DNA of 64,000 nucleotides from Flavobacteriaceae bacterium. Its GTDB lineage: Bacteria; Bacteroidota; Bacteroidia; Flavobacteriales; Weeksellaceae. A program made the translations under genes and the position numbers. Under the pieces are notes generated by a model. It ran no database searches. It saw only the letters and a list, made by a program, of their open reading frames with translations, and was not told the DNA's origin. Positions 1-64,000 of this stretch are shown in pieces (position 1 is the first letter of the stretch; each line of letters starts with the position of its first letter). The stretch covers positions 17,763 to 81,762 of the forward strand of contig JAGLAZ010000007.1 of NCBI GenBank assembly GCA_018260565.1. The letters are read 5' to 3'.

Positions 1-110
1 CTGAAAATGCTTTAGAGATTATACAAATTCAAGATGTAGATGGTGGACTTATAGGAGGTGCCTCTCTAAAATTTGATGATTTTAAATCTATTATTCTCTC
101 GTCAATATAA
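1..110 (+). CDS. tpiA: triosephosphate isomerase, 3' end (partial, runs off the window start)
   Basis: The frame from nt 3 reads [35 protein letters not shown] with stop at 108-110. [10 protein letters not shown] is the conserved C-terminal TIM motif. Confidence 0.8.
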
Positions 111-179
111 ATTTGTAGGATAATACAAAACTTTGTATCTTCGCGTCACTTTTGCCCTTAGAAATAAGGTTGCGTATTT

Positions 180-264
180 GGAGAGATGGCAGAGTGGTCG
201 ATTGCGGTAGTCTTGAAAACTATTGACTGTCACAGGTCCGGGGGTTCGAATCCCTCTCTCTCCG
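180..264 (+). tRNA. tRNA-Ser (anticodon UGA), class II with long variable arm
   Basis: Acceptor GGAGAGA (180-186) pairs with TCTCTCC (257-263), discriminator G264. Anticodon loop is CTTGAAA (TGA). It has a long variable arm and a GGTTCGAATCC T-loop. CCA is not encoded. Confidence 0.93.
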
Positions 265-267
265 CAA

Positions 268-300
268 AAATCCCTGTAAGTTATTGGCTTACAGGGATTT
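268..300. terminator. perfect 13-bp hairpin immediately after tRNA-Ser
   Basis: aaatccctgtaag (268-280) pairs with cttacagggattt (288-300) around a 7-nt loop. A-rich and T-rich flanks give it a bidirectional intrinsic-terminator shape. Confidence 0.6.
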
Positions 301-1194
301 ATATTTACGGTGCTAATATAGGAGCTAATTTGCTGATTTACAATTTAAATAGATTTAATCAATATATATATATATTAAGAAGTGAAATCTGGCTGAATGA
401 ATTCATCTGAATAAGCAATTTTTGCTGTGTTTGTTTTACTTTTAAAAATTATTTCATTACTTTTCCCAGCTGTGACATCCTTATAATTTTGAATGTAAGT
501 ATCTAAAATCCAAGTTTATTCGTAGCCGAGAGAGAATGAGTGACCATGAACACTACATTTGTGGAAAAAATTATCACAGAAATATTAATGTGGGATTGTT
601 CATTAATTTTTAAAATTTCCTTATCTAGATTATCAATAAGACAAGCAGTGTATGATGTTATTGCTTTATCGTAAAATTCATGGTAAGGTTTAGTATGTAA
701 TTTTTTTATGAATTCCGCGGTAGAACTTGAATTATCTTTAGACGACATGTTACTGAAGCGGAAATTATATGCTTTTTATCATGCACGAAGGTTTTCCAAA
801 TACTGACAAAAAAACTCGAAATCATTAATTTTATGATTTGTAGGCAAAATTGTATTGAAAACCATATATCCCTCGAGTAAAATTTTTATTTAAAAACCAT
901 TTTCAAAAAAACAATTTTTAAAAACTATGTAGTTATTTTTAAATTTTTCATCGCTTATAAATTAAATTTTATAACCATAGAATTTTGTATTTAAGTTTTT
1001 TACATCACCTAGAAAAGTAATTGGAATACTAGTTTCTATATCTTCATCAACAAGATAACAAGCGAGAAAATCTAAGTCCTAACTCAAAAATAATCTTTTT
1101 TACTCTGCGATGTTTAGTCTAGTTTTTTCCACTCGAAAATAATTATCTGAATATTTTTAATGTATTTATAATTTAACTAATAAACTAAATATAA

Positions 1195-2286
1195 TTACAA
1201 AAATCTAATCTGGAAATTTAACTTAATGAAACTACCCGCTGTTTCTTCAACGGTATCAGAATTAAGTATAACACCATAATCGCAACGGTGTGGATTACTA
1301 TCTGGGAAGTCAATTTTAGTATGGTTTAATAAATATTCCTGAAAATCGTTCCAGTTATAAATGTGGTAACATTCTAGATCACCATCTTTTTTAACAATGA
1401 TGTAACCTCCATTTGCATTAAATGTACCCGACCAAACTTTACCAGCCTTCATACCTAAGGCTGCATCAATCAGTAGTCTTTTTATTTTATAGGAATAAAA
1501 ATCAGAGTTTAGCGATAAATCAAAATCACAAGGATTTTTTTCAGATAAATATTTTACAAGGTCTGAAAGTTTGGGCGTGTATTTTGTGTAAGCACCCAGA
1601 ACAAGTTCTGCCAATATCTCCGGTAATCTGCTATCCACCAATTCTAAATTTGTTTTGAAAATTTCAGAATTCATTTTGTGGTATTTCAGTGTATAGCCGT
1701 TTTCTTTTAAATACTTAACACGATGGCTGTAGGAAGGCAAACCATTTATCATTTTTATTGTAACCGCAGATGGTTCAGGCTCAATTTTGTAGATGATATT
1801 TGAATTTTTTGAAGCGTTGAATAATGTAGGCTTACTTCCAATGTATGACTTAATACTAAAACCAAGTAAAGGTTCATGCTGAGTAATAGGGTCGTGAATT
1901 ACAACCCTGATATCCGCAGTTTGCACACGCTCGTCAGACAAGGAATTGGTATAGAATTTTGTAAGAGCAGGTTGAGCAAAGTCAAAGTTAAAAGATCTGT
2001 CGCTCATTATTCCTCTGGAGATACCGTCGTATAATTGATCTGCTATTTTTGAAACTTCTTCTACAGAAAGTTCAGACAAAACTTTGCCTTGTGAATTTTG
2101 AATGATTATTTTTTCATTTCTGAGATAATCTAAATCTTCATTACTACCACGGATGATTTTCAGAACTTTATAAAAAATATCCTCATTCTTATTCAAATTC
2201 TTGTCAGCAGCAAAAATATGTCCTTCTGCCAGCAATTTTACAAAAGCATAAAACTCACTCCATTCGCCTTTATTACCTTTAATCAC
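1195..2286 (-). CDS. Type II restriction endonuclease, HpaII-like (putative CCGG specificity)
   Basis: 363-aa ORF whose GTG start overlaps the stop of the upstream methylase (GTGA at 2283-2286). The N-terminus MIKGNKGEWSEFYAFVKLL matches my recollection of the HpaII-family REase signature. Its position directly downstream of an M.HpaII-like methylase supports the call. The family assignment is from memory. Confidence 0.7.
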   Translation of the reverse strand: MIKGNKGEWSEFYAFVKLLAEGHIFAADKNLNKNEDIFYKVLKIIRGSNEDLDYLRNEKIIIQNSQGKVLSELSVEEVSKIADQLYDGISRGIMSDRSFNFDFAQPALTKFYTNSLSDERVQTADIRVVIHDPITQHEPLLGFSIKSYIGSKPTLFNASKNSNIIYKIEPEPSAVTIKMINGLPSYSHRVKYLKENGYTLKYHKMNSEIFKTNLELVDSRLPEILAELVLGAYTKYTPKLSDLVKYLSEKNPCDFDLSLNSDFYSYKIKRLLIDAALGMKAGKVWSGTFNANGGYIIVKKDGDLECYHIYNWNDFQEYLLNHTKIDFPDSNPHRCDYGVILNSDTVEETAGSFIKLNFQIRFL

Positions 2287-3974
2287 AGCTTCTTAATTTT
2301 AAGTTTTCCAATTATCATTTCCGCAGTGGCTTGAATAGCGGGGATAGCGACTGAATTTCCAAATTGTTTGTAAGCTGAAGCATCAGCTACTACTATTTCA
2401 AAATTTTCAGGAAAACCCTGTAATCTTGCCCATTCACGAGGTGTCATTTTTCTGATGCCTTCACGATTAACTTCTCCGGTTATTTTGGTTGTAGGAGTAA
2501 AATCAGTAATGCGATCGTCAAACACTAAATTTCTTTCTCTACCCATACCACCACAAACAACAGAATTAGCAATTTCATCATCGCCAATAATTGCATACCC
2601 AAAACCATTGCCTTTACTTTCGTGTCTTGCCTTATGGTTTTCAAGAGTTTGTAAATACTGTGTTGAAAGATAATACTTTGTAGGAACTACAGATTTTTCT
2701 TTTACATCAGCAAAAGTTAATTTTTTTTCAAACGGTTCAGGATAGGTAAATTCATTAATTCCTGTACTTTTATGGAATCCGACGATAAAAATGCGCTCTC
2801 TATTTTGAGGAACACCGAAGTTTTTTGCATTCATAATTTGAGGCGCAGGCACAAAGTACCCTAAGTCTTCTCTAAGGACATTTAGAATTGTGCTTAATGT
2901 TTTCCCTTTATCGTGATTTCTGAGGCCTTTTACATTTTCAAGAAATATTGCTTTAGGCTGTTTTCTTTTAATTATTTCCGCTACATCAAAAAACAAAGTC
3001 CCTCTGGTATCTTCAAAACCACCTCTTTTGCCAGCAATAGAATAGGCCTGGCATGGAAAGCCTGCGCAAAGAATATCAAAATTCTCAGGGATATATGACT
3101 TTGTTTCCTCTTTGGTAATATCACCAAAAGGCATATCCCCGAAATTATGTTTGTAAGTTCTTTTTGCTTCTTTATCCCATTCGCTAGTGTACACACATTT
3201 GCCTCCCAGATTCTGTAATGCGATTCTAAAACCGCCAATCCCTGCAAACAAATCTATAAAAGTGAATTTCGGACTCTCCACCGGTGGAAACGGAACATTG
3301 AAGTAATCAAACATACCATATTGAATAGCTTCTTCCGCAACTTTATTCGAAAATTTTTCTTCAGGGTATTTTAATTCCAACAGTTCTTTGGCAAAGGCTA
3401 CCGCATCTTTTTTATAGGTGTTTTTTGTTTTTATATCACGGTTATGAATGTAGTGCGTTAAAACTGCCTCGTCGTTATTTTCAGGTTCTATTAGGCGAAT
3501 TTTAAACTGTTTGCCTCCTACGCTGTCTATTGAAATTTTTTCTTTAAAATCCATTCTTCTATTCTCTATTTTTTGCTCAATCTGTTTTACAATCTGATCA
3601 GTATTTTTTAAAATATTCTTACCCCAAAATCTTAAAACTTCCCAACCTTCGGAAAGTAAGGTTTGATTTACCAGTTTGTCTCGTGCAATATTTTTTTCAA
3701 TTTTAGAATGCCAAAACTCAATATTGGATCTATGTTCCATTTTTTTTGTCTGCCAGTCTTTACCATGCCAAAATTCACCGTCTATAAAGATTGCAATTTT
3801 CAATTTTTTAAAAGTAAGGTCGGGTTTTCCGAAAACTGAGTTATCATTCTTCCGGTATCTGTAGCCTTTGGAGAATAAAGCCTTCGCCAAAACAGTTTCA
3901 ATCTTTGTTCCCGAAGATTTCACTGCTTGCATGTTCTTTCTGCGTTGTTCTTCCGTAAGCCTGTCAGTTCTCAT
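2283..3974 (-). CDS. fusion protein: N-terminal Vsr-type very-short-patch repair endonuclease plus C-terminal C5-cytosine DNA methyltransferase
   Basis: One uninterrupted 563-aa ORF. Residues 1-~135 carry Vsr motifs (RRKNMQAVKSSGTKIE, GKPDLTF, FIDGEFWHG, GWEVLRFW). Residues ~237-563 carry C5-MTase motifs I FIDLFAGIGGF, IV GFPCQAYS, VI LENVKGL, VIII QNRERIFIVGF and X GNSVAIP. Confidence 0.9.
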   Translation of the reverse strand: MRTDRLTEEQRRKNMQAVKSSGTKIETVLAKALFSKGYRYRKNDNSVFGKPDLTFKKLKIAIFIDGEFWHGKDWQTKKMEHRSNIEFWHSKIEKNIARDKLVNQTLLSEGWEVLRFWGKNILKNTDQIVKQIEQKIENRRMDFKEKISIDSVGGKQFKIRLIEPENNDEAVLTHYIHNRDIKTKNTYKKDAVAFAKELLELKYPEEKFSNKVAEEAIQYGMFDYFNVPFPPVESPKFTFIDLFAGIGGFRIALQNLGGKCVYTSEWDKEAKRTYKHNFGDMPFGDITKEETKSYIPENFDILCAGFPCQAYSIAGKRGGFEDTRGTLFFDVAEIIKRKQPKAIFLENVKGLRNHDKGKTLSTILNVLREDLGYFVPAPQIMNAKNFGVPQNRERIFIVGFHKSTGINEFTYPEPFEKKLTFADVKEKSVVPTKYYLSTQYLQTLENHKARHESKGNGFGYAIIGDDEIANSVVCGGMGRERNLVFDDRITDFTPTTKITGEVNREGIRKMTPREWARLQGFPENFEIVVADASAYKQFGNSVAIPAIQATAEMIIGKLKIKKL

Positions 3975-3985
3975 TTTTTATGAAA

Positions 3986-4237
3986 TCACTTTTCATTTAC
4001 CTCCGAAAGTAAAATTTCAAATCCCAATACAAAAGCAAATTTTGAGAGGTAATCCAGACTACAGTTAAATTTACCGCTCTCAATTTTTGAAATAGTTGTT
4101 CTGCTGACATTCATTGACTCAGCAACCTGTTCCTGACTTAATCCTTTTTTTTCCCGAAGCTGTTTTAGCGATGAAGCGATTTTATGACGATTCTCCACCA
4201 AATCCTTTTCCGTAAATACTATAGCTGAATTTAACAC
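3986..4237 (-). CDS. XRE-family helix-turn-helix regulator (candidate controller/C protein of the RM operon)
   Basis: 83 aa with a GTG start. The motif LKQLREKKGLSQEQVAESMNVSRTTISKIESGK is a classic HTH_3/XRE motif. It lies 11 nt upstream of the methylase gene. Confidence 0.8.
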   Translation of the reverse strand: MLNSAIVFTEKDLVENRHKIASSLKQLREKKGLSQEQVAESMNVSRTTISKIESGKFNCSLDYLSKFAFVLGFEILLSEVNEK

Positions 4238-4249
4238 AACCTATAATAG

Positions 4250-4648
4250 TTATCTTACAACAAGAGTTCCTACATGTTTTACGCCCAGCTTATCTTGAAC
4301 TGTCAACCAGACATTTGTTTCCACTCCAGTAATACCCTTGGAAAGATCTAAATTAATTTTCTGCTCACTAACATTAATAACTTTACCTAAAACCTCTGAG
4401 TAATCGGCTTTTTGAATGGTTACGAATTCACCAATTAAGTCATTTGTGGAAACTGCAACAACCTCCAAATCTGAAAGTTTTACAGTATTTATCCCAGGAA
4501 AAGGGAGATTAGTCCCGAGCGGACGTATATCTGCACGATCTCTTTGACCATCAATTTTTAGTTCTAGTACTACATAATGTTGGTTCGGGTTTTCATCGGG
4601 AAGTGGCGTATGAAATTTCACAATCTGGCCTTCTTTAGTTGGTTCCAT
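4250..4648 (-). CDS. hypothetical protein, 132 aa, no recognisable family; first gene of the RM operon
   Basis: Clean ATG-started ORF ending 12 nt before the HTH gene on the same strand. Its composition is typical of coding DNA and looks beta-rich (V/I/T/K-rich). I see no signal peptide, TM segment or catalytic motif. Confidence 0.6.
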   Translation of the reverse strand: MEPTKEGQIVKFHTPLPDENPNQHYVVLELKIDGQRDRADIRPLGTNLPFPGINTVKLSDLEVVAVSTNDLIGEFVTIQKADYSEVLGKVINVSEQKINLDLSKGITGVETNVWLTVQDKLGVKHVGTLVVR

Positions 4649-4691
4649 AACTATATATTATTTAATAATGTAAATATAAACACTTTTTATA

Positions 4692-4707
4692 GTTCAATAT
4701 ATTGAAC
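4692..4707. promoter_or_regulatory. perfect 16-bp palindrome GTTCAATATATTGAAC, candidate operator (C-box-like) of the RM operon
   Basis: It lies 44-59 nt upstream of the ATG at 4648 on the operon strand. It sits just upstream of a near-consensus -7 box (TATATTTA on the minus strand). An HTH regulator is encoded in the operon. Confidence 0.45.
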
Positions 4708-5628
4708 GGGTGTTGAATAATTAAATATATATTTGTATTGACAAATCAACGATAAGCGTAAGCTATCGTTGGGTTTCTTAAAACTGCTAAATTTCAAAAA
4801 ATTCCTAAAATGATAGACATTCGCCTGTGCCATATCGGCGTGGGCTGTAAGTCATCAATCCCCCTAAGGTATTACCGCATATAATATGAAAATAATTCAC
4901 TATTGAACTATACTGAATTTTAACTTTTCTTTAAAAACATTATTTATGTATTAGTTATTTGCTTATTGTAAGTTTCATTTTATATCCCCTGCTCCACAAA
5001 GTGTCCTAACTTTGAGGAAAAAAAAACGGAGATAATTGAATGGTTTTGTATTGTAAACTGCAACTAAAGTTTAAATAAGAAAATAGTTGTTTTTTTTATA
5101 TCAAACCTTTCCTCTAAATGAATAAAAAATTTATATTTACCTCTTAATCTCATTAATTTTAAATTAAGTCATTAAACATACCACAGTTGCTTTGAAAGAT
5201 TTAAAAGTTTATTTAACAGACTACCATACTGACTATACGAGAAAATACACCTAAGTAATCAGAATAAAGTATATTTCATTGAGCAAATTCCAGTGGGACT
5301 GATCGGACGAGAATTTAATGGTGGATAGTTTTAAAGGTTATTAGCGGAAGGAGAAATACTAATGCAGTTATGGAAACGTGGAAAATATATGGGAAAAAGA
5401 TAAAGAATTGAACCGAAGCTACACAGCAGATTTTGAGGTATATGGAAAAGAATTTAGAAAGAATGTTAAATCTGAAGTTGAATCTTATATTGATCAGATA
5501 GTGAAGAAAATAAACATTATTAAAGCACTTTCAAACCTATAAAATAATGATGGAGTCAAGAAAACCATTTCAAAAACAGGGAGAAACTGAAAATCCATAA
5601 GAGTAAGGAATTCAAAAGATATAATTTT

Positions 5629-6021
5629 ATGAAAAACCTTTTAATATTAGCAATTGTATCGCTAATGTTTGGTATTGCAAATGCCCAAAGAATACAAAAC
5701 AGTTCTGGAAGTACTATTGGAATGATAGAAAGTGGAAAAGTAAAAAACAGTTCTGGAAGTACAATAGGCTATATTGAAAATGGCCGTATTAAGAACAGTT
5801 CTGGGAGTACCATTGGTATATATAATAATGGGCGTGTACAGAATGCTTCCGGTAGCACAATTGGCTATATAGATAAAGGCCGAGTGAAAAACAGCTCTGG
5901 AAATACCATTGGTATGATTGAAAATGGACGCATTAAAGATGGTTCAGGAAAAACACTTGGTTCTTATAGTGGGGTTAAACCTATTGATGCAGCACTTTTT
6001 CTCCTGTTCTTTTTTAAATAA
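5629..6021 (+). CDS. secreted tandem-repeat protein (6 x 16-aa NSSGSTIGxIExGRVK repeats; resembles '5-fold beta-flower' proteins)
   Basis: N-terminal signal peptide MKNLLILAIVSLMFGIANAQ, then six 16-residue repeats, then a hydrophobic tail DAALFLLFFFK. Confidence 0.75.
   Translation: MKNLLILAIVSLMFGIANAQRIQNSSGSTIGMIESGKVKNSSGSTIGYIENGRIKNSSGSTIGIYNNGRVQNASGSTIGYIDKGRVKNSSGNTIGMIENGRIKDGSGKTLGSYSGVKPIDAALFLLFFFK
5698..5985 (+). repeat. six in-frame 48-bp tandem repeats inside the repeat-protein gene
   Basis: Units start with aacagttctggaagtac... at 5698, 5746, 5794, 5842 and 5890, with a degenerate sixth unit at 5938. The copies diverge mostly at third codon positions. Confidence 0.85.
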
Positions 6022-6075
6022 AAAAAGGCATTTAATATCATAATAATTAACGAATATTAGAATTTAGATAATCAT

Positions 6076-6111
6076 AAAAAAGATTCATACTATCTGGTAT
6101 GAATCTTTTTT
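6076..6111. terminator. bidirectional intrinsic terminator between convergent genes
   Basis: agattcatac (6081-6090) pairs with gtatgaatct (6097-6106). An A5 run lies upstream and a T5 run downstream. Confidence 0.75.
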
Positions 6112-6152
6112 ATATTCATTTTTGATAATTACAAAAATGTAAAAACCTTAAA

Positions 6153-7616
6153 TTATCCGCGTAAACTATTGATATAATTTTGCATACTATTTTCAAAATT
6201 TAAACCGTTATTCAGTTTTTGAATACCTATTTTTTTATGGGAAGAAAGTGCCCAGAGAACAATCTCTTGATACACATATAAATCTGACTCCTGTAAATCC
6301 GGGACATATTTTTCTACCAGTTCCCTTAATGCGGGGACTTTATTTAGTTCTGCTTGGTATATAGCATCAGAAGCTTCATTTTGTAATAGGACTTCATATC
6401 CTCCGGAAAACCACTGAATAACCTCATCATAAACAGATGGTTTTGTCTTTTTTTCTAACTTTTCTACTTTCGGAAATAATTCATTAAATATAGTCTTTAC
6501 CGCGTTTTGGATAAGATTTTCAGCTACTATACCTGCACCGGCAAGTTCTCCCTCATACACTAATTCTACCTTACCCGTGATTGCTGGGACTATTCCCATA
6601 AAATCTGACAACCGAACTGAAGTTTTAGTATCACCACTTCTCAGCATTCTGCGTTCTGCAGTACTCATTAAATTTTGAAAGGCTGTAATGCTCATACGCG
6701 CACTCACGCCACTTTTAGCATCTATATATTCATTTTCCCGAGCCTCAAAACTTATTTGTTCCAGCACATCATGTGCTATTTCTGGAATATAAATGTTGGG
6801 AATATCTTTTGCGTCTTTATGAGCCTCCTGAGCCGTAATTTTTTTTGCTATTTCCCTTGATTTAGGGTAATGGGTAAGAATCTGTGAACCTATTCGGTCT
6901 TTAAGTGGCGTCACTATGCTACCGCGGTTGGTATAATCTTCAGGATTTGCCGTAAAAACGAACTGTACATCCAGGGGTAATCTCAATTTGAATCCCCGAA
7001 TCTGAATATCGCCTTCTTGCAAAATATTAAAAAGAGCGACCTGTATTTTAGCTTGTAAATCTGGTAATTCATTGATAACGAATATACAGCGGTTCGCTCT
7101 AGGAATCATTCCAAAATGAAGGACCCTATCATCAGCATAGCTAAGTTTTAAATTGGCCGCTTTAATAGGATCCACATCCCCAATGAGATCTGCAACGGTA
7201 ACATCCGGCGTAGCTAATTTTTCTGAAAACCTACCTTCACGATGAAGCCAAGTTATAGGAGTATTTTCTCCTTTTTCCTCAATACGCTCTTTGGCAAAGC
7301 GAGAGATAGGAGCAAAAGGGTCGTCATTAATCTCGGATCCTTCCACTACGGGAATATATTCATCTAACAAGCTTATCATTAGCCTTGCTAATCGTGTTTT
7401 TGCTTGTCCCCGAAGACCCAGCAAATTGATATTATGTTTAGAGAGAATGGCACGCTCCAACTCTGGAATTACAGTCTCCTCATATCCATGAACGCCTGGA
7501 AAAACGGTTTCTCCACTGTTTATTTTCTGAATCAAATTCTCCCGAAGCTCTTCTTTGATTGATTTTTGTTTATATCCTGCAGCTTTTAAATCGCCGAATG
7601 TTTTAATAGTATTCAT
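6153..7616 (-). CDS. ChlI/BchI-type AAA+ ATPase (Mg-chelatase subunit I-like; often auto-annotated as a sigma-54-interacting regulator)
   Basis: 487 aa. It has a Walker-A-like LLGLRGQAKTRLAR, a Walker B IFVINELPD, and a FTANPEDYTNRGSIVTPLKDRIG block typical of ChlI-like ATPases. Confidence 0.75.
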   Translation of the reverse strand: MNTIKTFGDLKAAGYKQKSIKEELRENLIQKINSGETVFPGVHGYEETVIPELERAILSKHNINLLGLRGQAKTRLARLMISLLDEYIPVVEGSEINDDPFAPISRFAKERIEEKGENTPITWLHREGRFSEKLATPDVTVADLIGDVDPIKAANLKLSYADDRVLHFGMIPRANRCIFVINELPDLQAKIQVALFNILQEGDIQIRGFKLRLPLDVQFVFTANPEDYTNRGSIVTPLKDRIGSQILTHYPKSREIAKKITAQEAHKDAKDIPNIYIPEIAHDVLEQISFEARENEYIDAKSGVSARMSITAFQNLMSTAERRMLRSGDTKTSVRLSDFMGIVPAITGKVELVYEGELAGAGIVAENLIQNAVKTIFNELFPKVEKLEKKTKPSVYDEVIQWFSGGYEVLLQNEASDAIYQAELNKVPALRELVEKYVPDLQESDLYVYQEIVLWALSSHKKIGIQKLNNGLNFENSMQNYINSLRG

Positions 7617-7644
7617 ATATAATTTCGTCTAAATGTTAATTGGA

Positions 7645-8382
7645 TTATTTCCAATGTTTTTTATAATTTGCTACTTTTAAAGCTTGTGGCAAAGTAAGAA
7701 CCATATATTTCTCTCTATATAAATTCTTGGCATTCTCTTCAAATGTTTCCGAAAAGCCTGCTTTAATTCGCCATTGATTTACTTTTTTTTGATTTTTAAG
7801 TGGCCAAATGAATTCTATCCATTCCTCCTTCTCTGTATTTTCATTAAACCAATAACCTCCATACCCTTGGGTTCCGTATATCTGAGGTTTCTTTTCATTC
7901 ATTAGGTGCCTGTCTAGCATCGTGGCATAATAAGTAAATGCTAATTCTGAATTATCTACAGCTTTTTTTATTAAAGAGATATATCGTGAAATCATGTCCT
8001 TTCCCGCATGCTGAATTACATACCAAGCCGCCTTATTCGTGGGTTCTCCAACTAATGATTTTCCTGGATATCCGTACTGATTTATAATTCGGTTGATTGC
8101 AGCAAGATTTTTATTATCCAGATCATCTACAAATTTCCAATCTTTACTTTGCTCTTCCGTAATCTTTAATTCCTTTAAAAGTTGTTTTTTCCTTTCAGGT
8201 TTAATTTGTGATTGAAATAATTCTCGAGAAGATTGATCAAGCCACATTATTTGATCTAATTCTTTTTTAAGCTCCTCGTTTATGTTAGTTTTTTGAGCAA
8301 AGGTGGTGAAACCTAATAGGGTTACAGCTACTAAAGGCAATTTGTGTAGGAAACTCTTTTGATTAAAGAATTTGGTTTTCAT
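7645..8382 (-). CDS. hypothetical secreted protein
   Basis: The track ORF is 7645..8466. The internal start MKTKFFNQKSFLHKLPLVAVTLLGFTTFAQ (nt 8382) gives a proper signal peptide. I recognise no catalytic motif. Confidence 0.6.
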   Translation of the reverse strand: MKTKFFNQKSFLHKLPLVAVTLLGFTTFAQKTNINEELKKELDQIMWLDQSSRELFQSQIKPERKKQLLKELKITEEQSKDWKFVDDLDNKNLAAINRIINQYGYPGKSLVGEPTNKAAWYVIQHAGKDMISRYISLIKKAVDNSELAFTYYATMLDRHLMNEKKPQIYGTQGYGGYWFNENTEKEEWIEFIWPLKNQKKVNQWRIKAGFSETFEENAKNLYREKYMVLTLPQALKVANYKKHWK

Positions 8383-8467
8383 TTTTGGAATTATTTCGAT
8401 AAAATAGGTGCGCAGAGATAATGACAATCTACCAAAATAGATATTTTTGGAAATTTGATATAGCATG

Positions 8468-8570
8468 TAGCGCCCCGACTTGAGCGGAAATCCTTTTTGA
8501 AAAAATGCAAAGGCTTAGGCTTGGCTTTTTCAAAAAGATTGGGAGCGGAAGGCGGAAAAGGCGCCCAAAT
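8468..8570. repeat. GC-rich intergenic element with 12-bp inverted repeat
   Basis: Locally GC-rich stretch (gtagcgccccgacttgagcgg ... gggagcggaaggcggaaaaggcgccc) in AT-rich DNA. ctttttgaaaaa (8493-8504) pairs perfectly with tttttcaaaaag (8526-8537). Confidence 0.5.
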
Positions 8571-8589
8571 ATTAGCCATCTTGAGTTTA

Positions 8590-9711
8590 TTAGAGTTTCT
8601 TTTTCTTATTATTTTCATAATCCTGAAATATCATCTCACCAAGACCACCCAGACCCGTATAGTAGGCTTTCCCTTGATTACTCTGAGTAAATTTATCCAC
8701 GAATTCTTGCAAATAAGGGTCTTCTGTAACCATAAATGTGGTAATAGATATTCCTGATTTTCTGGCTTGGGCAGCGATATTATAGCATTTTGTGGTAATA
8801 AAATCATCTAGGCCGACGGAGTTTTTATAGTAAAAACCATCCGGCATGCGGACGCAACTTGGTTTGCCGTCTGTAATCATAAAAATCTGTTTATTGGCAT
8901 TCTTTTTTTTGCGCAAAATATCCATGGCGAGTTGTACGCCTGCGACGGTATTGGTATGAAAGGGGCCAACTTGTAAATAGGGCAAATCCTTGATTTCTAT
9001 AGGCCAAGCGTCATTTCCAAAGACTATTATATCCAGGCTATCTTTAGGATATCTCGTTAAAATAAGTTCAGAAAGTGCCATGGCTACTTTCTTCGCAGGT
9101 GTTATCCTATCCTCCCCATAAAGTATCATGCTGTGGCTGATGTCTATCATAAGGACTGTACTCATCTGCGTTTTAAACTGATTATCCTCTACAATAAGAT
9201 CGTTTTCTTCTAGTTTAAATTCTCCTATTCCATGATTGATCTGTGCATTTTTTAAACTTTCCGTCATTACAATGTTTTCAGGAATATCTCCGTATTGATA
9301 ATTACGAATGTCACCAGTTTTTTCATCGCTATTACCGGATTTTCTTGTTTTATGATTGCCATTGCTTGCTTTTCTCATCTTCCCAAAAATCTGATTTAAA
9401 GCTCGCTGGCGGATAGCCTGCTCCATTTTCGAGGTGAGTTCTACTTTGCCATCACCTTTGCCCGGTCCTGTGCGCTCCTGAATGTAACCTTTGTTTTTAA
9501 GGTCTTCAATAAAATCATCCATGGTATACTCTGGTGTAGTAAGCTCATATTCCGCATCCAGCTCGCGAAGCCACTCGATGGCTTCATCAAAATCACCAGA
9601 AGTGTAGGTTATAAGTTCCTGAAAAATCTCAAAGAGTTTTTCGAAGGTCGTTTGGAAAGGTGGTTCGTAATTTTTGAAGCGCAAACCGCCGGAATAATTT
9701 AGAGACTTCAT
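8590..9711 (-). CDS. von Willebrand factor A (VWA) domain protein, partner of the ChlI-type ATPase
   Basis: 373 aa. It has the MIDAS motif VLMIDISHSM (DxSxS) and a C-terminal VWA fold pattern (IFMITDGKPS). Confidence 0.75.
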   Translation of the reverse strand: MKSLNYSGGLRFKNYEPPFQTTFEKLFEIFQELITYTSGDFDEAIEWLRELDAEYELTTPEYTMDDFIEDLKNKGYIQERTGPGKGDGKVELTSKMEQAIRQRALNQIFGKMRKASNGNHKTRKSGNSDEKTGDIRNYQYGDIPENIVMTESLKNAQINHGIGEFKLEENDLIVEDNQFKTQMSTVLMIDISHSMILYGEDRITPAKKVAMALSELILTRYPKDSLDIIVFGNDAWPIEIKDLPYLQVGPFHTNTVAGVQLAMDILRKKKNANKQIFMITDGKPSCVRMPDGFYYKNSVGLDDFITTKCYNIAAQARKSGISITTFMVTEDPYLQEFVDKFTQSNQGKAYYTGLGGLGEMIFQDYENNKKKKL

Positions 9712-9944
9712 AGTCTAAAATTACGGAAACTATGCTTAGGATTAACGACTTTTAACTATACTTTAACTATTAAAACCTATCAATTTTATTTGTTTTTACG
9801 AAAGTCACTTTTCATCTTATATTAATGAAAATTTTTAATTCTATATAATATTTGTTCATAGGATGATAAGATTTAGTGCACAATAAGCATATACTTAATG
9901 AAGTACTAAATTGGTAGTAGAAAATACAACGTACAATACCTTCC

Positions 9945-10568
9945 TTATTCTCGTATTACTTTTATTCTTCCATCATTCCAAATTCTGATGATGGATGATG
10001 CTTTTCCACTCAGGTATTCTTCAGAAAATGACGCAAAATCTGTTGGATTCACTATAGTCTCTACTTTTTCTTTAATTTTTTCAGATATAGTATGAAAAGC
10101 TAAAGGAGTTTTTTCTCCACTCATATTGGCAGAAGTACTCACCAATGGTCTATTACTCAATTTAATTATATGATGAACTAAACCTGATTTTACCAAACGA
10201 ATGCCGATGCTTCCAACTTTTCCCACTACATTTTTTGCTAGTCCCTTAGGAGCATCATATATTAATGTTAATGGATTTTCTGCTACATCCAGTAATTGCC
10301 ACGCCATTTCTGGTACATCTACTAAGTCTTGCAGCATTTTTTCCGAATGAACCAATACTATCATTGGCTTGTCCGCATCTCGTTTTTTAATTTGATAAAT
10401 TTTTTCAACAGATGCCTCGTTGGTAGCATCACATCCTATTCCCCAGATGCTATCGGCGGGATAAAGAATTGTTTTTCCGGCTTTAATATCTTGAACAATA
10501 AGGCTAAGAAGATTTTTTTCATCTTCTTGTAATTGCTTAAATCCTGGTTCCAACCTTTCCTTTTTCAT
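9945..10568 (-). CDS. tsaC: L-threonylcarbamoyladenylate synthase (YrdC/TsaC family)
   Basis: 207 aa. It carries the YrdC-domain motifs YPADSIWGIGCDATNEASVEKIYQIKKRDADKPMIVLV and STSANMSGE. Confidence 0.8.
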   Translation of the reverse strand: MKKERLEPGFKQLQEDEKNLLSLIVQDIKAGKTILYPADSIWGIGCDATNEASVEKIYQIKKRDADKPMIVLVHSEKMLQDLVDVPEMAWQLLDVAENPLTLIYDAPKGLAKNVVGKVGSIGIRLVKSGLVHHIIKLSNRPLVSTSANMSGEKTPLAFHTISEKIKEKVETIVNPTDFASFSEEYLSGKASSIIRIWNDGRIKVIRE

Positions 10569-11707
10569 TACGATAAGGCTTGATCTAAATCTTGAATTAA
10601 ATCTTCAACATCTTCTATACCGATGCTTAAGCGAACCAAATCTGCATGGATGCCTGCTGCTTCCCGAACATCCTTTGGAATACTTGCATGGGTCATGCTT
10701 GTTGGATGATTTGCTAAAGACTCTACTCCACCCAATGATTCTGCTAAGCAAAAAACTTGTAGTTTTTTAAGAAAAGAAATTGCATGATCTGCATTTTTGG
10801 AAGCAAAATCAAAGGCTATCATGCCTCCAGCTCTTTTCATCTGTGATTTTGTTACATTATAACTTTGATTCGATGGATTTCCTGGAAAATAAATAGTACC
10901 AATTTTAGGATGATTTTTTAAATACTGGAAAATTTCATCTGCATTATCGCAATGTCTATCCATACGGACACCCAAAGTTTTTATTCCCCGTAGAACTAAA
11001 TAAGAATCATGTGGCCCGAGTATACCACCACTTGCAAATTGTTGGAAATGAAGTTCCTCTCCTATTTTGTCATCTTTAGCTATGAGTGCACCAGCAATAA
11101 GATCAGAGTGACCACCCAAATATTTAGTTGCAGAGTGCATCACAATGTCTGCTCCCAACGAAAGTGGCTGCTGTAAATAAGGGCTTGCGAAAGTGTTGTC
11201 TACTACACAAAGTAAGGAATGCGCGTTAGAAATTTCTGCAACCTTTTGAATATCAATAATTTTCATTAAAGGATTTCCTGGCGTTTCTACCCAAATCATC
11301 TTAGTTTTACTATTAATTAATGGAAGAATATCATCAGGATTGCCCATATCCACAAAATGAAATTGTATTTGATACCTAGAATATATTCGTGTAAACATCC
11401 TATAGCTACCACCATATAAATCATCCGTAACTATTACTTCATCACCTGGAGAAAGCAGTTTCATTACGGCATCTATTGCTGCTAAACCGCTGGAAAATGC
11501 CAATCCGCGTGCGCCACCTTCTATACTGGCAAGTGAATTTTCTAAGGCTGTTCGGGTAGGATTTGCTGCCCGAGAATATTCATAACCTTGATGTTCTCCA
11601 GGAGCAGATTGTGCGTAAGTGGAAGTAAGATATACAGGTACATTTACCGCACCAGTGGAGGGATCATATTGCTGACCGCCGTGAATAAGTTTAGTATTAA
11701 TTTTCAT
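10568..11707 (-). CDS. Cys/Met-metabolism PLP enzyme (cystathionine gamma-synthase/gamma-lyase/beta-lyase family)
   Basis: 379 aa. PLP-lysine motif HSATKYLGGHSD and N-terminal YSRAANPTR. The exact reaction cannot be assigned from sequence alone. Confidence 0.8.
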   Translation of the reverse strand: MKINTKLIHGGQQYDPSTGAVNVPVYLTSTYAQSAPGEHQGYEYSRAANPTRTALENSLASIEGGARGLAFSSGLAAIDAVMKLLSPGDEVIVTDDLYGGSYRMFTRIYSRYQIQFHFVDMGNPDDILPLINSKTKMIWVETPGNPLMKIIDIQKVAEISNAHSLLCVVDNTFASPYLQQPLSLGADIVMHSATKYLGGHSDLIAGALIAKDDKIGEELHFQQFASGGILGPHDSYLVLRGIKTLGVRMDRHCDNADEIFQYLKNHPKIGTIYFPGNPSNQSYNVTKSQMKRAGGMIAFDFASKNADHAISFLKKLQVFCLAESLGGVESLANHPTSMTHASIPKDVREAAGIHADLVRLSIGIEDVEDLIQDLDQALS

Positions 11708-11716
11708 TGATGCGTG

Positions 11717-12040
11717 CTATTTAATTTTAGATTTAAAGGCAAAATCTTCTGCAAAATCCTCCATCCAGTTTGCAATATCATCCTCCCCCGTTGCTCTGCG
11801 GTAAGTTTGGGAGAGGCTTACTAATGTCTGATGCAAAAATATCTTCATATCCTGTACTGGCATTTCTTTACCCCAAAGATCTATACGGAGTGCTTCCTGA
11901 TTTGCTTTGTCCCATACGGAAAGCATAAGGGCTTCTGTTTCGGCATTTTCTATTCCGCCATCTGGAGCATTCCAAATTATTTTATCTGGAATATTGTTTT
12001 CATCGAGACTAACTTGTATGTTTATTTCTGTGTCTTTCAT
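11717..12040 (-). CDS. gldC: gliding motility protein GldC
   Basis: 107 aa. The N-terminus SLDENNIPDKIIWNAPDGG and the small size match GldC, and it sits directly downstream of gldB as in Flavobacterium johnsoniae. Confidence 0.75.
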   Translation of the reverse strand: MKDTEINIQVSLDENNIPDKIIWNAPDGGIENAETEALMLSVWDKANQEALRIDLWGKEMPVQDMKIFLHQTLVSLSQTYRRATGEDDIANWMEDFAEDFAFKSKIK

Positions 12041-12045
12041 TATCT

Positions 12046-13047
12046 TTATTTAGGGTCGTTGGGATTGTATTTAGCTTGTTGAAAAATTATTTCCGGGTCT
12101 GTATTAAAGAGTGTCTTCAGGCTGATATCTGGATTAATTTTTAGATATTCTTCGCATATTTTAGCACCAATATAAGAACCTACCTGTGGTGGAGTTTCTG
12201 TATCATTTGCTGAGAAAAATTTCGAAAAAGGAGCATCAGCAAGAAATCGTTCTCCTAAGCGGGTATCATTACTGTATATGTAATTTTGTTCTACAAAGTA
12301 AGTATAAGTACCAGCCTCATTTTCTTTCATCCATTGGGATTGTTCTGGTGTGTATCCTAATAACTGCGTAAAATCTTTTTGCGGAAGTAGAAATTTCATT
12401 CCGATTATTATTTTTCCCTCTTGAATTACATTATGGATGAATTTAGCATTAGGTTTTTCCTCCATTTCTCCTTGCACTAAAGCTCTGGCGAATTTGATTG
12501 GAAAATAAGCTAAATCCAGTTTTCTTTTTTGAAATTGAGGAACGCTGCGGTATTCCTGCGCAGTACCACCTAAAAACTGACTAGCATCAATAAATATTTG
12601 CGTGCCTGACTGATTTTTTTTGAGAATTATTGCTTTTCCAAACAAATCTAATCCTGAACTATAAAGATAAATTTTTGGGATCTCTTTGGCTTCAAAAAAA
12701 TGAACATATCTTGGAATAATTTCATCAATATATTTTTTAATATCTGGGCGTGCTGTTACTGTTCTAGTTTTATTATAAATAGCAAGCTGTAAACTATCAG
12801 TTCTATTACTTACGAATGTAGAATCATCTAAACTTCCTTGAAAAAAGGGGAATTTTTCTTTAAAATTTGTTGTAGAAATGGTGGGATTAAAATAAAATTC
12901 ACTTATATTTTCAAGTTCTATTTTTTTAGTTATAGGTTTTACCTGTTCATTATAACGGGATGACAACTCTTTCTTACAAGATATAGGTGCAATATTTAAA
13001 ATACAAACACCTATCATTCCCACGATATATTTTTTACATACCTTCAT
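12046..13047 (-). CDS. gldB: gliding motility lipoprotein GldB
   Basis: 333 aa with a lipoprotein signal (..ILNIAPISC). The gldB-gldC order and size agree with established F. johnsoniae gene organisation. Confidence 0.7.
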   Translation of the reverse strand: MKVCKKYIVGMIGVCILNIAPISCKKELSSRYNEQVKPITKKIELENISEFYFNPTISTTNFKEKFPFFQGSLDDSTFVSNRTDSLQLAIYNKTRTVTARPDIKKYIDEIIPRYVHFFEAKEIPKIYLYSSGLDLFGKAIILKKNQSGTQIFIDASQFLGGTAQEYRSVPQFQKRKLDLAYFPIKFARALVQGEMEEKPNAKFIHNVIQEGKIIIGMKFLLPQKDFTQLLGYTPEQSQWMKENEAGTYTYFVEQNYIYSNDTRLGERFLADAPFSKFFSANDTETPPQVGSYIGAKICEEYLKINPDISLKTLFNTDPEIIFQQAKYNPNDPK

Positions 13048-13097
13048 TTTACAAATATAGTAATACTCGTATCTTGCAAACGAGCAAATAATTACAA

Positions 13098-13886
13098 ATG
13101 CAACATCAAAAAATCATAGATTATATTGTTTCTTGGCTTCAAGACTACGCTGAAAAAGCAGGAATAAAAGGATATGTGATAGGAATTTCCGGAGGTGTAG
13201 ATTCTGGAGTAGTATCTACCCTTTGTGCAAAAACCGGCTTAGATATACTTCTTTTGGAACTTCCTATTCGCCAAAAAGAAGATCAAAGCAGCCGAGCAAA
13301 AAAACACATGCAATTTTTAGAAGAGCGCTATTCTAATGTTCGCAGTACAAGCATAGATTTAACAAAGACCTTCAACACATTAGAAGAAACTTTTCAGGAT
13401 GGAATAGAGCAAGGAAATGAAAATCTAGCCTATGCCAATATGCGCAGTAGACTAAGAATGCTGACACTGTATTATTATGCGCAAATAAATCATCTTTTAG
13501 TTTGTGGAACAGGGAATAAGGTGGAAGATTTTGGAATAGGTTTTTACACAAAATACGGAGATGGTGGTGTAGATATTTCCCCTATTGCGGACTTATATAA
13601 AACTGAAATTTTCTCTTTAGCTAAATATTTGGATCTTCTCCCAGAAATTGCAGGTGCAATACCTACTGACGGACTCTGGGATGCGGAACGAACTGATGAA
13701 ATGCAAATAGGAGCTACTTATCCTGAATTAGAAAAAATTCAAAAAGAATGGGGAATTATTCCTGAAGAAGCCTACACAGGGCGAGATGCTGAGGTTTATG
13801 CAATTTTTAAAAGAATGAATAAAGCAGCACAACATAAGATAAATCCTATACCCGTGTGTGATATTCCAGAAAATTGGAGACAGTGA
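13098..13886 (+). CDS. nadE: ammonia-dependent NAD+ synthetase
   Basis: 262 aa. PP-loop GISGGVDSGV, plus GTGNKVEDFGIGFYTKYGDGG. Confidence 0.9.
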   Translation: MQHQKIIDYIVSWLQDYAEKAGIKGYVIGISGGVDSGVVSTLCAKTGLDILLLELPIRQKEDQSSRAKKHMQFLEERYSNVRSTSIDLTKTFNTLEETFQDGIEQGNENLAYANMRSRLRMLTLYYYAQINHLLVCGTGNKVEDFGIGFYTKYGDGGVDISPIADLYKTEIFSLAKYLDLLPEIAGAIPTDGLWDAERTDEMQIGATYPELEKIQKEWGIIPEEAYTGRDAEVYAIFKRMNKAAQHKINPIPVCDIPENWRQ

Positions 13887-14341
13887 GAACCATAAATAAA
13901 TACTGGTTGTGGTTTTTTGGTATTTTTTCAGCTATTTTCCTCTTTATCCAATGCAATCCTAACAAACCTGAATATCTTCCCACAAAGTATACCTATCAAA
14001 AACAGGAAGTAGTACGTAACAAAAAATTAGGAGATACTAGGGAGGTAGCAGCTTTTATTCATATCAATAAAAAATTGCCTTCCTATTATATTACAAAAAG
14101 TAAGGCTAAAAGTATGGGATGGATACCTTCCAAACAAAATCTTTGCGAGGTAGCCCCGGGAAAACTCATTGGTGGCGATAGGTTTTTAAATAAGGAAAAA
14201 AAACTAAAACCTGGAACATATTATGAATGTGATGTGGAATTTCAATGTCCTAAAAGAGGCTCTTCAAGATTAATTTTTAACAAATTTGGAGAAGTCTGGA
14301 GTACAGAAAACCATTACAAAACTTTCAACAAATTATATTGA
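13874..14341 (+). CDS. barnase-family ribonuclease with N-terminal lipoprotein-type signal/anchor
   Basis: 155 aa. The C-terminal ~110 aa align by eye to B. amyloliquefaciens barnase: YITKSKAKSMGWIPSKQNLCEVAPGKLIGGDRF, YYECDV (Glu73 equivalent), RGSSRLIF (Arg83/87) and TENHYKTF (His102). The N-terminus is WLWFFGIFSAIFLFIQC. The start overlaps the nadE end by 13 nt. Confidence 0.85.
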   Translation: METVRTINKYWLWFFGIFSAIFLFIQCNPNKPEYLPTKYTYQKQEVVRNKKLGDTREVAAFIHINKKLPSYYITKSKAKSMGWIPSKQNLCEVAPGKLIGGDRFLNKEKKLKPGTYYECDVEFQCPKRGSSRLIFNKFGEVWSTENHYKTFNKLY

Positions 14342-14343
14342 GC

Positions 14344-14655
14344 ATGGAACCAAGAAGAATTACGATAGATTTTTACGACATCATAGATATTGATGATTTT
14401 TATATGAAACTCGGGGAACAGCTGGAACTCCCGGAATATTTTGGAAAAAATTTAGATGCCTTATATGACTATTTGACTGGCGAGGCAGAACTCCCTTTGC
14501 ATTTGGAACTTACGAATCTATCACTTCCTCAACTAGAGGAATTTGAAGATTTAGAATCTACACTTGAGGATGTAGAAGATGCCACCAGTATAGAAAATGA
14601 ATCTAAAACTAACCAAAGATTTACTTACAGTATTCAAATGGAAAATCCGGAATAA
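14344..14655 (+). CDS. barstar-family ribonuclease inhibitor with acidic C-terminal extension
   Basis: LELPEYFGKNLDALYDYLTG matches the barstar inhibitory helix (ALPEYYGENLDALWDCLTG, Asp35/Asp39). The ATG at 14344 follows the barnase stop (14339-14341) by 2 nt. The track ORF starts at a TTG at 14338. Confidence 0.85.
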   Translation: MEPRRITIDFYDIIDIDDFYMKLGEQLELPEYFGKNLDALYDYLTGEAELPLHLELTNLSLPQLEEFEDLESTLEDVEDATSIENESKTNQRFTYSIQMENPE

Positions 14656-14666
14656 TCCGGATTTTT
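14643..14666. terminator. intrinsic terminator between convergent genes
   Basis: aaatccgg (14643-14650) pairs with ccggattt (14657-14664), followed by T residues. It overlaps the barstar stop codon. Confidence 0.65.
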
Positions 14667-14667
14667 A

Positions 14668-15591
14668 TTAATAAGGCAACTCATCATGTGGGGAACTCCA
14701 TTTTCTGTCCGGTAGCCATTCAGCGTGCTTACTCGGACGGATTCTAAGACCTTTTCTGTAGGTATATACTTTAGTAAAAACCACTCCGAAAAAGATGAGA
14801 ACACAGGTATAATTGATCCACATCATGATCAATATAACAGAACCGGCCGCCCCAAAAGTAGAGGTAGGTTTAAAGTTACTAAAATATGAACTTAGAGCAA
14901 ACTTACCTATTGTAAATAAAATAGTGGTAAGAAACGAACCTGCCCAAACTGATCTCCAAGAAATCTCTACATCCGGTAGAACTTTAAACATTAAAGCAAA
15001 AAGTATCATTACCACTACAAAGCCTACTACAAGATTTAAAGCCCGAACGAGGTAAAGAGTCTCCACGCCGAAATGATTGCTTATCCAATCATTGGCAAGT
15101 CCTATGAAGGTGGATAGAAGCATAGTTATCAATAATAAAAATCCAATAATAAGAATCATACCTAAGGAATTGGCACGATCTAAAATCAATTTACTAAATG
15201 CTTGTTTTGGTTTTGCTTTTACATCCCAGAGTTGATTTAAGGAGATTTGTAACTGAAAAAATAAAGTAGTTGCACCAAAAATAAGACCCCCTACCCCGAT
15301 GGCTTTCATCCAAAAATTATCCTTATCTACATAAGATTTTTGCAACATATCCTCAATACTTTTGGCTGAATCTTTTCCCACAGCACTACCTATTTCGGTA
15401 GAAATAAGCTCTTGAAGGTTAAAATCTTTAAATAACAAGCCTGCTACCCAAATTATAATAATTAAAAGCCCTGGAATAGAAAATATCGCGTAATAGGCTA
15501 ATGATGCGGAATCTCGCATAGCGTTACTGTCATTCCATTCCTTATATGTTTCTTTTAGAATGGAGAAATAATCTTTAATTTTATTTTTCAT
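14668..15591 (-). CDS. YihY/BrkB-family inner membrane protein
   Basis: 307 aa, polytopic. The N-terminus ...WNDSNAMRDSASLAYYAIFSIPGLL is typical of the YihY (ribonuclease BN-like) family. Confidence 0.75.
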   Translation of the reverse strand: MKNKIKDYFSILKETYKEWNDSNAMRDSASLAYYAIFSIPGLLIIIIWVAGLLFKDFNLQELISTEIGSAVGKDSAKSIEDMLQKSYVDKDNFWMKAIGVGGLIFGATTLFFQLQISLNQLWDVKAKPKQAFSKLILDRANSLGMILIIGFLLLITMLLSTFIGLANDWISNHFGVETLYLVRALNLVVGFVVVMILFALMFKVLPDVEISWRSVWAGSFLTTILFTIGKFALSSYFSNFKPTSTFGAAGSVILIMMWINYTCVLIFFGVVFTKVYTYRKGLRIRPSKHAEWLPDRKWSSPHDELPY

Positions 15592-15596
15592 ACGTT

Positions 15597-17927
15597 TTAA
15601 AATGGATATCCTATTGCAATATTGAGTACGAGATTATCTCTTCTCCAAGTTTTATTTCCAAAATCAAAATCCCCAAAAACCCAGCGTTCATTTTTAGGCA
15701 AATACGGCACGCGTAAGGGCATGGCAAGGTCTAAACGGAGCAAGAAAATGTTAAAATCTAAACGAACACCCACTCCTGCACCCATTGCAATTTCTGATGC
15801 CCAATCTTTGCTCATTTTTCCTCCTGGGCGGGTAGCATCATCATTTACAAGCCAGATATTTCCAGCATCTAAGAAGGCTGCGAGATTAAGGAATTTATAA
15901 ATATTTCTTCTGTATTCTAGATTGGTCTCCAGGCGAATATCACCTGACTGATCATAAAAATAGGTACCGGTTTGTGCCCTCGGATCATAGGAACCAGGAC
16001 CGAGATTTCTTGCTCGGAATGCTCGTACGCTATTACTACCTCCAGAAAAAAACTGTCTGCTAAAAGGTACATAGGTGGAGTTTCCGTAAGGATAAGCCAT
16101 CCCCGCCATTAGACGCGCTGCGATGGTATTTTTAGAATTAATATTCCAATAATATCGCACATCTGTATCTACTTTAGCGTATTGGCTAAAAGGGACACCG
16201 AAAATCTTCTTCTCTTTTCCTTTTTTTACATCAGCGCCCGTAAGTAGCCCAGTAAGATTTGCGGAAAAATCTCCTTCGGCTTTTACGTAAATTTGGTGTT
16301 CTGCAGGGATAATGGTATTGGTATATGTGTAGGAATACATAGGACCAAATATCAATTGTCTTTCAATAGCTCTTTGCAGATTCGGGTTATTTGCAATTTG
16401 ATTATTATATTCCTCCGATACACTGAAGGGCTTTACGAAAGTAACGCTGAGCAGCTTTAAATCATGCTCCTTTTTAGCATCTTCTTTCCATAAATAACCA
16501 AATGAGGTATTGAAATTATTAAGGCCAAATAATCCCGTTCTTTGCTGATATTCATAGCCTAAGTTCACTTGAGTTCTCGGCACAAATTCACTACTGGTAT
16601 CAAATCGGAAGGGTGCAATAATTCTTGGAAAGCTTAGTTGAGCATTAGCACCTAATCGAAAAATATTACTCGCTTTTTTATCTTTATTACCACCAATTTG
16701 ATAATCTAAACCACCATAAGCTGAAACTTTTAACTGCTCTGCACCTCTAAAAAGATTCCGGTGCATCCAGTTGAGATTCACTTCTCCGCCAGTAAAATTA
16801 GCGGAATTGGTTTTACCTAAAGTTTCAAGACGAAGGGATTGAAAAGTTTGCGGAGTAAGAAGATAATAAGCATCAAATTGATTCTTTATACTATCAGAAA
16901 TGACAAATTGATTCTTTACGAACTTAAAAACGCCAAGATTTATCAATCTTTTTAGCGTAAGATTGTGGTCTCTTCTGTTATAAACATCTCCAGAATGAAA
17001 ATACATGGCACGGTCAAAAATCTGAGGTTTAAATCGTTTTTCAGGATCTATAACGTACATGTCATTATAAATCTCCACACTATCCGTTGTGGTAGGAATA
17101 ATGATATTGCCATTTTCCACATTTTGAATGGAATAATCTGGATAGATAATTACTTTATCGATAGTAAATTTTTGTTTAGAAAGAGTAGGCGTATTATCTT
17201 TTAGTTTAACATTAAGAGCCACCTTGCTATTTCTTTTTGTACTATCGGCTTGAATAATGATATTATCTGGGGAAAAGTAATAATATCCCGAGTTTTTTAG
17301 ATGGTCATCTATACGAAGGCGTTCATTTCGGATAATACTCAGCTTATAAGGATCATTTTTCTGTAAAAGTGATTTATCCTGTACATTTTTAATTTCGGAA
17401 AAAATTTGGCTGGAGTCTTGAATAAAACTTACCTGATCAATTATGTATCTATTTCTTGGCCATATACTGTATTCTACTTTGGCAAGTTTTCCTTTTGTAA
17501 GTGTATCATTTTTTGCATTGGCATTAAAATATCCAATATTTTCAGCATAATTAATAGCAATTTTAGTATTAAAATCCCTGTCTACATCGCCTAATAGAAC
17601 TGGTCTTTCTCCCAGTTTATTTTTTACCCAGGCCTTTAATCCTTTTTCTTTGGTAGTATTTTCTGCCCATTTATAGAAATATAAGCGTGGCCTAAGTCCT
17701 AAAATGGAGGAATTGGGTTTTGGAGCCAATTTAGCCTGAATCCCATCCTTTAATTCTTCTTTCTCCGCTTTATTAAGCGTATCAGATATGATATTGACTT
17801 TAGCCCCCGTGTATAGGTATTCACCCTGTTTCATTAAGCTAGCACCAGAACACGCAGAAAGCAGTAAGGCAGAAGCTGATGCAGCAATGAAAAGGGCTGT
17901 AAATTTATTTTCTTGTTTTTCCATCAT
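15597..17927 (-). CDS. BamA/TamA-family outer membrane protein (translocation and assembly module partner)
   Basis: 776 aa with a lipoprotein-type signal (ALLLSAC) and a C-terminal Omp85 barrel pattern ending ...NIAIGYPF. It overlaps and follows the TamB-like gene. Confidence 0.75.
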   Translation of the reverse strand: MMEKQENKFTALFIAASASALLLSACSGASLMKQGEYLYTGAKVNIISDTLNKAEKEELKDGIQAKLAPKPNSSILGLRPRLYFYKWAENTTKEKGLKAWVKNKLGERPVLLGDVDRDFNTKIAINYAENIGYFNANAKNDTLTKGKLAKVEYSIWPRNRYIIDQVSFIQDSSQIFSEIKNVQDKSLLQKNDPYKLSIIRNERLRIDDHLKNSGYYYFSPDNIIIQADSTKRNSKVALNVKLKDNTPTLSKQKFTIDKVIIYPDYSIQNVENGNIIIPTTTDSVEIYNDMYVIDPEKRFKPQIFDRAMYFHSGDVYNRRDHNLTLKRLINLGVFKFVKNQFVISDSIKNQFDAYYLLTPQTFQSLRLETLGKTNSANFTGGEVNLNWMHRNLFRGAEQLKVSAYGGLDYQIGGNKDKKASNIFRLGANAQLSFPRIIAPFRFDTSSEFVPRTQVNLGYEYQQRTGLFGLNNFNTSFGYLWKEDAKKEHDLKLLSVTFVKPFSVSEEYNNQIANNPNLQRAIERQLIFGPMYSYTYTNTIIPAEHQIYVKAEGDFSANLTGLLTGADVKKGKEKKIFGVPFSQYAKVDTDVRYYWNINSKNTIAARLMAGMAYPYGNSTYVPFSRQFFSGGSNSVRAFRARNLGPGSYDPRAQTGTYFYDQSGDIRLETNLEYRRNIYKFLNLAAFLDAGNIWLVNDDATRPGGKMSKDWASEIAMGAGVGVRLDFNIFLLRLDLAMPLRVPYLPKNERWVFGDFDFGNKTWRRDNLVLNIAIGYPF

Positions 17928-20900
17928 TTGGCAATACGGTACCTTCGGTAAGTTCTTTTTTCTTTATGGCGCTTTTATTCTTTTTTAGCAAATCACGGAA
18001 ATCGTTATAGTCTAATGTAATCACAAATCCAAGACCTGTTTCTATAATCTGTCCTTGTAAAGCCACCTGATATTGGTTTTTTCTATACGCTCTCATCATG
18101 TATTTGCCATCTTTAGAAAGCTGATAATCTATCATAATATCACCTGCTATATTGGATGTTTGTTCACCCGTTCTGGCTTTACCTTCTAATCCAAAATTGC
18201 TACCAACAGAAACCTTTAGTCTGTCGTTTAGCAATCTTTTGCTAAGACCAACATTTAGATCGGTACGGGTGTTTTTTTCTCCCATACTATAATCATCCTC
18301 TGATTCTATCCCGAAATTTATATCCAAACCTGCAATAAGGCCTCCCGCAAGATCATTTAAACTCTGGCTCAGGATTCTACTAACACTTGCCCGAGCCATA
18401 GATTCTGCGGACATCCCCGTGCTACTTTCAAAAGGATTTTCCCCTATAAATCTTCCTAAGAGAAGCAATGCAAACACCTGCTTGTTCATCTCAGAGGGTT
18501 CTTGACGCAGTTGTTCCAATTTGGTTCTTGTAAGGCTTAAAACCTCTGCACTTACTGCAGCATTTTTATCTTCTGTTGTAATATCAAAAAGGATTTCTGG
18601 CTTCAGAAGTTCGCCCCGCATTTGGAGTAAGGTTTGAAAAGGAATTCTCTGTTTAAATGGCGCCAACTGGCCAGGAGTAGAACTCGCTATTTGTTGCTGC
18701 ACAAGATCTAATGGTGCTGTCTCTACCTCATAAATGGCTGTAACATCCAAATCTGCATTGGTAGGCTCACCATTCCAAGTGATAGTACTGCCCTTTTTAA
18801 TATCAAATTTTCTCTTTAATACATTTACGGAGAGTTCATAGCTACCTTGTTCTATTTCATAAACACCTACAAGAGTGGTTTTTCCGCTAGGATCAATACC
18901 TCCAGTTAGTTTGGCTTCACCTTGTAGTTTGACAAAATCACCATTTGCTTTATCAATTATTAATGAAATTTTGGCTTCACGATTAAGGTCGATATTTACA
19001 GAAACATCCATTCCTTTAACCTTATTATTAACCTGTAAAGTATCTGTGACTGCGGTGGTGTTTTTACCAAATAGTTCCTCCTCTGTGAATTCTACTATAC
19101 CTTCTCTTTCCTGTAATGTAGGAGATCGTTGAGGTAAAACGAAGGTGAAATCCGTTTTATCTGTAATACTTAGCGAACCATCCACTTTAGGTAAATCAAA
19201 ATCTCCTCTAATTTTTAAATCTGCATTCATGGCTAAAACGCCATACATAAGCTTATCATTATCCTTTTTACTGTCTACTAATTTGAAATCTTGAGCAGTA
19301 AGATTAAGATCAAATGCAAAGCTTGAGAAATTCTGACTTTTTATTCTTCCATCCAAAACAAGCGCATTACCATCAGCATCTTTTAGTTTGAATTTATCAA
19401 ATACTACATCTTGATTTTGGAAAATAATCTCATCATTAATATTCTTAAATACACTACCCGTTTTTGTAATTTCTAATCCTGCATTTCTGAATCCAAGATT
19501 TCCATTCACTTTGGGAGACGCCGTAGTGCCATTGATGGTTAATTTACCTCCAAGACTGCCTTCAGCCGAAAAAATGGCTCCTAAGGCAAATCCTTGAACT
19601 GTTGTCATTTGTAATGCTTTAATATCTGCAATCATATCGAGAGATCCACCGGAAATGCCGTAAGTACCCCTTATTTCAGCATCATTACCGTTTCCGGAAA
19701 GACTTACTTTGGCATTCATTAAATCTTTAGAAACCGTATTGGCAGTGATATCAATGTTCCCAACTGGGTTATTATACATTTTTAAATCTGAAACCTTAAT
19801 GACTGCTTCTGCTGCGATATTTGGAGAAAAACTTTTTACTAGTGCTGTCCCGTTAACAGTTCCGCTGGCTAATAGCGTGTCTTTTTTCAGCATTTCTGTA
19901 ATATCCTCAATTTTGAAGTTATTAATTTTAACTTCTAAAGGACTTCCTGGACGCTTAGTTTGAGATTGAAGACCTATGCTACTAGTATTCTTGCTCAACA
20001 CAAAATTATCTGCATAGATTCCTGGTTTTCCAAAACCTAATGTATTATTTTCATTAACTACCCAATCTTCATAATTGATTTTAACTCCACCTGGCCGAAG
20101 GCTTAAAAAGTTCATGTTTTTTTCAGACCTTACATCACCTGCCAGCATAAATTGATCAACGCCATCTTTATCCTTTGACGAAGCTATAATCCCTATTTTA
20201 TTATTGGCGATATCTCCTCCAAGTTTTAATTCTTTGATGGCGAGTTTTTCGGAATTAACATTCTGTGCGAAGAGGCTGTACTCTAAAACATTTCCTGGAT
20301 TTGCAATAGTTAAATTTAGGTTTGACACTTTATAATCGCCATATTCTAACTCTGGAACATTAGCTTTTACATTTAGTTTTCTGTTATCTGCATTGAAATT
20401 TCCTATTATACTTGCGTTTTGGAAAAATTTAAGCTCTGGTAAAAATGCTTTTAACAGAGGATCATCTTTTACAACGGCATTAAAAGCAAAATGTTGACCT
20501 GAAGACAAGTTTTTAGAAGAAGTAACAGAGGGTATATGGTAATAGTAATCCAATGTAGATAAAAGTGCAGGTGCTATTTGGGTAAGCTTATATTTACCAT
20601 CAATATCAGCATCTATAATCTGAGACCTTATTTTAATAGAATTTTCACTGGAAGTACTGGATGCAATAAGGGAAAACTCCTGTAATGGAATTTTTTGTTT
20701 ACCATCTGAGTAGGTAAAGGTTTTCAGAAACAATGACCCATTAAGCGCATCTGGATTAATAGAAGTAAAATTGGCTGCTATATCTCCCGATAAACGTACA
20801 ATTTCCTTTGTATAGCCTAATTTATTAAGATCAATATATCCAATATTTCCATTTGCTTTAAGACTTTGTGACTGATTAAGGTTTCCCGCTAAAGCCATAT

Positions 20901-22932
20901 TAAGCCGCGCATTAGTATCTTGCGAATTAATATTAGCTACATAACTTCCTCTATTAAGTTTCGCTTTTAATACAACATTATTATAAGAATACGATTGATA
21001 ATCAAATCGTTGCAAATTTCCATTTGCTATCACATTAGCTGTTTTTGGATCAAATCCTACACCTTTAGCATTAATTATCCCTGTAATTAAACCAAGATCC
21101 TTATTTTTTAGAATATATCCAATATTAAACTGTCTGAAATCTGATTTTATATCGTAGGTTTCACTTCCTTTTCTTGCCAAATTCGCAGTAGCGTTAATTT
21201 TTGCATTTCCGGCACTTGTTTGAATAGCAAGATTAGCATTAAAGACCTGTGTAGAGCCTTTTGCCGTACCTCGAACATCCATCCAATCAGGAAGATTTAT
21301 ATTTTTAGGTAAAGATTTAGGAGGTATAAATGCTAGAACATCAGATTTTTTAGCTTTTAATTCTCTTATAACTAGATCATATTGAAGAGTATTAGGATCA
21401 CTCGCATTTATAATTCTACCATTGGCATTGATTCTTAAATTACCCAAACCATAGGCATACAGTCTATTGATTATGATGTCATTTAATTTGCCTCTTAACT
21501 GTGTATCCAGAAATAATGAGGAATTTCTATATTGAGCCAATGAGGGGTTTGATTTCAATTGCGGGGCAAAAAGAAATATATCCTTTATCGCAATTTTACT
21601 TTGACGAAGATTCACGAAAAGCGCAACATTTTCAGGATTCTTTGAAAGTTCAATTTGGCTGTTGTAGCCTAAACTAATTTCATCCTGTAACAAAGTGTTA
21701 GGCGTTTTTAAATAAAGCTTTTTTAAATATGCTTGTTTTTCCTGATAGGCAAAATCAAATTTGGCTTCATCTATTGCAAGACCAGATGCTTCACGAATAT
21801 ATCCAGAATTAATTTCACCTGTATATTCCGAGTCTTTAATAGAAATGTTTTCACCTGAAAGATTCAGTGTACTGAAGTTTAAATGATTGGTGTCAAAACC
21901 ATCCTTTTTTCCATATCCTGTATTTTCATAAGAAACTTTTACGTTTTCCAGATTGAATTTCTGTAGGGCTGCTACAAGTGGACCTTTACTATGAGTTGGA
22001 TTATCGGGAAGTTCTTTCGCAAGTTCATTAGTTTTAGCAGGGTTAAAAACTGAAGCTCGAATATCAGAATTTTTAATACTAAAACTTTTTACATCAAAGG
22101 TATTTTTGGGTAAATCCAATTTTCCTATATCGGTAGAAAGCTCTCCAACTATAATATTGGCAAATGTTTTTGAATTTAGATCATCATATTGAATCCTATA
22201 ATCTTTTAAAACTATTTTTTGCAGTCCTAGTTGGAATGGTTTTTTTTGTGACAAAGAATCTACCTTACCAGTCACGTTTTTAGCAACTTCTTTAAAAATA
22301 TCCTGTTTCATTGTTAGCCTTAAACCATCTGAGAGAATATCTCCGAAGGCGTAAGTATTTAGTTCAGGATTAAATGTTTTTACGTTTGTTTTGAAGGAGT
22401 TAAAGTAAACTTGAAGATCATTTTTTGCTTGTAAATCATTAAATCTAACCGTTAACTTATGTAAATCAATATCGTTTAAGGATAATTCAAAAGGTTTTGC
22501 ATCTGTTTTTTCCTCTTTTTTATTTCCAGCGAAGGCATTAATGATATAATCAAAATTGAATGTTCCATTTGATTCTCTGCGGACATTAGCAGTAGCAGTA
22601 TGTAAGTAAATACTTGTAATATCTGCCTTATTTTTAAGAAGTTCCGGTATGGAAAGACCTACTTTTAGCTCTTGAATGTAGAGCATAGTATCCTTTCTTT
22701 GATCCTTTATTAAAAGTTTTTCTAGTGTAAGTTTATTTGGAAAATCTACAAATACACGTTCCAACGAAACTGGCGTTTTAATTTTATTTTGAATATAATT
22801 TACAACTTGATTTTTTACCAAGTTTTGAACCCCTGGCAAATTCAAACTGTACACAAAAATTACCAATAACAGAAAAAGGCTTAGTAGGCTTATACCCGCC
22901 CATTTTAATATTTTACCTACTCTTTTCTTCAA
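17905..22932 (-). CDS. TamB/AsmA-like translocation and assembly module protein
   Basis: 1675 aa with an N-terminal TM anchor, a long repetitive beta-rich body, and a C-terminal DUF490-like region. It is paired with the Omp85-family gene downstream. Confidence 0.75.
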   Translation of the reverse strand: MKKRVGKILKWAGISLLSLFLLLVIFVYSLNLPGVQNLVKNQVVNYIQNKIKTPVSLERVFVDFPNKLTLEKLLIKDQRKDTMLYIQELKVGLSIPELLKNKADITSIYLHTATANVRRESNGTFNFDYIINAFAGNKKEEKTDAKPFELSLNDIDLHKLTVRFNDLQAKNDLQVYFNSFKTNVKTFNPELNTYAFGDILSDGLRLTMKQDIFKEVAKNVTGKVDSLSQKKPFQLGLQKIVLKDYRIQYDDLNSKTFANIIVGELSTDIGKLDLPKNTFDVKSFSIKNSDIRASVFNPAKTNELAKELPDNPTHSKGPLVAALQKFNLENVKVSYENTGYGKKDGFDTNHLNFSTLNLSGENISIKDSEYTGEINSGYIREASGLAIDEAKFDFAYQEKQAYLKKLYLKTPNTLLQDEISLGYNSQIELSKNPENVALFVNLRQSKIAIKDIFLFAPQLKSNPSLAQYRNSSLFLDTQLRGKLNDIIINRLYAYGLGNLRINANGRIINASDPNTLQYDLVIRELKAKKSDVLAFIPPKSLPKNINLPDWMDVRGTAKGSTQVFNANLAIQTSAGNAKINATANLARKGSETYDIKSDFRQFNIGYILKNKDLGLITGIINAKGVGFDPKTANVIANGNLQRFDYQSYSYNNVVLKAKLNRGSYVANINSQDTNARLNMALAGNLNQSQSLKANGNIGYIDLNKLGYTKEIVRLSGDIAANFTSINPDALNGSLFLKTFTYSDGKQKIPLQEFSLIASSTSSENSIKIRSQIIDADIDGKYKLTQIAPALLSTLDYYYHIPSVTSSKNLSSGQHFAFNAVVKDDPLLKAFLPELKFFQNASIIGNFNADNRKLNVKANVPELEYGDYKVSNLNLTIANPGNVLEYSLFAQNVNSEKLAIKELKLGGDIANNKIGIIASSKDKDGVDQFMLAGDVRSEKNMNFLSLRPGGVKINYEDWVVNENNTLGFGKPGIYADNFVLSKNTSSIGLQSQTKRPGSPLEVKINNFKIEDITEMLKKDTLLASGTVNGTALVKSFSPNIAAEAVIKVSDLKMYNNPVGNIDITANTVSKDLMNAKVSLSGNGNDAEIRGTYGISGGSLDMIADIKALQMTTVQGFALGAIFSAEGSLGGKLTINGTTASPKVNGNLGFRNAGLEITKTGSVFKNINDEIIFQNQDVVFDKFKLKDADGNALVLDGRIKSQNFSSFAFDLNLTAQDFKLVDSKKDNDKLMYGVLAMNADLKIRGDFDLPKVDGSLSITDKTDFTFVLPQRSPTLQEREGIVEFTEEELFGKNTTAVTDTLQVNNKVKGMDVSVNIDLNREAKISLIIDKANGDFVKLQGEAKLTGGIDPSGKTTLVGVYEIEQGSYELSVNVLKRKFDIKKGSTITWNGEPTNADLDVTAIYEVETAPLDLVQQQIASSTPGQLAPFKQRIPFQTLLQMRGELLKPEILFDITTEDKNAAVSAEVLSLTRTKLEQLRQEPSEMNKQVFALLLLGRFIGENPFESSTGMSAESMARASVSRILSQSLNDLAGGLIAGLDINFGIESEDDYSMGEKNTRTDLNVGLSKRLLNDRLKVSVGSNFGLEGKARTGEQTSNIAGDIMIDYQLSKDGKYMMRAYRKNQYQVALQGQIIETGLGFVITLDYNDFRDLLKKNKSAIKKKELTEGTVLPNDGKTRK

Positions 22933-22992
22933 TTTTTTATGCCTTGTTTTACAAAGATAACTATTAAGATCAAATGCGTAAAATTAAAACAT

Positions 22993-23024
22993 AAAAAAAA
23001 ACCGCTCCTTATTAAGAGCGGTTT
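22993..23024 (-). terminator. intrinsic terminator of the small OMP gene
   Basis: aaccgctc (23000-23007) pairs with gagcggtt (23016-23023). On the minus strand a T8 run follows the hairpin. Confidence 0.7.
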
Positions 23025-23039
23025 AGTTGTTTGTTTGTT

Positions 23040-23561
23040 TTAAAATTTATAAGAAATCCCAAATTTTCCACCTGAGGTTATATTGCCTCCGCCATATTCA
23101 AGATTTACACCAAATTTATCAGTAAAATAGTAGCGAGCACCCACTTGCCCAGCAAACCCTACACCAGAATCCTCTTTATCATTAAAAACATTTTTACCCC
23201 AATTAGCTGGATAATCATAAGAAAATGAATTATAGGCTAAAGTAGCACCTGCATATACATCCCATTTATTCGGAATACTTAGTATAGTATTAAAGTGGTA
23301 GTTTGCATTAGCACCAATGCCAAACCAAGTCCCTTTTATTTCAGAATATCCTACTTGAGAATAATTCTTAGAAGCAAATGAAGCTTGAGCACCCACAGTT
23401 ATGTCTGGATGAACACCATAATCTACACCTACATAAAAGGGTATACCGTAATCTGAAGCGAAGCCTACGCCAACATTTACTTGAGACTCTCCTTTTTGTA
23501 CTCTTTGAGAAAAAGAAAGAGCGCTGCATAATAATGCACCTGCAAGAATGGTTTTTTTCAT
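23040..23561 (-). CDS. small outer-membrane beta-barrel protein (OMP_b-brl/OmpA-like barrel)
   Basis: 173 aa with a signal peptide, alternating aromatic/Gly beta-strand pattern, and a C-terminal ...GISYKF. Confidence 0.7.
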   Translation of the reverse strand: MKKTILAGALLCSALSFSQRVQKGESQVNVGVGFASDYGIPFYVGVDYGVHPDITVGAQASFASKNYSQVGYSEIKGTWFGIGANANYHFNTILSIPNKWDVYAGATLAYNSFSYDYPANWGKNVFNDKEDSGVGFAGQVGARYYFTDKFGVNLEYGGGNITSGGKFGISYKF

Positions 23562-23643
23562 AATAAAATTTTAATTTAAAAGTAAATCTAGTAAAAAAAA
23601 ATTCCGTAATTAATTTACGGAATTTAAAAACTTTTGGTATTTA

Positions 23644-24192
23644 TTATTTAACAACTGTTTTAGACGGAAGGTAAATTTGGAATCCAAGGTTTAAAGTAAC
23701 ATCAGTTTGAGAATTTGTGTTACCACCACCTACTTTACCACCAACTCTTAAAAGACCTTCAAGACCTACTGTTGGAGTAATAAAGTAAGAATAACCAGCA
23801 CCGATACCTAAGTCAACACCATTTGTACTATCACCAGTACTTGGGTTATTTCCTCCAAATCCTAAATCACCTTGTGCGAAGAATCTTCCATTGCTTAATA
23901 GGTTATCTATTTCATTTTCTCCGAAATAATATCTAGAAAATAAACCTAGAGTCCAGTTTGTTTGAGTGTCACTCGTACCTTTAGGACGAATGTTCAATCC
24001 TAATTGTGCACCAGCAGCTACTCTATCTCTAAAGAAATATCCTACTTGAGGAGTGATAGAAGCATTAAACCCATTAGTAAAGTCCATGTTTGCAACATTT
24101 CCTCCTACCATATAAGTTCCTTGGCTTAATTGAGCGTTTGCAGATGCTCCACCGAAAAGAGACATCACTGCGATACATAATATTTTCTTCAT
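23644..24192 (-). CDS. small outer-membrane beta-barrel protein
   Basis: 182 aa with signal peptide ..GGASANAQ and a Gly/aromatic-rich amphipathic strand pattern. Confidence 0.65.
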   Translation of the reverse strand: MKKILCIAVMSLFGGASANAQLSQGTYMVGGNVANMDFTNGFNASITPQVGYFFRDRVAAGAQLGLNIRPKGTSDTQTNWTLGLFSRYYFGENEIDNLLSNGRFFAQGDLGFGGNNPSTGDSTNGVDLGIGAGYSYFITPTVGLEGLLRVGGKVGGGNTNSQTDVTLNLGFQIYLPSKTVVK

Positions 24193-24270
24193 GATTAAAT
24201 AATTAAAGATTTCTGCAAATATATAAACAAAATTTTAAATGTTAAAATCCACATTATTTATGTTAAACTT

Positions 24271-25266
24271 TTATAATTTAATCTCTTTTTGCGTATCAGG
24301 ATGAATTTTCTTTTCGGAATTATTAATATCTGCAGCATTGTATGCAAGAATTATCTTTTTAACGACTGGATGACGCACTACATCATCTTCCGTAAGTGGA
24401 ACGAATCCAATTTCCTTAATATTTTTTAACAATTGTATAGCCTCACGCAAACCAGATTGTTGATTTTTAGGCAAATCTATCTGGCTGGGATCTCCCGTAA
24501 TAATAAATTTTGCATTTGCCCCCATCCGAGTGAGAAACATTTTCATTTGGCTTCGGGTAGTATTCTGAGCCTCATCTAAAATAACAAATGCTTCATCTAG
24601 CGTTCTACCTCTCATAAAGGCCAATGGTGCAACCTCTATAACCTTTTTTTCTATAAATGATTCTAATTTTTCTGGCGGTATCATGTCCCTAAGGGCATCA
24701 TAAAGTGGTTGTAAATAAGGATCTAATTTTTCCTTTAAATCTCCTGGTAAAAATCCTAAACTTTCACCTGCTTCCACTGCGGGCCTGGTAAGAATAATTC
24801 TTTTTACCTCTTTATTTTTCAATGCACGCACTGCCAATGCTACGCTGGTATATGTCTTTCCTGTTCCTGCTGGTCCCACAGCAAATACCATATCATTTTT
24901 TTCACTTTCTTTTACTAATAACCTTAGATTCTTGGTTTTAGCTTTAATAATTTTTCCATTGACACCCTTGATAATCATGTCCTGATCAAATACCAAGGCC
25001 TTTTCTTCTGGATTTTTTAAATTAAGGATGTTTTCTACATCTTTTAAGGTAAGTTCATCGTTTTTTTTAATAAACTCAGTAATGTCTTTAATTTTTTCGC
25101 TAAAAATGGAAAGTACATCCGGATGTCCTTGGGCAAAGATAAAACTGTCTCTTCCGGATACTTTAAGGCCTGGAAATTTACTTTTTAACAGATTAAAATA
25201 TTGATTATTTACTCCATAGAATCGCTTGGTTTCTATTCCTTCCAGCTCATACGTGGTTTCAAACAT
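24271..25266 (-). CDS. phoH: PhoH-family ATPase
   Basis: Walker A GPAGTGKTY and ILDEAQN, followed by ITGDPSQIDLP. The probable start is MFETTYELEG (25266); the track ORF extends to 25293. Confidence 0.85.
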   Translation of the reverse strand: MFETTYELEGIETKRFYGVNNQYFNLLKSKFPGLKVSGRDSFIFAQGHPDVLSIFSEKIKDITEFIKKNDELTLKDVENILNLKNPEEKALVFDQDMIIKGVNGKIIKAKTKNLRLLVKESEKNDMVFAVGPAGTGKTYTSVALAVRALKNKEVKRIILTRPAVEAGESLGFLPGDLKEKLDPYLQPLYDALRDMIPPEKLESFIEKKVIEVAPLAFMRGRTLDEAFVILDEAQNTTRSQMKMFLTRMGANAKFIITGDPSQIDLPKNQQSGLREAIQLLKNIKEIGFVPLTEDDVVRHPVVKKIILAYNAADINNSEKKIHPDTQKEIKL

Positions 25267-25354
25267 GCATTTTTTTAAGTAATGATTAGCCACGAATTTA
25301 GGAAAATAATAGAAAGTGTAATCTTATTTTTTTTGTTGATTTTTGCGTTTAGAA

Positions 25355-26176
25355 ATGAGTCTTATCACACTTACATCAGATTACGGCATCACAGATTATA
25401 GAATTCCTGTTATAAAAGGTTTATTATCTGGACTTCCCTCTGACTATAGAATTGTAGATATTTCACATTCCATACCCGCTTTTGATTTAGCACATACAGG
25501 CTTTTTACTACGGCATTGCATTCATTTATTTCCCAAAAAAAGTGTGCATTTGGTATTTGTGGATAGCTTTTATTCAAAAAATTCAATGTATTTAGCGGCC
25601 AACTATAATGACAGATGGATAATTTGTAAAGATAATGGCTTACTCAGCCTAATTTTTCCAGAGATTTTGCCAGATTCTGTATATGAAATTACTATTAATA
25701 ATAGATTTGATGATGTAGAATATGCTTTGAATGCGGATATAATGATACCTGCTGCGGAACATTTAGTGAAGGGAGGCTTACCTGACATTATCGGACGGAA
25801 AATTACTGACTTTCATGTTCTAAAAGTTCCAAATCCTGTAGTCAAGGAAAATAGTATAACTGGACAGATTATCTATATAGATCATTTTGGAAATTTGGTA
25901 AGTAATATATCTAAGGAATTATTGCTTAAATTAATAGCAAAACATGAATCTTTCACCATTCATATAAGAAATATCAAAATTTCAACCCTATTTAAAAGAT
26001 ATTCCGGATTAATAGAAAATGAACCCGATGAAAATCTTTTTCATGGTCGTCCTATGGCTTATTTTAATATTACCGGTTATCTAGAAATTGCCTTATATAA
26101 AGGTATTCCAGGTAATGGAGCTAAAGAACTCCTCGGGATGAACAAAGGAGATTTTATCCGAATAGATTTCAAATAA
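25355..26176 (+). CDS. SAM hydrolase / SAM-dependent halogenase family protein (DUF62)
   Basis: The N-terminus MSLITLTSDYGITDYRIPVIKG and the motif IDHFGNLVSNI are characteristic. The ATG is at 25355; the track starts at a TTG at 25343. Confidence 0.75.
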   Translation: MSLITLTSDYGITDYRIPVIKGLLSGLPSDYRIVDISHSIPAFDLAHTGFLLRHCIHLFPKKSVHLVFVDSFYSKNSMYLAANYNDRWIICKDNGLLSLIFPEILPDSVYEITINNRFDDVEYALNADIMIPAAEHLVKGGLPDIIGRKITDFHVLKVPNPVVKENSITGQIIYIDHFGNLVSNISKELLLKLIAKHESFTIHIRNIKISTLFKRYSGLIENEPDENLFHGRPMAYFNITGYLEIALYKGIPGNGAKELLGMNKGDFIRIDFK

Positions 26177-26178
26177 AA

Positions 26179-26835
26179 TTAAGGCGTATACTTTAAATTT
26201 AAATCTTTTATTTTACTTCTTACATTCATTAAAAATTCGGTACCAGGATCTTGTTTAAAGGTGAAATAAGAAGAATTGGTTTCCTTCCACCATGCCGTAT
26301 TTCGGAAGTCTTTATATTCAGAATGTCCAATTACGTGTGTTATAGGATATTTTTTTACCAATGTTCTAATTAAAAAAGCATTTGCTTCCTCTTGAGCTTT
26401 GGTTAATGGTTGAGATTTATTCCCAATATTCTCTACCCCAATAGCACAATAATTTAGACCAATAACATGTCGGGCAAATAGCGTATCATCTACCAAATGA
26501 TATATGGTGCCATCCCTATCTACAAGGTAATGGGCAGAAACATTCAGTCGACTTTGTTTTTTATTTAAAGTTCTGCTTTTTTCTATTGTTGTGTTATTAA
26601 AATAATTAAACAAGGATTCTACATTACCTCCATCAGTATAATGCAACACAATCATTTTTGGGACAATATGAGCATCATTTTGGATTATTCCATGTCTTTC
26701 CTTTAGGTATTGAATACTTAGTTTTTCTCTTTCAAGCGTGTAGGAAATTCTCTTTTCTATAATGTTAAATTGCCCAGAAAAAATTTGTGCAATAAGTATT
26801 GTAGATAGAATTGATATTTTAAAAACTTTATGCAT
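26179..26835 (-). CDS. N-acetylmuramoyl-L-alanine amidase (Amidase_2/PGRP family)
   Basis: 218 aa with a signal/anchor. Motifs IVLHYTDGG, SAHYLVDRDGTIYHLV and CAIGVENIG. Confidence 0.75.
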   Translation of the reverse strand: MHKVFKISILSTILIAQIFSGQFNIIEKRISYTLEREKLSIQYLKERHGIIQNDAHIVPKMIVLHYTDGGNVESLFNYFNNTTIEKSRTLNKKQSRLNVSAHYLVDRDGTIYHLVDDTLFARHVIGLNYCAIGVENIGNKSQPLTKAQEEANAFLIRTLVKKYPITHVIGHSEYKDFRNTAWWKETNSSYFTFKQDPGTEFLMNVRSKIKDLNLKYTP

Positions 26836-27041
26836 TGTAAAATTTAAATTTTAATGGCTATTAAATTAGAGGAACAGCATCTTTTAATAGAATTCTATTG
26901 ATACCATATAAATGCCAAAAATAAGTAAGAAAATAACTTTGAAAAGTTGTAAATTAATCTATTATAATTAGTTTTTATTGAACGATAGCTTTAAATAATA
27001 TCTAACCTAATTTAATAAGTTAAAATTTGAAGCCTATCTCG

Positions 27042-27049
27042 TATATTTG
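27042..27049 (+). promoter_or_regulatory. Bacteroidetes-type -7 promoter box (TAnnTTTG)
   Basis: TATATTTG lies 15 nt upstream of the ATG at 27064, at the end of a 228-bp intergenic region. Confidence 0.35.
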
Positions 27050-27063
27050 CGAAAAAGCGTTTC

Positions 27064-28404
27064 ATGGCAGAACACAAACTCATTCTCCCAGCTATGGGTG
27101 AAGGTGTAATGGAGGCAACAATTATTAACTGGCTCTACTCTGAAGGAGATTTCGTAAAAGAGGACGATTCCGTAGTAGAAATTGCTACAGATAAAGTAGA
27201 TAGTGATGTTCCCACACCTGTAAGCGGGAAAATTATTAAAATCTTAAAACAAAAAGACGAAATAGCTAAAATCGGCGAAGCCATAGCTATATTGGAAATT
27301 GAAGGTAATGGTTCTGCAGATGACACTCAATCTGAACAGCCTTTAAAAGAAGTAAGTACCAATAATGATTCTGTCAAAGAAAAGAATATAGAAACTATTG
27401 AGGAAAGCATTCCACACGTTCAGGGTGTTTTATCCAGCGGTACCTCACATGAGGGTTTTCTTAGCCCATTAGTTAAAAATATTATCTCGAAGGAAAATAT
27501 TACTAATGAGGAGTTAAATTCTATTAAAGGAACTGGCCAAAATAATCGAATTACCAAAGAAGATATTCTTTTATATTTAAAAAGTAGAGGAGAAAAAATT
27601 CCACAAACAATTGAAAATGCGAAACATCAATTAGCTACCGAAACTATAATGCCGAATAATTTGGCTGCTCCTGCTCAGCCTCGCGCCCCACAATCTGGCG
27701 AGGAAATAATTCCAATGGACAGGATGCGGAGAATTATCGCTGAAAATATGGTGAAAAGTAAGCACACCGCACCACATGTAACATCTTTTATAGAAAGTGA
27801 TGTTACACCCGTAGTTCGGTGGAGACTGAAAAATAAGGATATTTTTGAGAAAAGGTATGGAGAAAAACTCACCTTTATGCCCATATTTGTAAGGGCTGTA
27901 GTGAAAGCTATTCAGGATTATCCTATGATAAATATTTCCGTAGAAGGCGAAAATATTATAAAGAAATCTAATATAAATATAGGGATGGCTACTGCACTGC
28001 CAGACGGAAACTTGATAGTCCCAGTAATTAAAAATGCCGATCAACTCTCTATTTCTGGTCTAGCCAAAGCAATTAATGATTTGGCATTTAGAGCAAGAAA
28101 CAGAAAACTTAAACCAGAAGATACGCAAGGAGCTACTTATACTATTAGCAATGTGGGAAGCTTTGGGAACTTAATGGGTACACCTATTATACCACTGCCA
28201 CAAGTAGCTATTTTAGCCATTGGTGCTATTGTTAAAAAGCCTGCCGTAATATCTACACCAGAAGGGGATGCCATAGCCATTCGTCATCTTATGTTTATGA
28301 GTCACAGCTATGACCATCGCGTAGTAGATGGATCTTTAGGTGGAATGTTTTTAAAACACGTCCATGATTATCTTGAAAATTGGGACCCAGAAACAGAAAT
28401 TTAA
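27064..28404 (+). CDS. 2-oxo acid dehydrogenase E2 component (dihydrolipoamide acyltransferase)
   Basis: Lipoyl domain (VEIATDKVDSDVP), a peripheral subunit-binding domain (SPLVKNIISKENI...GTGQNNRITKEDI), and the catalytic motif SHSYDHRVVDG. Confidence 0.9.
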   Translation: MAEHKLILPAMGEGVMEATIINWLYSEGDFVKEDDSVVEIATDKVDSDVPTPVSGKIIKILKQKDEIAKIGEAIAILEIEGNGSADDTQSEQPLKEVSTNNDSVKEKNIETIEESIPHVQGVLSSGTSHEGFLSPLVKNIISKENITNEELNSIKGTGQNNRITKEDILLYLKSRGEKIPQTIENAKHQLATETIMPNNLAAPAQPRAPQSGEEIIPMDRMRRIIAENMVKSKHTAPHVTSFIESDVTPVVRWRLKNKDIFEKRYGEKLTFMPIFVRAVVKAIQDYPMINISVEGENIIKKSNINIGMATALPDGNLIVPVIKNADQLSISGLAKAINDLAFRARNRKLKPEDTQGATYTISNVGSFGNLMGTPIIPLPQVAILAIGAIVKKPAVISTPEGDAIAIRHLMFMSHSYDHRVVDGSLGGMFLKHVHDYLENWDPETEI

Positions 28405-28428
28405 TACTAATTTATTCTACATAATATA

Positions 28429-29568
28429 ATGGATTTTAACCTAACGGAAGAACACGAAATGATACGGCAGGCTGCAAGAGATTTTGCAGTTAATGAGCTT
28501 TTGCCAGGCGTTATTGAGAGAGACAGAGAACAAAAATTTCCTTATGACCAAGTCAAAAAAATGGCAGGCTTAGGATTTTTAGGTATGATGGTTTCCCCAC
28601 AATATGGTGGCGCAGGCCTGGATAGTATTTCCTATGTATTAGCAATGGAGGAAATTTCTAAAATTGACGCATCCGCCGCAGTAGTAATTTCTGTAAATAA
28701 CTCTTTGGTTTGTGCAGGTTTAGAAAAATTTGCAAGTGAAGAACAAAAAATCAAATATTTAACTCCTCTTGCCAAAGGTGAAGTTTTAGGTGCATTTGCC
28801 CTTTCGGAACCGGAAGCAGGATCTGATGCAACTTCCCAAAAGACCACTGCTATAGATAAAGGAGATTATTACGAACTCAACGGGGTAAAAAATTGGATAA
28901 CCAATGGTGGTAATGCCAAATATTACATCGTGATCGCACAGACTAATCCCGAGAAAGGCCATAAAGGTATTAATGCTTTTATAGTTGAAAGAGAATGGGA
29001 AGGTTTTGAAATTGGACCTAAAGAAGATAAATTAGGTATTCGAGGCTCTGATACGCACTCTCTTTTGTTTACTAATGTTAAAGTACCAAAAGAAAACAGG
29101 ATAGGAGAAGATGGTTTCGGGTTCAATTTTGCAATGGCTGTACTGAATGGTGGGAGGATAGGTATAGCATCTCAGGCCTTGGGTATTGCCGCAGGTGCAT
29201 ACGAACTTGCTTTAAAATATGCTCAGGAAAGAAAAGCTTTTGGTAAAGAAATAATTAAGCATCAAGCAATTGCATTTAAACTTGCTGATATGCATGTAAA
29301 AATTATGGCCGCCAGAATGCTATGCTATAAAGCCGCAGCTGAAAAGGATGAAGGTGAAGATATATCAGTTTCCGGAGCAATGGCAAAATTATACGCCTCC
29401 GATACTGCAATGGAGGTTACAGTAGATGCGGTGCAAATTCATGGTGGAAATGGCTATGTGAAGGAATATCACGTAGAAAGGATGATGCGTGATGCAAAAA
29501 TAACTCAGATTTACGAAGGCACATCAGAGATTCAACGTATCGTAATTTCCAGAGGAATATCCAATTAA
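28429..29568 (+). CDS. acyl-CoA dehydrogenase (short/branched-chain type)
   Basis: 379 aa. Motifs GAFALSEPEAGSD, WITNGG and IYEGTSEIQRIVISR. Confidence 0.9.
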   Translation: MDFNLTEEHEMIRQAARDFAVNELLPGVIERDREQKFPYDQVKKMAGLGFLGMMVSPQYGGAGLDSISYVLAMEEISKIDASAAVVISVNNSLVCAGLEKFASEEQKIKYLTPLAKGEVLGAFALSEPEAGSDATSQKTTAIDKGDYYELNGVKNWITNGGNAKYYIVIAQTNPEKGHKGINAFIVEREWEGFEIGPKEDKLGIRGSDTHSLLFTNVKVPKENRIGEDGFGFNFAMAVLNGGRIGIASQALGIAAGAYELALKYAQERKAFGKEIIKHQAIAFKLADMHVKIMAARMLCYKAAAEKDEGEDISVSGAMAKLYASDTAMEVTVDAVQIHGGNGYVKEYHVERMMRDAKITQIYEGTSEIQRIVISRGISN

Positions 29569-29596
29569 TTCTCTGAAATCTTAATAATTATACAAT

Positions 29597-30034
29597 ATGA
29601 AAAACGACGAACTCACTGGGAAAAGCTATTCCTCCCCTACTTTCTCTAGCCCTAAAAACAACCTTAGAAAAAGAGTTCTCCCACTTTTTCTTCTTGGTAT
29701 ATTGCTTATTGCAGGTGGTATTTTTTGGTATAAATATCTTTTTGTTTTTGCAGAAGGGGTAAAAAGCGGAACGCTAAATTATATAACTAAAAAAGGTTAT
29801 GTATTTAAAACCTATGAAGGAAAATTAATACAAGATGGCTTTGGTAGAGGAAGAACAGGAGATCTTACCTCCTATGAATTTGAATTTTCCGTTTCTGAGG
29901 ATGCGGTTTTTAAAACCCTTTCTGAAAATGCAGGAAAAAAAATGGACGTACATTATAAAGAATATAAAGGTGTATTGCCTTGGAGAGGAAACACCCGCTA
30001 TGTGGTAGATCAAGTGAGTAATATTTCTCAATAA
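29597..30034 (+). CDS. hypothetical membrane-anchored protein
   Basis: 145 aa with a single TM (VLPLFLLGILLIAGGIFWY). I recognise no family. Confidence 0.55.
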   Translation: MKNDELTGKSYSSPTFSSPKNNLRKRVLPLFLLGILLIAGGIFWYKYLFVFAEGVKSGTLNYITKKGYVFKTYEGKLIQDGFGRGRTGDLTSYEFEFSVSEDAVFKTLSENAGKKMDVHYKEYKGVLPWRGNTRYVVDQVSNISQ

Positions 30035-30036
30035 AA

Positions 30037-30064
30037 GAAAGGCCCTATATCAAGGGCCTTTTCT
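30037..30064. terminator. bidirectional intrinsic terminator
   Basis: aaaggccct (30038-30046) pairs with agggccttt (30053-30061), flanked by A and T runs, between convergent genes. Confidence 0.75.
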
Positions 30065-30085
30065 AATGATGAGAAATTGAATTAA

Positions 30086-30934
30086 TTAGGTATCTCTTCT
30101 TTTTAGAATAAGGAAAGAACCTATTAAAAATATCCCTATCCAAAAGATACTGGCCAATACTGAATAGGTAGGGAAAGGGAAATCTGTAGTAATACCGAAC
30201 ATTTTAGCAGTTTTTAGTCGTAGTAGTGGGTTTTTTAAAAGGTTTCCAAAAGATTCTAAAGGTAAAAAACTTGTTATCCCAGTATAATGCTGAAGTTTTT
30301 CAATTGCTTGATCTGGGTTAACACCAGCCATGTAGCTAGCTTTTTCAACTGAAATTAAAATTGTTTCTACTATTGACCATACAAATAATCCAATCAATAC
30401 AAATATGGATTTTCTAAATAGTACACTTAAGAATAATAAAAAGGTAAAAAAACCTACTAATTTCACAAAATAACACCCAATAAAATACATTTCCTGTGTT
30501 ACGAGAGAAAAATCTGTTTTAGTAGAATAAGTATATCCTAAAAATAGCGTAATAAGGAAGACAAGTATTGTAGAAAGCAAAGAAAACATGAGAATAGTAA
30601 GAAATTTAGAGGTAATAAATTCCTTCCTGCTCAATCCATCAATAGTATTTTGTTTAAACATTCTGTTGGTGAATTCCTGACAAACTGAAAATACGATTAT
30701 TAGGCCCAAAAAAATCTTTAATAAGCCTACGATATAGGTTGTGAAGCTCCAAATATATGGGAATTCATAAATTCCTTCTGTTTTTAAATTAATATTGAAT
30801 TTATCAAATAACTTAAAATCAACTAAGCCAATAAAGAGTAAACCACCTAAAATTATAAAGTAGATTATGCTAAGAATCCGGAAAGGTTTGTAATTTATAT
30901 TTTTTAAATACTCCAGTGTTAGTAATCTTTTCAT
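30086..30934 (-). CDS. ABC-2 type transporter permease
   Basis: 282 aa, about 6 TM segments, immediately downstream of and overlapping the ABC ATPase gene. Confidence 0.65.
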   Translation of the reverse strand: MKRLLTLEYLKNINYKPFRILSIIYFIILGGLLFIGLVDFKLFDKFNINLKTEGIYEFPYIWSFTTYIVGLLKIFLGLIIVFSVCQEFTNRMFKQNTIDGLSRKEFITSKFLTILMFSLLSTILVFLITLFLGYTYSTKTDFSLVTQEMYFIGCYFVKLVGFFTFLLFLSVLFRKSIFVLIGLFVWSIVETILISVEKASYMAGVNPDQAIEKLQHYTGITSFLPLESFGNLLKNPLLRLKTAKMFGITTDFPFPTYSVLASIFWIGIFLIGSFLILKRRDT

Positions 30935-31836
30935 TAGGCTGGATTTTGAATTAATTGTAAAAAGTTTGTCTCCAAAGAATGCTTTTTATGCACCAACTGA
31001 GAAAGGTGAATCCCTTCCTGGACAAGTATTTTATTTAGTTGAGCGGGCATAAGATTTCCTGTCGCAGTAGCGATAACGAGATTATCTTTAATGCTAATTT
31101 CTAAAATTCCGTCTATGTTTTTCACTGCATCAGCAAGCTTTTCTACTGATATATCTTCACATCGTAATTCGTAGAAGGCTTCCTGCTTCCCTACACCAGA
31201 AACTTCTCCACTGTATATAGCAGTTCCTTGTTTTAATATTAAAACATGGGTACATATCTTTTCAATTTCATCCAATAAATGGCTTGCAATAAAAATAGTT
31301 ATACCCTTGGATGCAATATGCTGAATAAGATTTCGAATTTGAATAATTCCCTCTGGATCTAGCCCATTGGTAGGTTCATCTAATATTAAAATTTCAGGAT
31401 CATTGAGTAAAGCAGAAGCGATAGATAGACGCTGCTTCATCCCTAAAGAAAAGTTTTTAAACTTCTCTTTTTTTCTATCTAAAAGATTTACTAGTTGTAA
31501 TTTTTCCTCAATTTTGTTGTAAGGCACGCCTTTTATTTGTGCTACAATTTTTAAATTATCGAGTGCGGAGAGGTAGGGATAAAAATTAGGCTGTTCGATA
31601 ATGGCACCCATTCGTTTTAAAGTCGCAGTATCGGTACCCTCCTTCCCAAACCATTCCCAGCTTCCTCCCGTAGGTTGCACAGTAGTAAGTAGCATTCCGA
31701 AGGTAGTAGATTTCCCACTACCATTAGGTCCTAAAATACCATATACATTCCCTTTATCTATAGAAAAATTAAGATTGTTTACTGCGAGAACTTTGTATTT
31801 TTTTGTCAGGTTATTTACCTGGAGTACACTATTCAT
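30934..31836 (-). CDS. ABC transporter ATP-binding protein
   Basis: Walker A GPNGSGKST, signature FSLGMKQR, Walker B ILILDEPTNGLD. Confidence 0.9.
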   Translation of the reverse strand: MNSVLQVNNLTKKYKVLAVNNLNFSIDKGNVYGILGPNGSGKSTTFGMLLTTVQPTGGSWEWFGKEGTDTATLKRMGAIIEQPNFYPYLSALDNLKIVAQIKGVPYNKIEEKLQLVNLLDRKKEKFKNFSLGMKQRLSIASALLNDPEILILDEPTNGLDPEGIIQIRNLIQHIASKGITIFIASHLLDEIEKICTHVLILKQGTAIYSGEVSGVGKQEAFYELRCEDISVEKLADAVKNIDGILEISIKDNLVIATATGNLMPAQLNKILVQEGIHLSQLVHKKHSLETNFLQLIQNPA

Positions 31837-31927
31837 ACATAAATTTTAATAATAAGTAACCTTATCCTAAAATTTGTTACATAAAATAGCTCAAAAATTA
31901 AATCTTAACAAAAATGAAGTTAATTTG

Positions 31928-32001
31928 TCGGGATGACTGGATTCGAACCAGCGACCCCTTGCACCCCATGCAAGTACGCTACCAAGCTGCGCTACATCCC
32001 G
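31928..32001 (-). tRNA. tRNA-Pro (anticodon GGG)
   Basis: The reverse complement reads CGGGATGTAGCGCAGCTTGGTAGCGTACTTGCATGGGGTGCAAGGGGTCGCTGGTTCGAATCCAGTCATCCCGA. Anticodon stem CTTGC/GCAAG, loop ATGGGGT (U33, GGG, G37), T-loop GGTTCGAATCC. Confidence 0.9.
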
Positions 32002-32029
32002 AAAAAGAGCGCAAATATAATATTTACTT

Positions 32030-32037
32030 TAATTTTG
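32030..32037 (+). promoter_or_regulatory. Bacteroidetes-type -7 promoter box (TAnnTTTG)
   Basis: TAATTTTG lies 47 nt upstream of the hisS ATG. Confidence 0.3.
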
Positions 32038-32083
32038 GCAAAAAGGAATAATTTAAAACCATTATTTTTACCTCAAAATTAAT

Positions 32084-33442
32084 ATGAAACCCGGCATCCC
32101 TAAAGGCACTCGAGATTTTTCTTCCCAGGAAATCTATAAAAGACAGTATGTACAGCAAATCATAAGAAAAAGATTTGAAAATTTCGGCTTTGAACCATTA
32201 GAAACACCATCTTTTGAGTTATTAGAAACTCTTACAGGAAAATACGGAGAAGAAGGCGATCGGCTAATTTTTAAAATTCTAAATTCTGGCGATTATTTAA
32301 CTAAAGCCAATGATGAATACCTTCAGAATAAAAACAGCCTGAAATTAACCAAAGAAATTTCAGAAAAAGCGCTGCGTTATGATCTTACGGTACCATTTGC
32401 ACGATATGTTGCAATGAATCATACACAGCTTCCAATGCCGTTTAGGAGATATCAAATTCAGCCGGTTTGGCGCGCTGATAGACCTCAAAAAGGCCGCTAC
32501 AGAGAATTTTATCAATGCGATGCAGATATTGTAGGGAGTACATCTATACTTTTGGATATTGAACTTTGTGCACTATATGGACAAGTGTTTTCAGACTTGA
32601 ACTTGCCTATTCATATCCATCTTAATAATAGAAAAGTATTACAAGAAATTGCCTCTATCTTAGGCGTTTCAGATGATAAGTTTCTTGTGTTCAGTGTTAT
32701 TCTTGATAAAATTGATAAGATTGGAATTCAAGAAGTCCTGTTACAATGGAAGGACATGGGTATCGAGGAGGAAAAGTTACATTTAGCTCAGAATTTATTT
32801 GGTACTGAAAAAAATTCAGATGAAATGATTTTATTTTTAAATCAAATATTTGAATTAAATACTTCAGCACTTCATTCCTTAGAGGAATTGAAGAAAGTTT
32901 ACGAAGGTGCAAAAAACCTTCTCCCTTCATCTTCTGAAATACGCATAGACCTTAGCCTTGCAAGGGGATTAGATTATTATACAGGTTCTATCTTTGAAGT
33001 TAAATCTCCATCGGTTGCCATGGGAAGTTTAGGCGGCGGCGGCAGGTATGACGATCTTACAGGAATGTTTGGGTTAAAGAATATGCCGGGAATTGGGATA
33101 TCATTTGGCTTAGATAGGATAATATTGGTGATGGAGGAGTTAAGTATTTTTCAAAAACTGGGGATAGGTCAAAATTCTGGCGGTATTCTATTTGCCAATT
33201 TGGGCCAGGAAGAATCTATCCAAGCTATGATGCAAATGATGAATTTTAGAAATAAAAATCCTAAAAGCCGTTCAGAACTTTATCCTGAATCTGCCAAAAT
33301 TAAGAAACAGTTCAGTTTTGCAGAGAAAAAAGGCTATGAAATGGTAGCGATAATTGGTTCTGAAGAAATCGAAAAACAGGAGATTCAACTTAAAAATATT
33401 GTCTCAGGAGAGCAGACCCGTATCCCATTTGATTCATTATAA
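32084..33442 (+). CDS. hisS: histidine--tRNA ligase
   Basis: 452 aa. Class II motifs and HisS blocks ALRYDLTVPFARY, RREFYQCD-like (YREFYQCDADI) and GGGGRYDDL. Confidence 0.9.
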   Translation: MKPGIPKGTRDFSSQEIYKRQYVQQIIRKRFENFGFEPLETPSFELLETLTGKYGEEGDRLIFKILNSGDYLTKANDEYLQNKNSLKLTKEISEKALRYDLTVPFARYVAMNHTQLPMPFRRYQIQPVWRADRPQKGRYREFYQCDADIVGSTSILLDIELCALYGQVFSDLNLPIHIHLNNRKVLQEIASILGVSDDKFLVFSVILDKIDKIGIQEVLLQWKDMGIEEEKLHLAQNLFGTEKNSDEMILFLNQIFELNTSALHSLEELKKVYEGAKNLLPSSSEIRIDLSLARGLDYYTGSIFEVKSPSVAMGSLGGGGRYDDLTGMFGLKNMPGIGISFGLDRIILVMEELSIFQKLGIGQNSGGILFANLGQEESIQAMMQMMNFRNKNPKSRSELYPESAKIKKQFSFAEKKGYEMVAIIGSEEIEKQEIQLKNIVSGEQTRIPFDSL

Positions 33443-33445
33443 AAA

Positions 33446-33472
33446 GAGCCGGAAGATTTTCCGGCATTTTTT
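33446..33472. terminator. bidirectional intrinsic terminator
   Basis: gccggaa (33448-33454) pairs with ttccggc (33459-33465), followed by T6. It lies between convergent hisS and the alpha-oxoamine synthase gene. Confidence 0.7.
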
Positions 33473-34745
33473 ACATATCTTTAAAAGAATAGCCTTCCTT
33501 GGCTACCAGCTCATCAGCTTGACGTTTGTATTCTCCAGAATCAAGTTTTTCCCGTACTGCACGGAAAGCCTCCAGAGTTGTATTTATTTCCGCATCTGTA
33601 TGGGATGCCGTAGGAATTAAGCGCAATAATATCATTCCTTTTGGTATTACAGGATACACCACAATAGAGGTAAATACTCCGAAGTTTTCCCTTAAATCTT
33701 TCACCATAATGGTAGCCTCCACCGTAGTTCCCTTCATCATGACAGGCGTAACGCACGTATTGGTATTTCCAATATCGAAACCGCTGTCTAATAAACCTTT
33801 TTGAAGTTTATTGACATTTTCCCAAAGTTTATTTTTGATTTCTGGACGAGTTCTGAGTAATTCAAGTCTTTTTAATCCGCCAATAACCATAGGTAATGTT
33901 AAGGATTTAGCGAATATTTGAGACCTAAGATTAAATTTCAGATACCGTATAATTTCTTTATTTCCAGCGACAAATGCACCGAAACCAGCCATAGATTTTG
34001 CAAAAGTGGAAAAATAAACATCTATTTGATCCTGGCAACCTTGTTCCTCGCCCGCACCTGCACCAGTTTTTCCAAGTGTACCGAAGCCATGAGCATCATC
34101 CACCAATAATCTAAAATTATATTTGGATTTTAAAGCACATATTTCTTTCAGTTTCCCTTGTTGGCCTCGCATCCCAAATACTCCTTCCGTAATTACCAAA
34201 ATCCCTCCTCCATTAGCTTCTGCTACCTTAGTGGCGCGTTCCAGATTCTTTTCCAGACTTTGAACATCATTATGCCTATATGTAAAACTTTTCCCGATGT
34301 GTAAACGAACACCATCTATAATACAAGCGTGAGAATCTGCATCATACACGATAACATCATGGCGGGAGACCAAAGAATCTACGATGGAAACCATCCCTTG
34401 ATATCCAAAATTTAATAAATAACAAGCATCTTTTATAACAAATTCAGCCAGTTCTTTTTCCAATTGCAAATGAAAATCTGTCTCACCGGACATGGCACGA
34501 GCACCCATAGGATAAAATAAACCATACTCAGCAGCAGCTTTAGCATCAGCCTCTTTTACCTCTGGATGGTTACACAAACCTAAATAATCGTTCGCACTCC
34601 AAAAAATAACTTCTCTTCCCTGAAAAATCATCCTGGGACCTATAGGACCTTCCAAACGCGGAAAAATAAAATAACCCTCTGCATAATCTGCAAACTGGCC
34701 AAGAGGGCCTGGATTATTTTTCATCCTATCGAATATATCTACCAT
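33471..34745 (-). CDS. alpha-oxoamine synthase family PLP enzyme (Spt/KBL-like; candidate cysteate- or serine-C-fatty-acyltransferase)
   Basis: 424 aa. Motifs NDYLGL, VDDAHGFG, and the PLP-lysine motif STFAKSMAG. Confidence 0.8.
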   Translation of the reverse strand: MVDIFDRMKNNPGPLGQFADYAEGYFIFPRLEGPIGPRMIFQGREVIFWSANDYLGLCNHPEVKEADAKAAAEYGLFYPMGARAMSGETDFHLQLEKELAEFVIKDACYLLNFGYQGMVSIVDSLVSRHDVIVYDADSHACIIDGVRLHIGKSFTYRHNDVQSLEKNLERATKVAEANGGGILVITEGVFGMRGQQGKLKEICALKSKYNFRLLVDDAHGFGTLGKTGAGAGEEQGCQDQIDVYFSTFAKSMAGFGAFVAGNKEIIRYLKFNLRSQIFAKSLTLPMVIGGLKRLELLRTRPEIKNKLWENVNKLQKGLLDSGFDIGNTNTCVTPVMMKGTTVEATIMVKDLRENFGVFTSIVVYPVIPKGMILLRLIPTASHTDAEINTTLEAFRAVREKLDSGEYKRQADELVAKEGYSFKDM

Positions 34746-34821
34746 AAAATCTGAATTCGTAAAGTGTGCAAAGGTAAGATATTGTGATTAGTTTACCTAA
34801 AAGCTTGTTCTAAGCTTAGAA

Positions 34822-34853
34822 ACCAAAATGCAGCCTTAATGATGGCTGCATTA
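34822..34853 (-). terminator. intrinsic terminator downstream of the CBS-like gene
   Basis: aatgcagcc (34827-34835) pairs with ggctgcatt (34844-34852). On the minus strand a T4 run follows the hairpin. Confidence 0.55.
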
Positions 34854-34872
34854 TAAATTTTATATTTCCATT

Positions 34873-35898
34873 TTATTCAGAAATTTCCTTCGGGTAATTC
34901 GCTAATGGACTATGAGTAAATCCCATCTCTTGCATCCATTCATCATTATAAACTTTAGAAATATACCTAGAACCATGATCTGGGAAGATTACTACTACAA
35001 CATCTTTTTCAGAAAAATGTTTTTCTTTATGGTATTGATGTAATGCCTGAGTAACTGCTCCGGATGTGTAACCTCCCATGATACCTTCTTTAAGTGCTAT
35101 CTCACGAGTACGGTATGCGGAATCTTCGTCATTTACTTTTACAAATTCATCAACTATAGTAAAATCTAATGCTCCCGGGATAAGGTTTTTGCCAAGACCC
35201 TCTATTTGGTAAGAATGTATTTCTTCAAGATTAACTTTTCCGGTATCAAAATAGGTTTTTAAAATCGAGCCATCAGCATCCACACCGATGACTTTTACAT
35301 GTGGATTTTTTTCCTTTAAATATCTTGCAGTCCCGCTTAAAGTACCTCCCGTACCTGTACAGGCTATTAAATGCGTAATTTTTCCTTCTGTTTGTTCCCA
35401 GATTTCAGGGCCAGTAGTGTTATAATGTGCGTCTACATTTAGTTCATTAAAGTATTGATTAATATAAATACTTCCTGGGGTTTCTGCGGCTATTCTTTTA
35501 GCAACTTCGTAATAACTTCTGGGATCATCGGCCGGCACTGCTGCTGGGCATACATGAACCTGAGCACCTAAAGCCTTAAGATAGGCTATTTTTTCCGCCT
35601 TTGTTTTATCGCTAACTGCTAGAATGCAGGAATAACCTTTTAATACACTTACCATGGCTATAGAGAATCCGGTGTTTCCGCTTGTAGTTTCTACGATGGT
35701 AGCTCCAGGTTTTAATAAACCTCTTTTTTCAGCATTTTCTACTATATGGAGAGCGATGCGATCCTTTGTGCTATGGCCAGGATTAAATGATTCCAATTTC
35801 GCTAAAACTTTTGCAGGAATTTGTTCGGTAATTTTATGTAAACGTATCATAGGAGTATTTCCTATGGTATCTAGTATAGTATTAAAGACATTCCTCAT
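34873..35898 (-). CDS. cysteine synthase / cystathionine beta-synthase-family PLP enzyme (no CBS-pair domains)
   Basis: Motifs NPGHSTKDRIA (PLP lysine), TSGNTG and GTGGTLSG. The likely start is MRNVFNTILDTIGNTPMIRL (35898); the track ORF extends to 35931. Confidence 0.8.
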   Translation of the reverse strand: MRNVFNTILDTIGNTPMIRLHKITEQIPAKVLAKLESFNPGHSTKDRIALHIVENAEKRGLLKPGATIVETTSGNTGFSIAMVSVLKGYSCILAVSDKTKAEKIAYLKALGAQVHVCPAAVPADDPRSYYEVAKRIAAETPGSIYINQYFNELNVDAHYNTTGPEIWEQTEGKITHLIACTGTGGTLSGTARYLKEKNPHVKVIGVDADGSILKTYFDTGKVNLEEIHSYQIEGLGKNLIPGALDFTIVDEFVKVNDEDSAYRTREIALKEGIMGGYTSGAVTQALHQYHKEKHFSEKDVVVVIFPDHGSRYISKVYNDEWMQEMGFTHSPLANYPKEISE

Positions 35899-36080
35899 GC
35901 AATCCTCGTGTTTAAATAAGCGAAGCGGCAAAAATACAAAAATTTCAAAATGAGTATTGCATTGTGTGAAATTCTATGATGGATATTAAGTTGAAGGCAA
36001 ATTGACCTTGATTTATTGCTGGAAATATTACTTTTTATTCGTAAAGATAATGGTATTTTAGCACGGAAAAATATACATTC

Positions 36081-39000
36081 ATGAAAAATTGGGAATTTAG
36101 GCACTGGAACCGTGGTATAGCATTTCTGGTGGCACTCCTTAGTTTCGTATTATATCTTCTAACCATGGAGCCATATTTCGGATTTTGGGATATAGGAGAG
36201 TATATACCTTCGGCCGCAAAATTAGAAGTTACTCATGCCCCTGGCGCAGCATTTTTCCAACTGTTTGGTGCTGCATTATCTATATTTAACTTCGGTAATA
36301 ATGAATGGAGTGCTATTATTATTAATGGTATGTCTTGTTTATTCTCAGGTATTACAATTTATTTCACGTTTCAGATCATTGTTCATTTAGGTTTAAAAGC
36401 AATGAAATGGGATAGCCTCAATCCAACAAAAGAACAGCGAATCGCTGGGTTTATAGCAGCAGCAGCAGGGAGTTTAATATTCGCAGTATCAGATACCTTT
36501 TGGTATAACGCTGTAGAAGGAGAGGTTTATTCTATGGCAAGCTTATTTGTTTCATTAATTATATGGTTAATGGTACAATGGGATCGTTCCATGGATATAG
36601 AAGATAAAAATAAAGCTAAAAATCCTGCCATTACCACCAAAAATTCATCCTTACGCTGGGTAATTTTGTTATTTTTTGTTGCCGGTTTAAGTGTCGGTAT
36701 CCATATGATGTGTCTTTTAGCTGTACCTGCTGCATGCCTACTTTATTATTCTAGGAGAGAAAAATTTGAATGGAAATCCTTCATCATAGCAAATGCAGTT
36801 ACTCTGGTAGTATTGATTATACTTTATAAATTCATCTTCCCTTTCGTGATGATGTTATTTGGCGAACTGGAAATTTTTGCGGTCAATTATCTTTCCCTAC
36901 CCTTTCATAGCGGAACGCTAATAGCCTCTATATTATTAATAGCAATATTGTATTTCTTAAATAAAATAAGTTTTACAACGAGGAATCATCTTGCAAAAAC
37001 AGCCACTTTATCCTTTACTTTTTTATTAATTGGTTTTTTATGCTGGATGGTAATCCCTATTAGAGCCAATGCAAATCCACCAATGAACCTTAATAATCCT
37101 GATAATGCTCTCAGTATGAGGGATTATTATAATAGGGAACAGTATGGTGATTGGCCTACTTTTTATGGACAAAATTATACTGCTTATCTAGATAATGCAG
37201 GAATGAAAAAAGATGAAAATGGAAATACCAAAACTATTTCACGAGGAAATATTTACGAAAAAAATGAAAAAACTAAGCGCTATGAGCGTGTGGGTGAGCA
37301 CTTCAGCTATGAATATGATGACCGGCATGTAGGATTTTTTCCGCGTATGTACCAAGGAATGGGCAACGAGGGGAAATCCATAATGGCCAATTATATTAGT
37401 ATGTATGGAGCTCCAGATTTTGAGCTAAACACGGATAATGAAAATATTAACGGAAATCCTGATGCGGAAAAAATGTTTCTTCATCTCAAACAAAAAGCAG
37501 CTGATGGAACTATTACCGTACAAGATTTTTTAGATGCCAAGGAATATGATCTTCTTCGGGTACATAAGCCTACATTAGGACAAAATATATCATATTTCTT
37601 TGGATTTCAGCTAAATCATTATTTTTTACGTTATCTGGCTTGGAACTTTGTTGGTCGGCAAAACGACATGGAAGGACAAATGCAAATTACACGCGGAAAT
37701 TGGCAGAGTGGAATACCTTTTATTGATAATTTGCACCTAGGAGATAGTGAGAATATGCCTGCAAAATATAAAAATGAAAGCAGTGCCAGTTATTATTTTC
37801 TTCCATTTATATTGGGATTAATAGGTCTCTTTTTTCAAGCTTTTCAAGATTTCAAGCGATTTTATGCTATGCTGGCTTTATTTATCCTATCCAGTGTCGG
37901 GATTATTTTTTATACCAGTGTAAAACCTTTTGAACCGCGAGAAAGAGACTATGCAATGGTAGGAAGTTTCTTCGTATTTGCTTTATGGACAGGTCTTGGA
38001 GTACTTTCGATATATAATTTCCTAATTTCCAAAATAAAACAAAAAAACTTACGTAGCGCATGGCTACTTCCATTTATGGGAATTCCTATTCTCATGCTGT
38101 TCCAAAATTTCACTAGCCACGATAGAAGTAATAGAAGTGCTGCTTATGATTTTGCTGTTTCTAATGTAAAAAACTTGCCTAAAAACAGTATTTTATTTGT
38201 AGTAGCTGATAATGATACCTACCCTCTATGGTCCCTTCAGGAAACAAATGAGTATAGAACTGATATTAAAATAATTAACACCACATTAGCTGGAACTGCC
38301 TGGAATGCGGTACAGCTGAAGCGCAAAACGAATGCTTCACCCCCTATTCCATCCTCGCTTAGTAAAGAATTTTATGGTGAAGGAAAAAATGAGCAGGTAT
38401 ATGTGATGAGTAAGGAGGATTGGGCAAATATTTTCAAGAATATGGAATCCCAAGGCGTAAACTTCTCTGAGCTATCCGAGTTTACTAAATTCCTTACACA
38501 AGATAGCCTTACGGCAAAAGAGGCAGTAGATTTTTTGAAATATACTTCCCCACAAAAGGATACCATCCTGAAAATGATCTTTGGTGAAAAGGATTTATCA
38601 TCATTTAATATTTTACCTGTTCAAAAAATAATTGTTCCTGTAAATATCCCTAATGCCGTAGCATCTGGGTCTATAACAGCCGAAGAAGCAAGAAATGCTT
38701 TACCCAATTTAGTCATTGATTACAAATCTAATGTAATGACAAAGAGTGGTATTATCATGTTGGATATTTTGGCTAATAATGATTGGAGACAAGCGATATC
38801 TGTAAGTGCTGGTGCAGTGTATGATCCATCTGGAATGCTTTTTCTACAAGATTATTTACAATTCGATGGCTTCACCTACTCATTGGTTCCATTTAAAACA
38901 CCAAGAGCAGAAACGGGAGAGTTTGGAAGAGTAAATGCGCAAAAACTGTATCAATCAGTAAAAGGTTTCCAGTGGGGAGGTCTTGAAAATAAAAAAACAC

Positions 39001-39620
39001 ACTTCGATGAGACTGGAATTTCCAATATTTACGGGTATCGGTTATCAGCTTCGCGCGCTGCAGAGGCTTTAGTAAAGGCAGGTGATCCTGCCAAAGCATT
39101 GGAAGTGTTAAACTTAGTTCAAAAAATGATACCTTCAGATAAATATGCTGATGCTAAAAGCTTAGGCGGCATAATCAATGCGTATATTTTAGTTGGTCAG
39201 GAACAAAAAGCGCTTTCATTGGCTAAAAAACTTCAAAATGATATTTGGAAAGAGTATCAATATTTTAAAAACTTACCAGATGACACAAGACAATATGTAG
39301 GAAAAGATATGGAAATGAAACCTTTAGAGTATTCTATTGTGGTTTCTGCTGTAGTGGATGCTTATAGACTTAAAGGAAAAAATAATGAGGCCTATTCATA
39401 TGCAATCAAAGCATTGGAACCAGTAGATAAAGAATTTAAAAAATTCATCACTGACCTTAAAAATAGCCCTCAAGAAAAGAGATATGAAAAGAGCATTAAT
39501 GCAGGCGAAATAACTTCATTTTATCAATATTTATTCGGTGTGATGGACGGATTTGATAGCACCTATAGCAAAGAAAAAAGGGCACAGCTAGAAAGAGATA
39601 TCATTCAGGCTGCCAAATAA
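36081..39620 (+). CDS. DUF2723/TMEM260-like large GT-C-fold membrane protein (putative glycosyltransferase) with C-terminal soluble helical-repeat region
   Basis: 1179 aa. The N-terminal polytopic region with YFGFWDIGEYIPSAAKLEVTHAPGAAFFQLFG is typical of DUF2723. The C-terminal ~450 aa are soluble. Confidence 0.7.
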   Translation: MKNWEFRHWNRGIAFLVALLSFVLYLLTMEPYFGFWDIGEYIPSAAKLEVTHAPGAAFFQLFGAALSIFNFGNNEWSAIIINGMSCLFSGITIYFTFQIIVHLGLKAMKWDSLNPTKEQRIAGFIAAAAGSLIFAVSDTFWYNAVEGEVYSMASLFVSLIIWLMVQWDRSMDIEDKNKAKNPAITTKNSSLRWVILLFFVAGLSVGIHMMCLLAVPAACLLYYSRREKFEWKSFIIANAVTLVVLIILYKFIFPFVMMLFGELEIFAVNYLSLPFHSGTLIASILLIAILYFLNKISFTTRNHLAKTATLSFTFLLIGFLCWMVIPIRANANPPMNLNNPDNALSMRDYYNREQYGDWPTFYGQNYTAYLDNAGMKKDENGNTKTISRGNIYEKNEKTKRYERVGEHFSYEYDDRHVGFFPRMYQGMGNEGKSIMANYISMYGAPDFELNTDNENINGNPDAEKMFLHLKQKAADGTITVQDFLDAKEYDLLRVHKPTLGQNISYFFGFQLNHYFLRYLAWNFVGRQNDMEGQMQITRGNWQSGIPFIDNLHLGDSENMPAKYKNESSASYYFLPFILGLIGLFFQAFQDFKRFYAMLALFILSSVGIIFYTSVKPFEPRERDYAMVGSFFVFALWTGLGVLSIYNFLISKIKQKNLRSAWLLPFMGIPILMLFQNFTSHDRSNRSAAYDFAVSNVKNLPKNSILFVVADNDTYPLWSLQETNEYRTDIKIINTTLAGTAWNAVQLKRKTNASPPIPSSLSKEFYGEGKNEQVYVMSKEDWANIFKNMESQGVNFSELSEFTKFLTQDSLTAKEAVDFLKYTSPQKDTILKMIFGEKDLSSFNILPVQKIIVPVNIPNAVASGSITAEEARNALPNLVIDYKSNVMTKSGIIMLDILANNDWRQAISVSAGAVYDPSGMLFLQDYLQFDGFTYSLVPFKTPRAETGEFGRVNAQKLYQSVKGFQWGGLENKKTHFDETGISNIYGYRLSASRAAEALVKAGDPAKALEVLNLVQKMIPSDKYADAKSLGGIINAYILVGQEQKALSLAKKLQNDIWKEYQYFKNLPDDTRQYVGKDMEMKPLEYSIVVSAVVDAYRLKGKNNEAYSYAIKALEPVDKEFKKFITDLKNSPQEKRYEKSINAGEITSFYQYLFGVMDGFDSTYSKEKRAQLERDIIQAAK

Positions 39621-39626
39621 TCATCT

Positions 39627-41153
39627 ATGCCAGAGCTTACGAAAAATCTGCGCGAAAGGCGTACAATTCATTGGGTATTTTGGGGAGCTGCAGCTGCAAT
39701 CCTGATTAAGATAGTCTTTCTTTTCACCCACCATATTCAGGAAGATGCTTTTATTACTTGGAGAGTAGCGCAAAATCTTTTGGATTATAGTGTTATAGGT
39801 TTCAATGGAGATATTAAAATAAGTGCCAGTACCACACATTTATATGTATTCCTTTCCTATATATATAACGTACTATTTGGCAAATACAATTTCATATATC
39901 CGCTTCTTTTGACTAATACACTACTCTTTACAATTGGGAGTTATTGGTTAGGAAAATTACTACGTTTAGAAGTTCGGAGATTAGGTGTTTTTATTTTCAT
40001 CTTTGGTATTTTACCAGCTTCTATTAAGATTGGGATATTAGGAATGGAATATGGTCTTTTATTTTTTCTTGAAATGGCATTCCTTTATTTTGGGTTAGCT
40101 AAAAATAGAAATTGGGCCAAACTCGTACTACCATTTTTAATTCTATTTACGCGAATAGACACCCTTATTTTTTTAGGAATTGCATTTATCGTTCAAGTAA
40201 TTTTTACTAAAAAATGGGACTGGAAATTTATGCTGGGAATTTTAATTGGAGTTCTTTCCTGCATTGCATTTAATTATCTATATTTTAATGAAATAGTAAA
40301 TAATACCATTGTAGCGAAACAAAACGCATACAAAATCTTACAAAATATAAGTTTTTCACAAAGGATAAATGAATTTTTATACTATTTTCCACATTTTGGA
40401 GGTATGCTTAAACTTCCTGGAGCGAATCCTATTTTTTGGATAATTTTAGTATTTGAAATAGCAGCTTTTATTATCTGTATCAAACACGAAAAAGAAAATA
40501 CTAAGAAATTTCTTGTTATCCTATTTGGTTTTGGAATTGTAAAAACCTTCGTATTTCTATCTCAAAGAAGTTATTTTGATTGGTATTATTGGGTACCACA
40601 GTTGTGTCTATTTTTACCTATTATATTATTATTGTTAAGACAAAAAATAACTAAAGTTAGTAGGTGGTATTGGGTGTCATTTTCACTGTTTTACCTCCTT
40701 CCTTTAATTATTTTTCAAGCTATACACAGCATTGCTACTGGTAATGGTGAATGGAATTACCGTCGTTCTATAGGTTTATATTTAAATTCTATTGAACCTG
40801 ATAAGTCCCAATGGATTTTTCTAGAACCTGCTGGATATATACCCTATTTTTCAGGTTTAAAAACTATTGATGAGGTAGGTCTTGTAGATAAGCCAATTCA
40901 AAAAGTTATTCATGATCATCCTGAAAATTTTAGATATATAATTGCTAAAACGAGACAGCCGAAATATATTTTGGCCTATATGCCACTAACACAAGATAAT
41001 TCGGAAGAAGGTAATTTTTACAAGAATCATTATATTCTAATTAAAACTTTTAGAATTAATGAACATCTTTCTCACCCTAATCCTTTAATTCAAAAAATTT
41101 ATAAGCTAAAACCATCAGGAACTGACTATAATCTCTACCAAAAAATTCAGTAA
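39627..41153 (+). CDS. polytopic integral membrane protein, family not assigned (possible GT-C-like glycosyltransferase)
   Basis: 508 aa with at least 10 predicted TM helices. It starts 6 nt after the DUF2723 gene. The glycosyltransferase idea comes only from topology and context. Confidence 0.5.
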   Translation: MPELTKNLRERRTIHWVFWGAAAAILIKIVFLFTHHIQEDAFITWRVAQNLLDYSVIGFNGDIKISASTTHLYVFLSYIYNVLFGKYNFIYPLLLTNTLLFTIGSYWLGKLLRLEVRRLGVFIFIFGILPASIKIGILGMEYGLLFFLEMAFLYFGLAKNRNWAKLVLPFLILFTRIDTLIFLGIAFIVQVIFTKKWDWKFMLGILIGVLSCIAFNYLYFNEIVNNTIVAKQNAYKILQNISFSQRINEFLYYFPHFGGMLKLPGANPIFWIILVFEIAAFIICIKHEKENTKKFLVILFGFGIVKTFVFLSQRSYFDWYYWVPQLCLFLPIILLLLRQKITKVSRWYWVSFSLFYLLPLIIFQAIHSIATGNGEWNYRRSIGLYLNSIEPDKSQWIFLEPAGYIPYFSGLKTIDEVGLVDKPIQKVIHDHPENFRYIIAKTRQPKYILAYMPLTQDNSEEGNFYKNHYILIKTFRINEHLSHPNPLIQKIYKLKPSGTDYNLYQKIQ

Positions 41154-41154
41154 A

Positions 41155-41964
41155 ATGAAACTTCCCTTTCCTAAAATAAAAATCTTTTCAACCCCTAATT
41201 TTTTTCTTGTTGCAGGGCCATGTGCCATAGAGAGTGAAGAAATCAGTTTTGAGATTGCAGAAACTCTTATTTCTATTACAGAAAAGCTTAATATACCATT
41301 CATTTATAAAGGGAGTTTTAAAAAAGCCAATCGTTCTCGTCTGGACTCTTTTACAGGTATTGGAGATTTGAAAGCCTTGAATATATTAAAAAAAATCTCT
41401 GACAATTTTCATATTCCAGTCATTACCGATATTCATGAACCTACTGATGCCGCCATGGCTGCAGAATATGTCGATGTTTTACAAATTCCTGCCTTTTTAG
41501 CCAGACAAACAGATCTGCTGGTAGCTGCAGCCAAAACAAAACTTCCTGTTTGTATTAAAAAAGGGCAATTTATGTCTCCAGAAAGTATGAAATTTGCTAT
41601 TGAAAAATGTCAGGAGAGTGGAAATGATTCTCTTTTTTTAGTGGAGCGAGGGACTTTTTTTGGATACCAGGATTTGGTAGTAGATTTTAGATCCATACCC
41701 ACGATGCAAAAATTTGCACCCGTAATTCTTGATATTACACATTCTTTACAGCAACCCAATCAAGTTTCTGGAGTTACAGGGGGTCTGCCGGAAATGATTT
41801 CATGCATAGCAAAAGCCGGAATAGCTGCAGGTGTAGATGGAATATTCTTGGAGACACATCCTAATCCAAGTGAAGCAAAATCTGATAGCGCGAATATGCT
41901 TCCGCTGGCCCAGGTAGAAGAATTATTAATAAAATTGACTGAAATACGCAAAGCTTTAACTTAA
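41155..41964 (+). CDS. kdsA: 3-deoxy-8-phosphooctulonate (Kdo-8-P) synthase
   Basis: 269 aa. Motifs AGPCAIES, KGSFKKANRS, ITDIHE and HSLQQP. Confidence 0.9.
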   Translation: MKLPFPKIKIFSTPNFFLVAGPCAIESEEISFEIAETLISITEKLNIPFIYKGSFKKANRSRLDSFTGIGDLKALNILKKISDNFHIPVITDIHEPTDAAMAAEYVDVLQIPAFLARQTDLLVAAAKTKLPVCIKKGQFMSPESMKFAIEKCQESGNDSLFLVERGTFFGYQDLVVDFRSIPTMQKFAPVILDITHSLQQPNQVSGVTGGLPEMISCIAKAGIAAGVDGIFLETHPNPSEAKSDSANMLPLAQVEELLIKLTEIRKALT

Positions 41965-41966
41965 TT

Positions 41967-44225
41967 ATGGTATTTTCAACAAAAAATCTGCCTGTGAACG
42001 GTCTGTCTTTTATCAAAATCCTACTTTTTAGTGTATTATTTATTTCTTTACCAGTTTCGGCTCAAAGAAAAAAGGACACTGTAAGATCCACTCAGGAAGA
42101 AAAAAACCTGAAAGAAATTGTTTTTCAGCGAAGCAGTAGAGGAATAGGTAAAAATACAGATATTTCATCTGTAAATATTAATAGAAAGGATGCTCAGCAG
42201 GTAACAAGTGTATCTGGTGGGATAGAAGCCATTCTAAAAACGCTACCCTCTGTAAACTCCAATACAGAACTTTCTTCTCAATACATGGTTCGTGGAGGAA
42301 ATTATGATGAAAATTTGGTGTATATCAATGATGTAGAAGTATATAGACCTTTTCTTATTCGGAATTCGGTACAGGAAGGTCTAAGTATCATAAATCCAGA
42401 CTTAGTTTCTATCGTAAATTTTTCTGCGGGGGGATTTGAGGCCCGTTATGGAGATAAGATGTCCAGTGCGCTAAATATATATTATAGAGAACCGCAAAAA
42501 TTAGAAGTTTCCGGAGAAGCCAGTCTTATTGGTGGCCGCCTTACGGGAGGATATGCAACTGAAAATAATAAGCTTTCTGCAATACTTTCTGCTCGATATA
42601 GAAATACCAATCTTTTGCTAAAAACATTTAATGAGGATTCCGACTTTAATCCTATTTATTTGGATGCTCAGACCTATATCAATTATCATCCATCAGAGAA
42701 ATTAAGCTTATCCTTTTTAGGTATAGCTTCGGAAAACCAGTTTAACATGGTACCTAAAAGTAAACAGATTGATTTTGGATCCCTACAAAATCCGTATCGT
42801 CTTACTGTAGCTTACAATGGTACCGAAAAAGACCGATATAGAAATTATATGGGAACCCTATCTGCAGTTTATCGGCCAAAGGATAATATTCGCATAATTT
42901 GGGATAATTTTTATTATCAAAACAGAGAAAGAGAATATTACAGCATCGCTTCGGCATACCAACTTCAAGCACAGGATCCTATTACCGGGCAACCCAATAC
43001 CACTTATGAAATTGGGGGACAAATAGAGCATGCTAGGAATGACGTATTGGTAAAAACATATGGAGCACAAGTGAGATCTAGATATGATCTTAACCCCAAT
43101 ACAAGCTTGGAAGCTGGTGTCAAGTATGAAAAGGAAAATTTACAAGATCTTACCAATGAGTGGAGACTTATAGATTCCGCCGGTTACTCCGTACCTAGAG
43201 CAAATACTATACCTGGAAGTCTAGATGTATCAAATTTAGACCTTAACTATTTAATTTCGGGAAAAAATTCCCTTGATGCTACACGGATTTCTGGCTACAT
43301 ACAAGCTTCACATAATTTGCTATGGAATACCAATAAAGTTCATATAAATGCAGGTGTAAGAATATCAAACTGGTCCTTTAACAATGAAACTTTAGTATCT
43401 CCTAGAGTACAATTTGCACTTAAACCAGACTGGAAAAGTGATATCCTTTTCCGTCTTTCTGGAGGCGTATATTATCAGGCACCCTTTTATAAGGAAATTA
43501 AAACCCTACAAGGCGACTTGAGCAATCAAATAAAAGCGCAGCGATCTTACCAAGCGATTTTAGGTAGCGATTATGAATTTGAATTTGACGATCGCCCTTT
43601 TAAATTGACTGCTGAATTGTATTACAAGAAAATGGATCGCCTTATCCCCTATTTTATGGATAATGTAAGGCTGCGTTATTCTGGTAAAAATAATGCCACA
43701 GGATATGCATATGGTATAGATACAAGGCTTTTTGGGGAATTTGTTCCAGGCATAGATTCTTGGATATCTGCTAGTTACGCAAGAGCCTATGAAAATATTG
43801 ATGGTAAAGGAGATATTCCTCGACCTACCGACCAAGGTTATCGTTTTGGCTTATTTTATCAGGATTACATGCCTAGATTTCCCAGAATGAGAGTAAACTT
43901 ATCTGCAGTTTGGGCTCAGGGATTGCCTAATGGAGCGCCTTTATTTAATAATCCGTACCAATTCACGAAGAAATTGCCCGATTATAAAAGGGTGGATATC
44001 GGTCTTAGCTATGTATTTAAAGATGCTAAAAATAGTGATTCTCCTATAGGATTTTTAGATTTTTTTGATGAGATGATTCTAAGTATCCAGGTATTTAATG
44101 CATTTAATATAAATAACACAATTGCAAACCAATGGATTACGGATGTTAGTACAAACTATATTTTCCCTGTACCTGTACGCCTAACGGGTAGATTTTTTAA
44201 TGCAGAAATTGATTTCAAATTATAA
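41967..44225 (+). CDS. TonB-dependent receptor-like outer membrane barrel
   Basis: 752 aa with a signal peptide, a plug region (VRGGNYDENLVYINDVEVYRPF...GGFEARYGDKMSSALNIYYREP) and a long beta-barrel ending ...FNAEIDFKL. Confidence 0.75.
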   Translation: MVFSTKNLPVNGLSFIKILLFSVLFISLPVSAQRKKDTVRSTQEEKNLKEIVFQRSSRGIGKNTDISSVNINRKDAQQVTSVSGGIEAILKTLPSVNSNTELSSQYMVRGGNYDENLVYINDVEVYRPFLIRNSVQEGLSIINPDLVSIVNFSAGGFEARYGDKMSSALNIYYREPQKLEVSGEASLIGGRLTGGYATENNKLSAILSARYRNTNLLLKTFNEDSDFNPIYLDAQTYINYHPSEKLSLSFLGIASENQFNMVPKSKQIDFGSLQNPYRLTVAYNGTEKDRYRNYMGTLSAVYRPKDNIRIIWDNFYYQNREREYYSIASAYQLQAQDPITGQPNTTYEIGGQIEHARNDVLVKTYGAQVRSRYDLNPNTSLEAGVKYEKENLQDLTNEWRLIDSAGYSVPRANTIPGSLDVSNLDLNYLISGKNSLDATRISGYIQASHNLLWNTNKVHINAGVRISNWSFNNETLVSPRVQFALKPDWKSDILFRLSGGVYYQAPFYKEIKTLQGDLSNQIKAQRSYQAILGSDYEFEFDDRPFKLTAELYYKKMDRLIPYFMDNVRLRYSGKNNATGYAYGIDTRLFGEFVPGIDSWISASYARAYENIDGKGDIPRPTDQGYRFGLFYQDYMPRFPRMRVNLSAVWAQGLPNGAPLFNNPYQFTKKLPDYKRVDIGLSYVFKDAKNSDSPIGFLDFFDEMILSIQVFNAFNINNTIANQWITDVSTNYIFPVPVRLTGRFFNAEIDFKL

Positions 44226-44274
44226 ATGTTTTTATTCAAGACATTAACATTATATTTAACAAAAATTATACTTA

Positions 44275-46047
44275 ATGCTAGTAACCCGACTGTTTGATAT
44301 AGCTGCACGTGCAAATGAAAAGTTTCCAAAAGATGATTTCATGTGTACAAAATATAATGGTGAGTGGGAGAAAACCTCTACAAGTAGGTTTATTTCACTT
44401 TCCAATACTTTCGCCAGAGGTCTTCTTAAGCTTGGCCTAAAACCATTTGATAGAGTTGCTGTAATTACCTCTGCCACTCGTACAGAATGGGCAGTTATTG
44501 ATAGAGGATCTCAGCTCGTAGGTATTACCACAGTACCCATTTATCCCAGTAGTCCAGAAAAAGATTATCAGTATATTTTTGATGATGCAGAGGTAAAATA
44601 TTGTTTTGTATCAGATCTGGCGTTATTAGACAAAGTAAAAACTATTGATGACAAGTGCCATACCCTGGAAGGGATTTTCTCTTTTGACGAAATTCCAGGA
44701 TGTGCCAATTGGAAAGAAATTTTAGATCTCGGGAAAGATGATATTACCCAAAGTGAAGTAGATGAATTAAGCAATGGTATTAAACCAGATGATTTAGCCA
44801 CTATTATATATACTTCTGGAACAACAGGAAAACCAAAAGGTGTTTTGCTCACCCATCAGAATATCTTATCTAATGCTTTGGCAAGTACGAGTAGAATTCC
44901 TTTAACTGGTGATCCTGTAACTCACAATTTTAAAGTTTTAAGTTTTCTTCCTATCTGCCACATATTTGAAAGGATGCTGTTTTATATGTTCCAATATGCT
45001 GGTTTTTCCGTGTATTTTGCAGAAAGCATTGATAAAATGGGTGAAAATATGAAGGAAGTAAAGCCACATTATATGAGTGTTGTTCCTAGACTTTTAGAAA
45101 AAGTTTATGATAAAATTTATGATACGGGCTCATCTGCTGGCGGTTTAAAGAGTAAAATATTTCACTGGGCACTGGAAAATATTGAAAAAAAGAAAACATA
45201 TACAGGACCTACAGGACTAAAGGATAGAATTGCAGATAAACTGGTCTTTTCTAAGTGGAGAGATGCTATGGGAGGCAATATTATTACCTTAGTAAGCGGT
45301 TCTGCACCACTATCTAATAGACTTAATTTAATTTTCCAAAACGCTGGTATCCGTATTTTAGAAGGGTATGGACTTACGGAAACATCTCCTGTAATTTCTG
45401 TAAATTCATTCGAACATTTTAAAATAGGTTCTGTAGGTACTATTTTGGATAATCTGGAAGTAAAAATTGCAGATGATGGAGAGATTCTCGTTAAAGGCCC
45501 GTCCGTAACTTCAGGTTACCTGAATAATGATGAGGCTACTAAAGAAGCCTTTACAACTGATGGTTTCTTTCGAACTGGCGATATTGGCGTTATAGATAAA
45601 GATGGTTTTCTATTCATAACAGATAGAAAAAAGGAAATGTTTAAAACAAGTGGAGGAAAATACATTGCACCGCAAACCATAGAAAATTTAGCCAAAGCTT
45701 CAAAATTCATTGAACAAATAATGGTAGTAGGCGAAAATGAGAAAATGCCAACCGCCCTAATTCAGCCTGATTTCAATTTTGCTAAAAATTGGGCTGCAAG
45801 AAAAAATCTAACAATAGGAAACACTCCAGAGGAAATAGTTAAAAATAAAGAACTTATTTCTCGCATAGAAAAAGATTTAGAACGAGTAAATACTAATCTT
45901 GGGAAATGGGAACAAATTAAAAAATTTACTCTTACTCCGGATGTATGGTCTATAGATAATGGGCTACTGACACCTACATTAAAATTAAAAAGAAAAATTA
46001 TCAAGGAAAAATACAAAGACCTGTACGAGGAAATGTATGGCAGATAA
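44275..46047 (+). CDS. long-chain fatty acid--CoA ligase (AMP-forming)
   Basis: 590 aa. AMP-binding motifs YTSGTTGKPKGV, EGYGLTET, TGDIG and GGKYIAPQ. Confidence 0.85.
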   Translation: MLVTRLFDIAARANEKFPKDDFMCTKYNGEWEKTSTSRFISLSNTFARGLLKLGLKPFDRVAVITSATRTEWAVIDRGSQLVGITTVPIYPSSPEKDYQYIFDDAEVKYCFVSDLALLDKVKTIDDKCHTLEGIFSFDEIPGCANWKEILDLGKDDITQSEVDELSNGIKPDDLATIIYTSGTTGKPKGVLLTHQNILSNALASTSRIPLTGDPVTHNFKVLSFLPICHIFERMLFYMFQYAGFSVYFAESIDKMGENMKEVKPHYMSVVPRLLEKVYDKIYDTGSSAGGLKSKIFHWALENIEKKKTYTGPTGLKDRIADKLVFSKWRDAMGGNIITLVSGSAPLSNRLNLIFQNAGIRILEGYGLTETSPVISVNSFEHFKIGSVGTILDNLEVKIADDGEILVKGPSVTSGYLNNDEATKEAFTTDGFFRTGDIGVIDKDGFLFITDRKKEMFKTSGGKYIAPQTIENLAKASKFIEQIMVVGENEKMPTALIQPDFNFAKNWAARKNLTIGNTPEEIVKNKELISRIEKDLERVNTNLGKWEQIKKFTLTPDVWSIDNGLLTPTLKLKRKIIKEKYKDLYEEMYGR

Positions 46048-46054
46048 CATTCAA

Positions 46055-46077
46055 CATCCGGTTTTATACCGGATTTT

Positions 46078-46080
<3 letters not shown>
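46055..46080. terminator. bidirectional intrinsic terminator
   Basis: atccgg (46056-46061) pairs with ccggat (46069-46074), followed by T5. It lies between convergent genes. Confidence 0.6.
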
Positions 46081-48131
<2,051 letters not shown>

Positions 48132-48164
48132 TCATAGTTTGGATATCGTCAAAACAAGAAATGC

Positions 48165-48172
48165 TATTTTTG
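48165..48172 (+). promoter_or_regulatory. Bacteroidetes-type -7 promoter box (TAnnTTTG)
   Basis: TATTTTTG lies 4 nt upstream of the ATG at 48177, which would imply a very short or absent leader. Confidence 0.3.
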
Positions 48173-48176
48173 CTCT

Positions 48177-49217
48177 ATGAATAAGGACGATAAAATTCTC
48201 ATTACCGGCGCAACTGGGCTCATAGGTAGAGTTTTTTGTCTTCATTTGGCATATTTAGGATATACTGTTTCTGGAGTTTATAGAAGTCTTGAGAACTTAC
48301 ATCGTATGCGCAAAGAGCTTGTATATTATACTGAAAACTCAATAGAAGCTGAAAAGTATTTTTCTAAAATTAATTGGGTTCAGGCCGATCTTACAGAATG
48401 TGAAAGTTTACACGAAAGTTTTATAGGCCATAACATTATCATTCATTGTGCTGGATTTGTAAGTTTTAATGGAACATCTAGAGGAAAAATTAACGAATTG
48501 AATGTTGAAATTACTAAAAATGTACTTCTCACAGCTACAGAATTAGAGGTTAAAAAGTTTCTTCACATCAGTTCTATTGCAGCGTATGATGAGCAGCCGG
48601 ACAGGCTTGTAATAGATGAGACATCTGGACTTAATCCAAAAAAACCTCACTCTGAATATGCTTTAGCAAAACATTCTGCGGAAATGGAAGTTTGGCGAGA
48701 ATCAGCAGAAGGCTTGGATGTTATAATTTTGAATCCTGGAGTTGTATTAGGAAGTGGTGCTTGGGATCAAAGCAGTGGCGGATTATATGCTTCTTTATTG
48801 CATTCTCCCCTAACATTTCCCGGTACTACAGGTTTTGTAGATGTTCGCGATGTAGCAAATGCTGGGATATTACTTTTAAAAAAAGAAATTAAAAACGAGA
48901 ATTATTTTTTAATAAGCGAAAATTTATCCTATCAAACTATATCCTCCACAGTAAAAAAGTATTTTAATAAAAAAAAGCCTGTCCTCTTAAATAGATCTGT
49001 TTTAATGGCGTTCCACTACTTAGTTTCACCTTTTACATGGATAATGCCTCAACTTCGATTATTATCCTCTTCTAATGTGGATGCTTTAACTCAAAAATCT
49101 GAATATTCATCTGATAAAATAAAGAAGTTAGGTTTCAGTTTTATTTCAGTGTCCGAATCCTTAAACTTTCATTTAAAAAACTTTAAATCTTATATCTCAT
49201 CTAATGACCGAGAGTGA
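48177..49217 (+). CDS. NAD(P)-dependent epimerase/dehydratase-family (extended SDR) protein
   Basis: 346 aa. Rossmann motif ILITGATGLIGR and a YxxxK-like YALAKHSAE. Confidence 0.75.
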   Translation: MNKDDKILITGATGLIGRVFCLHLAYLGYTVSGVYRSLENLHRMRKELVYYTENSIEAEKYFSKINWVQADLTECESLHESFIGHNIIIHCAGFVSFNGTSRGKINELNVEITKNVLLTATELEVKKFLHISSIAAYDEQPDRLVIDETSGLNPKKPHSEYALAKHSAEMEVWRESAEGLDVIILNPGVVLGSGAWDQSSGGLYASLLHSPLTFPGTTGFVDVRDVANAGILLLKKEIKNENYFLISENLSYQTISSTVKKYFNKKKPVLLNRSVLMAFHYLVSPFTWIMPQLRLLSSSNVDALTQKSEYSSDKIKKLGFSFISVSESLNFHLKNFKSYISSNDRE

Positions 49218-50253
49218 TTTCCTTCCGAAAAAACCTATTAAAGTATCCACTGCGAAAACAGAGTTTGCTTGTCCTTCTAATATTGCTCTGGTAAAATATT
49301 GGGGAAAGTTCGGTACTCAGATGCCGTCTAATCCTAGCATAAGTTTTACCTTATCGGAGTGTAGGAGTATTACTGAAATGGAATATATTCAAGGACAGGA
49401 ATTTTCCGTTCAGCTCTATTTAGACAATGAAATTCAAGAAAGTTTTGGAAAAAAAATAGAAAAGTATTTCTTTAAAATCTCTGAATATCTTCCTTGGATT
49501 TTGGAAGGGTCATTTAGTATAAAAACACATAATACATTCCCGCACAGTAGTGGCATTGCTAGTTCAGCATCAGGTTTTGGAGCTATAGCAGGATGCCTGA
49601 TGAATCTGGAGGCAGAACAAAATGGAAATAAATTCGACGTAAAAAAGGCAAGTTTTTTAGCAAGAATAGGTAGCGGAAGTGCCTGTAGATCTCTTTATCC
49701 AGGTATCGTATCTTGGGGGAAAACCGAAGCTGTAGAAAATAGCAGTCCTTTATTTGCTACTCCACTATCAAATGAAGAAATTCATCCTAATTTTAGACAT
49801 TTTAATGATTGGATTGTGCTTATTCACGAGGGAGAGAAATCAGTAAGCAGTAGTTTGGGCCACTCTTTAATGGAAAACCATCCTTATGCTCAGCAAAGAT
49901 TCAAAGAAGCGAAAAAAAACTGTTTAGAACTTAAAAATATTCTTACTTCAGGTAATCTTCTTAGGTTTAATAAATTAGTAGAGCATGAGGCTCTTAGTCT
50001 TCATGCATTAATGATGATGAGTGCCCCAGCCTTTATATTAATGCAACCCAATACCCTTACCGCAATTCAAAAATTATGGAAATTTAGAGAAAAAACAAAT
50101 ATTCCTATATGTTTTACTTTAGATGCAGGAGCCAATATTCATATATTATTTCCTGAAAATGATGACTCACTTGCGTGTAAAAACTTTATTATGCAAGAAA
50201 TTCTTCCTCTATCACAAAATGGTGGAATTATTAAAGATTTTATACAGTTTTAA
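49204..50253 (+). CDS. mvaD: diphosphomevalonate decarboxylase (mevalonate pathway)
   Basis: 349 aa. Motifs NIALVKYWGK, GIASSASGF and GSGSACRS (GHMP kinase fold). It overlaps the SDR gene by 14 nt. Confidence 0.85.
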   Translation: MTESDFLPKKPIKVSTAKTEFACPSNIALVKYWGKFGTQMPSNPSISFTLSECRSITEMEYIQGQEFSVQLYLDNEIQESFGKKIEKYFFKISEYLPWILEGSFSIKTHNTFPHSSGIASSASGFGAIAGCLMNLEAEQNGNKFDVKKASFLARIGSGSACRSLYPGIVSWGKTEAVENSSPLFATPLSNEEIHPNFRHFNDWIVLIHEGEKSVSSSLGHSLMENHPYAQQRFKEAKKNCLELKNILTSGNLLRFNKLVEHEALSLHALMMMSAPAFILMQPNTLTAIQKLWKFREKTNIPICFTLDAGANIHILFPENDDSLACKNFIMQEILPLSQNGGIIKDFIQF

Positions 50254-51326
50254 TATTCCGTCGCGATGGCCTTCCTGTCGCTATCTTCTTCTACACCTTT
50301 ACTTATCATTTCGGCTGCTTCTATTTCATCCTCATACGTGGCGGTATCTACTTCCTCATTTTTTCTAAAATTTTTAGAAGATACACTAAAGGTGCAACTC
50401 AATGCAAGATGATCACTTCCTTTATATCGGATTGTTTTTAGTTTTTCAATTGCGATAAAAGGACTATGGTACAATAAGTCGATAGGAAAGCGTAAAAACC
50501 AATACTTGCTATGGAAAGTAGAGTAAAAGCCATTACCAACGCGAGGGTCTAATGTTCCGGAAATTTTTCTAAAAAGTCGAGAAGATTTACTCCATGCTAC
50601 ATTATTAAAATCACCACAAATAATACAGGGAATTTGTATTTCTTGCACTCTCTTACCTGCACTTAAAATATCACCATCTCTTTGGTTACTGGTTTCCTCT
50701 TCCGTGGGACTTGGGGGTGGCGGATGCAGACCCAAAAAACAAAACGGTACTCATTCAGGACTTTTTAAATGAATTTCAAAGTTTGGGATATCATCGGCAA
50801 CAAAAAAATGTGTTGTAGCGGATTCTATAGGAATTTTACTGTAAAAATGCATCCCATATGTATTTTCCAGAGTACAGGAATGCCGATGGGGGTAAAGTTG
50901 ATGGATCTCATAGAGCGCATTTTGCCAAGCAGAATTGCTTTCCATAGTAAGGAAAAAATCAGGTCTTTCCTGATAAATTACGGCAATAAAGTCCTTATAT
51001 TTTTCGCTAAATTGATAAACATTGCTGCTAATAAAATGGAGACTATTTGCTCCCGCTTTTTGAGGTATTTTATATTTACTGGGAAATAATGGCGTATAAA
51101 GGAAAAGAAAATAACTTTGATATAATATAACTCCAGCAGCAATAGTTTGAGCCCATAAAACATATAAATCTAAACGGAAAAGAAATCCTACGGCCAAAAT
51201 TAATGCAGCCGAAACAAACAATTGAATTTTCACAAAACCTGCTGCACGGAATACCCAATGAGGGCTTGAAACTATTGGTAACAAGCTGATAAGCGCCAAT
51301 ATAATGGATAGGATGAATAATAGCAT
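50250..51326 (-). pseudogene. membrane-anchored endonuclease/exonuclease/phosphatase (EEP) family gene interrupted by one in-frame TGA
   Basis: ORF 50751..51326 holds the N-terminal TM helices and the start of the EEP fold. ORF 50250..50735 holds ..HPPPPSP...CGDFNNVAWS...GSDHL. The two are in the same frame, separated only by TGA at 50751-50753 and five sense codons (..HLKSPE*VPFCFLGLHPPPP..). Confidence 0.8.
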
Positions 51327-51358
51327 TTGATTTCCTAAATAATTGCCTAAAAATAAAT

Positions 51359-51366
51359 TAATTTTG
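51359..51366 (+). promoter_or_regulatory. Bacteroidetes-type -7 promoter box (TAnnTTTG)
   Basis: TAATTTTG lies 38 nt upstream of the purK ATG. Confidence 0.35.
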
Positions 51367-51403
51367 CGAACTGAGTTTCAGTACACTTTTAGCAAAACAA
51401 TTC

Positions 51404-52552
51404 ATGCAAAAATCCAAAATCGGGATCTTAGGAGGAGGTCAATTAGGGAGAATGTTTACCCAAGAAGCATTGAAGTATGAAGATGATATTTTTGTATTAG
51501 ACCCTTCTAATGAAGCGCCTTGCGCAAAAATTTCTACATTTATCCAAGGTGATTTTAATGATGAAAATACTGTAATAGAATTTGGTCAAAATGCAGATAT
51601 TATTACAGTGGAGATAGAGCATGTTTCCGTTAAAGGCTTGGAATCTTTGGAAAAACAAGGAAAAAAAGTAATACCTTCCTCTCATGCTTTAGGTATTATT
51701 CAGCAAAAACAAAAACAAAAGGGATTTTTCCAGGAACATAGGCTCCCATCTCCAAAATTTGAAAATGTAGAATCTATAGCAGAAATAACTTTTCATCCAC
51801 CCTTCGTTCAAAAGCTGAATACAGGAGGCTATGATGGAAAAGGGGTTCAAATTATTAAATCCGATGCCGACCGGTATAAAATATGGGACGCACCTTCCGT
51901 TATAGAAGAATTAGTGGATATAGATAAGGAATTATCTATCATTATTGCCAAAAGTCCAACTGGCGAGGTTTCAACATTTCCCATAACGGAAATGCTTGCA
52001 AATGAAGAACTTAATCTTTTAGATTTTAATATTTCACCTGCCAGAATTTCTAATAACCAAATTTTAGAAATCGAATTAATTGCGAAAACATTTTCCGAAG
52101 CTATTCCTGGTTCGGGCTTGTTTGCTATAGAATTATTTTTAGATAAAGAAGGAAAAATCTACATAAACGAAGTAGCACCACGCCTCCACAACAGTGGACA
52201 CCTTACCCAGGATTGCTGTTACAACAGTCAGTTTGAGCAGTTATACCGTATCCTAAAAAATCTTCCCCTTGCTAATACTTCTATGCTCCCAAACATCGTT
52301 GGTGGCATGCTAAATATTGTGGGCGATGTTCCAAAATTGGGTGAGGTAGAGGAAAACTATAGTGGAGAACCTCACTATATTGGCCTGGAAAAATGCTTAG
52401 AGAAACCTAATGCATACTTACATTTATACGGAAAGACCAGTACCAAACCTGGGCGAAAAATGGGCCATATTAATCTTGTAGCGACTTCGTACGAAGTACT
52501 TCAAGAGGAATTACAATCACTAAAAAAAAGCATTTCGGTGCGCACTAAATAA
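51404..52552 (+). CDS. purK: 5-(carboxyamino)imidazole ribonucleotide synthase
   Basis: 382 aa. ATP-grasp fold, N-terminal [24 protein letters not shown], and a C-terminal GRKMGHINL. Confidence 0.9.
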
Positions 52553-52557
52553 ATGCT

Positions 52558-53061
52558 ATGGTAGGAATCATAATGGGAAGCAGCTCCGACCTTAAAATCA
52601 TGGAAGAGGCGGCGGAAGTTTGCAAAGAATTCGGAATAAAATATGAACTCACCGTAGTCTCAGCACATAGAAGTCCAGAGCGTATGTTAGACTATGCTAA
52701 AACCGCTGCTAAGAGGGGAATCCGGGTCATCATTGCAGGTGCAGGAGGTGCCGCACACCTTCCTGGCATGGTAGCCAGTGCCACCACCCTCCCAGTAATA
52801 GGCGTCCCCGTCCGCAGCAGCAATTCCTTAGATGGTTGGGACAGTATCCTCAGTATTTTGCAGATGCCAGGAGGCATTCCCGTAGCTACTGTGGCTCTAA
52901 ATGCCGGGAAAAACGCAGGAATATTAGCCGTTAGAATTCTAGGTACTTGCAGTGAGGAAATTGAAAAAAAACTTCAGAATTATGAAGAAGATCTAAAAAA
53001 GAAAGTGGATTCCCAAATAAAAGAAATTAAAAATTCGCATCCTAATACCTACGATTCGTAA
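52558..53061 (+). CDS. purE: 5-(carboxyamino)imidazole ribonucleotide mutase
   Basis: 167 aa. Motifs [16 protein letters not shown] and [11 protein letters not shown]. Confidence 0.92.
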
Positions 53062-53072
53062 TAGATTATATT

Positions 53073-53165
53073 AGGGCGTGCCCCTTCGGGTCGGGCTGCC
53101 CGCTCCTACTCCTCGGCTCGCCTTCGAACTCGCCTGCGGGGTATCCGCTCGCATCCCTCACGCAA
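53073..53165. repeat. GC-rich intergenic element (REP-like), markedly GC-rich compared with the surrounding AT-rich DNA
   Basis: agggcgtgccccttcgggtcgggctgcccgctcctactcctcggctcgccttcgaactcgcctgcggggtatccgctcgcatccctcacgc. The ..ccgct..atccctcacgcaaaa end resembles repeats I recall from Chryseobacterium-group genomes (memory only). Confidence 0.45.
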
Positions 53166-53294
53166 AATGCTGGAAAATTGTGGCGTGCATCTCACTTCTC
53201 AGTCGCTAAATGGTATGAATTTGAGATTGTAATATCATTCCTATAACGCCTTAATAAAATCACAAGCTTTATCTTTACAGTCACATTTTACGCT

Positions 53295-55007
53295 ATGGAG
53301 GAACATACACCCCTTAATTTTATTGAAGAAATCATAGAACATGATTTACAAAACGATCTAGATAAATCCCAACTGCGTTTTCGGTTCCCTCCAGAACCTA
53401 ATGGATACCTACATGTAGGTCATACGAAAGCTATTTGTATCAATTTTGGATTAGGTGAAAAATACAATGCCCCCGTAAACCTAAGATTTGACGATACCAA
53501 TCCTGAGAAAGAAGAACAGGAATTTGTAGACTCCATAAAAAGAGATGTAGAATGGCTTGGATTTACTTGGGATAAAGAATTATATGCCTCTGATAATTTT
53601 CAACAACTCTACGAATGGGCAATTAAAATGATAAAGGATGGTAAAGCATATGTAGATGAGCAAACCTCCGAAGCCATCACAGCACAACGCAAAAACCCTA
53701 CAGAGCCCGGCGAAGAATCTCCTTTCAGGAACCGTCCAGTAAATGAATCTTTGGCACTTTTTGAGAAAATGAAAAATGGGGAATTTCCCGCAGGTAGCAT
53801 GTCTCTCCGTGCAAAAATAGACATGGCCTCCAGTAATATGAATATGCGGGATCCTGTGATGTATAGAATCTTAGATAAGCCCCACCACAGAACGGGATCG
53901 CAGTGGAAAATCTATCCAATGTATGATTGGGCTCATGGAGAATGTGATTATATAGAGCAAGTCTCACATTCCCTATGTTCATTAGAATTTGAAAATCATC
54001 GTCCCTTATATAATTGGTATGTAGAAAACATCTCGGAGGAAGGAAAAATAATTCCGAAACAAAGAGAATTTGCAAGGATGAATGTCTCATATATGATTAC
54101 TTCCAAGAGAAAACTTCAGCGATTGGTAGAAGAAGGTGTAGTAAGCGGATGGGATGACCCAAGGATGCCCACCATTTCCGGTATGAGACGACGAGGATAT
54201 ACCCCAACAGCTGTACGTAATTTTATAGAGCGTGTAGGAGTGGCTAAAAGGGAAAATCTTATCGATATACGCTTATTAGAATTTTCTGTTAGGGAAGATC
54301 TTAATAAAAATGCTACAAGGATGATGGTAGTTATGAACCCTGTAAAACTTATAATTACCAATTATCCTGATAACGAAACAGAATTGCTGGATACAGAAAA
54401 TAACCCGGAAATAGAAGGTTCTGGAACCAGAAAAGTTCCCTTTTCCAAAGAAATTTGGATAGAGAAGGAGGATTTTATGGAAGAAGCACCGAAGAAATTC
54501 TTTCGCTTAAGCCTTGGGAATGAAGTTCGCCTAAAATCTGCCTATATTATTAAGGCAACAGAAGTTGAAAAGGATGATGAAGGTAATATTCAGACAATAT
54601 ATGCGCAATATGATCCAGATTCCAAAAGTGGTAGCGATACGGAAGCCAGCAAAAGAAAGGTAAAAGGAACCTTGCATTGGGTTTCAGCTAAAGATGCAGT
54701 GGAAATAGAGGTTAGAAAATTTGATAAACTATTCACCGTAGAACAACCTGAGGCACAAGAAAAAAGCCAAAACTCAAATGAAAATACCACTGAAAAAGCG
54801 GATTTCATGGATTTTGTTAATCGAGATTCCCTACATAGTAGCACCGCCCTTGCGGAGCCAGCAATAAAGACAATAAAAGCTCGCGAAAGTCTGCAATTTC
54901 AAAGAATCGGTTATTACACATTAGATATTAATGAAAAAGACCCTAACGCTGGTAAAGAATTGGTTTTTAATGAAATAGTGAGTCTTAAAGATGGTTATAA
55001 ACCCTAA
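53295..55007 (+). CDS. glnS: glutamine--tRNA ligase
   Basis: 570 aa. HIGH-type motif PEPNGYLHVGH, MSK-type motif VSYMITSKRKL, and a C-terminal anticodon-binding beta-barrel region. Confidence 0.9.
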   Translation: MEEHTPLNFIEEIIEHDLQNDLDKSQLRFRFPPEPNGYLHVGHTKAICINFGLGEKYNAPVNLRFDDTNPEKEEQEFVDSIKRDVEWLGFTWDKELYASDNFQQLYEWAIKMIKDGKAYVDEQTSEAITAQRKNPTEPGEESPFRNRPVNESLALFEKMKNGEFPAGSMSLRAKIDMASSNMNMRDPVMYRILDKPHHRTGSQWKIYPMYDWAHGECDYIEQVSHSLCSLEFENHRPLYNWYVENISEEGKIIPKQREFARMNVSYMITSKRKLQRLVEEGVVSGWDDPRMPTISGMRRRGYTPTAVRNFIERVGVAKRENLIDIRLLEFSVREDLNKNATRMMVVMNPVKLIITNYPDNETELLDTENNPEIEGSGTRKVPFSKEIWIEKEDFMEEAPKKFFRLSLGNEVRLKSAYIIKATEVEKDDEGNIQTIYAQYDPDSKSGSDTEASKRKVKGTLHWVSAKDAVEIEVRKFDKLFTVEQPEAQEKSQNSNENTTEKADFMDFVNRDSLHSSTALAEPAIKTIKARESLQFQRIGYYTLDINEKDPNAGKELVFNEIVSLKDGYKP

Positions 55008-55024
55008 AGTTTAATATCCATATA

Positions 55025-55915
55025 TTAGGGATGCCATGGCGTCCCTATTTTTTCACCCATTTTTACCAAAGTTTCAAAACCATTAGCAGAATTTTCTAAT
55101 AAATCAGAATCAAAGCGAATAGATTGTTTTTGAAATAAACATACAATTGTACTTCCGCCAAATGCGAAATATCCCATTTCATCGCCTTTTTTATATTTTT
55201 GTCCCACTTGGGAAGTAGATATAATACTTCCTACCATAGTAGCGCCCACTGGAATTAGCAAAATTTCACCCAATAAATCGGACTGATATTTACAGATGCT
55301 CCTCTTATTTTCAGTGAATACTCTATTAAAATTCTTTTGTAAAGCGTGGGGTGATACGGAATAATAAGTACCCGATATTTCTTTGTATTCTACCACTTTT
55401 CCATCTACCGGAAAATGATATCTGTGATAATCATTCGGTGCCAATCGCGCAATCATCATACTGCCATCCTTATAGTTAGACGCAAGTTCCGGGTCGCATA
55501 GAAATTTTTGTAAATTAAACTTTCGAGATTTTATAAAGAATTCCTGCAAAGATTCCAAATTTTCAAAAACCAAAAGCCGGGAATCTGCGGGACTTACCAC
55601 ATCTTCCTGAATGGTACGGGCTTCAGGTTTTAGTTTCCGGATAAAAAAATCATTGAAACTCTTGAATTCTGATACCTTTTTTTGAGCTTCAGAAATTGCA
55701 ATATCATATTTTTCAATAAATTTTTTAATTTTTTTCTTGGATGCTGGTCTAGCCATTTTTCTTCCATAGCGCTCACTAACACTTTTTTTACGAGCTAATT
55801 TTAATAAAGTGTGCGCCCCTACAGATGTACCATATAAAAATTTCAAAAGTATTTCTGCAGGAGGATGCTCAGTAATTATTTTACCGGATTTTCTTTCCTT
55901 AAATTGTATAGACAT
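55025..55915 (-). CDS. psd: phosphatidylserine decarboxylase proenzyme
   Basis: 296 aa. It has the self-cleavage motif FAFGGSTIV (G-S-T) near the C-terminus and DYHRYHFP. Confidence 0.85.
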   Translation of the reverse strand: MSIQFKERKSGKIITEHPPAEILLKFLYGTSVGAHTLLKLARKKSVSERYGRKMARPASKKKIKKFIEKYDIAISEAQKKVSEFKSFNDFFIRKLKPEARTIQEDVVSPADSRLLVFENLESLQEFFIKSRKFNLQKFLCDPELASNYKDGSMMIARLAPNDYHRYHFPVDGKVVEYKEISGTYYSVSPHALQKNFNRVFTENKRSICKYQSDLLGEILLIPVGATMVGSIISTSQVGQKYKKGDEMGYFAFGGSTIVCLFQKQSIRFDSDLLENSANGFETLVKMGEKIGTPWHP

Positions 55916-55923
55916 CCGTTTAA

Positions 55924-57420
55924 CTAATTAAATATAAAATTTCGATTTTGAACCATACGGATCATAGCATCAATATCAGGATGGAGCAATCTGTCATCCT
56001 GTAACATGGGTACTTCGGAGCGTATTATTTCCCAGTTTTTCTCAATTAGGTAAGAGGATTTTAATGGTCGTCGGAATTCTAAACCTTGCGCTGCAATCAT
56101 TAATTCAATGGCAAGTATTTTTTCTAAATTCTCTAGAATTTGTACAAACTTTCTTCCAGAAATACTCCCCATAGACACATGATCTTCCTGTCCTAAACTC
56201 GTAGGAATAGAATCTGCTGATGCTGGAAAACACAAGCTTTTATTCTCTGAAACTAATGCTGCTGTGGTATACTGCGGTATCATAAAGCCACTATTTAGGC
56301 CAGGAGATGGGGTAAGTAATCTAGGTAAACCAAATTTTCCTTCTAATAATAAATATATCCTTCTATCTGAAATATTTCCAAGCTCTGCAGTAGCTAATGC
56401 AGCATAATCCAATGCCATAGCAAGCGGCTGACCGTGAAAATTCCCACCACTAATGATTTCCCCATCCGGTAAAACTATAGGATTATCCGTTACCGAATTT
56501 AATTCAGTTTCAGAAAGCATTTTAAGGTGTAAAAACGCTTGGTAAGAGGCACCATGTACTTGTGGAACACAGCGTAATGAGTAGGGATCTTGAACTCTTG
56601 GAAATATTTTATCCTTATCAGCAGCACCAGATATTTCCGATCCCTCTAAAAATTTTCTTATATTTTTCGCTGATAATAAAATTCCCTCATGAGGCCGAAC
56701 TTCTAAAAGCTCCTTGGTATAGGCCTTAGCATTTCCGGCATAGGCTTCCAGACTCATTGCCGCAGCTAAATCTGCCAGAGACAGTAAATATTCCAGTTTA
56801 TTTAATCCAAAAAGAGCATGAGACAAGATAAACTGAGTACCATTAATAAGAGCTAGACCCTCCTTGGCTTGTAATTCTAAGCTTAGTAATCCGCATGCTT
56901 CAAAAGCTGATTTGCTATCAATGATTTCGCTTTTGTACAAAACTTTTCCTTCCCCTATTAAAGGGAGAACCATATGGGACAGAGGTGCAAGATCTCCAGA
57001 CGCACCTACGCTTCCTTGTGAAGGGATGCATGGAAGAATATCATGCTCCAAGCATTGTTTTAATAAGAGTACTACCTCTTTGGAAATTCCGCTGAAACCT
57101 TTTGCTAATGCATGAATTTTAGCATGCAGCATCAGCCTTACAAGATCGGGACGAATATAATCCCCTACTCCAACACTATGACTAAGGATAAGGTTTTTTT
57201 GCAGTAGAGAAGTATCCTCTTTACTGATAGCCGTATCATAGAGTGGTCCGAAACCTGTATTCACACCATATTTAGTAATCCCACTATCCACAATATTTTG
57301 AACTATTTTCCGTGAGTTCTCTATTTTCTTTATTGCTGTATCGCTTAATTTAAGCTTTTGAGGATTTTTTAGGGCGCTACATATATGACTAAGCTGTAGC
57401 CAATCATTACCATATTCCAT
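55924..57420 (-). CDS. hutH: histidine ammonia-lyase (aromatic amino acid lyase family)
   Basis: 498 aa. MIO-forming motif GSVGASGDLAPLSH, and an S-H pair in NLILSHSVGVG at the substrate-selectivity position (HAL-like). Confidence 0.8.
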   Translation of the reverse strand: MEYGNDWLQLSHICSALKNPQKLKLSDTAIKKIENSRKIVQNIVDSGITKYGVNTGFGPLYDTAISKEDTSLLQKNLILSHSVGVGDYIRPDLVRLMLHAKIHALAKGFSGISKEVVLLLKQCLEHDILPCIPSQGSVGASGDLAPLSHMVLPLIGEGKVLYKSEIIDSKSAFEACGLLSLELQAKEGLALINGTQFILSHALFGLNKLEYLLSLADLAAAMSLEAYAGNAKAYTKELLEVRPHEGILLSAKNIRKFLEGSEISGAADKDKIFPRVQDPYSLRCVPQVHGASYQAFLHLKMLSETELNSVTDNPIVLPDGEIISGGNFHGQPLAMALDYAALATAELGNISDRRIYLLLEGKFGLPRLLTPSPGLNSGFMIPQYTTAALVSENKSLCFPASADSIPTSLGQEDHVSMGSISGRKFVQILENLEKILAIELMIAAQGLEFRRPLKSSYLIEKNWEIIRSEVPMLQDDRLLHPDIDAMIRMVQNRNFIFN

Positions 57421-57512
57421 TCGGTAAAATATCTATTATTGAGGGTAAAAATATACAATTTTGTACGGATTAATTTAAAATCTATCCGCTGAAGTTCAAG
57501 TATATTTGTATT

Positions 57513-59312
57513 GTGAAGGAAAATCAAGATCTAAAGCTTCAGTTGCGCTCCATAACGGAGGAGCCAGGCGTTTACCGGTATTATGATAAAGATGGAAAAT
57601 TATTATACGTAGGTAAAGCGAAAAATTTAAAAAAAAGAGTTCTTACCTATTTTAATAAAAACACAGGTGGGTATAGGTTGAAAGTAATGGTTCGCAAAAT
57701 CCACCGCATAGAAACCACAGTGGTTCCTAGTGAATATGATGCGCTATTATTGGAAAATAACCTGATAAAGGCACACCAGCCGATGTATAACATCATGCTG
57801 AAGGATGATAAATCCTATCCATGGATATGCATTAAAAATGAAAAATTTCCGAGAATATTTCTTACCCGCAGGAAGTTCAATGATGGATCGGAGTACTTTG
57901 GGCCGTATGCAAAAGTCCGCCCAGCAAGAATACTATTAGATACCATAAAGAATATTTATAAACTCCGAACATGTAATCTAAACCTTGCGCCAGAAAAAAT
58001 TGCAGAAGGGAAATATAAAGTTTGTCTGGAATATCATATTAAGAACTGTGAAGGTCCTTGTGAAGCATTGGAAAGCCATGAAGAATATATGGAAAAAATA
58101 GATGCCATACGTGGGATTATTAAAGGAGATTTTAAAAAATCACGCCAATATCTTACCGATTTGATGCAAAAGTTTGCTTCTGAAATGCGCTTTGAACATG
58201 CCCAAATGATTAAAGATAGGATGGATGCTCTGAATAATTATCAGGAAAAGCATACTGTAGTAAATCCCAGTATAGATGATGTGGATGTGTTTGGTATGTT
58301 TAGTGATGAGACTGCTGGGTATGTAAATTATTTCAAAATTAGGAATGGAAACATTATTCAATCTTATACTACAGAAGTAAAAAAGATATTGGAAGAAACA
58401 GATGAGGAAATCATGGAAAATGCGCTCATCGAGATTCGGCAAAAATTCGAAAGTACATCTGTTGAAGTTTTATTACCCTTTCATTTAGGTATTTCTATTC
58501 CAGGAGTAAAAATTTTAGTCCCAATGATAGGTGATAAAAAGAGAATTGTGGAATTGTCTGAAAAAAATGCTCGTGAATACCGTTTAGAAAAATTAAAGCA
58601 AGTTCAAATAATGGATCCAGACCGCCATACCCAACGAATAATGGCAGAAATGAAACAGCTTCTTCATCTTCCCACAGAACCACGCCATATAGAAGGATTT
58701 GATAATTCCAATATTCAAGGTACCAACCCTGTATCTGCCTGTGTGGTATTTAAAGATGGAAAACCCAGTAAGGCAGATTACAGAATTTTTAATGTAAAGA
58801 CTGTAGAAGGCCCAAACGATTTTGCTTCCATGGAAGAGGTAATTTACAGGCGGTACAGAAGATTGCAGGAGGAAGAAGCTGATATGCCCCAATTAATAGT
58901 AATAGATGGCGGAAAAGGTCAGCTTTCCGCAGCTGTAAAAAGCCTAAAACTCTTAGGATTATACGGCAAAATAAGTATAATAGGAATAGCAAAAAGGCTG
59001 GAAGAAATATTTTATCCAGAAGACCCAATCCCTTTGTATTTAGATAAAAAATCAGAAACATTGAAAATTATTCAGCGGGTACGGGATGAAGCACATAGAT
59101 TTGGCGTTCATCATCACAGAAACCGAAGAAGCACCAGCGGAATGACTTCTGAACTAACCACAATTCCAGGCGTGGGTAGTAAAAGTATGGAGGATTTACT
59201 AAGGAAGTTTAAATCTGTTAAAAAAATACGTGAAGCTACAGAGCAAGAACTTATAGAAGTCCTTGGTAAAAGCAGAGCGAGTAAAGTAATTGCTTATTTT
59301 AAAGAGAATTAG
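57513..59312 (+). CDS. uvrC: excinuclease ABC subunit C
   Basis: 599 aa with a GTG start. GIY-YIG domain (PGVYRYYDKDGKLLYVGKAKNLKKRV), UVR domain, RNase-H-like endonuclease domain and C-terminal HhH motifs (IPGVGSKS). Confidence 0.9.
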   Translation: MKENQDLKLQLRSITEEPGVYRYYDKDGKLLYVGKAKNLKKRVLTYFNKNTGGYRLKVMVRKIHRIETTVVPSEYDALLLENNLIKAHQPMYNIMLKDDKSYPWICIKNEKFPRIFLTRRKFNDGSEYFGPYAKVRPARILLDTIKNIYKLRTCNLNLAPEKIAEGKYKVCLEYHIKNCEGPCEALESHEEYMEKIDAIRGIIKGDFKKSRQYLTDLMQKFASEMRFEHAQMIKDRMDALNNYQEKHTVVNPSIDDVDVFGMFSDETAGYVNYFKIRNGNIIQSYTTEVKKILEETDEEIMENALIEIRQKFESTSVEVLLPFHLGISIPGVKILVPMIGDKKRIVELSEKNAREYRLEKLKQVQIMDPDRHTQRIMAEMKQLLHLPTEPRHIEGFDNSNIQGTNPVSACVVFKDGKPSKADYRIFNVKTVEGPNDFASMEEVIYRRYRRLQEEEADMPQLIVIDGGKGQLSAAVKSLKLLGLYGKISIIGIAKRLEEIFYPEDPIPLYLDKKSETLKIIQRVRDEAHRFGVHHHRNRRSTSGMTSELTTIPGVGSKSMEDLLRKFKSVKKIREATEQELIEVLGKSRASKVIAYFKEN

Positions 59313-59358
59313 TGTGAAGAATAACAATATTGGAATTTGAAAAAATTTCTAAATATTA

Positions 59359-59718
59359 TTATTTTGAAATCATTTGATAGGCACCCTTTATATGGGAATT
59401 ATAAAACTTACCAAATGATTCAGCATTTTTAAATTCTTCCCACATGCTTACTGGGAGATTTTCATGGATGTACTCATGCTTATCTGTCGAAAATATTAAA
59501 TAACCACTAACTCCATCACAGCTATAAAATTTAGCACTTTTGATCCATGAACTTTTTGAGGTGTCGGCTTCTTCCTCAATTTTGAAACTGGAGTTTTCAA
59601 CTGCTTCAACAGCCTCACCATAAGTATTGAAATTTGAAGGCAAATCACTGCAATTTCCTGATTTTGAATTACAGGAAATGAGTGAAAAGAGGATTAGGAA
59701 TAAGATAGTTTTTTTCAA
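59359..59718 (-). CDS. KTSC-domain lipoprotein
   Basis: 119 aa with lipobox LISC. SWIKSAKFYSCDGVSGYLIFSTDKHEYIHENLPVSMWEEFKNAESFGKFYNSHIKG matches the KTSC domain pattern. Confidence 0.65.
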   Translation of the reverse strand: MKKTILFLILFSLISCNSKSGNCSDLPSNFNTYGEAVEAVENSSFKIEEEADTSKSSWIKSAKFYSCDGVSGYLIFSTDKHEYIHENLPVSMWEEFKNAESFGKFYNSHIKGAYQMISK

Positions 59719-59870
59719 AGCAGTAGGAAATAGATATAAATTCGTCAGTAAAACGTGTACTGAACTATTGAAAACCTAAAATAGTGTTTTAATAACAATT
59801 TAATCACCCATTTGTGATATTATGAGATTATACCAAAAAGCGTCCCCAAAATAGATACCTAAATTACATC

Positions 59871-60062
59871 CACAAAAAAAACAGAAGGATTTTCACGCCG
59901 CAACTAAAGATTCTCATCGTGATGGAAGCCTTTAGGGCAGAAACATTTATGGCCGAACTCTGCCGCAAGCACGCTATTCAAGAATCTACATTCTATATTT
60001 GGAACATGGAGTTTATTGTAGCAGGAAAAATACAGCAAGTTAAAAGGAAAGGTCTTTCCTGA
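59871..60062 (+). mobile_element. IS3-family transposase orfA remnant (HTH part only; no orfB, no inverted repeats found)
   Basis: The open frame reads HKKNRRIFTPQLKILIVMEAFRAETFMAELCRKHAIQESTFYIWNMEFIVAGKIQQVKRKGLS*. It resembles the IS3/IS911 OrfA pattern (..S.E.K..IV.E......V.ELCRKHGIS..TFY.W..KF.G). It lacks a start codon. Confidence 0.6.
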
Positions 60063-60160
60063 TATTGCATCCTTCATTAACCAAAACTTTACTTACTATT
60101 TCGTAACGCTCTATAAAATAAAATACTTATATTTTAAATCCCCTTACTCTTTCTTCTCAT

Positions 60161-61237
60161 CTAAAGCTTAGACATATCCAATTTCAATGAGAAAAAATTG
60201 GAGAAAAAATTACTTCCACCAGGTCCTGAATTTGATATAGCATAATCCAACTCAATCCCTCTGTAAAGAACCCCCAAGCCTGCGCTGGGTGCAAAATCTA
60301 CCTTTTTCTTTAGACTGTCTAAATCGGTGAAGTTCTGAAATCTATTTACACCCAGTCTTAGGAAAACAGTATCATCATAGCCAAATTCTGCTCCTCCAAA
60401 TGGTGAAATACTGGCTACATCTGTAGATACCAAGGCAGCAGTTTTAGCAAAGTCTATCTGAAGACCTCCCTCTGCAACTCCAGCAAATTTTCCTGGTAAA
60501 GTGAAAGCCTTTCCAGCACTTACTGAAAGTTTCGGTAAAGATAACTCCATTTTATCTTTAGGAGCCGGATTAAATTCCTCCCCATTTACTATTGTCGATA
60601 ATTCTTTTTGATTTACGCTCCAAAAATTGACCGTTGTGGTGGCATCCCGTAATACAGCTGCATAACTCCAGCCTCTTTCGGTCCGGTATGTGGCGCCTAC
60701 GTCAAACCCAAATCCAAATGCGGTAGCAAATTTTCCAACATTTCTATAGATTAATTTTGCATTGACCCCTGCTTCTAAACTTTCATTACCACCTGGGCGA
60801 AAACCATAACTAATTAATGCTGCATAATCTGCTTGTGTGAAGCTGGTTATCTTATCATAATTAATATTTCCTTCAGGATCAATTAGTTGGGTAGTATTAA
60901 GAATATCATCTACACCTAATCGTACTACAGAAATTCCGAGAACTCCACCTTTTGAGGCTAAAGGTTTAGCATAGCCTATATAATCATATTTGGCTATACT
61001 TTCAAAGTATTCCGCGTGCATTGCTGCCCCCTGCCAGTCGGTATCTATCGCGTTAAGTCCTGCTGGATTCCACATAGGAGCATATACATCGTTTTGGCTT
61101 GTAAGCACAGCACCACCCATCGCCAATCCTCTTGCTCCAGCACCTATTCCTAAAAATTCATTAGAATACTTACGGATTATTTGTGCTTGTGTAGTAATGA
61201 TGCCTAAGCAAGATAGTAGGATATATATTTTTTTCAT
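60161..61237 (-). CDS. PorV/PorQ-family outer membrane beta-barrel (T9SS-associated family)
   Basis: 358 aa with a signal peptide. The N-terminal motif NEFLGIGAGARGLAMGGAVLTSQNDVYAPMWNPAGL matches the FL.I...AR...MGGA...WNPA signature I associate with PorV/PorQ proteins. Confidence 0.6.
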   Translation of the reverse strand: MKKIYILLSCLGIITTQAQIIRKYSNEFLGIGAGARGLAMGGAVLTSQNDVYAPMWNPAGLNAIDTDWQGAAMHAEYFESIAKYDYIGYAKPLASKGGVLGISVVRLGVDDILNTTQLIDPEGNINYDKITSFTQADYAALISYGFRPGGNESLEAGVNAKLIYRNVGKFATAFGFGFDVGATYRTERGWSYAAVLRDATTTVNFWSVNQKELSTIVNGEEFNPAPKDKMELSLPKLSVSAGKAFTLPGKFAGVAEGGLQIDFAKTAALVSTDVASISPFGGAEFGYDDTVFLRLGVNRFQNFTDLDSLKKKVDFAPSAGLGVLYRGIELDYAISNSGPGGSNFFSNFFSLKLDMSKL

Positions 61238-62145
61238 GGGTGCGAATTTTCAATATGAAGCGTATTTTTTTTCTTGGATTTTAACCAAGCATTTGCAAAT
61301 ATTACGCCTATCATCACTGCGGCAGACAGATAAAAAGCTGGATTCATATGCTCTGTATCTCCAAAGATATAAAATGCAAATAGTATCCCGTATACAGGTT
61401 CCAAATTTACAGTAAGAATCAGGGTAAAAGGGGAGATATATTTCATCAATTTTATAGATTCTAGCATGGGATAGGCTGTAAAAACAGATGCTAAAAGAAA
61501 GACCCATGCAAAGTCTTTTATTGTAATCTGCAGAATATCCGAAATATTGCCTACAAAAAGATGAAATAACACAACTAATAAGGTCCCACCAAATAGTTCA
61601 TAGAAAATGATATTTTCAGAAGAGGTTTTTCCAAATATTTTACCGTTAAAGACGGAAAAAATTGTCCCAAATAAAGCTGTAACTATTCCGAAAACTATTC
61701 CTTCCCAGTAGCGAAATTCTACTTTAAAAATTAACCCCACACATAGCATTATTAAAAAACCTGCTGCGAGTTCTTGATAATCAATTTTTCTTTTAAAAAT
61801 AAGAGGTTCTAAAAGAGCTGCGAACAATGTGGAACAAGAAAGACAACTAAGCGCAATACTTACATTTGAGATTTTTATTGAATGAAAAAAACACATCCAG
61901 TGGACGGCCATACAAGCCCCTATCAAAAGTAGCTGTAATAGCAGTTTTCTTGGTACATGTAAAGATTTTTTAAAAAAAAATTTAGTAAAAATAAAAAGAA
62001 TAAGACTAGCTAAACTCATCCTATAAAAGACTAATGAGGGTGCAGCAGAGGAAATCAATTTTCCAATAATCGCTGTAAATCCCCATAAAAATACTACCAA
62101 ATGGAGTTTTAGTAAGGCAGATTTCATAGAATAAATTTTTCGCAA
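61234..62145 (-). CDS. EamA/DMT-family transporter
   Basis: 303 aa with ten TM segments in a two-fold EamA repeat architecture. The start may be the MKSALLK codon at 62127. Confidence 0.7.
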   Translation of the reverse strand: MRKIYSMKSALLKLHLVVFLWGFTAIIGKLISSAAPSLVFYRMSLASLILFIFTKFFFKKSLHVPRKLLLQLLLIGACMAVHWMCFFHSIKISNVSIALSCLSCSTLFAALLEPLIFKRKIDYQELAAGFLIMLCVGLIFKVEFRYWEGIVFGIVTALFGTIFSVFNGKIFGKTSSENIIFYELFGGTLLVVLFHLFVGNISDILQITIKDFAWVFLLASVFTAYPMLESIKLMKYISPFTLILTVNLEPVYGILFAFYIFGDTEHMNPAFYLSAAVMIGVIFANAWLKSKKKNTLHIENSHP

Positions 62146-62160
62146 AAATATCGAATTGTA

Positions 62161-62916
62161 ATGGTATTGTTAAAGGAGATGGGAGCAAAGACCATTTTTT
62201 ATATAAATGATACTTTAGCAAAAATTATCATGGCAAAGCACTTTATCCCCCGGTGGCATATTCTCTCAAAGAAAAAGTACGAAATATTTTTATTTGCATT
62301 GTTTCAGCACTTGTTTATGGGGCTTTTTATAACAGATTTAGAAATTTATAGAAATTATTTTTGGCCTGCAAGTATGCTTATTTTAGCCCTGAGTTCTTTT
62401 GGTATCATTAGGGAAAAAACGGCATACCTTCTCAAATTTTTATGGGTATTGGTATTTTTCATTATGCTTTCGCCAATATTAGCGTACATCTATGATTTTT
62501 CTCCAATGAGTATGGTATTTAAATGCACTTGCTATGCAATATTTTTCTTATTTATTTTATATGAGGTAATGGATTTTATGCTGCGTCCCAGCTATTTTAA
62601 TGCTGATATTATCTCTGCTTGTGCCTGTGGATACCTAATGCTGATAGAAATCTGTGGTTATATATCACAGATAATTTATTACCTAAATAATCAAAGCTTT
62701 TCTGGGATAGATAGCAAACATCACATATCTATTTTTATTGATTTTGTTTATTTCTCCACTGTAACTATAACATCCATTGGCTTTGGAGATGTAACACCCT
62801 CTGTACATTATACTAAACTACTTGCTTCCTTATTCGGTATAATCGGGCAGTTTTATTCTATTGTACTATTTGGAATTTTGATTAATAAATTTGCTTCAAA
62901 AAAATCAAAAGAATAA
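62161..62916 (+). CDS. potassium channel protein (2TM/Ion_trans_2 pore)
   Basis: Selectivity-filter motif TVTITSIGFGDVTP. The start is uncertain: M at 62161, 62179 or 62230. Confidence 0.75.
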   Translation: MVLLKEMGAKTIFYINDTLAKIIMAKHFIPRWHILSKKKYEIFLFALFQHLFMGLFITDLEIYRNYFWPASMLILALSSFGIIREKTAYLLKFLWVLVFFIMLSPILAYIYDFSPMSMVFKCTCYAIFFLFILYEVMDFMLRPSYFNADIISACACGYLMLIEICGYISQIIYYLNNQSFSGIDSKHHISIFIDFVYFSTVTITSIGFGDVTPSVHYTKLLASLFGIIGQFYSIVLFGILINKFASKKSKE

Positions 62917-62920
62917 TAGT

Positions 62921-64000
62921 CTACTCTGGCATAGCTTTCCACCCTCTGATACTTCGGCATAAAAAATAAACCAATAATAAAGACAGTATTGCCCAAATAG
63001 GTTGTAAATACCAAGAGCTTTCATTATAAGTAAATTCTAAAGATGCTTCATTAGGATCTTGTAGTGCAGTACTTATCAAAAAATACATAGTTTTTACCAC
63101 TAGCCAAACAAAATAAAATGATACTCCTAACGCAATAGAGAGTGCTATGGATCTTATAAACTTCGATACTCGAAAAGCAGTAAAAGCCATTGCCAAAATG
63201 AGTAAGCCGACTGCAATTGATAAAGAATTTAGGGCGTTTAAACCTGAAATAGTAGAAACACCTTTATAAATTCCTAGAGATATGAGACCTATTATTAGGC
63301 TAATAACCCCTGTACCAATAACCCCAAATAGTAAAGGCTTAAGTCCTAAGGTCCTAAATATTAAAATTATGCATGCTAGATGAAATGCTATCCAATATAA
63401 AATATTGACTAAGTTTAAAAAATCTATATGGGAAGTTTTATTAATATTAGTATATATATCCTTTAACAAATTTAAGTTTACTGACTTATTAGTAGAATAT
63501 TTACTTGCATATTCATTCCCAATCTTTGCTAATTTATCTCCAGATGCAGGTTCTACCATTTCTGTTATAACTTCAGAAGTATTATAGGGATCTTCTGATA
63601 AGTTTGTAGACTTAAAGAAGGTTTTCACCTCATATGGTTGCGTTTTATTAATGGAATTATACCAATCTTCCAAGGAGAAGTTATGCTTAATTTTATATTT
63701 ATCCAATATAACAAGGGCTTCTTTTAATAAACTTTTAAGTTTGGAGGGATCTTTATGCTGTAATAAATCTATAACTTCTTTATTTAGTTTCTCACTTTTG
63801 TTTGAGTTTGCAGCGATACTATCATAAGAATATTCGGATAACCGCCCATTAGAATCTAATGTTGGAAAAAATTGTGTGGAATAATTAGTATAAGAAGGAA
63901 AAGTAGTTTCCACTAGAGGTCCTAAATCTAATACCTTTTCTTTTACCGTATAGACAATTGTATTTTTAATCCTTACATGTTTAATATATGTTTTGTCATT
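62921..64000 (-). CDS. hypothetical membrane protein (5' end beyond the window)
   Basis: The track ORF 62921..63913 starts at a GTG, but the frame stays open to nt 64000 (..NDKTYIKHVRIKNTIVYTVKEKVLDLGPL-VETTF..). It has an N-terminal soluble region and 4-5 C-terminal TM helices. I recognise no family. Confidence 0.5.
   Translation of the reverse strand, partial: NDKTYIKHVRIKNTIVYTVKEKVLDLGPLVETTFPSYTNYSTQFFPTLDSNGRLSEYSYDSIAANSNKSEKLNKEVIDLLQHKDPSKLKSLLKEALVILDKYKIKHNFSLEDWYNSINKTQPYEVKTFFKSTNLSEDPYNTSEVITEMVEPASGDKLAKIGNEYASKYSTNKSVNLNLLKDIYTNINKTSHIDFLNLVNILYWIAFHLACIILIFRTLGLKPLLFGVIGTGVISLIIGLISLGIYKGVSTISGLNALNSLSIAVGLLILAMAFTAFRVSKFIRSIALSIALGVSFYFVWLVVKTMYFLISTALQDPNEASLEFTYNESSWYLQPIWAILSLLLVYFLCRSIRGWKAMPE

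Follow-up and report, generated by a model that had tools for sequence, protein, structure and literature searches.

The locus lies in a 64-kb stretch of Flavobacteriaceae DNA, referred to as a whole as the window, and consists of four tightly packed ORFs, all on the minus strand. From the promoter onward these encode U132, an acidic two-barrel protein of 132 aa with an ATG start (4250..4648), an 83-aa HTH protein of the XRE family that starts with GTG (3986..4237), a fusion of Vsr to a HpaII-type C5-cytosine methyltransferase of 563 aa (2283..3974) and a HpaII-family Type IIP restriction endonuclease of 363 aa, which also has a GTG start (1195..2286). The first two genes are separated by 12 nt (4238-4249) and the XRE gene and the 563-aa ORF by 11 nt (3975-3985), while the 563-aa and 363-aa ORFs share the 4 nt GTGA (2283-2286). 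A perfect 16-bp palindrome, GTTCAATATATTGAAC (4692..4707), precedes the operon, and the layout given in the earlier note, with its packed ORFs, two gaps, overlap and palindrome, is confirmed in full. A tRNA-Ser(tga) gene on the plus strand (180..265) flanks the island and is given for context only; an integrase or att-like repeat was searched for, and none was found. Judged from its genes, the locus looks like a working restriction-modification operon of CCGG type that is controlled by a small repressor, this being the role that we infer for XRE.

The 363-aa endonuclease matches RE_HpaII (PF09561) with residues 5-362 on profile positions 1-359 of 359 (E 6.9e-100), and PADLOC REase_II (8.6e-71). 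Within the 563-aa protein, the Vsr part (~3558-3968) matches Vsr (PF03852) at residues 3-75 (E 9.5e-31; 105.9 bits, cut-off 27) and the NCBIfam vsr model (TIGR00632) at residues 3-119 (155.4 bits, cut-off 97.85), and the methyltransferase part (~2310-3266) matches DNA_methylase (PF00145) at residues 237-555 (E 2.8e-101) and TIGR00675 (314 bits). Vsr is a T:G mismatch endonuclease that repairs deaminated 5-methylcytosine, and HpaII-type (CCGG) Type IIP systems with an associated Vsr gene are known, for example the HpaII locus of Haemophilus parainfluenzae. By homology, the system is predicted to recognize CCGG and to have its cleavage blocked by C5 methylation; the observed/expected ratio of CCGG in the 64-kb window is 0.83, a value that is uninformative. 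The fusion of Vsr to the methylase, initially thought to be an oddity, proves to be common, with both domains present in all of the best 120 protein clusters (at least 71% identical, ~560 aa). One homologue of the fusion bears the source name “modification methyltransferase HpaII.” In Empedobacter, Chryseobacterium, and Dysgonomonas the Vsr::methylase and HpaII endonuclease pair stands with neither U132 nor XRE; it is an ordinary two-gene module that is abundant in Bacteroidota.

The palindrome was read from the sequence and is supported by conservation in related loci. Its end lies 43 nt 5' of the U132 ATG and, even when up to 2 mismatches are tolerated, the window contains it just once, against a chance expectation of 0.12. 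Of 61 related genome loci, 46 carry the family operator consensus, GTTCAATATATTGCAC, once each, 44-84 nt 5' of the ATG of the first gene (U132); it is nearly invariant among them and was also found in 80 metagenome loci. This recurrence at a matching place indicates that the palindrome is no chance match. The consensus is kept at loci with XRE but no U132, where XRE becomes the first gene, and in ~11/64 metagenome loci (~17% of cassettes) operator and promoter are followed directly by XRE and then by the Dcm cargo. At U132 loci without XRE the operator was looked for and is absent. The TTG of the palindrome coincides with the expected site of the Bacteroidota -33 promoter element, and a candidate -7 box read from the sequence, TATATTTA (4671..4678, minus strand), lies 13 nt downstream of the operator, implying a leader of ~15-20 nt. 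The consensus of the Bacteroidota -7 box is TAnnTTTG, and such a box is present at the corresponding position in related loci. A conserved leader element is present in loci that have no U132 and is missing from this window.

HTH_3 (E 4.4e-15) and the PADLOC “control protein” model (Control_protein, 7.5e-14) both match the XRE protein, whose best NCBIfam match is a toxin-antitoxin antitoxin family (Y4mF/HipB-type) at 49 bits, under the cut-off of 71.65. A restriction, modification and Vsr-repair module with a controller-type HTH had been proposed from the sequence, and the matches to RE_HpaII, DNA_methylase, Vsr, and HTH_3/Control_protein bear this out. As in C-protein systems, a small XRE-HTH gene stands upstream of and co-oriented with the endonuclease gene, and a conserved operator lies in the promoter driving it. 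Gene and operator co-occur across loci, and because the operator tracks the XRE gene, XRE would be a C-protein-like autorepressor. Position and the analogy with C-proteins suggest both that XRE binds the palindrome and that it represses, and GTTCAATATATTGAAC is probably the site of a C-like XRE dimer. Comparison of the loci shows a control cassette, portable in Bacteroidota, in which a promoter bearing the operator GTTCAATATATTG(A/C)AC is followed by an optional U132 and by XRE.

With the Vsr::methylase and HpaII pair already ordinary, what is new in this locus is U132. The view that the lead gene belongs to no described family stands: U132 gave no family above noise in Pfam, NCBIfam, PADLOC, or PHROGs, a PDB sequence search returned no match, and no relatives were found in phage collections. 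Its homologues form 413 clusters (221 clusters at 50% identity), and the protein is 64-76% identical across classes of Bacteroidota, with a median pairwise identity of 66.7% vs. 52.1% for XRE from the same loci. The AlphaFold2 model (pLDDT 93.6) is all-beta and comprises two small SH3/Tudor/KOW-like beta-barrels, modeled as consecutive five-stranded SH3-like barrels at residues 1-66 (N-barrel, 4451-4648) and 67-132 (C-barrel, 4253-4450), between which no relatedness was detectable. In the N-barrel, strands 1 and 2 are joined by an invariant acidic loop, P-D-E-N-P-x-Q, and in the C-barrel a KOW-like pattern, G-x-V-x-I...G-K-V, can be read directly. Foldseek returned weak matches only, to tandem-Tudor, Agenet, Hpy99I N-terminal, and Spt5-KOW structures, the best with E 3e-3 and TM 0.3, at identities of 9-17%. 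U132 has a pI of 5.3 and a net charge of ~-5, and the median pI of the family is 5.06. From its sequence and relatives, U132 is a member of a conserved, undescribed family of small acidic two-barrel proteins of Bacteroidota. Each barrel also recurs singly, as one module of longer proteins (209-1328 aa), lying between repeated Y-A-K/E-G-G junctions; in the longest of these (P0195, 1328 aa) the C-barrel is flanked by two of ten such motifs. No hallmark or polyvalent-protein domain of Pfam or PHROGs was detected in the multi-module barrel proteins, which nonetheless look like products of mobile elements.

Neighborhoods were counted for 52 genome loci with a full-length U132 homologue and 10 loci with a short form, within 4.5 kb in the case of C5-methylases. 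An XRE gene is near full-length U132 in 48/52 loci and a C5-methylase in 43/52, and a methylase is likewise found in 9/10 short-form loci, so that the predicted restriction-modification or defense neighborhood of the homologues is upheld. The association holds for such genes generally and fails for HpaII specifically, with a HpaII-like enzyme in only 4/52 full-length loci. The cargo 3' of U132 falls into at least six classes, including HpaII, GHKL-Z1-DUF4420, McrBC-like, NgoFVII-like, and DISARM-like, and two types, Dcm-GHKL-Z1-DUF4420 and Vsr-Dcm-McrB-like, are found both with and without U132. Some loci (L025, L031, L063, and L040) carry cargo that has no methylase, and one relative shares its operon with McrBC-like genes. 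On the Spirosoma plasmid pTS, full-length U132 stands without XRE 5' of Vsr-Dcm-MvaI/BcnI, while N-barrel-only forms stand 5' of Dcm+EcoRII, Dcm+HNH, and Dcm+BsaWI+HpaII, and more distant subfamilies precede Type IIG or helicase-nuclease genes. One U132 cassette lies inside an integrase + VapE-like element and one on a plasmid, both of which point to mobile elements. Since operator, XRE, and cargo occur without U132, U132 occurs without XRE, and the cargo varies, comparison shows U132 to be a facultative and cargo-independent accessory that can head restriction operons of many sorts in Bacteroidota; on the same comparison it is outside the XRE/operator switch and not tied to HpaII enzymes. The suggestion that it is an integral component of this restriction-modification system thus had to be abandoned, given that the Vsr::methylase and HpaII pair occurs without U132 and XRE, and operator, XRE, and cargo without U132. 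The earlier note also raised a role as second effector, which a 132-aa protein that is acidic, all-beta, and devoid of a catalytic signature is unlikely to have; its other suggestions, an establishment or timing factor and an anti-restriction or immunity factor, are kept as candidates.

We propose a joint reading, to which we would give somewhat less than an even chance, of a mobile, self-contained HpaII-family pair behind a portable control cassette in which XRE represses and U132 is a facultative protein binder that aids establishment. The CCGG-type Vsr::methylase and endonuclease pair is shown to have been placed behind the Bacteroidota cassette, and a C-protein-like XRE dimer would bind the palindrome; as this overlaps the -33 region, binding would repress the whole operon, the XRE gene included. 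On entering a repressor-free cell the operon would fire and then be throttled, with U132 as the first protein made from it. For U132 we consider protein binding, exerted during establishment or counter-defense, the most likely mode of action. The predicted contact surface, put forward with little certainty, is the invariant acidic loop of the N-barrel, and the target may, equally tentatively, be some conserved cellular or resident-defense component whose binding helps the incoming methylase/nuclease cassette to establish. One candidate is methyl-dependent restriction directed at a chromosome that has just acquired 5mC marks, and the single barrels of long multi-module proteins may serve a similar purpose. 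Counting against the binder and establishment reading, U132 carries far less charge than the classical anti-restriction proteins that mimic DNA, the phage collections gave no relative, and the multi-module proteins have no detected Pfam or PHROGs hallmark domain that would prove them to come from mobile elements. U132 was also considered as a DNA mimic of the Ocr, ArdA, or Arn kind and rejected on its pI and charge; known DNA mimics are absent among the Foldseek matches listed for it and from the empty PDB sequence search. The anti-Type-IV version of the proposal is weakened by the methylase-free cargos and by the relative with McrBC-like genes in its operon.

Several other roles for U132 have to be weighed against protein binding during establishment. 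It may modulate the C-like XRE, either sequestering it and so acting as an anti-repressor, or serving as a co-repressor; sharing an mRNA with XRE, it would thereby sharpen or delay autorepression and time the nuclease after entry of the cassette into a new cell. XRE is the next gene after U132 in the 48 loci mentioned, at a gap of 4-17 nt, the identities of the two proteins correlate across loci (r = 0.57), the acidic character of U132 fits a protein occupying a DNA-binding surface, and there is a precedent in Neisseria DMP19 acting on NHTF (PMC3384305). However, physical linkage alone predicts the correlation, about one-sixth of cassettes (the ~17% above) have operator, XRE, and cargo without U132, both full-length and N-barrel-only forms are found without XRE and without the operator, and multi-module proteins of unrelated kinds contain single barrels; we regard this role as possible but doubtful. 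The adjacency could also reflect a toxin-antitoxin pair with the toxin first, in HigBA/MqsRA order, which would stabilize the island without regulating the restriction-modification genes. A small protein followed by a near-overlapping XRE-HTH gene behind a palindromic autoregulated operator is typical of reverse-order type II pairs, and the best NCBIfam match of XRE is to an antitoxin family, albeit below cut-off. Yet U132, acidic, all-beta, and without a catalytic motif, shows no resemblance to a toxin, be it in family (Pfam, NCBIfam, PADLOC) or in fold (Foldseek); operator and XRE are found without it, and it is found beside restriction-modification genes without XRE, where an unopposed toxin would kill. 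With no recognizable toxin and partners that are not always paired, U132-XRE was not accepted as a type II pair, and we consider a toxin role very improbable.

A KOW/Tudor-like factor binding nucleic acid or RNA polymerase, serving as a minimal operon-specific processivity or antitermination factor or as a translational coupler that secures expression of the long operon behind it, would suit the position of U132 at the head of the operon. NusG paralogues lead operons in Bacteroides and offer an analogy. Some JGI records call homologues “transcription antitermination factor NusG,” among the weak Foldseek matches are a T4-like phage protein that bears the annotation “transcriptional regulator” and Spt5 KOW (3p8b_B, rmsd 3.0, 61 columns), and the G-x-V-x-I...G-K-V pattern lies in the C-barrel. 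However, U132 has no NGN domain, for which 132 aa filled by two barrels leave no room, and it gave no NusG/KOW matches in Pfam or NCBIfam. The 25 Pfam families listed as matched most often by 70 family members do not include KOW either and, as these reach down to single-member matches, a weak KOW match can exist in at most a few of the 70. An acidic pI argues against nucleic-acid binding, identical operons exist without U132, and the conserved leader element is independent of it. Lacking NGN and any KOW-model match, U132 was not assigned to the NusG/Spt5 (KOW) transcription factors, and such a role seems rather improbable. Finally, the dispensability of U132 in the cassette architecture could be explained if it were a hitchhiking ORF that does nothing itself beyond tuning, as an upstream ORF, the translation of the regulator. 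This is barely credible for a protein conserved across classes more strongly than XRE, with a confident two-domain fold and with each domain independently reused in other proteins.

A broader version of protein binding during establishment is that U132-type barrels, whether two-barrel, N-barrel-only, or single modules, form a new cargo-independent accessory class heading 5-methylcytosine-type cassettes and neutralizing a conserved resident function, such as Type IV restriction or another defense or repair protein. We think this generalization unlikely as it stands. If true, these barrels would let a new methylase/nuclease cassette or mobile element settle with the host neither killed nor rejecting it.

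Among known systems, the core resembles HpaII-type CCGG systems with Vsr in its full-length RE_HpaII enzyme, adjoining C5-methyltransferase, and Vsr endonuclease. It differs in that Vsr is fused to the methylase, a fusion common in Bacteroidota, and, unlike most homologous HpaII-type pairs, this one sits behind the U132-XRE control cassette. C-protein-regulated Type II systems (C.PvuII, C.AhdI, C.Esp1396I, and C.EcoRV) were surveyed by Sorokin et al. (2009; PMC2632904), who described single-palindrome C-boxes of the EcoRV and EcoO109I types and put aside a Bacteroidetes branch of C-proteins as atypical (“motif 9”). The present locus shares with such systems a small co-oriented XRE-HTH upstream of a toxic nuclease and a conserved palindrome in its own promoter. 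Unlike the 35-bp double box with GTG spacer of PvuII type, however, it has one 16-bp palindrome, which covers the -33 region of a promoter of Bacteroidota type, its regulator apparently controls methylase and endonuclease from one promoter, and an extra gene lies between promoter and C gene, here U132 and elsewhere an acidic ORF of 80 aa.

U132 itself may be a functional analogue of DMP19, a small acidic Neisseria protein that keeps the XRE repressor NHTF, which shares 40% identity with C.BclI, from binding DNA (PMC3384305); DMP19 acts, and U132 would act, on a C-like XRE repressor that autoregulates through a palindrome. DMP19, however, is a DNA mimic, whereas U132 has no match to it in the PDB sequence search and occurs without an XRE partner. 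The use of the barrels as modules in beads-on-a-string proteins recalls the polyvalent proteins that phages and conjugative elements encode (Iyer et al., 2017; PMC5512222), although the barrel proteins have no detected hallmark domain of that group and U132 is a free-standing chromosomal or plasmid gene. In fold, its two SH3-like barrels are closest to tandem Tudor/Agenet/SAWADEE and KOW domains (UHRF1 TTD, SHH1, Spt5 KOW, and the N-terminal barrels of R.Hpy99I, 3fc3), which are its top Foldseek matches; unlike those families, it is linked to them by weak matches to a generic fold and not by sequence-family membership.

The restriction-modification (RM) locus consists of four packed ORFs on the minus strand, with gaps of 12 and 11 nt and then a 4-nt overlap (GTGA) between the last two, in exact agreement with the earlier note. 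The leading ORF (4250-4648, ATG start) encodes a protein of 132 aa, here called U132, and is followed by an XRE-type regulator gene, XRE (3986-4237, GTG start, 83 aa), matching HTH_3 (4.4e-15) and the PADLOC 'control protein' model (7.5e-14). Next come a 563-aa Vsr::C5-methyltransferase fusion (2283-3974), with a Vsr domain at residues 3-75 (Pfam) or 3-119 (NCBIfam) and a C5-methyltransferase domain at residues 237-555 (2.8e-101), and a 363-aa HpaII-family endonuclease (1195-2286; full-length RE_HpaII, 6.9e-100). Domain searches bear out the names previously given to these three genes, and the earlier description of U132 as a protein of no recognisable family also holds for Pfam, NCBIfam, PADLOC and PHROGs. 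Ahead of the operon lies a perfect palindrome, GTTCAATATATTGAAC (4692-4707), present as a single copy in the window and separated by 43 nt from the U132 ATG. The locus is both an HpaII-family RM system and a C-protein-regulated RM system, showing all computationally testable features of each. CCGG avoidance was uninformative as a sign of activity (observed/expected 0.83 in the window).

The RM enzymes themselves are routine. The fusion of Vsr to the methylase, which the earlier note had regarded as unexplained, turns out to be the standard Bacteroidota architecture and is no point of novelty: PF03852 and PF00145 occur together in all 120 best-scoring protein clusters (71-86% identical, ~560 aa), originating from Chryseobacterium, Empedobacter, Capnocytophaga, Dysgonomonas and many metagenomes, with one cluster labelled 'modification methyltransferase HpaII' by its source. 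The fusion and its HpaII-family endonuclease form a self-sufficient module, since the same pair stands without upstream U132 or XRE in Empedobacter brevis, Chryseobacterium aquaticum and Dysgonomonas reticulitermitis.

The RM cassette is bordered by AT-rich, essentially non-coding flanks (266-1194 and 4710-5540; GC 0.24-0.30), and together they sit between tRNA-Ser(tga) (180-265) and the next chromosomal genes. This has the look of a decayed or otherwise acquired small island. Integration at the tRNA-Ser was considered and rejected, as the window holds neither an att-like direct repeat nor an integrase. On the minus strand at 4748-4770, ~40 nt upstream of the palindrome, is a near-perfect hairpin (AACGATAGC-TTAC-GCTTATCGTT), perhaps serving as terminator or insulator for the cassette edge. 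Further along, Rfam gave a strong match to the DUF805 RNA cis-regulatory motif (RF03081; 67.3 bits, gathering score 51.1) at 5545-5614 on the plus strand, directly ahead of an ORF (5629-6021) built of five 48-nt tandem repeats and encoding a 130-aa secreted-looking '5-fold beta-flower' protein (PF21785, 7.8e-34).

The palindrome belongs to a control cassette that recurs well beyond this genome. Among 64 genome loci with U132 relatives, 61 had enough upstream sequence to be scanned, and in 46 of these the operator GT(T/G)CAATATATTG(C/A)AC occurs once per locus, 44-84 nt before the first gene (≤2 mismatches). A -7 box, TAnnTTTG, which is the Bacteroidota-type consensus, follows the operator by 13-22 nt in related genome loci. 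This distance places the right half-site TTG at the expected position of the -33 element, and a dimer bound at the palindrome would block the promoter. A scan for sigma-70 promoters and terminators gave no more matches than in shuffled sequence, the model being unsuited to Bacteroidota promoters. Scanning metagenomes with operator plus -7 box added 80 loci. U132 comes first in 62 of the 77 loci that have ≥150 nt of downstream sequence, and of the 64 with ≥900 nt, 53 show U132 followed by XRE. In about 11 metagenome loci, XRE comes after the same operator, promoter and leader, either immediately or with an acidic 80-aa ORF in between. The operator therefore tracks XRE and not U132, as it is kept in XRE loci that lack U132 and is absent from loci with U132 or its N-terminal half that lack XRE. 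These observations argue well for XRE being a C-protein-like autorepressor that acts at the palindrome.

Two further elements were observed in related cassettes. The 80-aa ORF is a second facultative insert between promoter and XRE, found in L002 (7438-7677), L008, L010, L013, L024, L026, L029, L030, L032 and L034, and without U132 in L136, L127 and L119 (all related loci from genomes or metagenomes). Its product is very acidic (pI ~4.5) and probably helical, with the pattern M..Y..EEEKLKHPYYKLMEL...WSRLDLIEWLCWNDRNGVY and no match in Pfam or PHROGs. Long-leader cassettes carry a conserved element, AACAGCGGGGGCAACGCTATAAATTCTGCAC, at ~6960-6980 of the related locus L004 and in about 30 other loci; it is absent from the window. 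It ends 21-22 nt before the first ATG, whether U132 or XRE is the first gene, and consists of a 3-4 bp stem (GCG/CGC, sometimes GTG/CAC) and a GGGGCAA loop, with few compensatory changes and no match in Rfam. It may serve as a further operator or act at the mRNA level.

The genes downstream of U132-XRE differ greatly between loci. Of the 52 genome loci encoding full-length U132, 48 have XRE adjacent or near; within 4.5 kb, a C5-methylase is present in 43, Vsr in 20 and an HpaII-like enzyme in only four. Cargo behind U132-XRE includes Vsr, Dcm and HpaII endonuclease; Dcm, GHKL/MORC-like ATPase, Z1 and DUF4420 nuclease; Dcm, HNH, McrB-like and DUF2357/PD-(D/E)XK; Vsr::Dcm and NgoFVII-like; Dcm, DrmE-like and NERD helicase; and a 940-aa protein with a 1295-aa DEAD helicase. 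Identical cargo types stand behind the same operator both with and without U132. Neighbourhoods differ even among close relatives of the window cassette, one of which sits in an integrative element with integrase, HTH_17 and VapE-like genes. In the closest relative (L161, 10505-13964; U132 75% and fusion 86% identical), the HpaII-like endonuclease is followed by co-oriented McrB-like (AAA_5) and McrC-like genes, so that one gene string combines an RM system that writes 5mC with a system of McrBC type.

XRE is not always present: on the Spirosoma taeanense plasmid pTS, U132 is full-length and stands ahead of Vsr-Dcm-MvaI/BcnI with no XRE. In ten loci a gene of 80-124 aa encodes only the N-terminal half (the N-barrel, residues 1-66) directly ahead of Dcm and EcoRII, HNH or BsaWI/HpaII endonucleases, and XRE was detected near only two of them. 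Several such loci (L049-L051, L055-L057, L059), from Gelidibacter, Winogradskyella, Polaribacter, Leeuwenhoekiella and Nonlabens, have no XRE gene and carry a different conserved motif, roughly TG(C/A)TAC(T/A)TATTGTATGTTGAC, instead of the XRE operator, ~45-70 nt upstream of the N-barrel gene. Distant subfamilies (139, 142 and 147 aa; L065-L071) lie among small unannotated ORFs, four to six of them in each conserved run, with a divergently transcribed WYL regulator (plus an HTH_11 gene in most) on one side and very large defence genes on the other: an AAA_11/12 helicase with MTES_1575 nuclease domain, SNF2-PLD with an MmeI/Eco57I-type enzyme, or a Type IIG enzyme. With C5-methylases near most full-length loci and Type IIG or helicase-nuclease genes beside the distant subfamilies, U132 homologues clearly do not lie mainly outside RM and defence neighbourhoods, the distribution that the earlier note had named as counting against its reading. 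The overall architecture is modular, with operator-promoter, optional U132, optional 80-aa ORF, XRE and variable restriction cargo, and U132, its facultative leader gene, occurs independently of XRE, operator and cargo.

The U132 family is a small, compact one, with 413 clusters at 90% identity and, out of 1.84 billion proteins, only 221 representatives at 50% identity. It is essentially confined to Bacteroidota and lineages close to them (Balneolaceae, Ignavibacteriales). Pfam, NCBIfam, PADLOC and PHROGs returned only noise for U132 (HAS-barrel, RimP, FliI N-terminus, phrog_1974), matches across all 70 family members were limited to DUF2187 and RimP-C SH3, both below threshold, and a profile search against PDB sequences found no match. 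An AlphaFold model from 24 close homologues was poor over residues 1-61 (pLDDT 60) and its Foldseek matches were discarded. The final AlphaFold2 model, from a 70-sequence alignment including divergent subfamilies, confidently predicts a pair of small barrels of five strands each (residues 8-63 and 75-131; pLDDT 93.6, pTM 0.79). Its Foldseek matches were weak and generic, both in the PDB (best E 3e-3; tandem Tudor, Agenet, SAWADEE, R.Hpy99I N-terminal barrels, Spt5 KOW) and among viral models (best E 6e-4; mostly uncharacterised phage proteins). An internal duplication was rejected, as hhalign detected no relationship between the two barrels, and a phage origin was likewise rejected, relatives being absent from IMG/VR and GenBank phages. 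Each barrel is also found singly as a module in long proteins, such as P0195 (1328 aa), where the C-barrel (residues 67-132 of U132) is flanked by two of ten repeated Y-A-K/E-G-G junctions. Such proteins recall the polyvalent ones of phages and conjugative elements (PMC5512222), a link that is only suggestive because the long proteins have no recognised domain in Pfam or PHROGs.

We propose that U132, the first product of the operon, may be a protein-binding accessory which helps an incoming cassette to settle in a new host, possibly through neutralisation of some conserved function resident there. The acidic character of the family (median pI 5.06; N-barrel-only forms 4.6-5.7, save one 124-aa outlier at 8.5) speaks for protein, and against DNA, as its binding partner. 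U132 is also more conserved than XRE (median pairwise identity 66.7% vs 52.1%, higher in 86% of 946 pairs), which points to a conserved target and not to the variable cargo. Its most conserved feature, the N-barrel strand 1-2 loop H-T-P-L-P-D-E-N-P-N-Q, is retained in N-barrel-only forms and fusions. Methyl-dependent restriction is one candidate target, given the strong link of U132 with C5-methylases.

Among other explanations, tuning of the C protein (XRE) by U132 has a precedent in DMP19/NHTF (PMC3384305) and deserves some weight, yet the natural variants lacking either U132 or XRE make it rather doubtful. The barrels could also suggest a KOW-like transcription factor, which we judge unlikely for an acidic protein without an NGN domain whose operons also occur without it. 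That U132 and XRE form a toxin-antitoxin pair is very improbable, as U132 has no toxin fold and each gene is found alone, and a meaningless upstream ORF is excluded by the strong protein-level conservation of U132 and the reuse of its domains in other proteins.

To our knowledge, only in a few C-protein systems of proteobacteria is it understood how toxic restriction cassettes enter a new genome and settle there. Here, a single, nearly invariant operator and its XRE regulator form a portable control cassette across the phylum Bacteroidota and its relatives, driving at least six kinds of restriction or defence cargo. We found no paper describing this widespread operator-regulator cassette, its operator or the two-barrel accessory family heading it, and U132 is a real, conserved, defence-linked protein with domains reused elsewhere. 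Its function is directly testable through natural comparisons, because the same operator and cargo exist in versions that have or lack U132, and U132 in versions that have or lack XRE. Should U132 prove to be an establishment or counter-defence factor, RM mobility would gain a new type of accessory; should it tune the C protein, a new layer of RM timing control would be added. The operator-XRE pair could also double as a compact regulated promoter for Bacteroidota genetics. The association of this operator with XRE fits a C-protein-like autoregulator with a single-palindrome box, and Sorokin et al. (PMC2632904) both described single-palindrome C-boxes and noted the Bacteroidetes branch of C-proteins as atypical.

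What the first reader, a model, noticed from the sequence alone, without database searches (positions are those of the whole stretch)
2283..3974. Vsr very-short-patch endonuclease fused in frame to a C5-cytosine methyltransferase through a ~95-aa linker
Directly seen: one ORF with Vsr motifs in residues 1-~135, complete C5-MTase motifs I-X from ~237, and an unassigned segment at ~140-235 (MDFKEKISIDSVGGKQFKIRLIEPENNDEAVLTHYIHNRD...). Established knowledge: Vsr repairs T:G mismatches made by deamination of 5-methylcytosine and is usually a separate gene next to dcm-type methylases. A physical fusion would couple the mutagenic activity to its repair. The Vsr part keeps the catalytic GKPDLTF Asp. 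It seems to lack the Cys residues I remember as the E. coli Vsr zinc ligands (FIDGEFWHGKDW versus ..GCFWH.H.C), which suggests a divergent fold stabilisation. Internal Met141 and Met221 could also allow a stand-alone methylase isoform.
Basis: partly seen in the sequence, partly recalled or inferred. Interest (0 to 1): 0.6.

Follow-up and report, generated by a model that had tools for sequence, protein, structure and literature searches.

The report
Vsr repair nuclease fused to HpaII-type methylase
One real gene joins a DNA-repair nuclease (Vsr) to the cytosine methylase whose mutational damage it mends; this fused form recurs in Bacteroidota, differs from the usual two overlapping genes by one base, and is a modest variant of a known restriction-modification system.

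Summary
Window 2283-3974, on the minus strand, is one 563-aa ORF. It has a Vsr domain (residues 1-140), a conserved 96-aa segment (141-236) and a complete C5-cytosine methyltransferase (237-555). It lies in a tight operon: 132-aa unknown ORF, C-like HTH, V~M, R.HpaII-family nuclease.

At least 120 protein clusters (71-86% identity, 546-569 aa) share this architecture, so the fused form is not peculiar to this assembly.

The "linker" is not a linker. It is the N-terminal domain of a subfamily of C5 methylases, and stand-alone members start exactly at the Met141 equivalent.

Close relatives keep vsr and the methylase as two overlapping genes. They differ from the fused form by +1 or -1 nt just before that ATG. 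On a methylase tree, the fused and unfused (split or vsr-less) forms are interleaved.

The zinc-ligand loss is real, but it is shared by all the close stand-alone Bacteroidota Vsr proteins I aligned, and the catalytic residues are 100% conserved.

Met141 is 93% conserved, so an internal start is possible but untested. Met221 is not conserved.

Most likely function (inferred, not shown): CCGG methylation plus T:G nicking in one polypeptide.

The architecture is already visible in public annotation, though I found no paper on it. Interest is modest.

The parts
2283..3974 (-). V~M ORF, 563 aa: Vsr domain + methylase N-terminal domain + C5-cytosine methyltransferase
3555..3974 (-). Vsr domain (residues 1-140). 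Catalytic D52 (3819-3821), D65 and H70 (3765-3767); intercalating F68/W69/W88. Zinc-less variant (E67, K72, W74, K119).
3552..3581 (-). Fusion junction: A-rich 27 nt (gagcaaaaaatagagaatagaaga) followed by the ATG of Met141 (3552-3554), which is the ancestral methylase start codon. Split relatives differ here by +1 or -1 nt.
3267..3554 (-). Methylase N-terminal domain (residues 141-236). Predicted beta-hairpin plus three helices, with a conserved THY(L/I)HN motif. No known family.
2286..3266 (-). C5-MTase catalytic and target-recognition domains (residues 237-563). Motif I FAGIGG, motif IV GFPCQ (Cys308, 3051-3053), ENV, QNRER, GNSV.
1195..2286 (-). R.HpaII-family restriction endonuclease, 363 aa. 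Its GTG start overlaps the V~M stop codon (GTGA).
   Evidence: (PF09561 E 6.9e-100, full length)
3986..4237 (-). 83-aa Xre/HTH_3 protein; its best PADLOC match is an R-M control (C) protein. Its stop codon lies 11 nt before the V~M start.
4250..4648 (-). 132-aa ORF of unknown function, 12 nt upstream of the HTH gene. The pair recurs upstream of other C5 MTases.
4692..4707 (.). Perfect 16-bp palindrome GTTCAATATATTGAAC upstream of the operon. Candidate operator, untested.
   Evidence: read from the sequence

Best explanation
The ORF is a genuine bifunctional gene of an HpaII-type (CCGG) Type II restriction-modification operon.

Origin (shown). Relatives carry a vsr gene whose 3' end overlaps the start of an M.HpaII-like methylase gene. 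A one-base change of frame in the A-rich ~30 nt before the methylase ATG removes the vsr stop from the reading frame and joins the two proteins. Met141 is the old methylase start. Residues 141-236 are the methylase's own N-terminal domain.

Also shown: the domain content, conservation of the catalytic residues, the neighbouring genes, the split relatives, and repeated switching between the fused and unfused states.

Function (inferred).
- The C-terminal part methylates C5 of cytosine in CCGG and so protects the genome from the co-translated R.HpaII-like nuclease.
- Spontaneous deamination of 5-methylcytosine then gives T:G mismatches at these sites.
- The N-terminal Vsr domain nicks 5' of the T so that a short patch is resynthesised back to C.
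- Fusion gives 1:1 co-expression and co-inheritance of the mutagenic activity and its repair on a mobile cassette.
- A second, methylase-only product initiated at Met141 is possible.
For: Domains and neighbours:
- Domain matches lie above curated cut-offs. PDB matches are M.HhaI (E 3e-72) and E. coli Vsr (E 1e-15).
- An R.HpaII-family gene overlaps the 3' end.
- The same V~M + R.HpaII pair sits in unrelated neighbourhoods in an Empedobacter brevis assembly and a Dysgonomonas assembly.

The fusion is conserved:
- The 120 best clusters all hold Vsr + DNA_methylase in 546-569 aa.
- In 121 fused sequences D52, D65, W69, H70, W88 and D99 are each 100% conserved.

Split relatives:
- In L010 and L012, vsr (141/142 aa) overlaps a 418-aa methylase that is 73% identical to query residues 141-558, with its M1 aligned to M141.
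- The distance from the FWG codons to the ATG is 75 nt in four fused loci, 76 nt in L010/L012 and 74 nt in L014.
- Six unfused methylases (three with an overlapping vsr, three with no vsr) are scattered among 121 fused ones on the tree, which needs at least 4 changes of state.

The N-terminal domain belongs to the methylase:
- Of 106 other proteins carrying it (mostly short fragments), 83 begin at the residue aligned to Met141.
Against: - No biochemical evidence: neither CCGG specificity nor T:G nicking was tested.
- I could not compare the target-recognition domain with an authentic M.HpaII sequence.
- The zinc site of E. coli Vsr is absent. It is equally absent from the close stand-alone Vsr proteins.
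- CCGG is not depleted in the genome (O/E 0.88, 2786 sites). This gives no sign of long residence or of activity.
- Fused forms are rare among species-representative genomes: 2 of 201 in the family and none of 400 further genomes in the phylum.
Confidence: 0.85

Rival explanations
1. Assembly artefact. In this genome vsr and the methylase are really two overlapping genes, and a homopolymer miscount in the A-rich junction made them look fused.
For: The junction holds an A6 run. Split relatives differ by exactly one base there. Reads could not be inspected.
Against: The identical 75-nt spacing and open frame occur in four independent loci I read (window, L002, L005, L013). The fused length occurs in at least 120 clusters from many assemblies. 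The fused state is therefore a common natural one, and nothing about this copy is odd.
Confidence: 0.03
2. One gene, two products. Besides the 563-aa V~M protein, translation also starts at Met141 (the ancestral start) and gives a 423-aa methylase without Vsr, so methylase exceeds repair nuclease in amount. This is an addition to the best explanation rather than a replacement.
For: Met141 is kept in 113 of 121 fused proteins. That is more than any neighbour within four residues on the N-terminal side (32-84%) and similar to the conserved E145, K146 and I147 just after it (93-97%). Stand-alone and split relatives start translation exactly there. The run-up is A-rich, with A at -3 in all four fused loci. 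From memory, that fits start-site context in Bacteroidota, which mostly lack Shine-Dalgarno sequences.
Against: Eight of 121 fused members have Ile, Leu, Val or Asn there, so it is not obligatory. The A-richness also follows from the Lys/Glu/Asn-rich coding sequence. No TAnnTTTG -7 box lies in the vsr part. There are no expression data.
Confidence: 0.35
3. The Vsr domain is a decayed or repurposed remnant (inactive, or a DNA-binding or restriction module) and not a working T:G repair nuclease.
For: It lacks the structural zinc site of E. coli Vsr. Vsr-like domains are used as effectors in other defence proteins, for example Type III-B CoCoNuT (PMC11090510).
Against: All catalytic and intercalating residues are 100% conserved in 121 sequences. 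It scores above the NCBIfam vsr cut-off. It is 63-71% identical to ordinary stand-alone Vsr proteins that share the zinc-less motif. A separate, intact R.HpaII-family nuclease already supplies restriction.
Confidence: 0.05

Closest known systems
HpaII restriction-modification system of Haemophilus parainfluenzae (vsr-like ORF, M.HpaII, R.HpaII; CCGG). Gene order recalled from Kulakauskas et al. 1994, Gene 142:9; not checked here.
   Same: Same three activities in the same order (V, M, R). The nuclease is a full-length member of the R.HpaII Pfam family. One NCBI MAG record names a close fused homologue (P0090, 72% identical) 'modification methyltransferase HpaII'.
   Different: V and M are one polypeptide here. 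The methylase carries an extra ~96-aa N-terminal domain. A C-like HTH gene and a 132-aa ORF precede the operon. Identity to authentic M.HpaII was not measured.
Split vsr / M.HpaII-like / R.HpaII loci of Bacteroidota (L010, GCA_001013295.1; L012, Chryseobacterium chendengshani GCA_019449355.1; L014)
   Same: The Vsr is 69-71% identical and the methylase 73% identical, with the same N-terminal domain and the same zinc-less Vsr motif.
   Different: There are two overlapping genes (overlap 11-14 nt), out of frame by +1 or -1 nt relative to the fused form. L010 and L012 also have a 220-aa gene between M and R and an AAA_5 gene downstream.
E. coli dcm-vsr (overlapping genes; Vsr structure 1cw0)
   Same: A C5 methylase and its very-short-patch repair nuclease are encoded by overlapping, translationally linked genes. 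The Vsr catalytic and DNA-intercalating residues are the same.
   Different: In E. coli vsr lies downstream of dcm (from memory); here it lies upstream and is fused. The target is CCWGG there and presumed CCGG here. E. coli Vsr has a Cys3His zinc site that this protein lacks. dcm is not part of a restriction system.
C5 methylases with N-terminal extensions (M.SsoII, M.EcoRII, M.MspI; regulatory or DNA-binding N-terminal regions, from memory)
   Same: There is an extra domain in front of motif I. In genome G035 a C-like HTH is fused in frame to the same N-terminal domain + methylase, which echoes M.SsoII-type self-regulation.
   Different: No sequence or fold similarity of residues 141-236 to anything was found. 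Its function is unknown.

Membership tests
Vsr very-short-patch repair endonuclease (PF03852 / TIGR00632) | Profile score above the curated cut-off | tested here: met
   Pfam 105.9 bits (cut-off 27). TIGR00632 155.4 bits (cut-off 97.85), covering residues 3-119 of the protein and positions 2-118 of the 119-position profile.
Vsr very-short-patch repair endonuclease (PF03852 / TIGR00632) | Catalytic Asp51 and His69, and the intercalating Phe67/Trp68/Trp86 of E. coli Vsr | tested here: met
   D52, H70, F68, W69 and W88 align to 1cw0. All are 98-100% conserved in 121 fused homologues.
Vsr very-short-patch repair endonuclease (PF03852 / TIGR00632) | Structural zinc site (Cys66, His71, Cys73, Cys117 of E. 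coli Vsr; ligand list from memory) | tested here: not met
   The aligned residues are E67, K72, W74 and K119. The same replacement is invariant in 10 stand-alone Bacteroidota Vsr proteins. The site is therefore a feature of one branch of the family and does not define it. A canonical Cys-type Vsr also exists in the same bacterial family (L023).
Vsr very-short-patch repair endonuclease (PF03852 / TIGR00632) | Nicks 5' of T in a T:G mismatch within the cognate methylase's site | not testable with these tools
   This needs an oligonucleotide nicking assay.
C5-cytosine DNA methyltransferase (PF00145 / TIGR00675) | Motifs I (FxGxGG), IV (PCQ with catalytic Cys), VI (ENV), VIII (QxRxR) and X (GNSV), with a profile score above the cut-off | tested here: met
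   339.6 bits (cut-off 22) and 314.6 bits (cut-off 100.65). FAGIGG 243-248, PCQ 307-309, ENV 346-348, QNRER 390-394 and GNSV 539-542 are invariant. M.HhaI matches at E 3e-72.
HpaII-type (CCGG) Type II R-M system | Cognate nuclease of the R.HpaII family next to the methylase | tested here: met
   PF09561 RE_HpaII, E 6.9e-100, residues 5-362 matched to profile positions 1-359 of 359. Its start overlaps the V~M stop.
HpaII-type (CCGG) Type II R-M system | Methylase target-recognition domain like M.HpaII, and methylation of CCGG | not tested
   No authentic M.HpaII sequence was on hand. The only hint is that one MAG record names a 72%-identical fused homologue (P0090) after HpaII. Methylation needs an experiment.
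C-protein-controlled R-M system | Small HTH control protein with a palindromic C-box upstream of its own gene | tested here: inconclusive
   The HTH protein's best PADLOC match is Control_protein (E 7.5e-14). A perfect 16-bp palindrome lies at 4692-4707, but upstream of the 132-aa ORF, and it is not a known C-box. The Empedobacter and Dysgonomonas cassettes have no called HTH/Xre gene next to V~M; Empedobacter has only two short unannotated ORFs upstream.

The most novel reading that the evidence does not exclude
The three-helix part of residues 141-236 may be a shared docking module. It would physically couple Vsr to its methylase even when they are separate proteins.

It is found in three settings:
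- at the N-terminus of methylases;
- between Vsr and the methylase in fusions;
- as a C-terminal tail on orphan Vsr proteins that have no methylase domain (L018, L019).

The one-base fused/split toggle in the A-rich junction would then be a simple natural switch that tunes the ratio of repair to methylation.
Probability: 0.1. Interest if true: 0.55.

Novelty: new variant of a known kind. Interest (0 to 1): 0.3.

Why it matters
C5 methylation is mutagenic, because 5-methylcytosine deaminates to thymine. Mobile restriction-modification cassettes therefore impose a mutational cost on a new host.

Carrying the matching repair nuclease in the same polypeptide guarantees that the cost and its remedy arrive and are expressed together.

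The family offers a natural experiment. Closely related fused, split and Vsr-less versions of the same methylase exist, and they differ at the junction by a single base. One could therefore test whether physical coupling lowers C-to-T mutation at the target site more than co-expression does.

Two practical points also follow:
- The automatic name 'DNA mismatch endonuclease Vsr' hides the fact that these 560-aa proteins are the methylase of a restriction system.
- The 96-aa methylase N-terminal domain has no family assignment.

Tried and rejected
- Structure of the whole protein from 12 close homologues: mean pLDDT 61, too poor to use.
- Structure of residues 141-236 from 35 diverse homologues: pLDDT 67, a beta-hairpin plus three helices. 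Foldseek against the PDB gave no match below E 1.7.
- Other searches for residues 141-236 found nothing. These were a Pfam scan of all 35 members, a profile search of PDB sequences and phmmer.
- CCGG avoidance as a sign of activity: O/E 0.88, rank 17 of 256 tetramers, not informative.
- Bacteroidota-type promoter boxes (TTTG...TAnnTTTG): none in the vsr part. The scan also found none upstream of the operon, so it is not sensitive enough to count as evidence.
- Island borders next to tRNA-Ser: no direct repeat of the tRNA end was found.
- Seven full-text searches found no paper describing a Vsr-methylase fusion. The Iyer/Aravind review, which I vaguely recall as mentioning such architectures, is not in the library.
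- Met221 as an internal start: rejected, since it is Met in only 2 of 121.
- The idea that the N-terminal domain depends on Vsr: rejected, because several methylases with this domain have no vsr nearby.
Full report
**What is there**

Window 2283-3974 holds one ORF of 563 aa on the minus strand.
- Residues 3-136 match Vsr: Pfam PF03852 at E 9.5e-31, plus a DUF559-like second half. NCBIfam TIGR00632 gives 155 bits against a cut-off of 98.
- Residues 237-555 match the C5-cytosine methyltransferase family: PF00145 at E 2.8e-101, and TIGR00675 at 315 bits against a cut-off of 101.
- Among solved structures, the methylase part matches M.HhaI (E 3e-72) and the N-terminal part matches E. coli Vsr (E 1e-15).
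- All methylase motifs are present and invariant in homologues.

The strand was simply not stated.

**Surroundings**

The gene sits in a tightly packed minus-strand operon.
- A 132-aa ORF with no family match lies at 4250-4648.
- Twelve nucleotides downstream is an 83-aa Xre-type HTH protein (3986-4237). Its best match in PADLOC is an R-M control protein (E 7.5e-14).
- Eleven nucleotides further on is the V~M gene.
- Last is a 363-aa nuclease (1195-2286) whose GTG start overlaps the V~M stop (GTGA). It matches the whole R.HpaII family profile (PF09561, E 6.9e-100).

The operon lies about 1 kb from a tRNA-Ser gene. The genome is 1.87 Mb and nearly complete, and it holds only this one copy.

This is therefore an HpaII-type Type II restriction-modification system. 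CCGG specificity is inferred from the nuclease family and was not shown.

**Is the fusion real?**

The 120 best clusters in the 5.8-billion-protein collection are 71-86% identical and 546-569 aa long. Every one carries both Pfam domains.
- The named ones come from Chryseobacterium, Empedobacter, Capnocytophaga, Dysgonomonas and Bacteroidota MAGs.
- NCBI names them 'DNA mismatch endonuclease Vsr'.

In Empedobacter brevis and Dysgonomonas assemblies the same V~M gene is followed by an overlapping R.HpaII-family gene. The surrounding neighbourhoods are unrelated, and no HTH gene was called next to V~M. That pattern is what a mobile two-gene cassette would show.

In 121 fused sequences, D52, D65, W69, H70, W88 and D99 of the Vsr part are each 100% conserved. 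Both halves are therefore under selection.

A homopolymer error at this one locus is formally open but unlikely.

**The 'linker'**

I searched residues 141-236 alone against 1.84 billion cluster representatives. This found 117 proteins, none with a known annotation for this part.
- The full-length hits are stand-alone C5 methylases of 401-528 aa with different target-recognition domains.
- In these, the segment is the very N-terminus and begins at the Met141 equivalent.
- Of 106 hits with a residue aligned to Met141, 83 start there and 98 have Met there.
- Two such methylases have no vsr upstream.

The segment is therefore the methylase's own N-terminal domain and not a spacer created by the fusion.

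Its fold could not be assigned.
- AlphaFold2 on 35 diverse homologues gives a beta-hairpin plus three helices at pLDDT 67.
- Nothing similar turned up in the PDB by Foldseek, in PDB sequences by profile or in Pfam.
- A REBASE-derived PADLOC methylase model does extend into it, matching residues 167-561.

**How the fusion arose**

Stand-alone Vsr proteins of 136-191 aa (mostly ~140-145) that are 63-74% identical to the Vsr part are common in Bacteroidota.

For the best hit (L010) and the best named hit (L012, Chryseobacterium chendengshani), vsr overlaps by 11-14 nt the start of a 418-aa methylase gene, and an R.HpaII-family gene follows further downstream. That methylase is 73% identical to query residues 141-558, and its first Met aligns with Met141.

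I then read the junctions directly. The distance from the conserved FWG codons to the methylase ATG is:
- 75 nt in the four fused loci (window, L002, L005, L013);
- 76 nt in L010 and L012;
- 74 nt in a third split locus, L014.

So +1 and -1 indels in an A-rich stretch separate the two-gene form from the one-gene form.

On a tree of the methylase parts, six unfused methylases (three with an overlapping vsr, three with no vsr upstream) lie scattered among 121 fused ones. Well-supported branches force at least four changes of state. The junction has therefore switched repeatedly.

Among one-genome-per-species samples the fused form is uncommon.
- It occurs in 2 of 201 genomes in the family, and in none of 400 further genomes across the phylum.
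- Unfused M.HpaII-like methylases with the N-terminal domain occur in roughly fifteen genomes.

**Zinc site**

From memory, the zinc ligands of E. coli Vsr are Cys66, His71, Cys73 and Cys117. In the alignment to 1cw0 all four are replaced, by E67, K72, W74 and K119.

These replacements are 82-100% conserved in the fused family. The motif D(G/S)EFWHGKDW is invariant in ten stand-alone Bacteroidota Vsr proteins.

A canonical Cys-type Vsr also exists in the same bacterial family (L023).

The zinc-less state is thus a branch-wide trait of ordinary Vsr proteins and has nothing to do with the fusion.

**Internal starts**

Met221 is Met in only 2 of 121 fused proteins; it is Ile in 87. I dismiss it.

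Met141 is Met in 113 of 121. Its N-terminal neighbours are 32-84% conserved, and E145, K146 and I147 just after it are 93-97%.
- It is the ancestral start codon, and split relatives initiate there.
- A methylase-only second product is therefore plausible; I put it at about 35%.
- Eight members lack it, and I have no expression data.
- A scan for Bacteroidota-type promoter boxes was uninformative.

**Mechanism**

Shown:
- one polypeptide with an intact Vsr active site and an intact C5-methylase active site;
- translation linked to an R.HpaII-family nuclease.

Inferred from established knowledge of the families:
- The methylase part modifies CCGG. M.HpaII methylates the inner C (from memory), and HpaII cuts only unmethylated CCGG (PMC12907096).
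- Deamination of 5mC then gives T:G in CTGG/CCGG.
- The Vsr part nicks 5' of the T.
- A short patch is resynthesised by DNA polymerase I and sealed by ligase, as in E. coli (from memory).

Fusion enforces equal synthesis and joint inheritance. Whether it also improves targeting of repair is unknown. CCGG is not depleted in the genome (O/E 0.88), which says nothing either way.

**Comparison and novelty**

A vsr gene beside a C5 methylase is classical. Examples are E. coli dcm-vsr and the vsr-like ORF of the HpaII system (both from memory) and the Neisseria V.NgoAXIII/XIV enzymes (PMC6116569).

New relative to those descriptions are the in-frame fusion, its one-base origin and its repeated reversal. 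However, the architecture is already visible in public protein annotation.

Seven full-text searches found no paper on it, and I could not consult REBASE.

I rate it a new variant of a known kind, with modest interest (0.3).

**Side observations**

1. A small clade of orphan Vsr proteins carries the three helices of the methylase N-terminal domain as a C-terminal tail, with no methylase behind it.
   - The examples are L018 (231 aa), L019 (219 aa) and a Chryseobacterium koreense protein.
   - Either these are relics of fused genes that lost the methylase, or the helices have a function tied to Vsr.
2. The 132-aa ORF plus HTH pair recurs upstream of other C5 methylases. In one genome (G035) the HTH is itself fused in frame to the same N-terminal domain and methylase.
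   - The methylase N-terminus therefore seems to be a repeated site of gene fusion with whatever lies upstream.

Noticed in passing
L018:3148-3843 (-) and L019:3394-4053 (+): Orphan Vsr proteins (231 and 219 aa, 55% identical to each other) carry a C-terminal tail made of the three helices of the methylase N-terminal domain (…KYPE(D/E)-IT--(V/I)AEDVL(Q/K)Y…). No methylase domain follows. They sit in housekeeping neighbourhoods (tRNAs/tuf; rarA-like/transaldolase). The homologue search found only 3 clusters, one of them named Vsr of Chryseobacterium koreense.
   Followed up: partly
window 4250-4648 (-) with 3986-4237 (-); L023:1501-2164; L025:1438-3392: The unknown 132-aa ORF plus the C-like HTH form a recurring pair upstream of different C5 methylases in the same bacterial family. 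In genome G035 (L025) the HTH is fused in frame to the N-terminal domain + methylase (403 aa read in L025, running off its end; the genome search gives a 521-aa open frame).
   Followed up: partly
window 4692-4707: A perfect 16-bp palindrome, GTTCAATATATTGAAC, lies about 45 nt upstream of the 132-aa ORF start. It is a candidate operator for the HTH protein. A second hairpin, AACGATAGC..GCTTATCGTT, lies about 60 nt further upstream.
   Followed up: no
L023:943-1395 (-): A canonical Cys-type (zinc-site) Vsr (…NGCFWHGHEGC…VWECDL) lies next to a C5 methylase system in the same bacterial family. Both Vsr types therefore coexist in this lineage.
   Followed up: no
whole genome G000: ACGT (O/E 0.48), CTAG (0.52), GATC (0.68) and TCGA (0.70) are the most avoided palindromic tetramers. 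CCGG is not avoided (0.88).
   Followed up: no
window 5629-6021 (+): A 130-aa ORF with a signal-peptide-like start contains five 48-nt tandem repeats (5688-5927) that encode a 16-residue unit of the form NSSGSTIG(M/Y)IE(N/S)G(R/K)(V/I)K.
   Followed up: no
window 180-265 (+) and 266-5400: A tRNA-Ser(TGA) gene lies about 1 kb from the restriction-modification operon. The stretch between them is AT-rich (GC 0.24-0.35 against a genome value of 0.357). No integrase gene was seen and no repeat of the tRNA end was found.
   Followed up: partly
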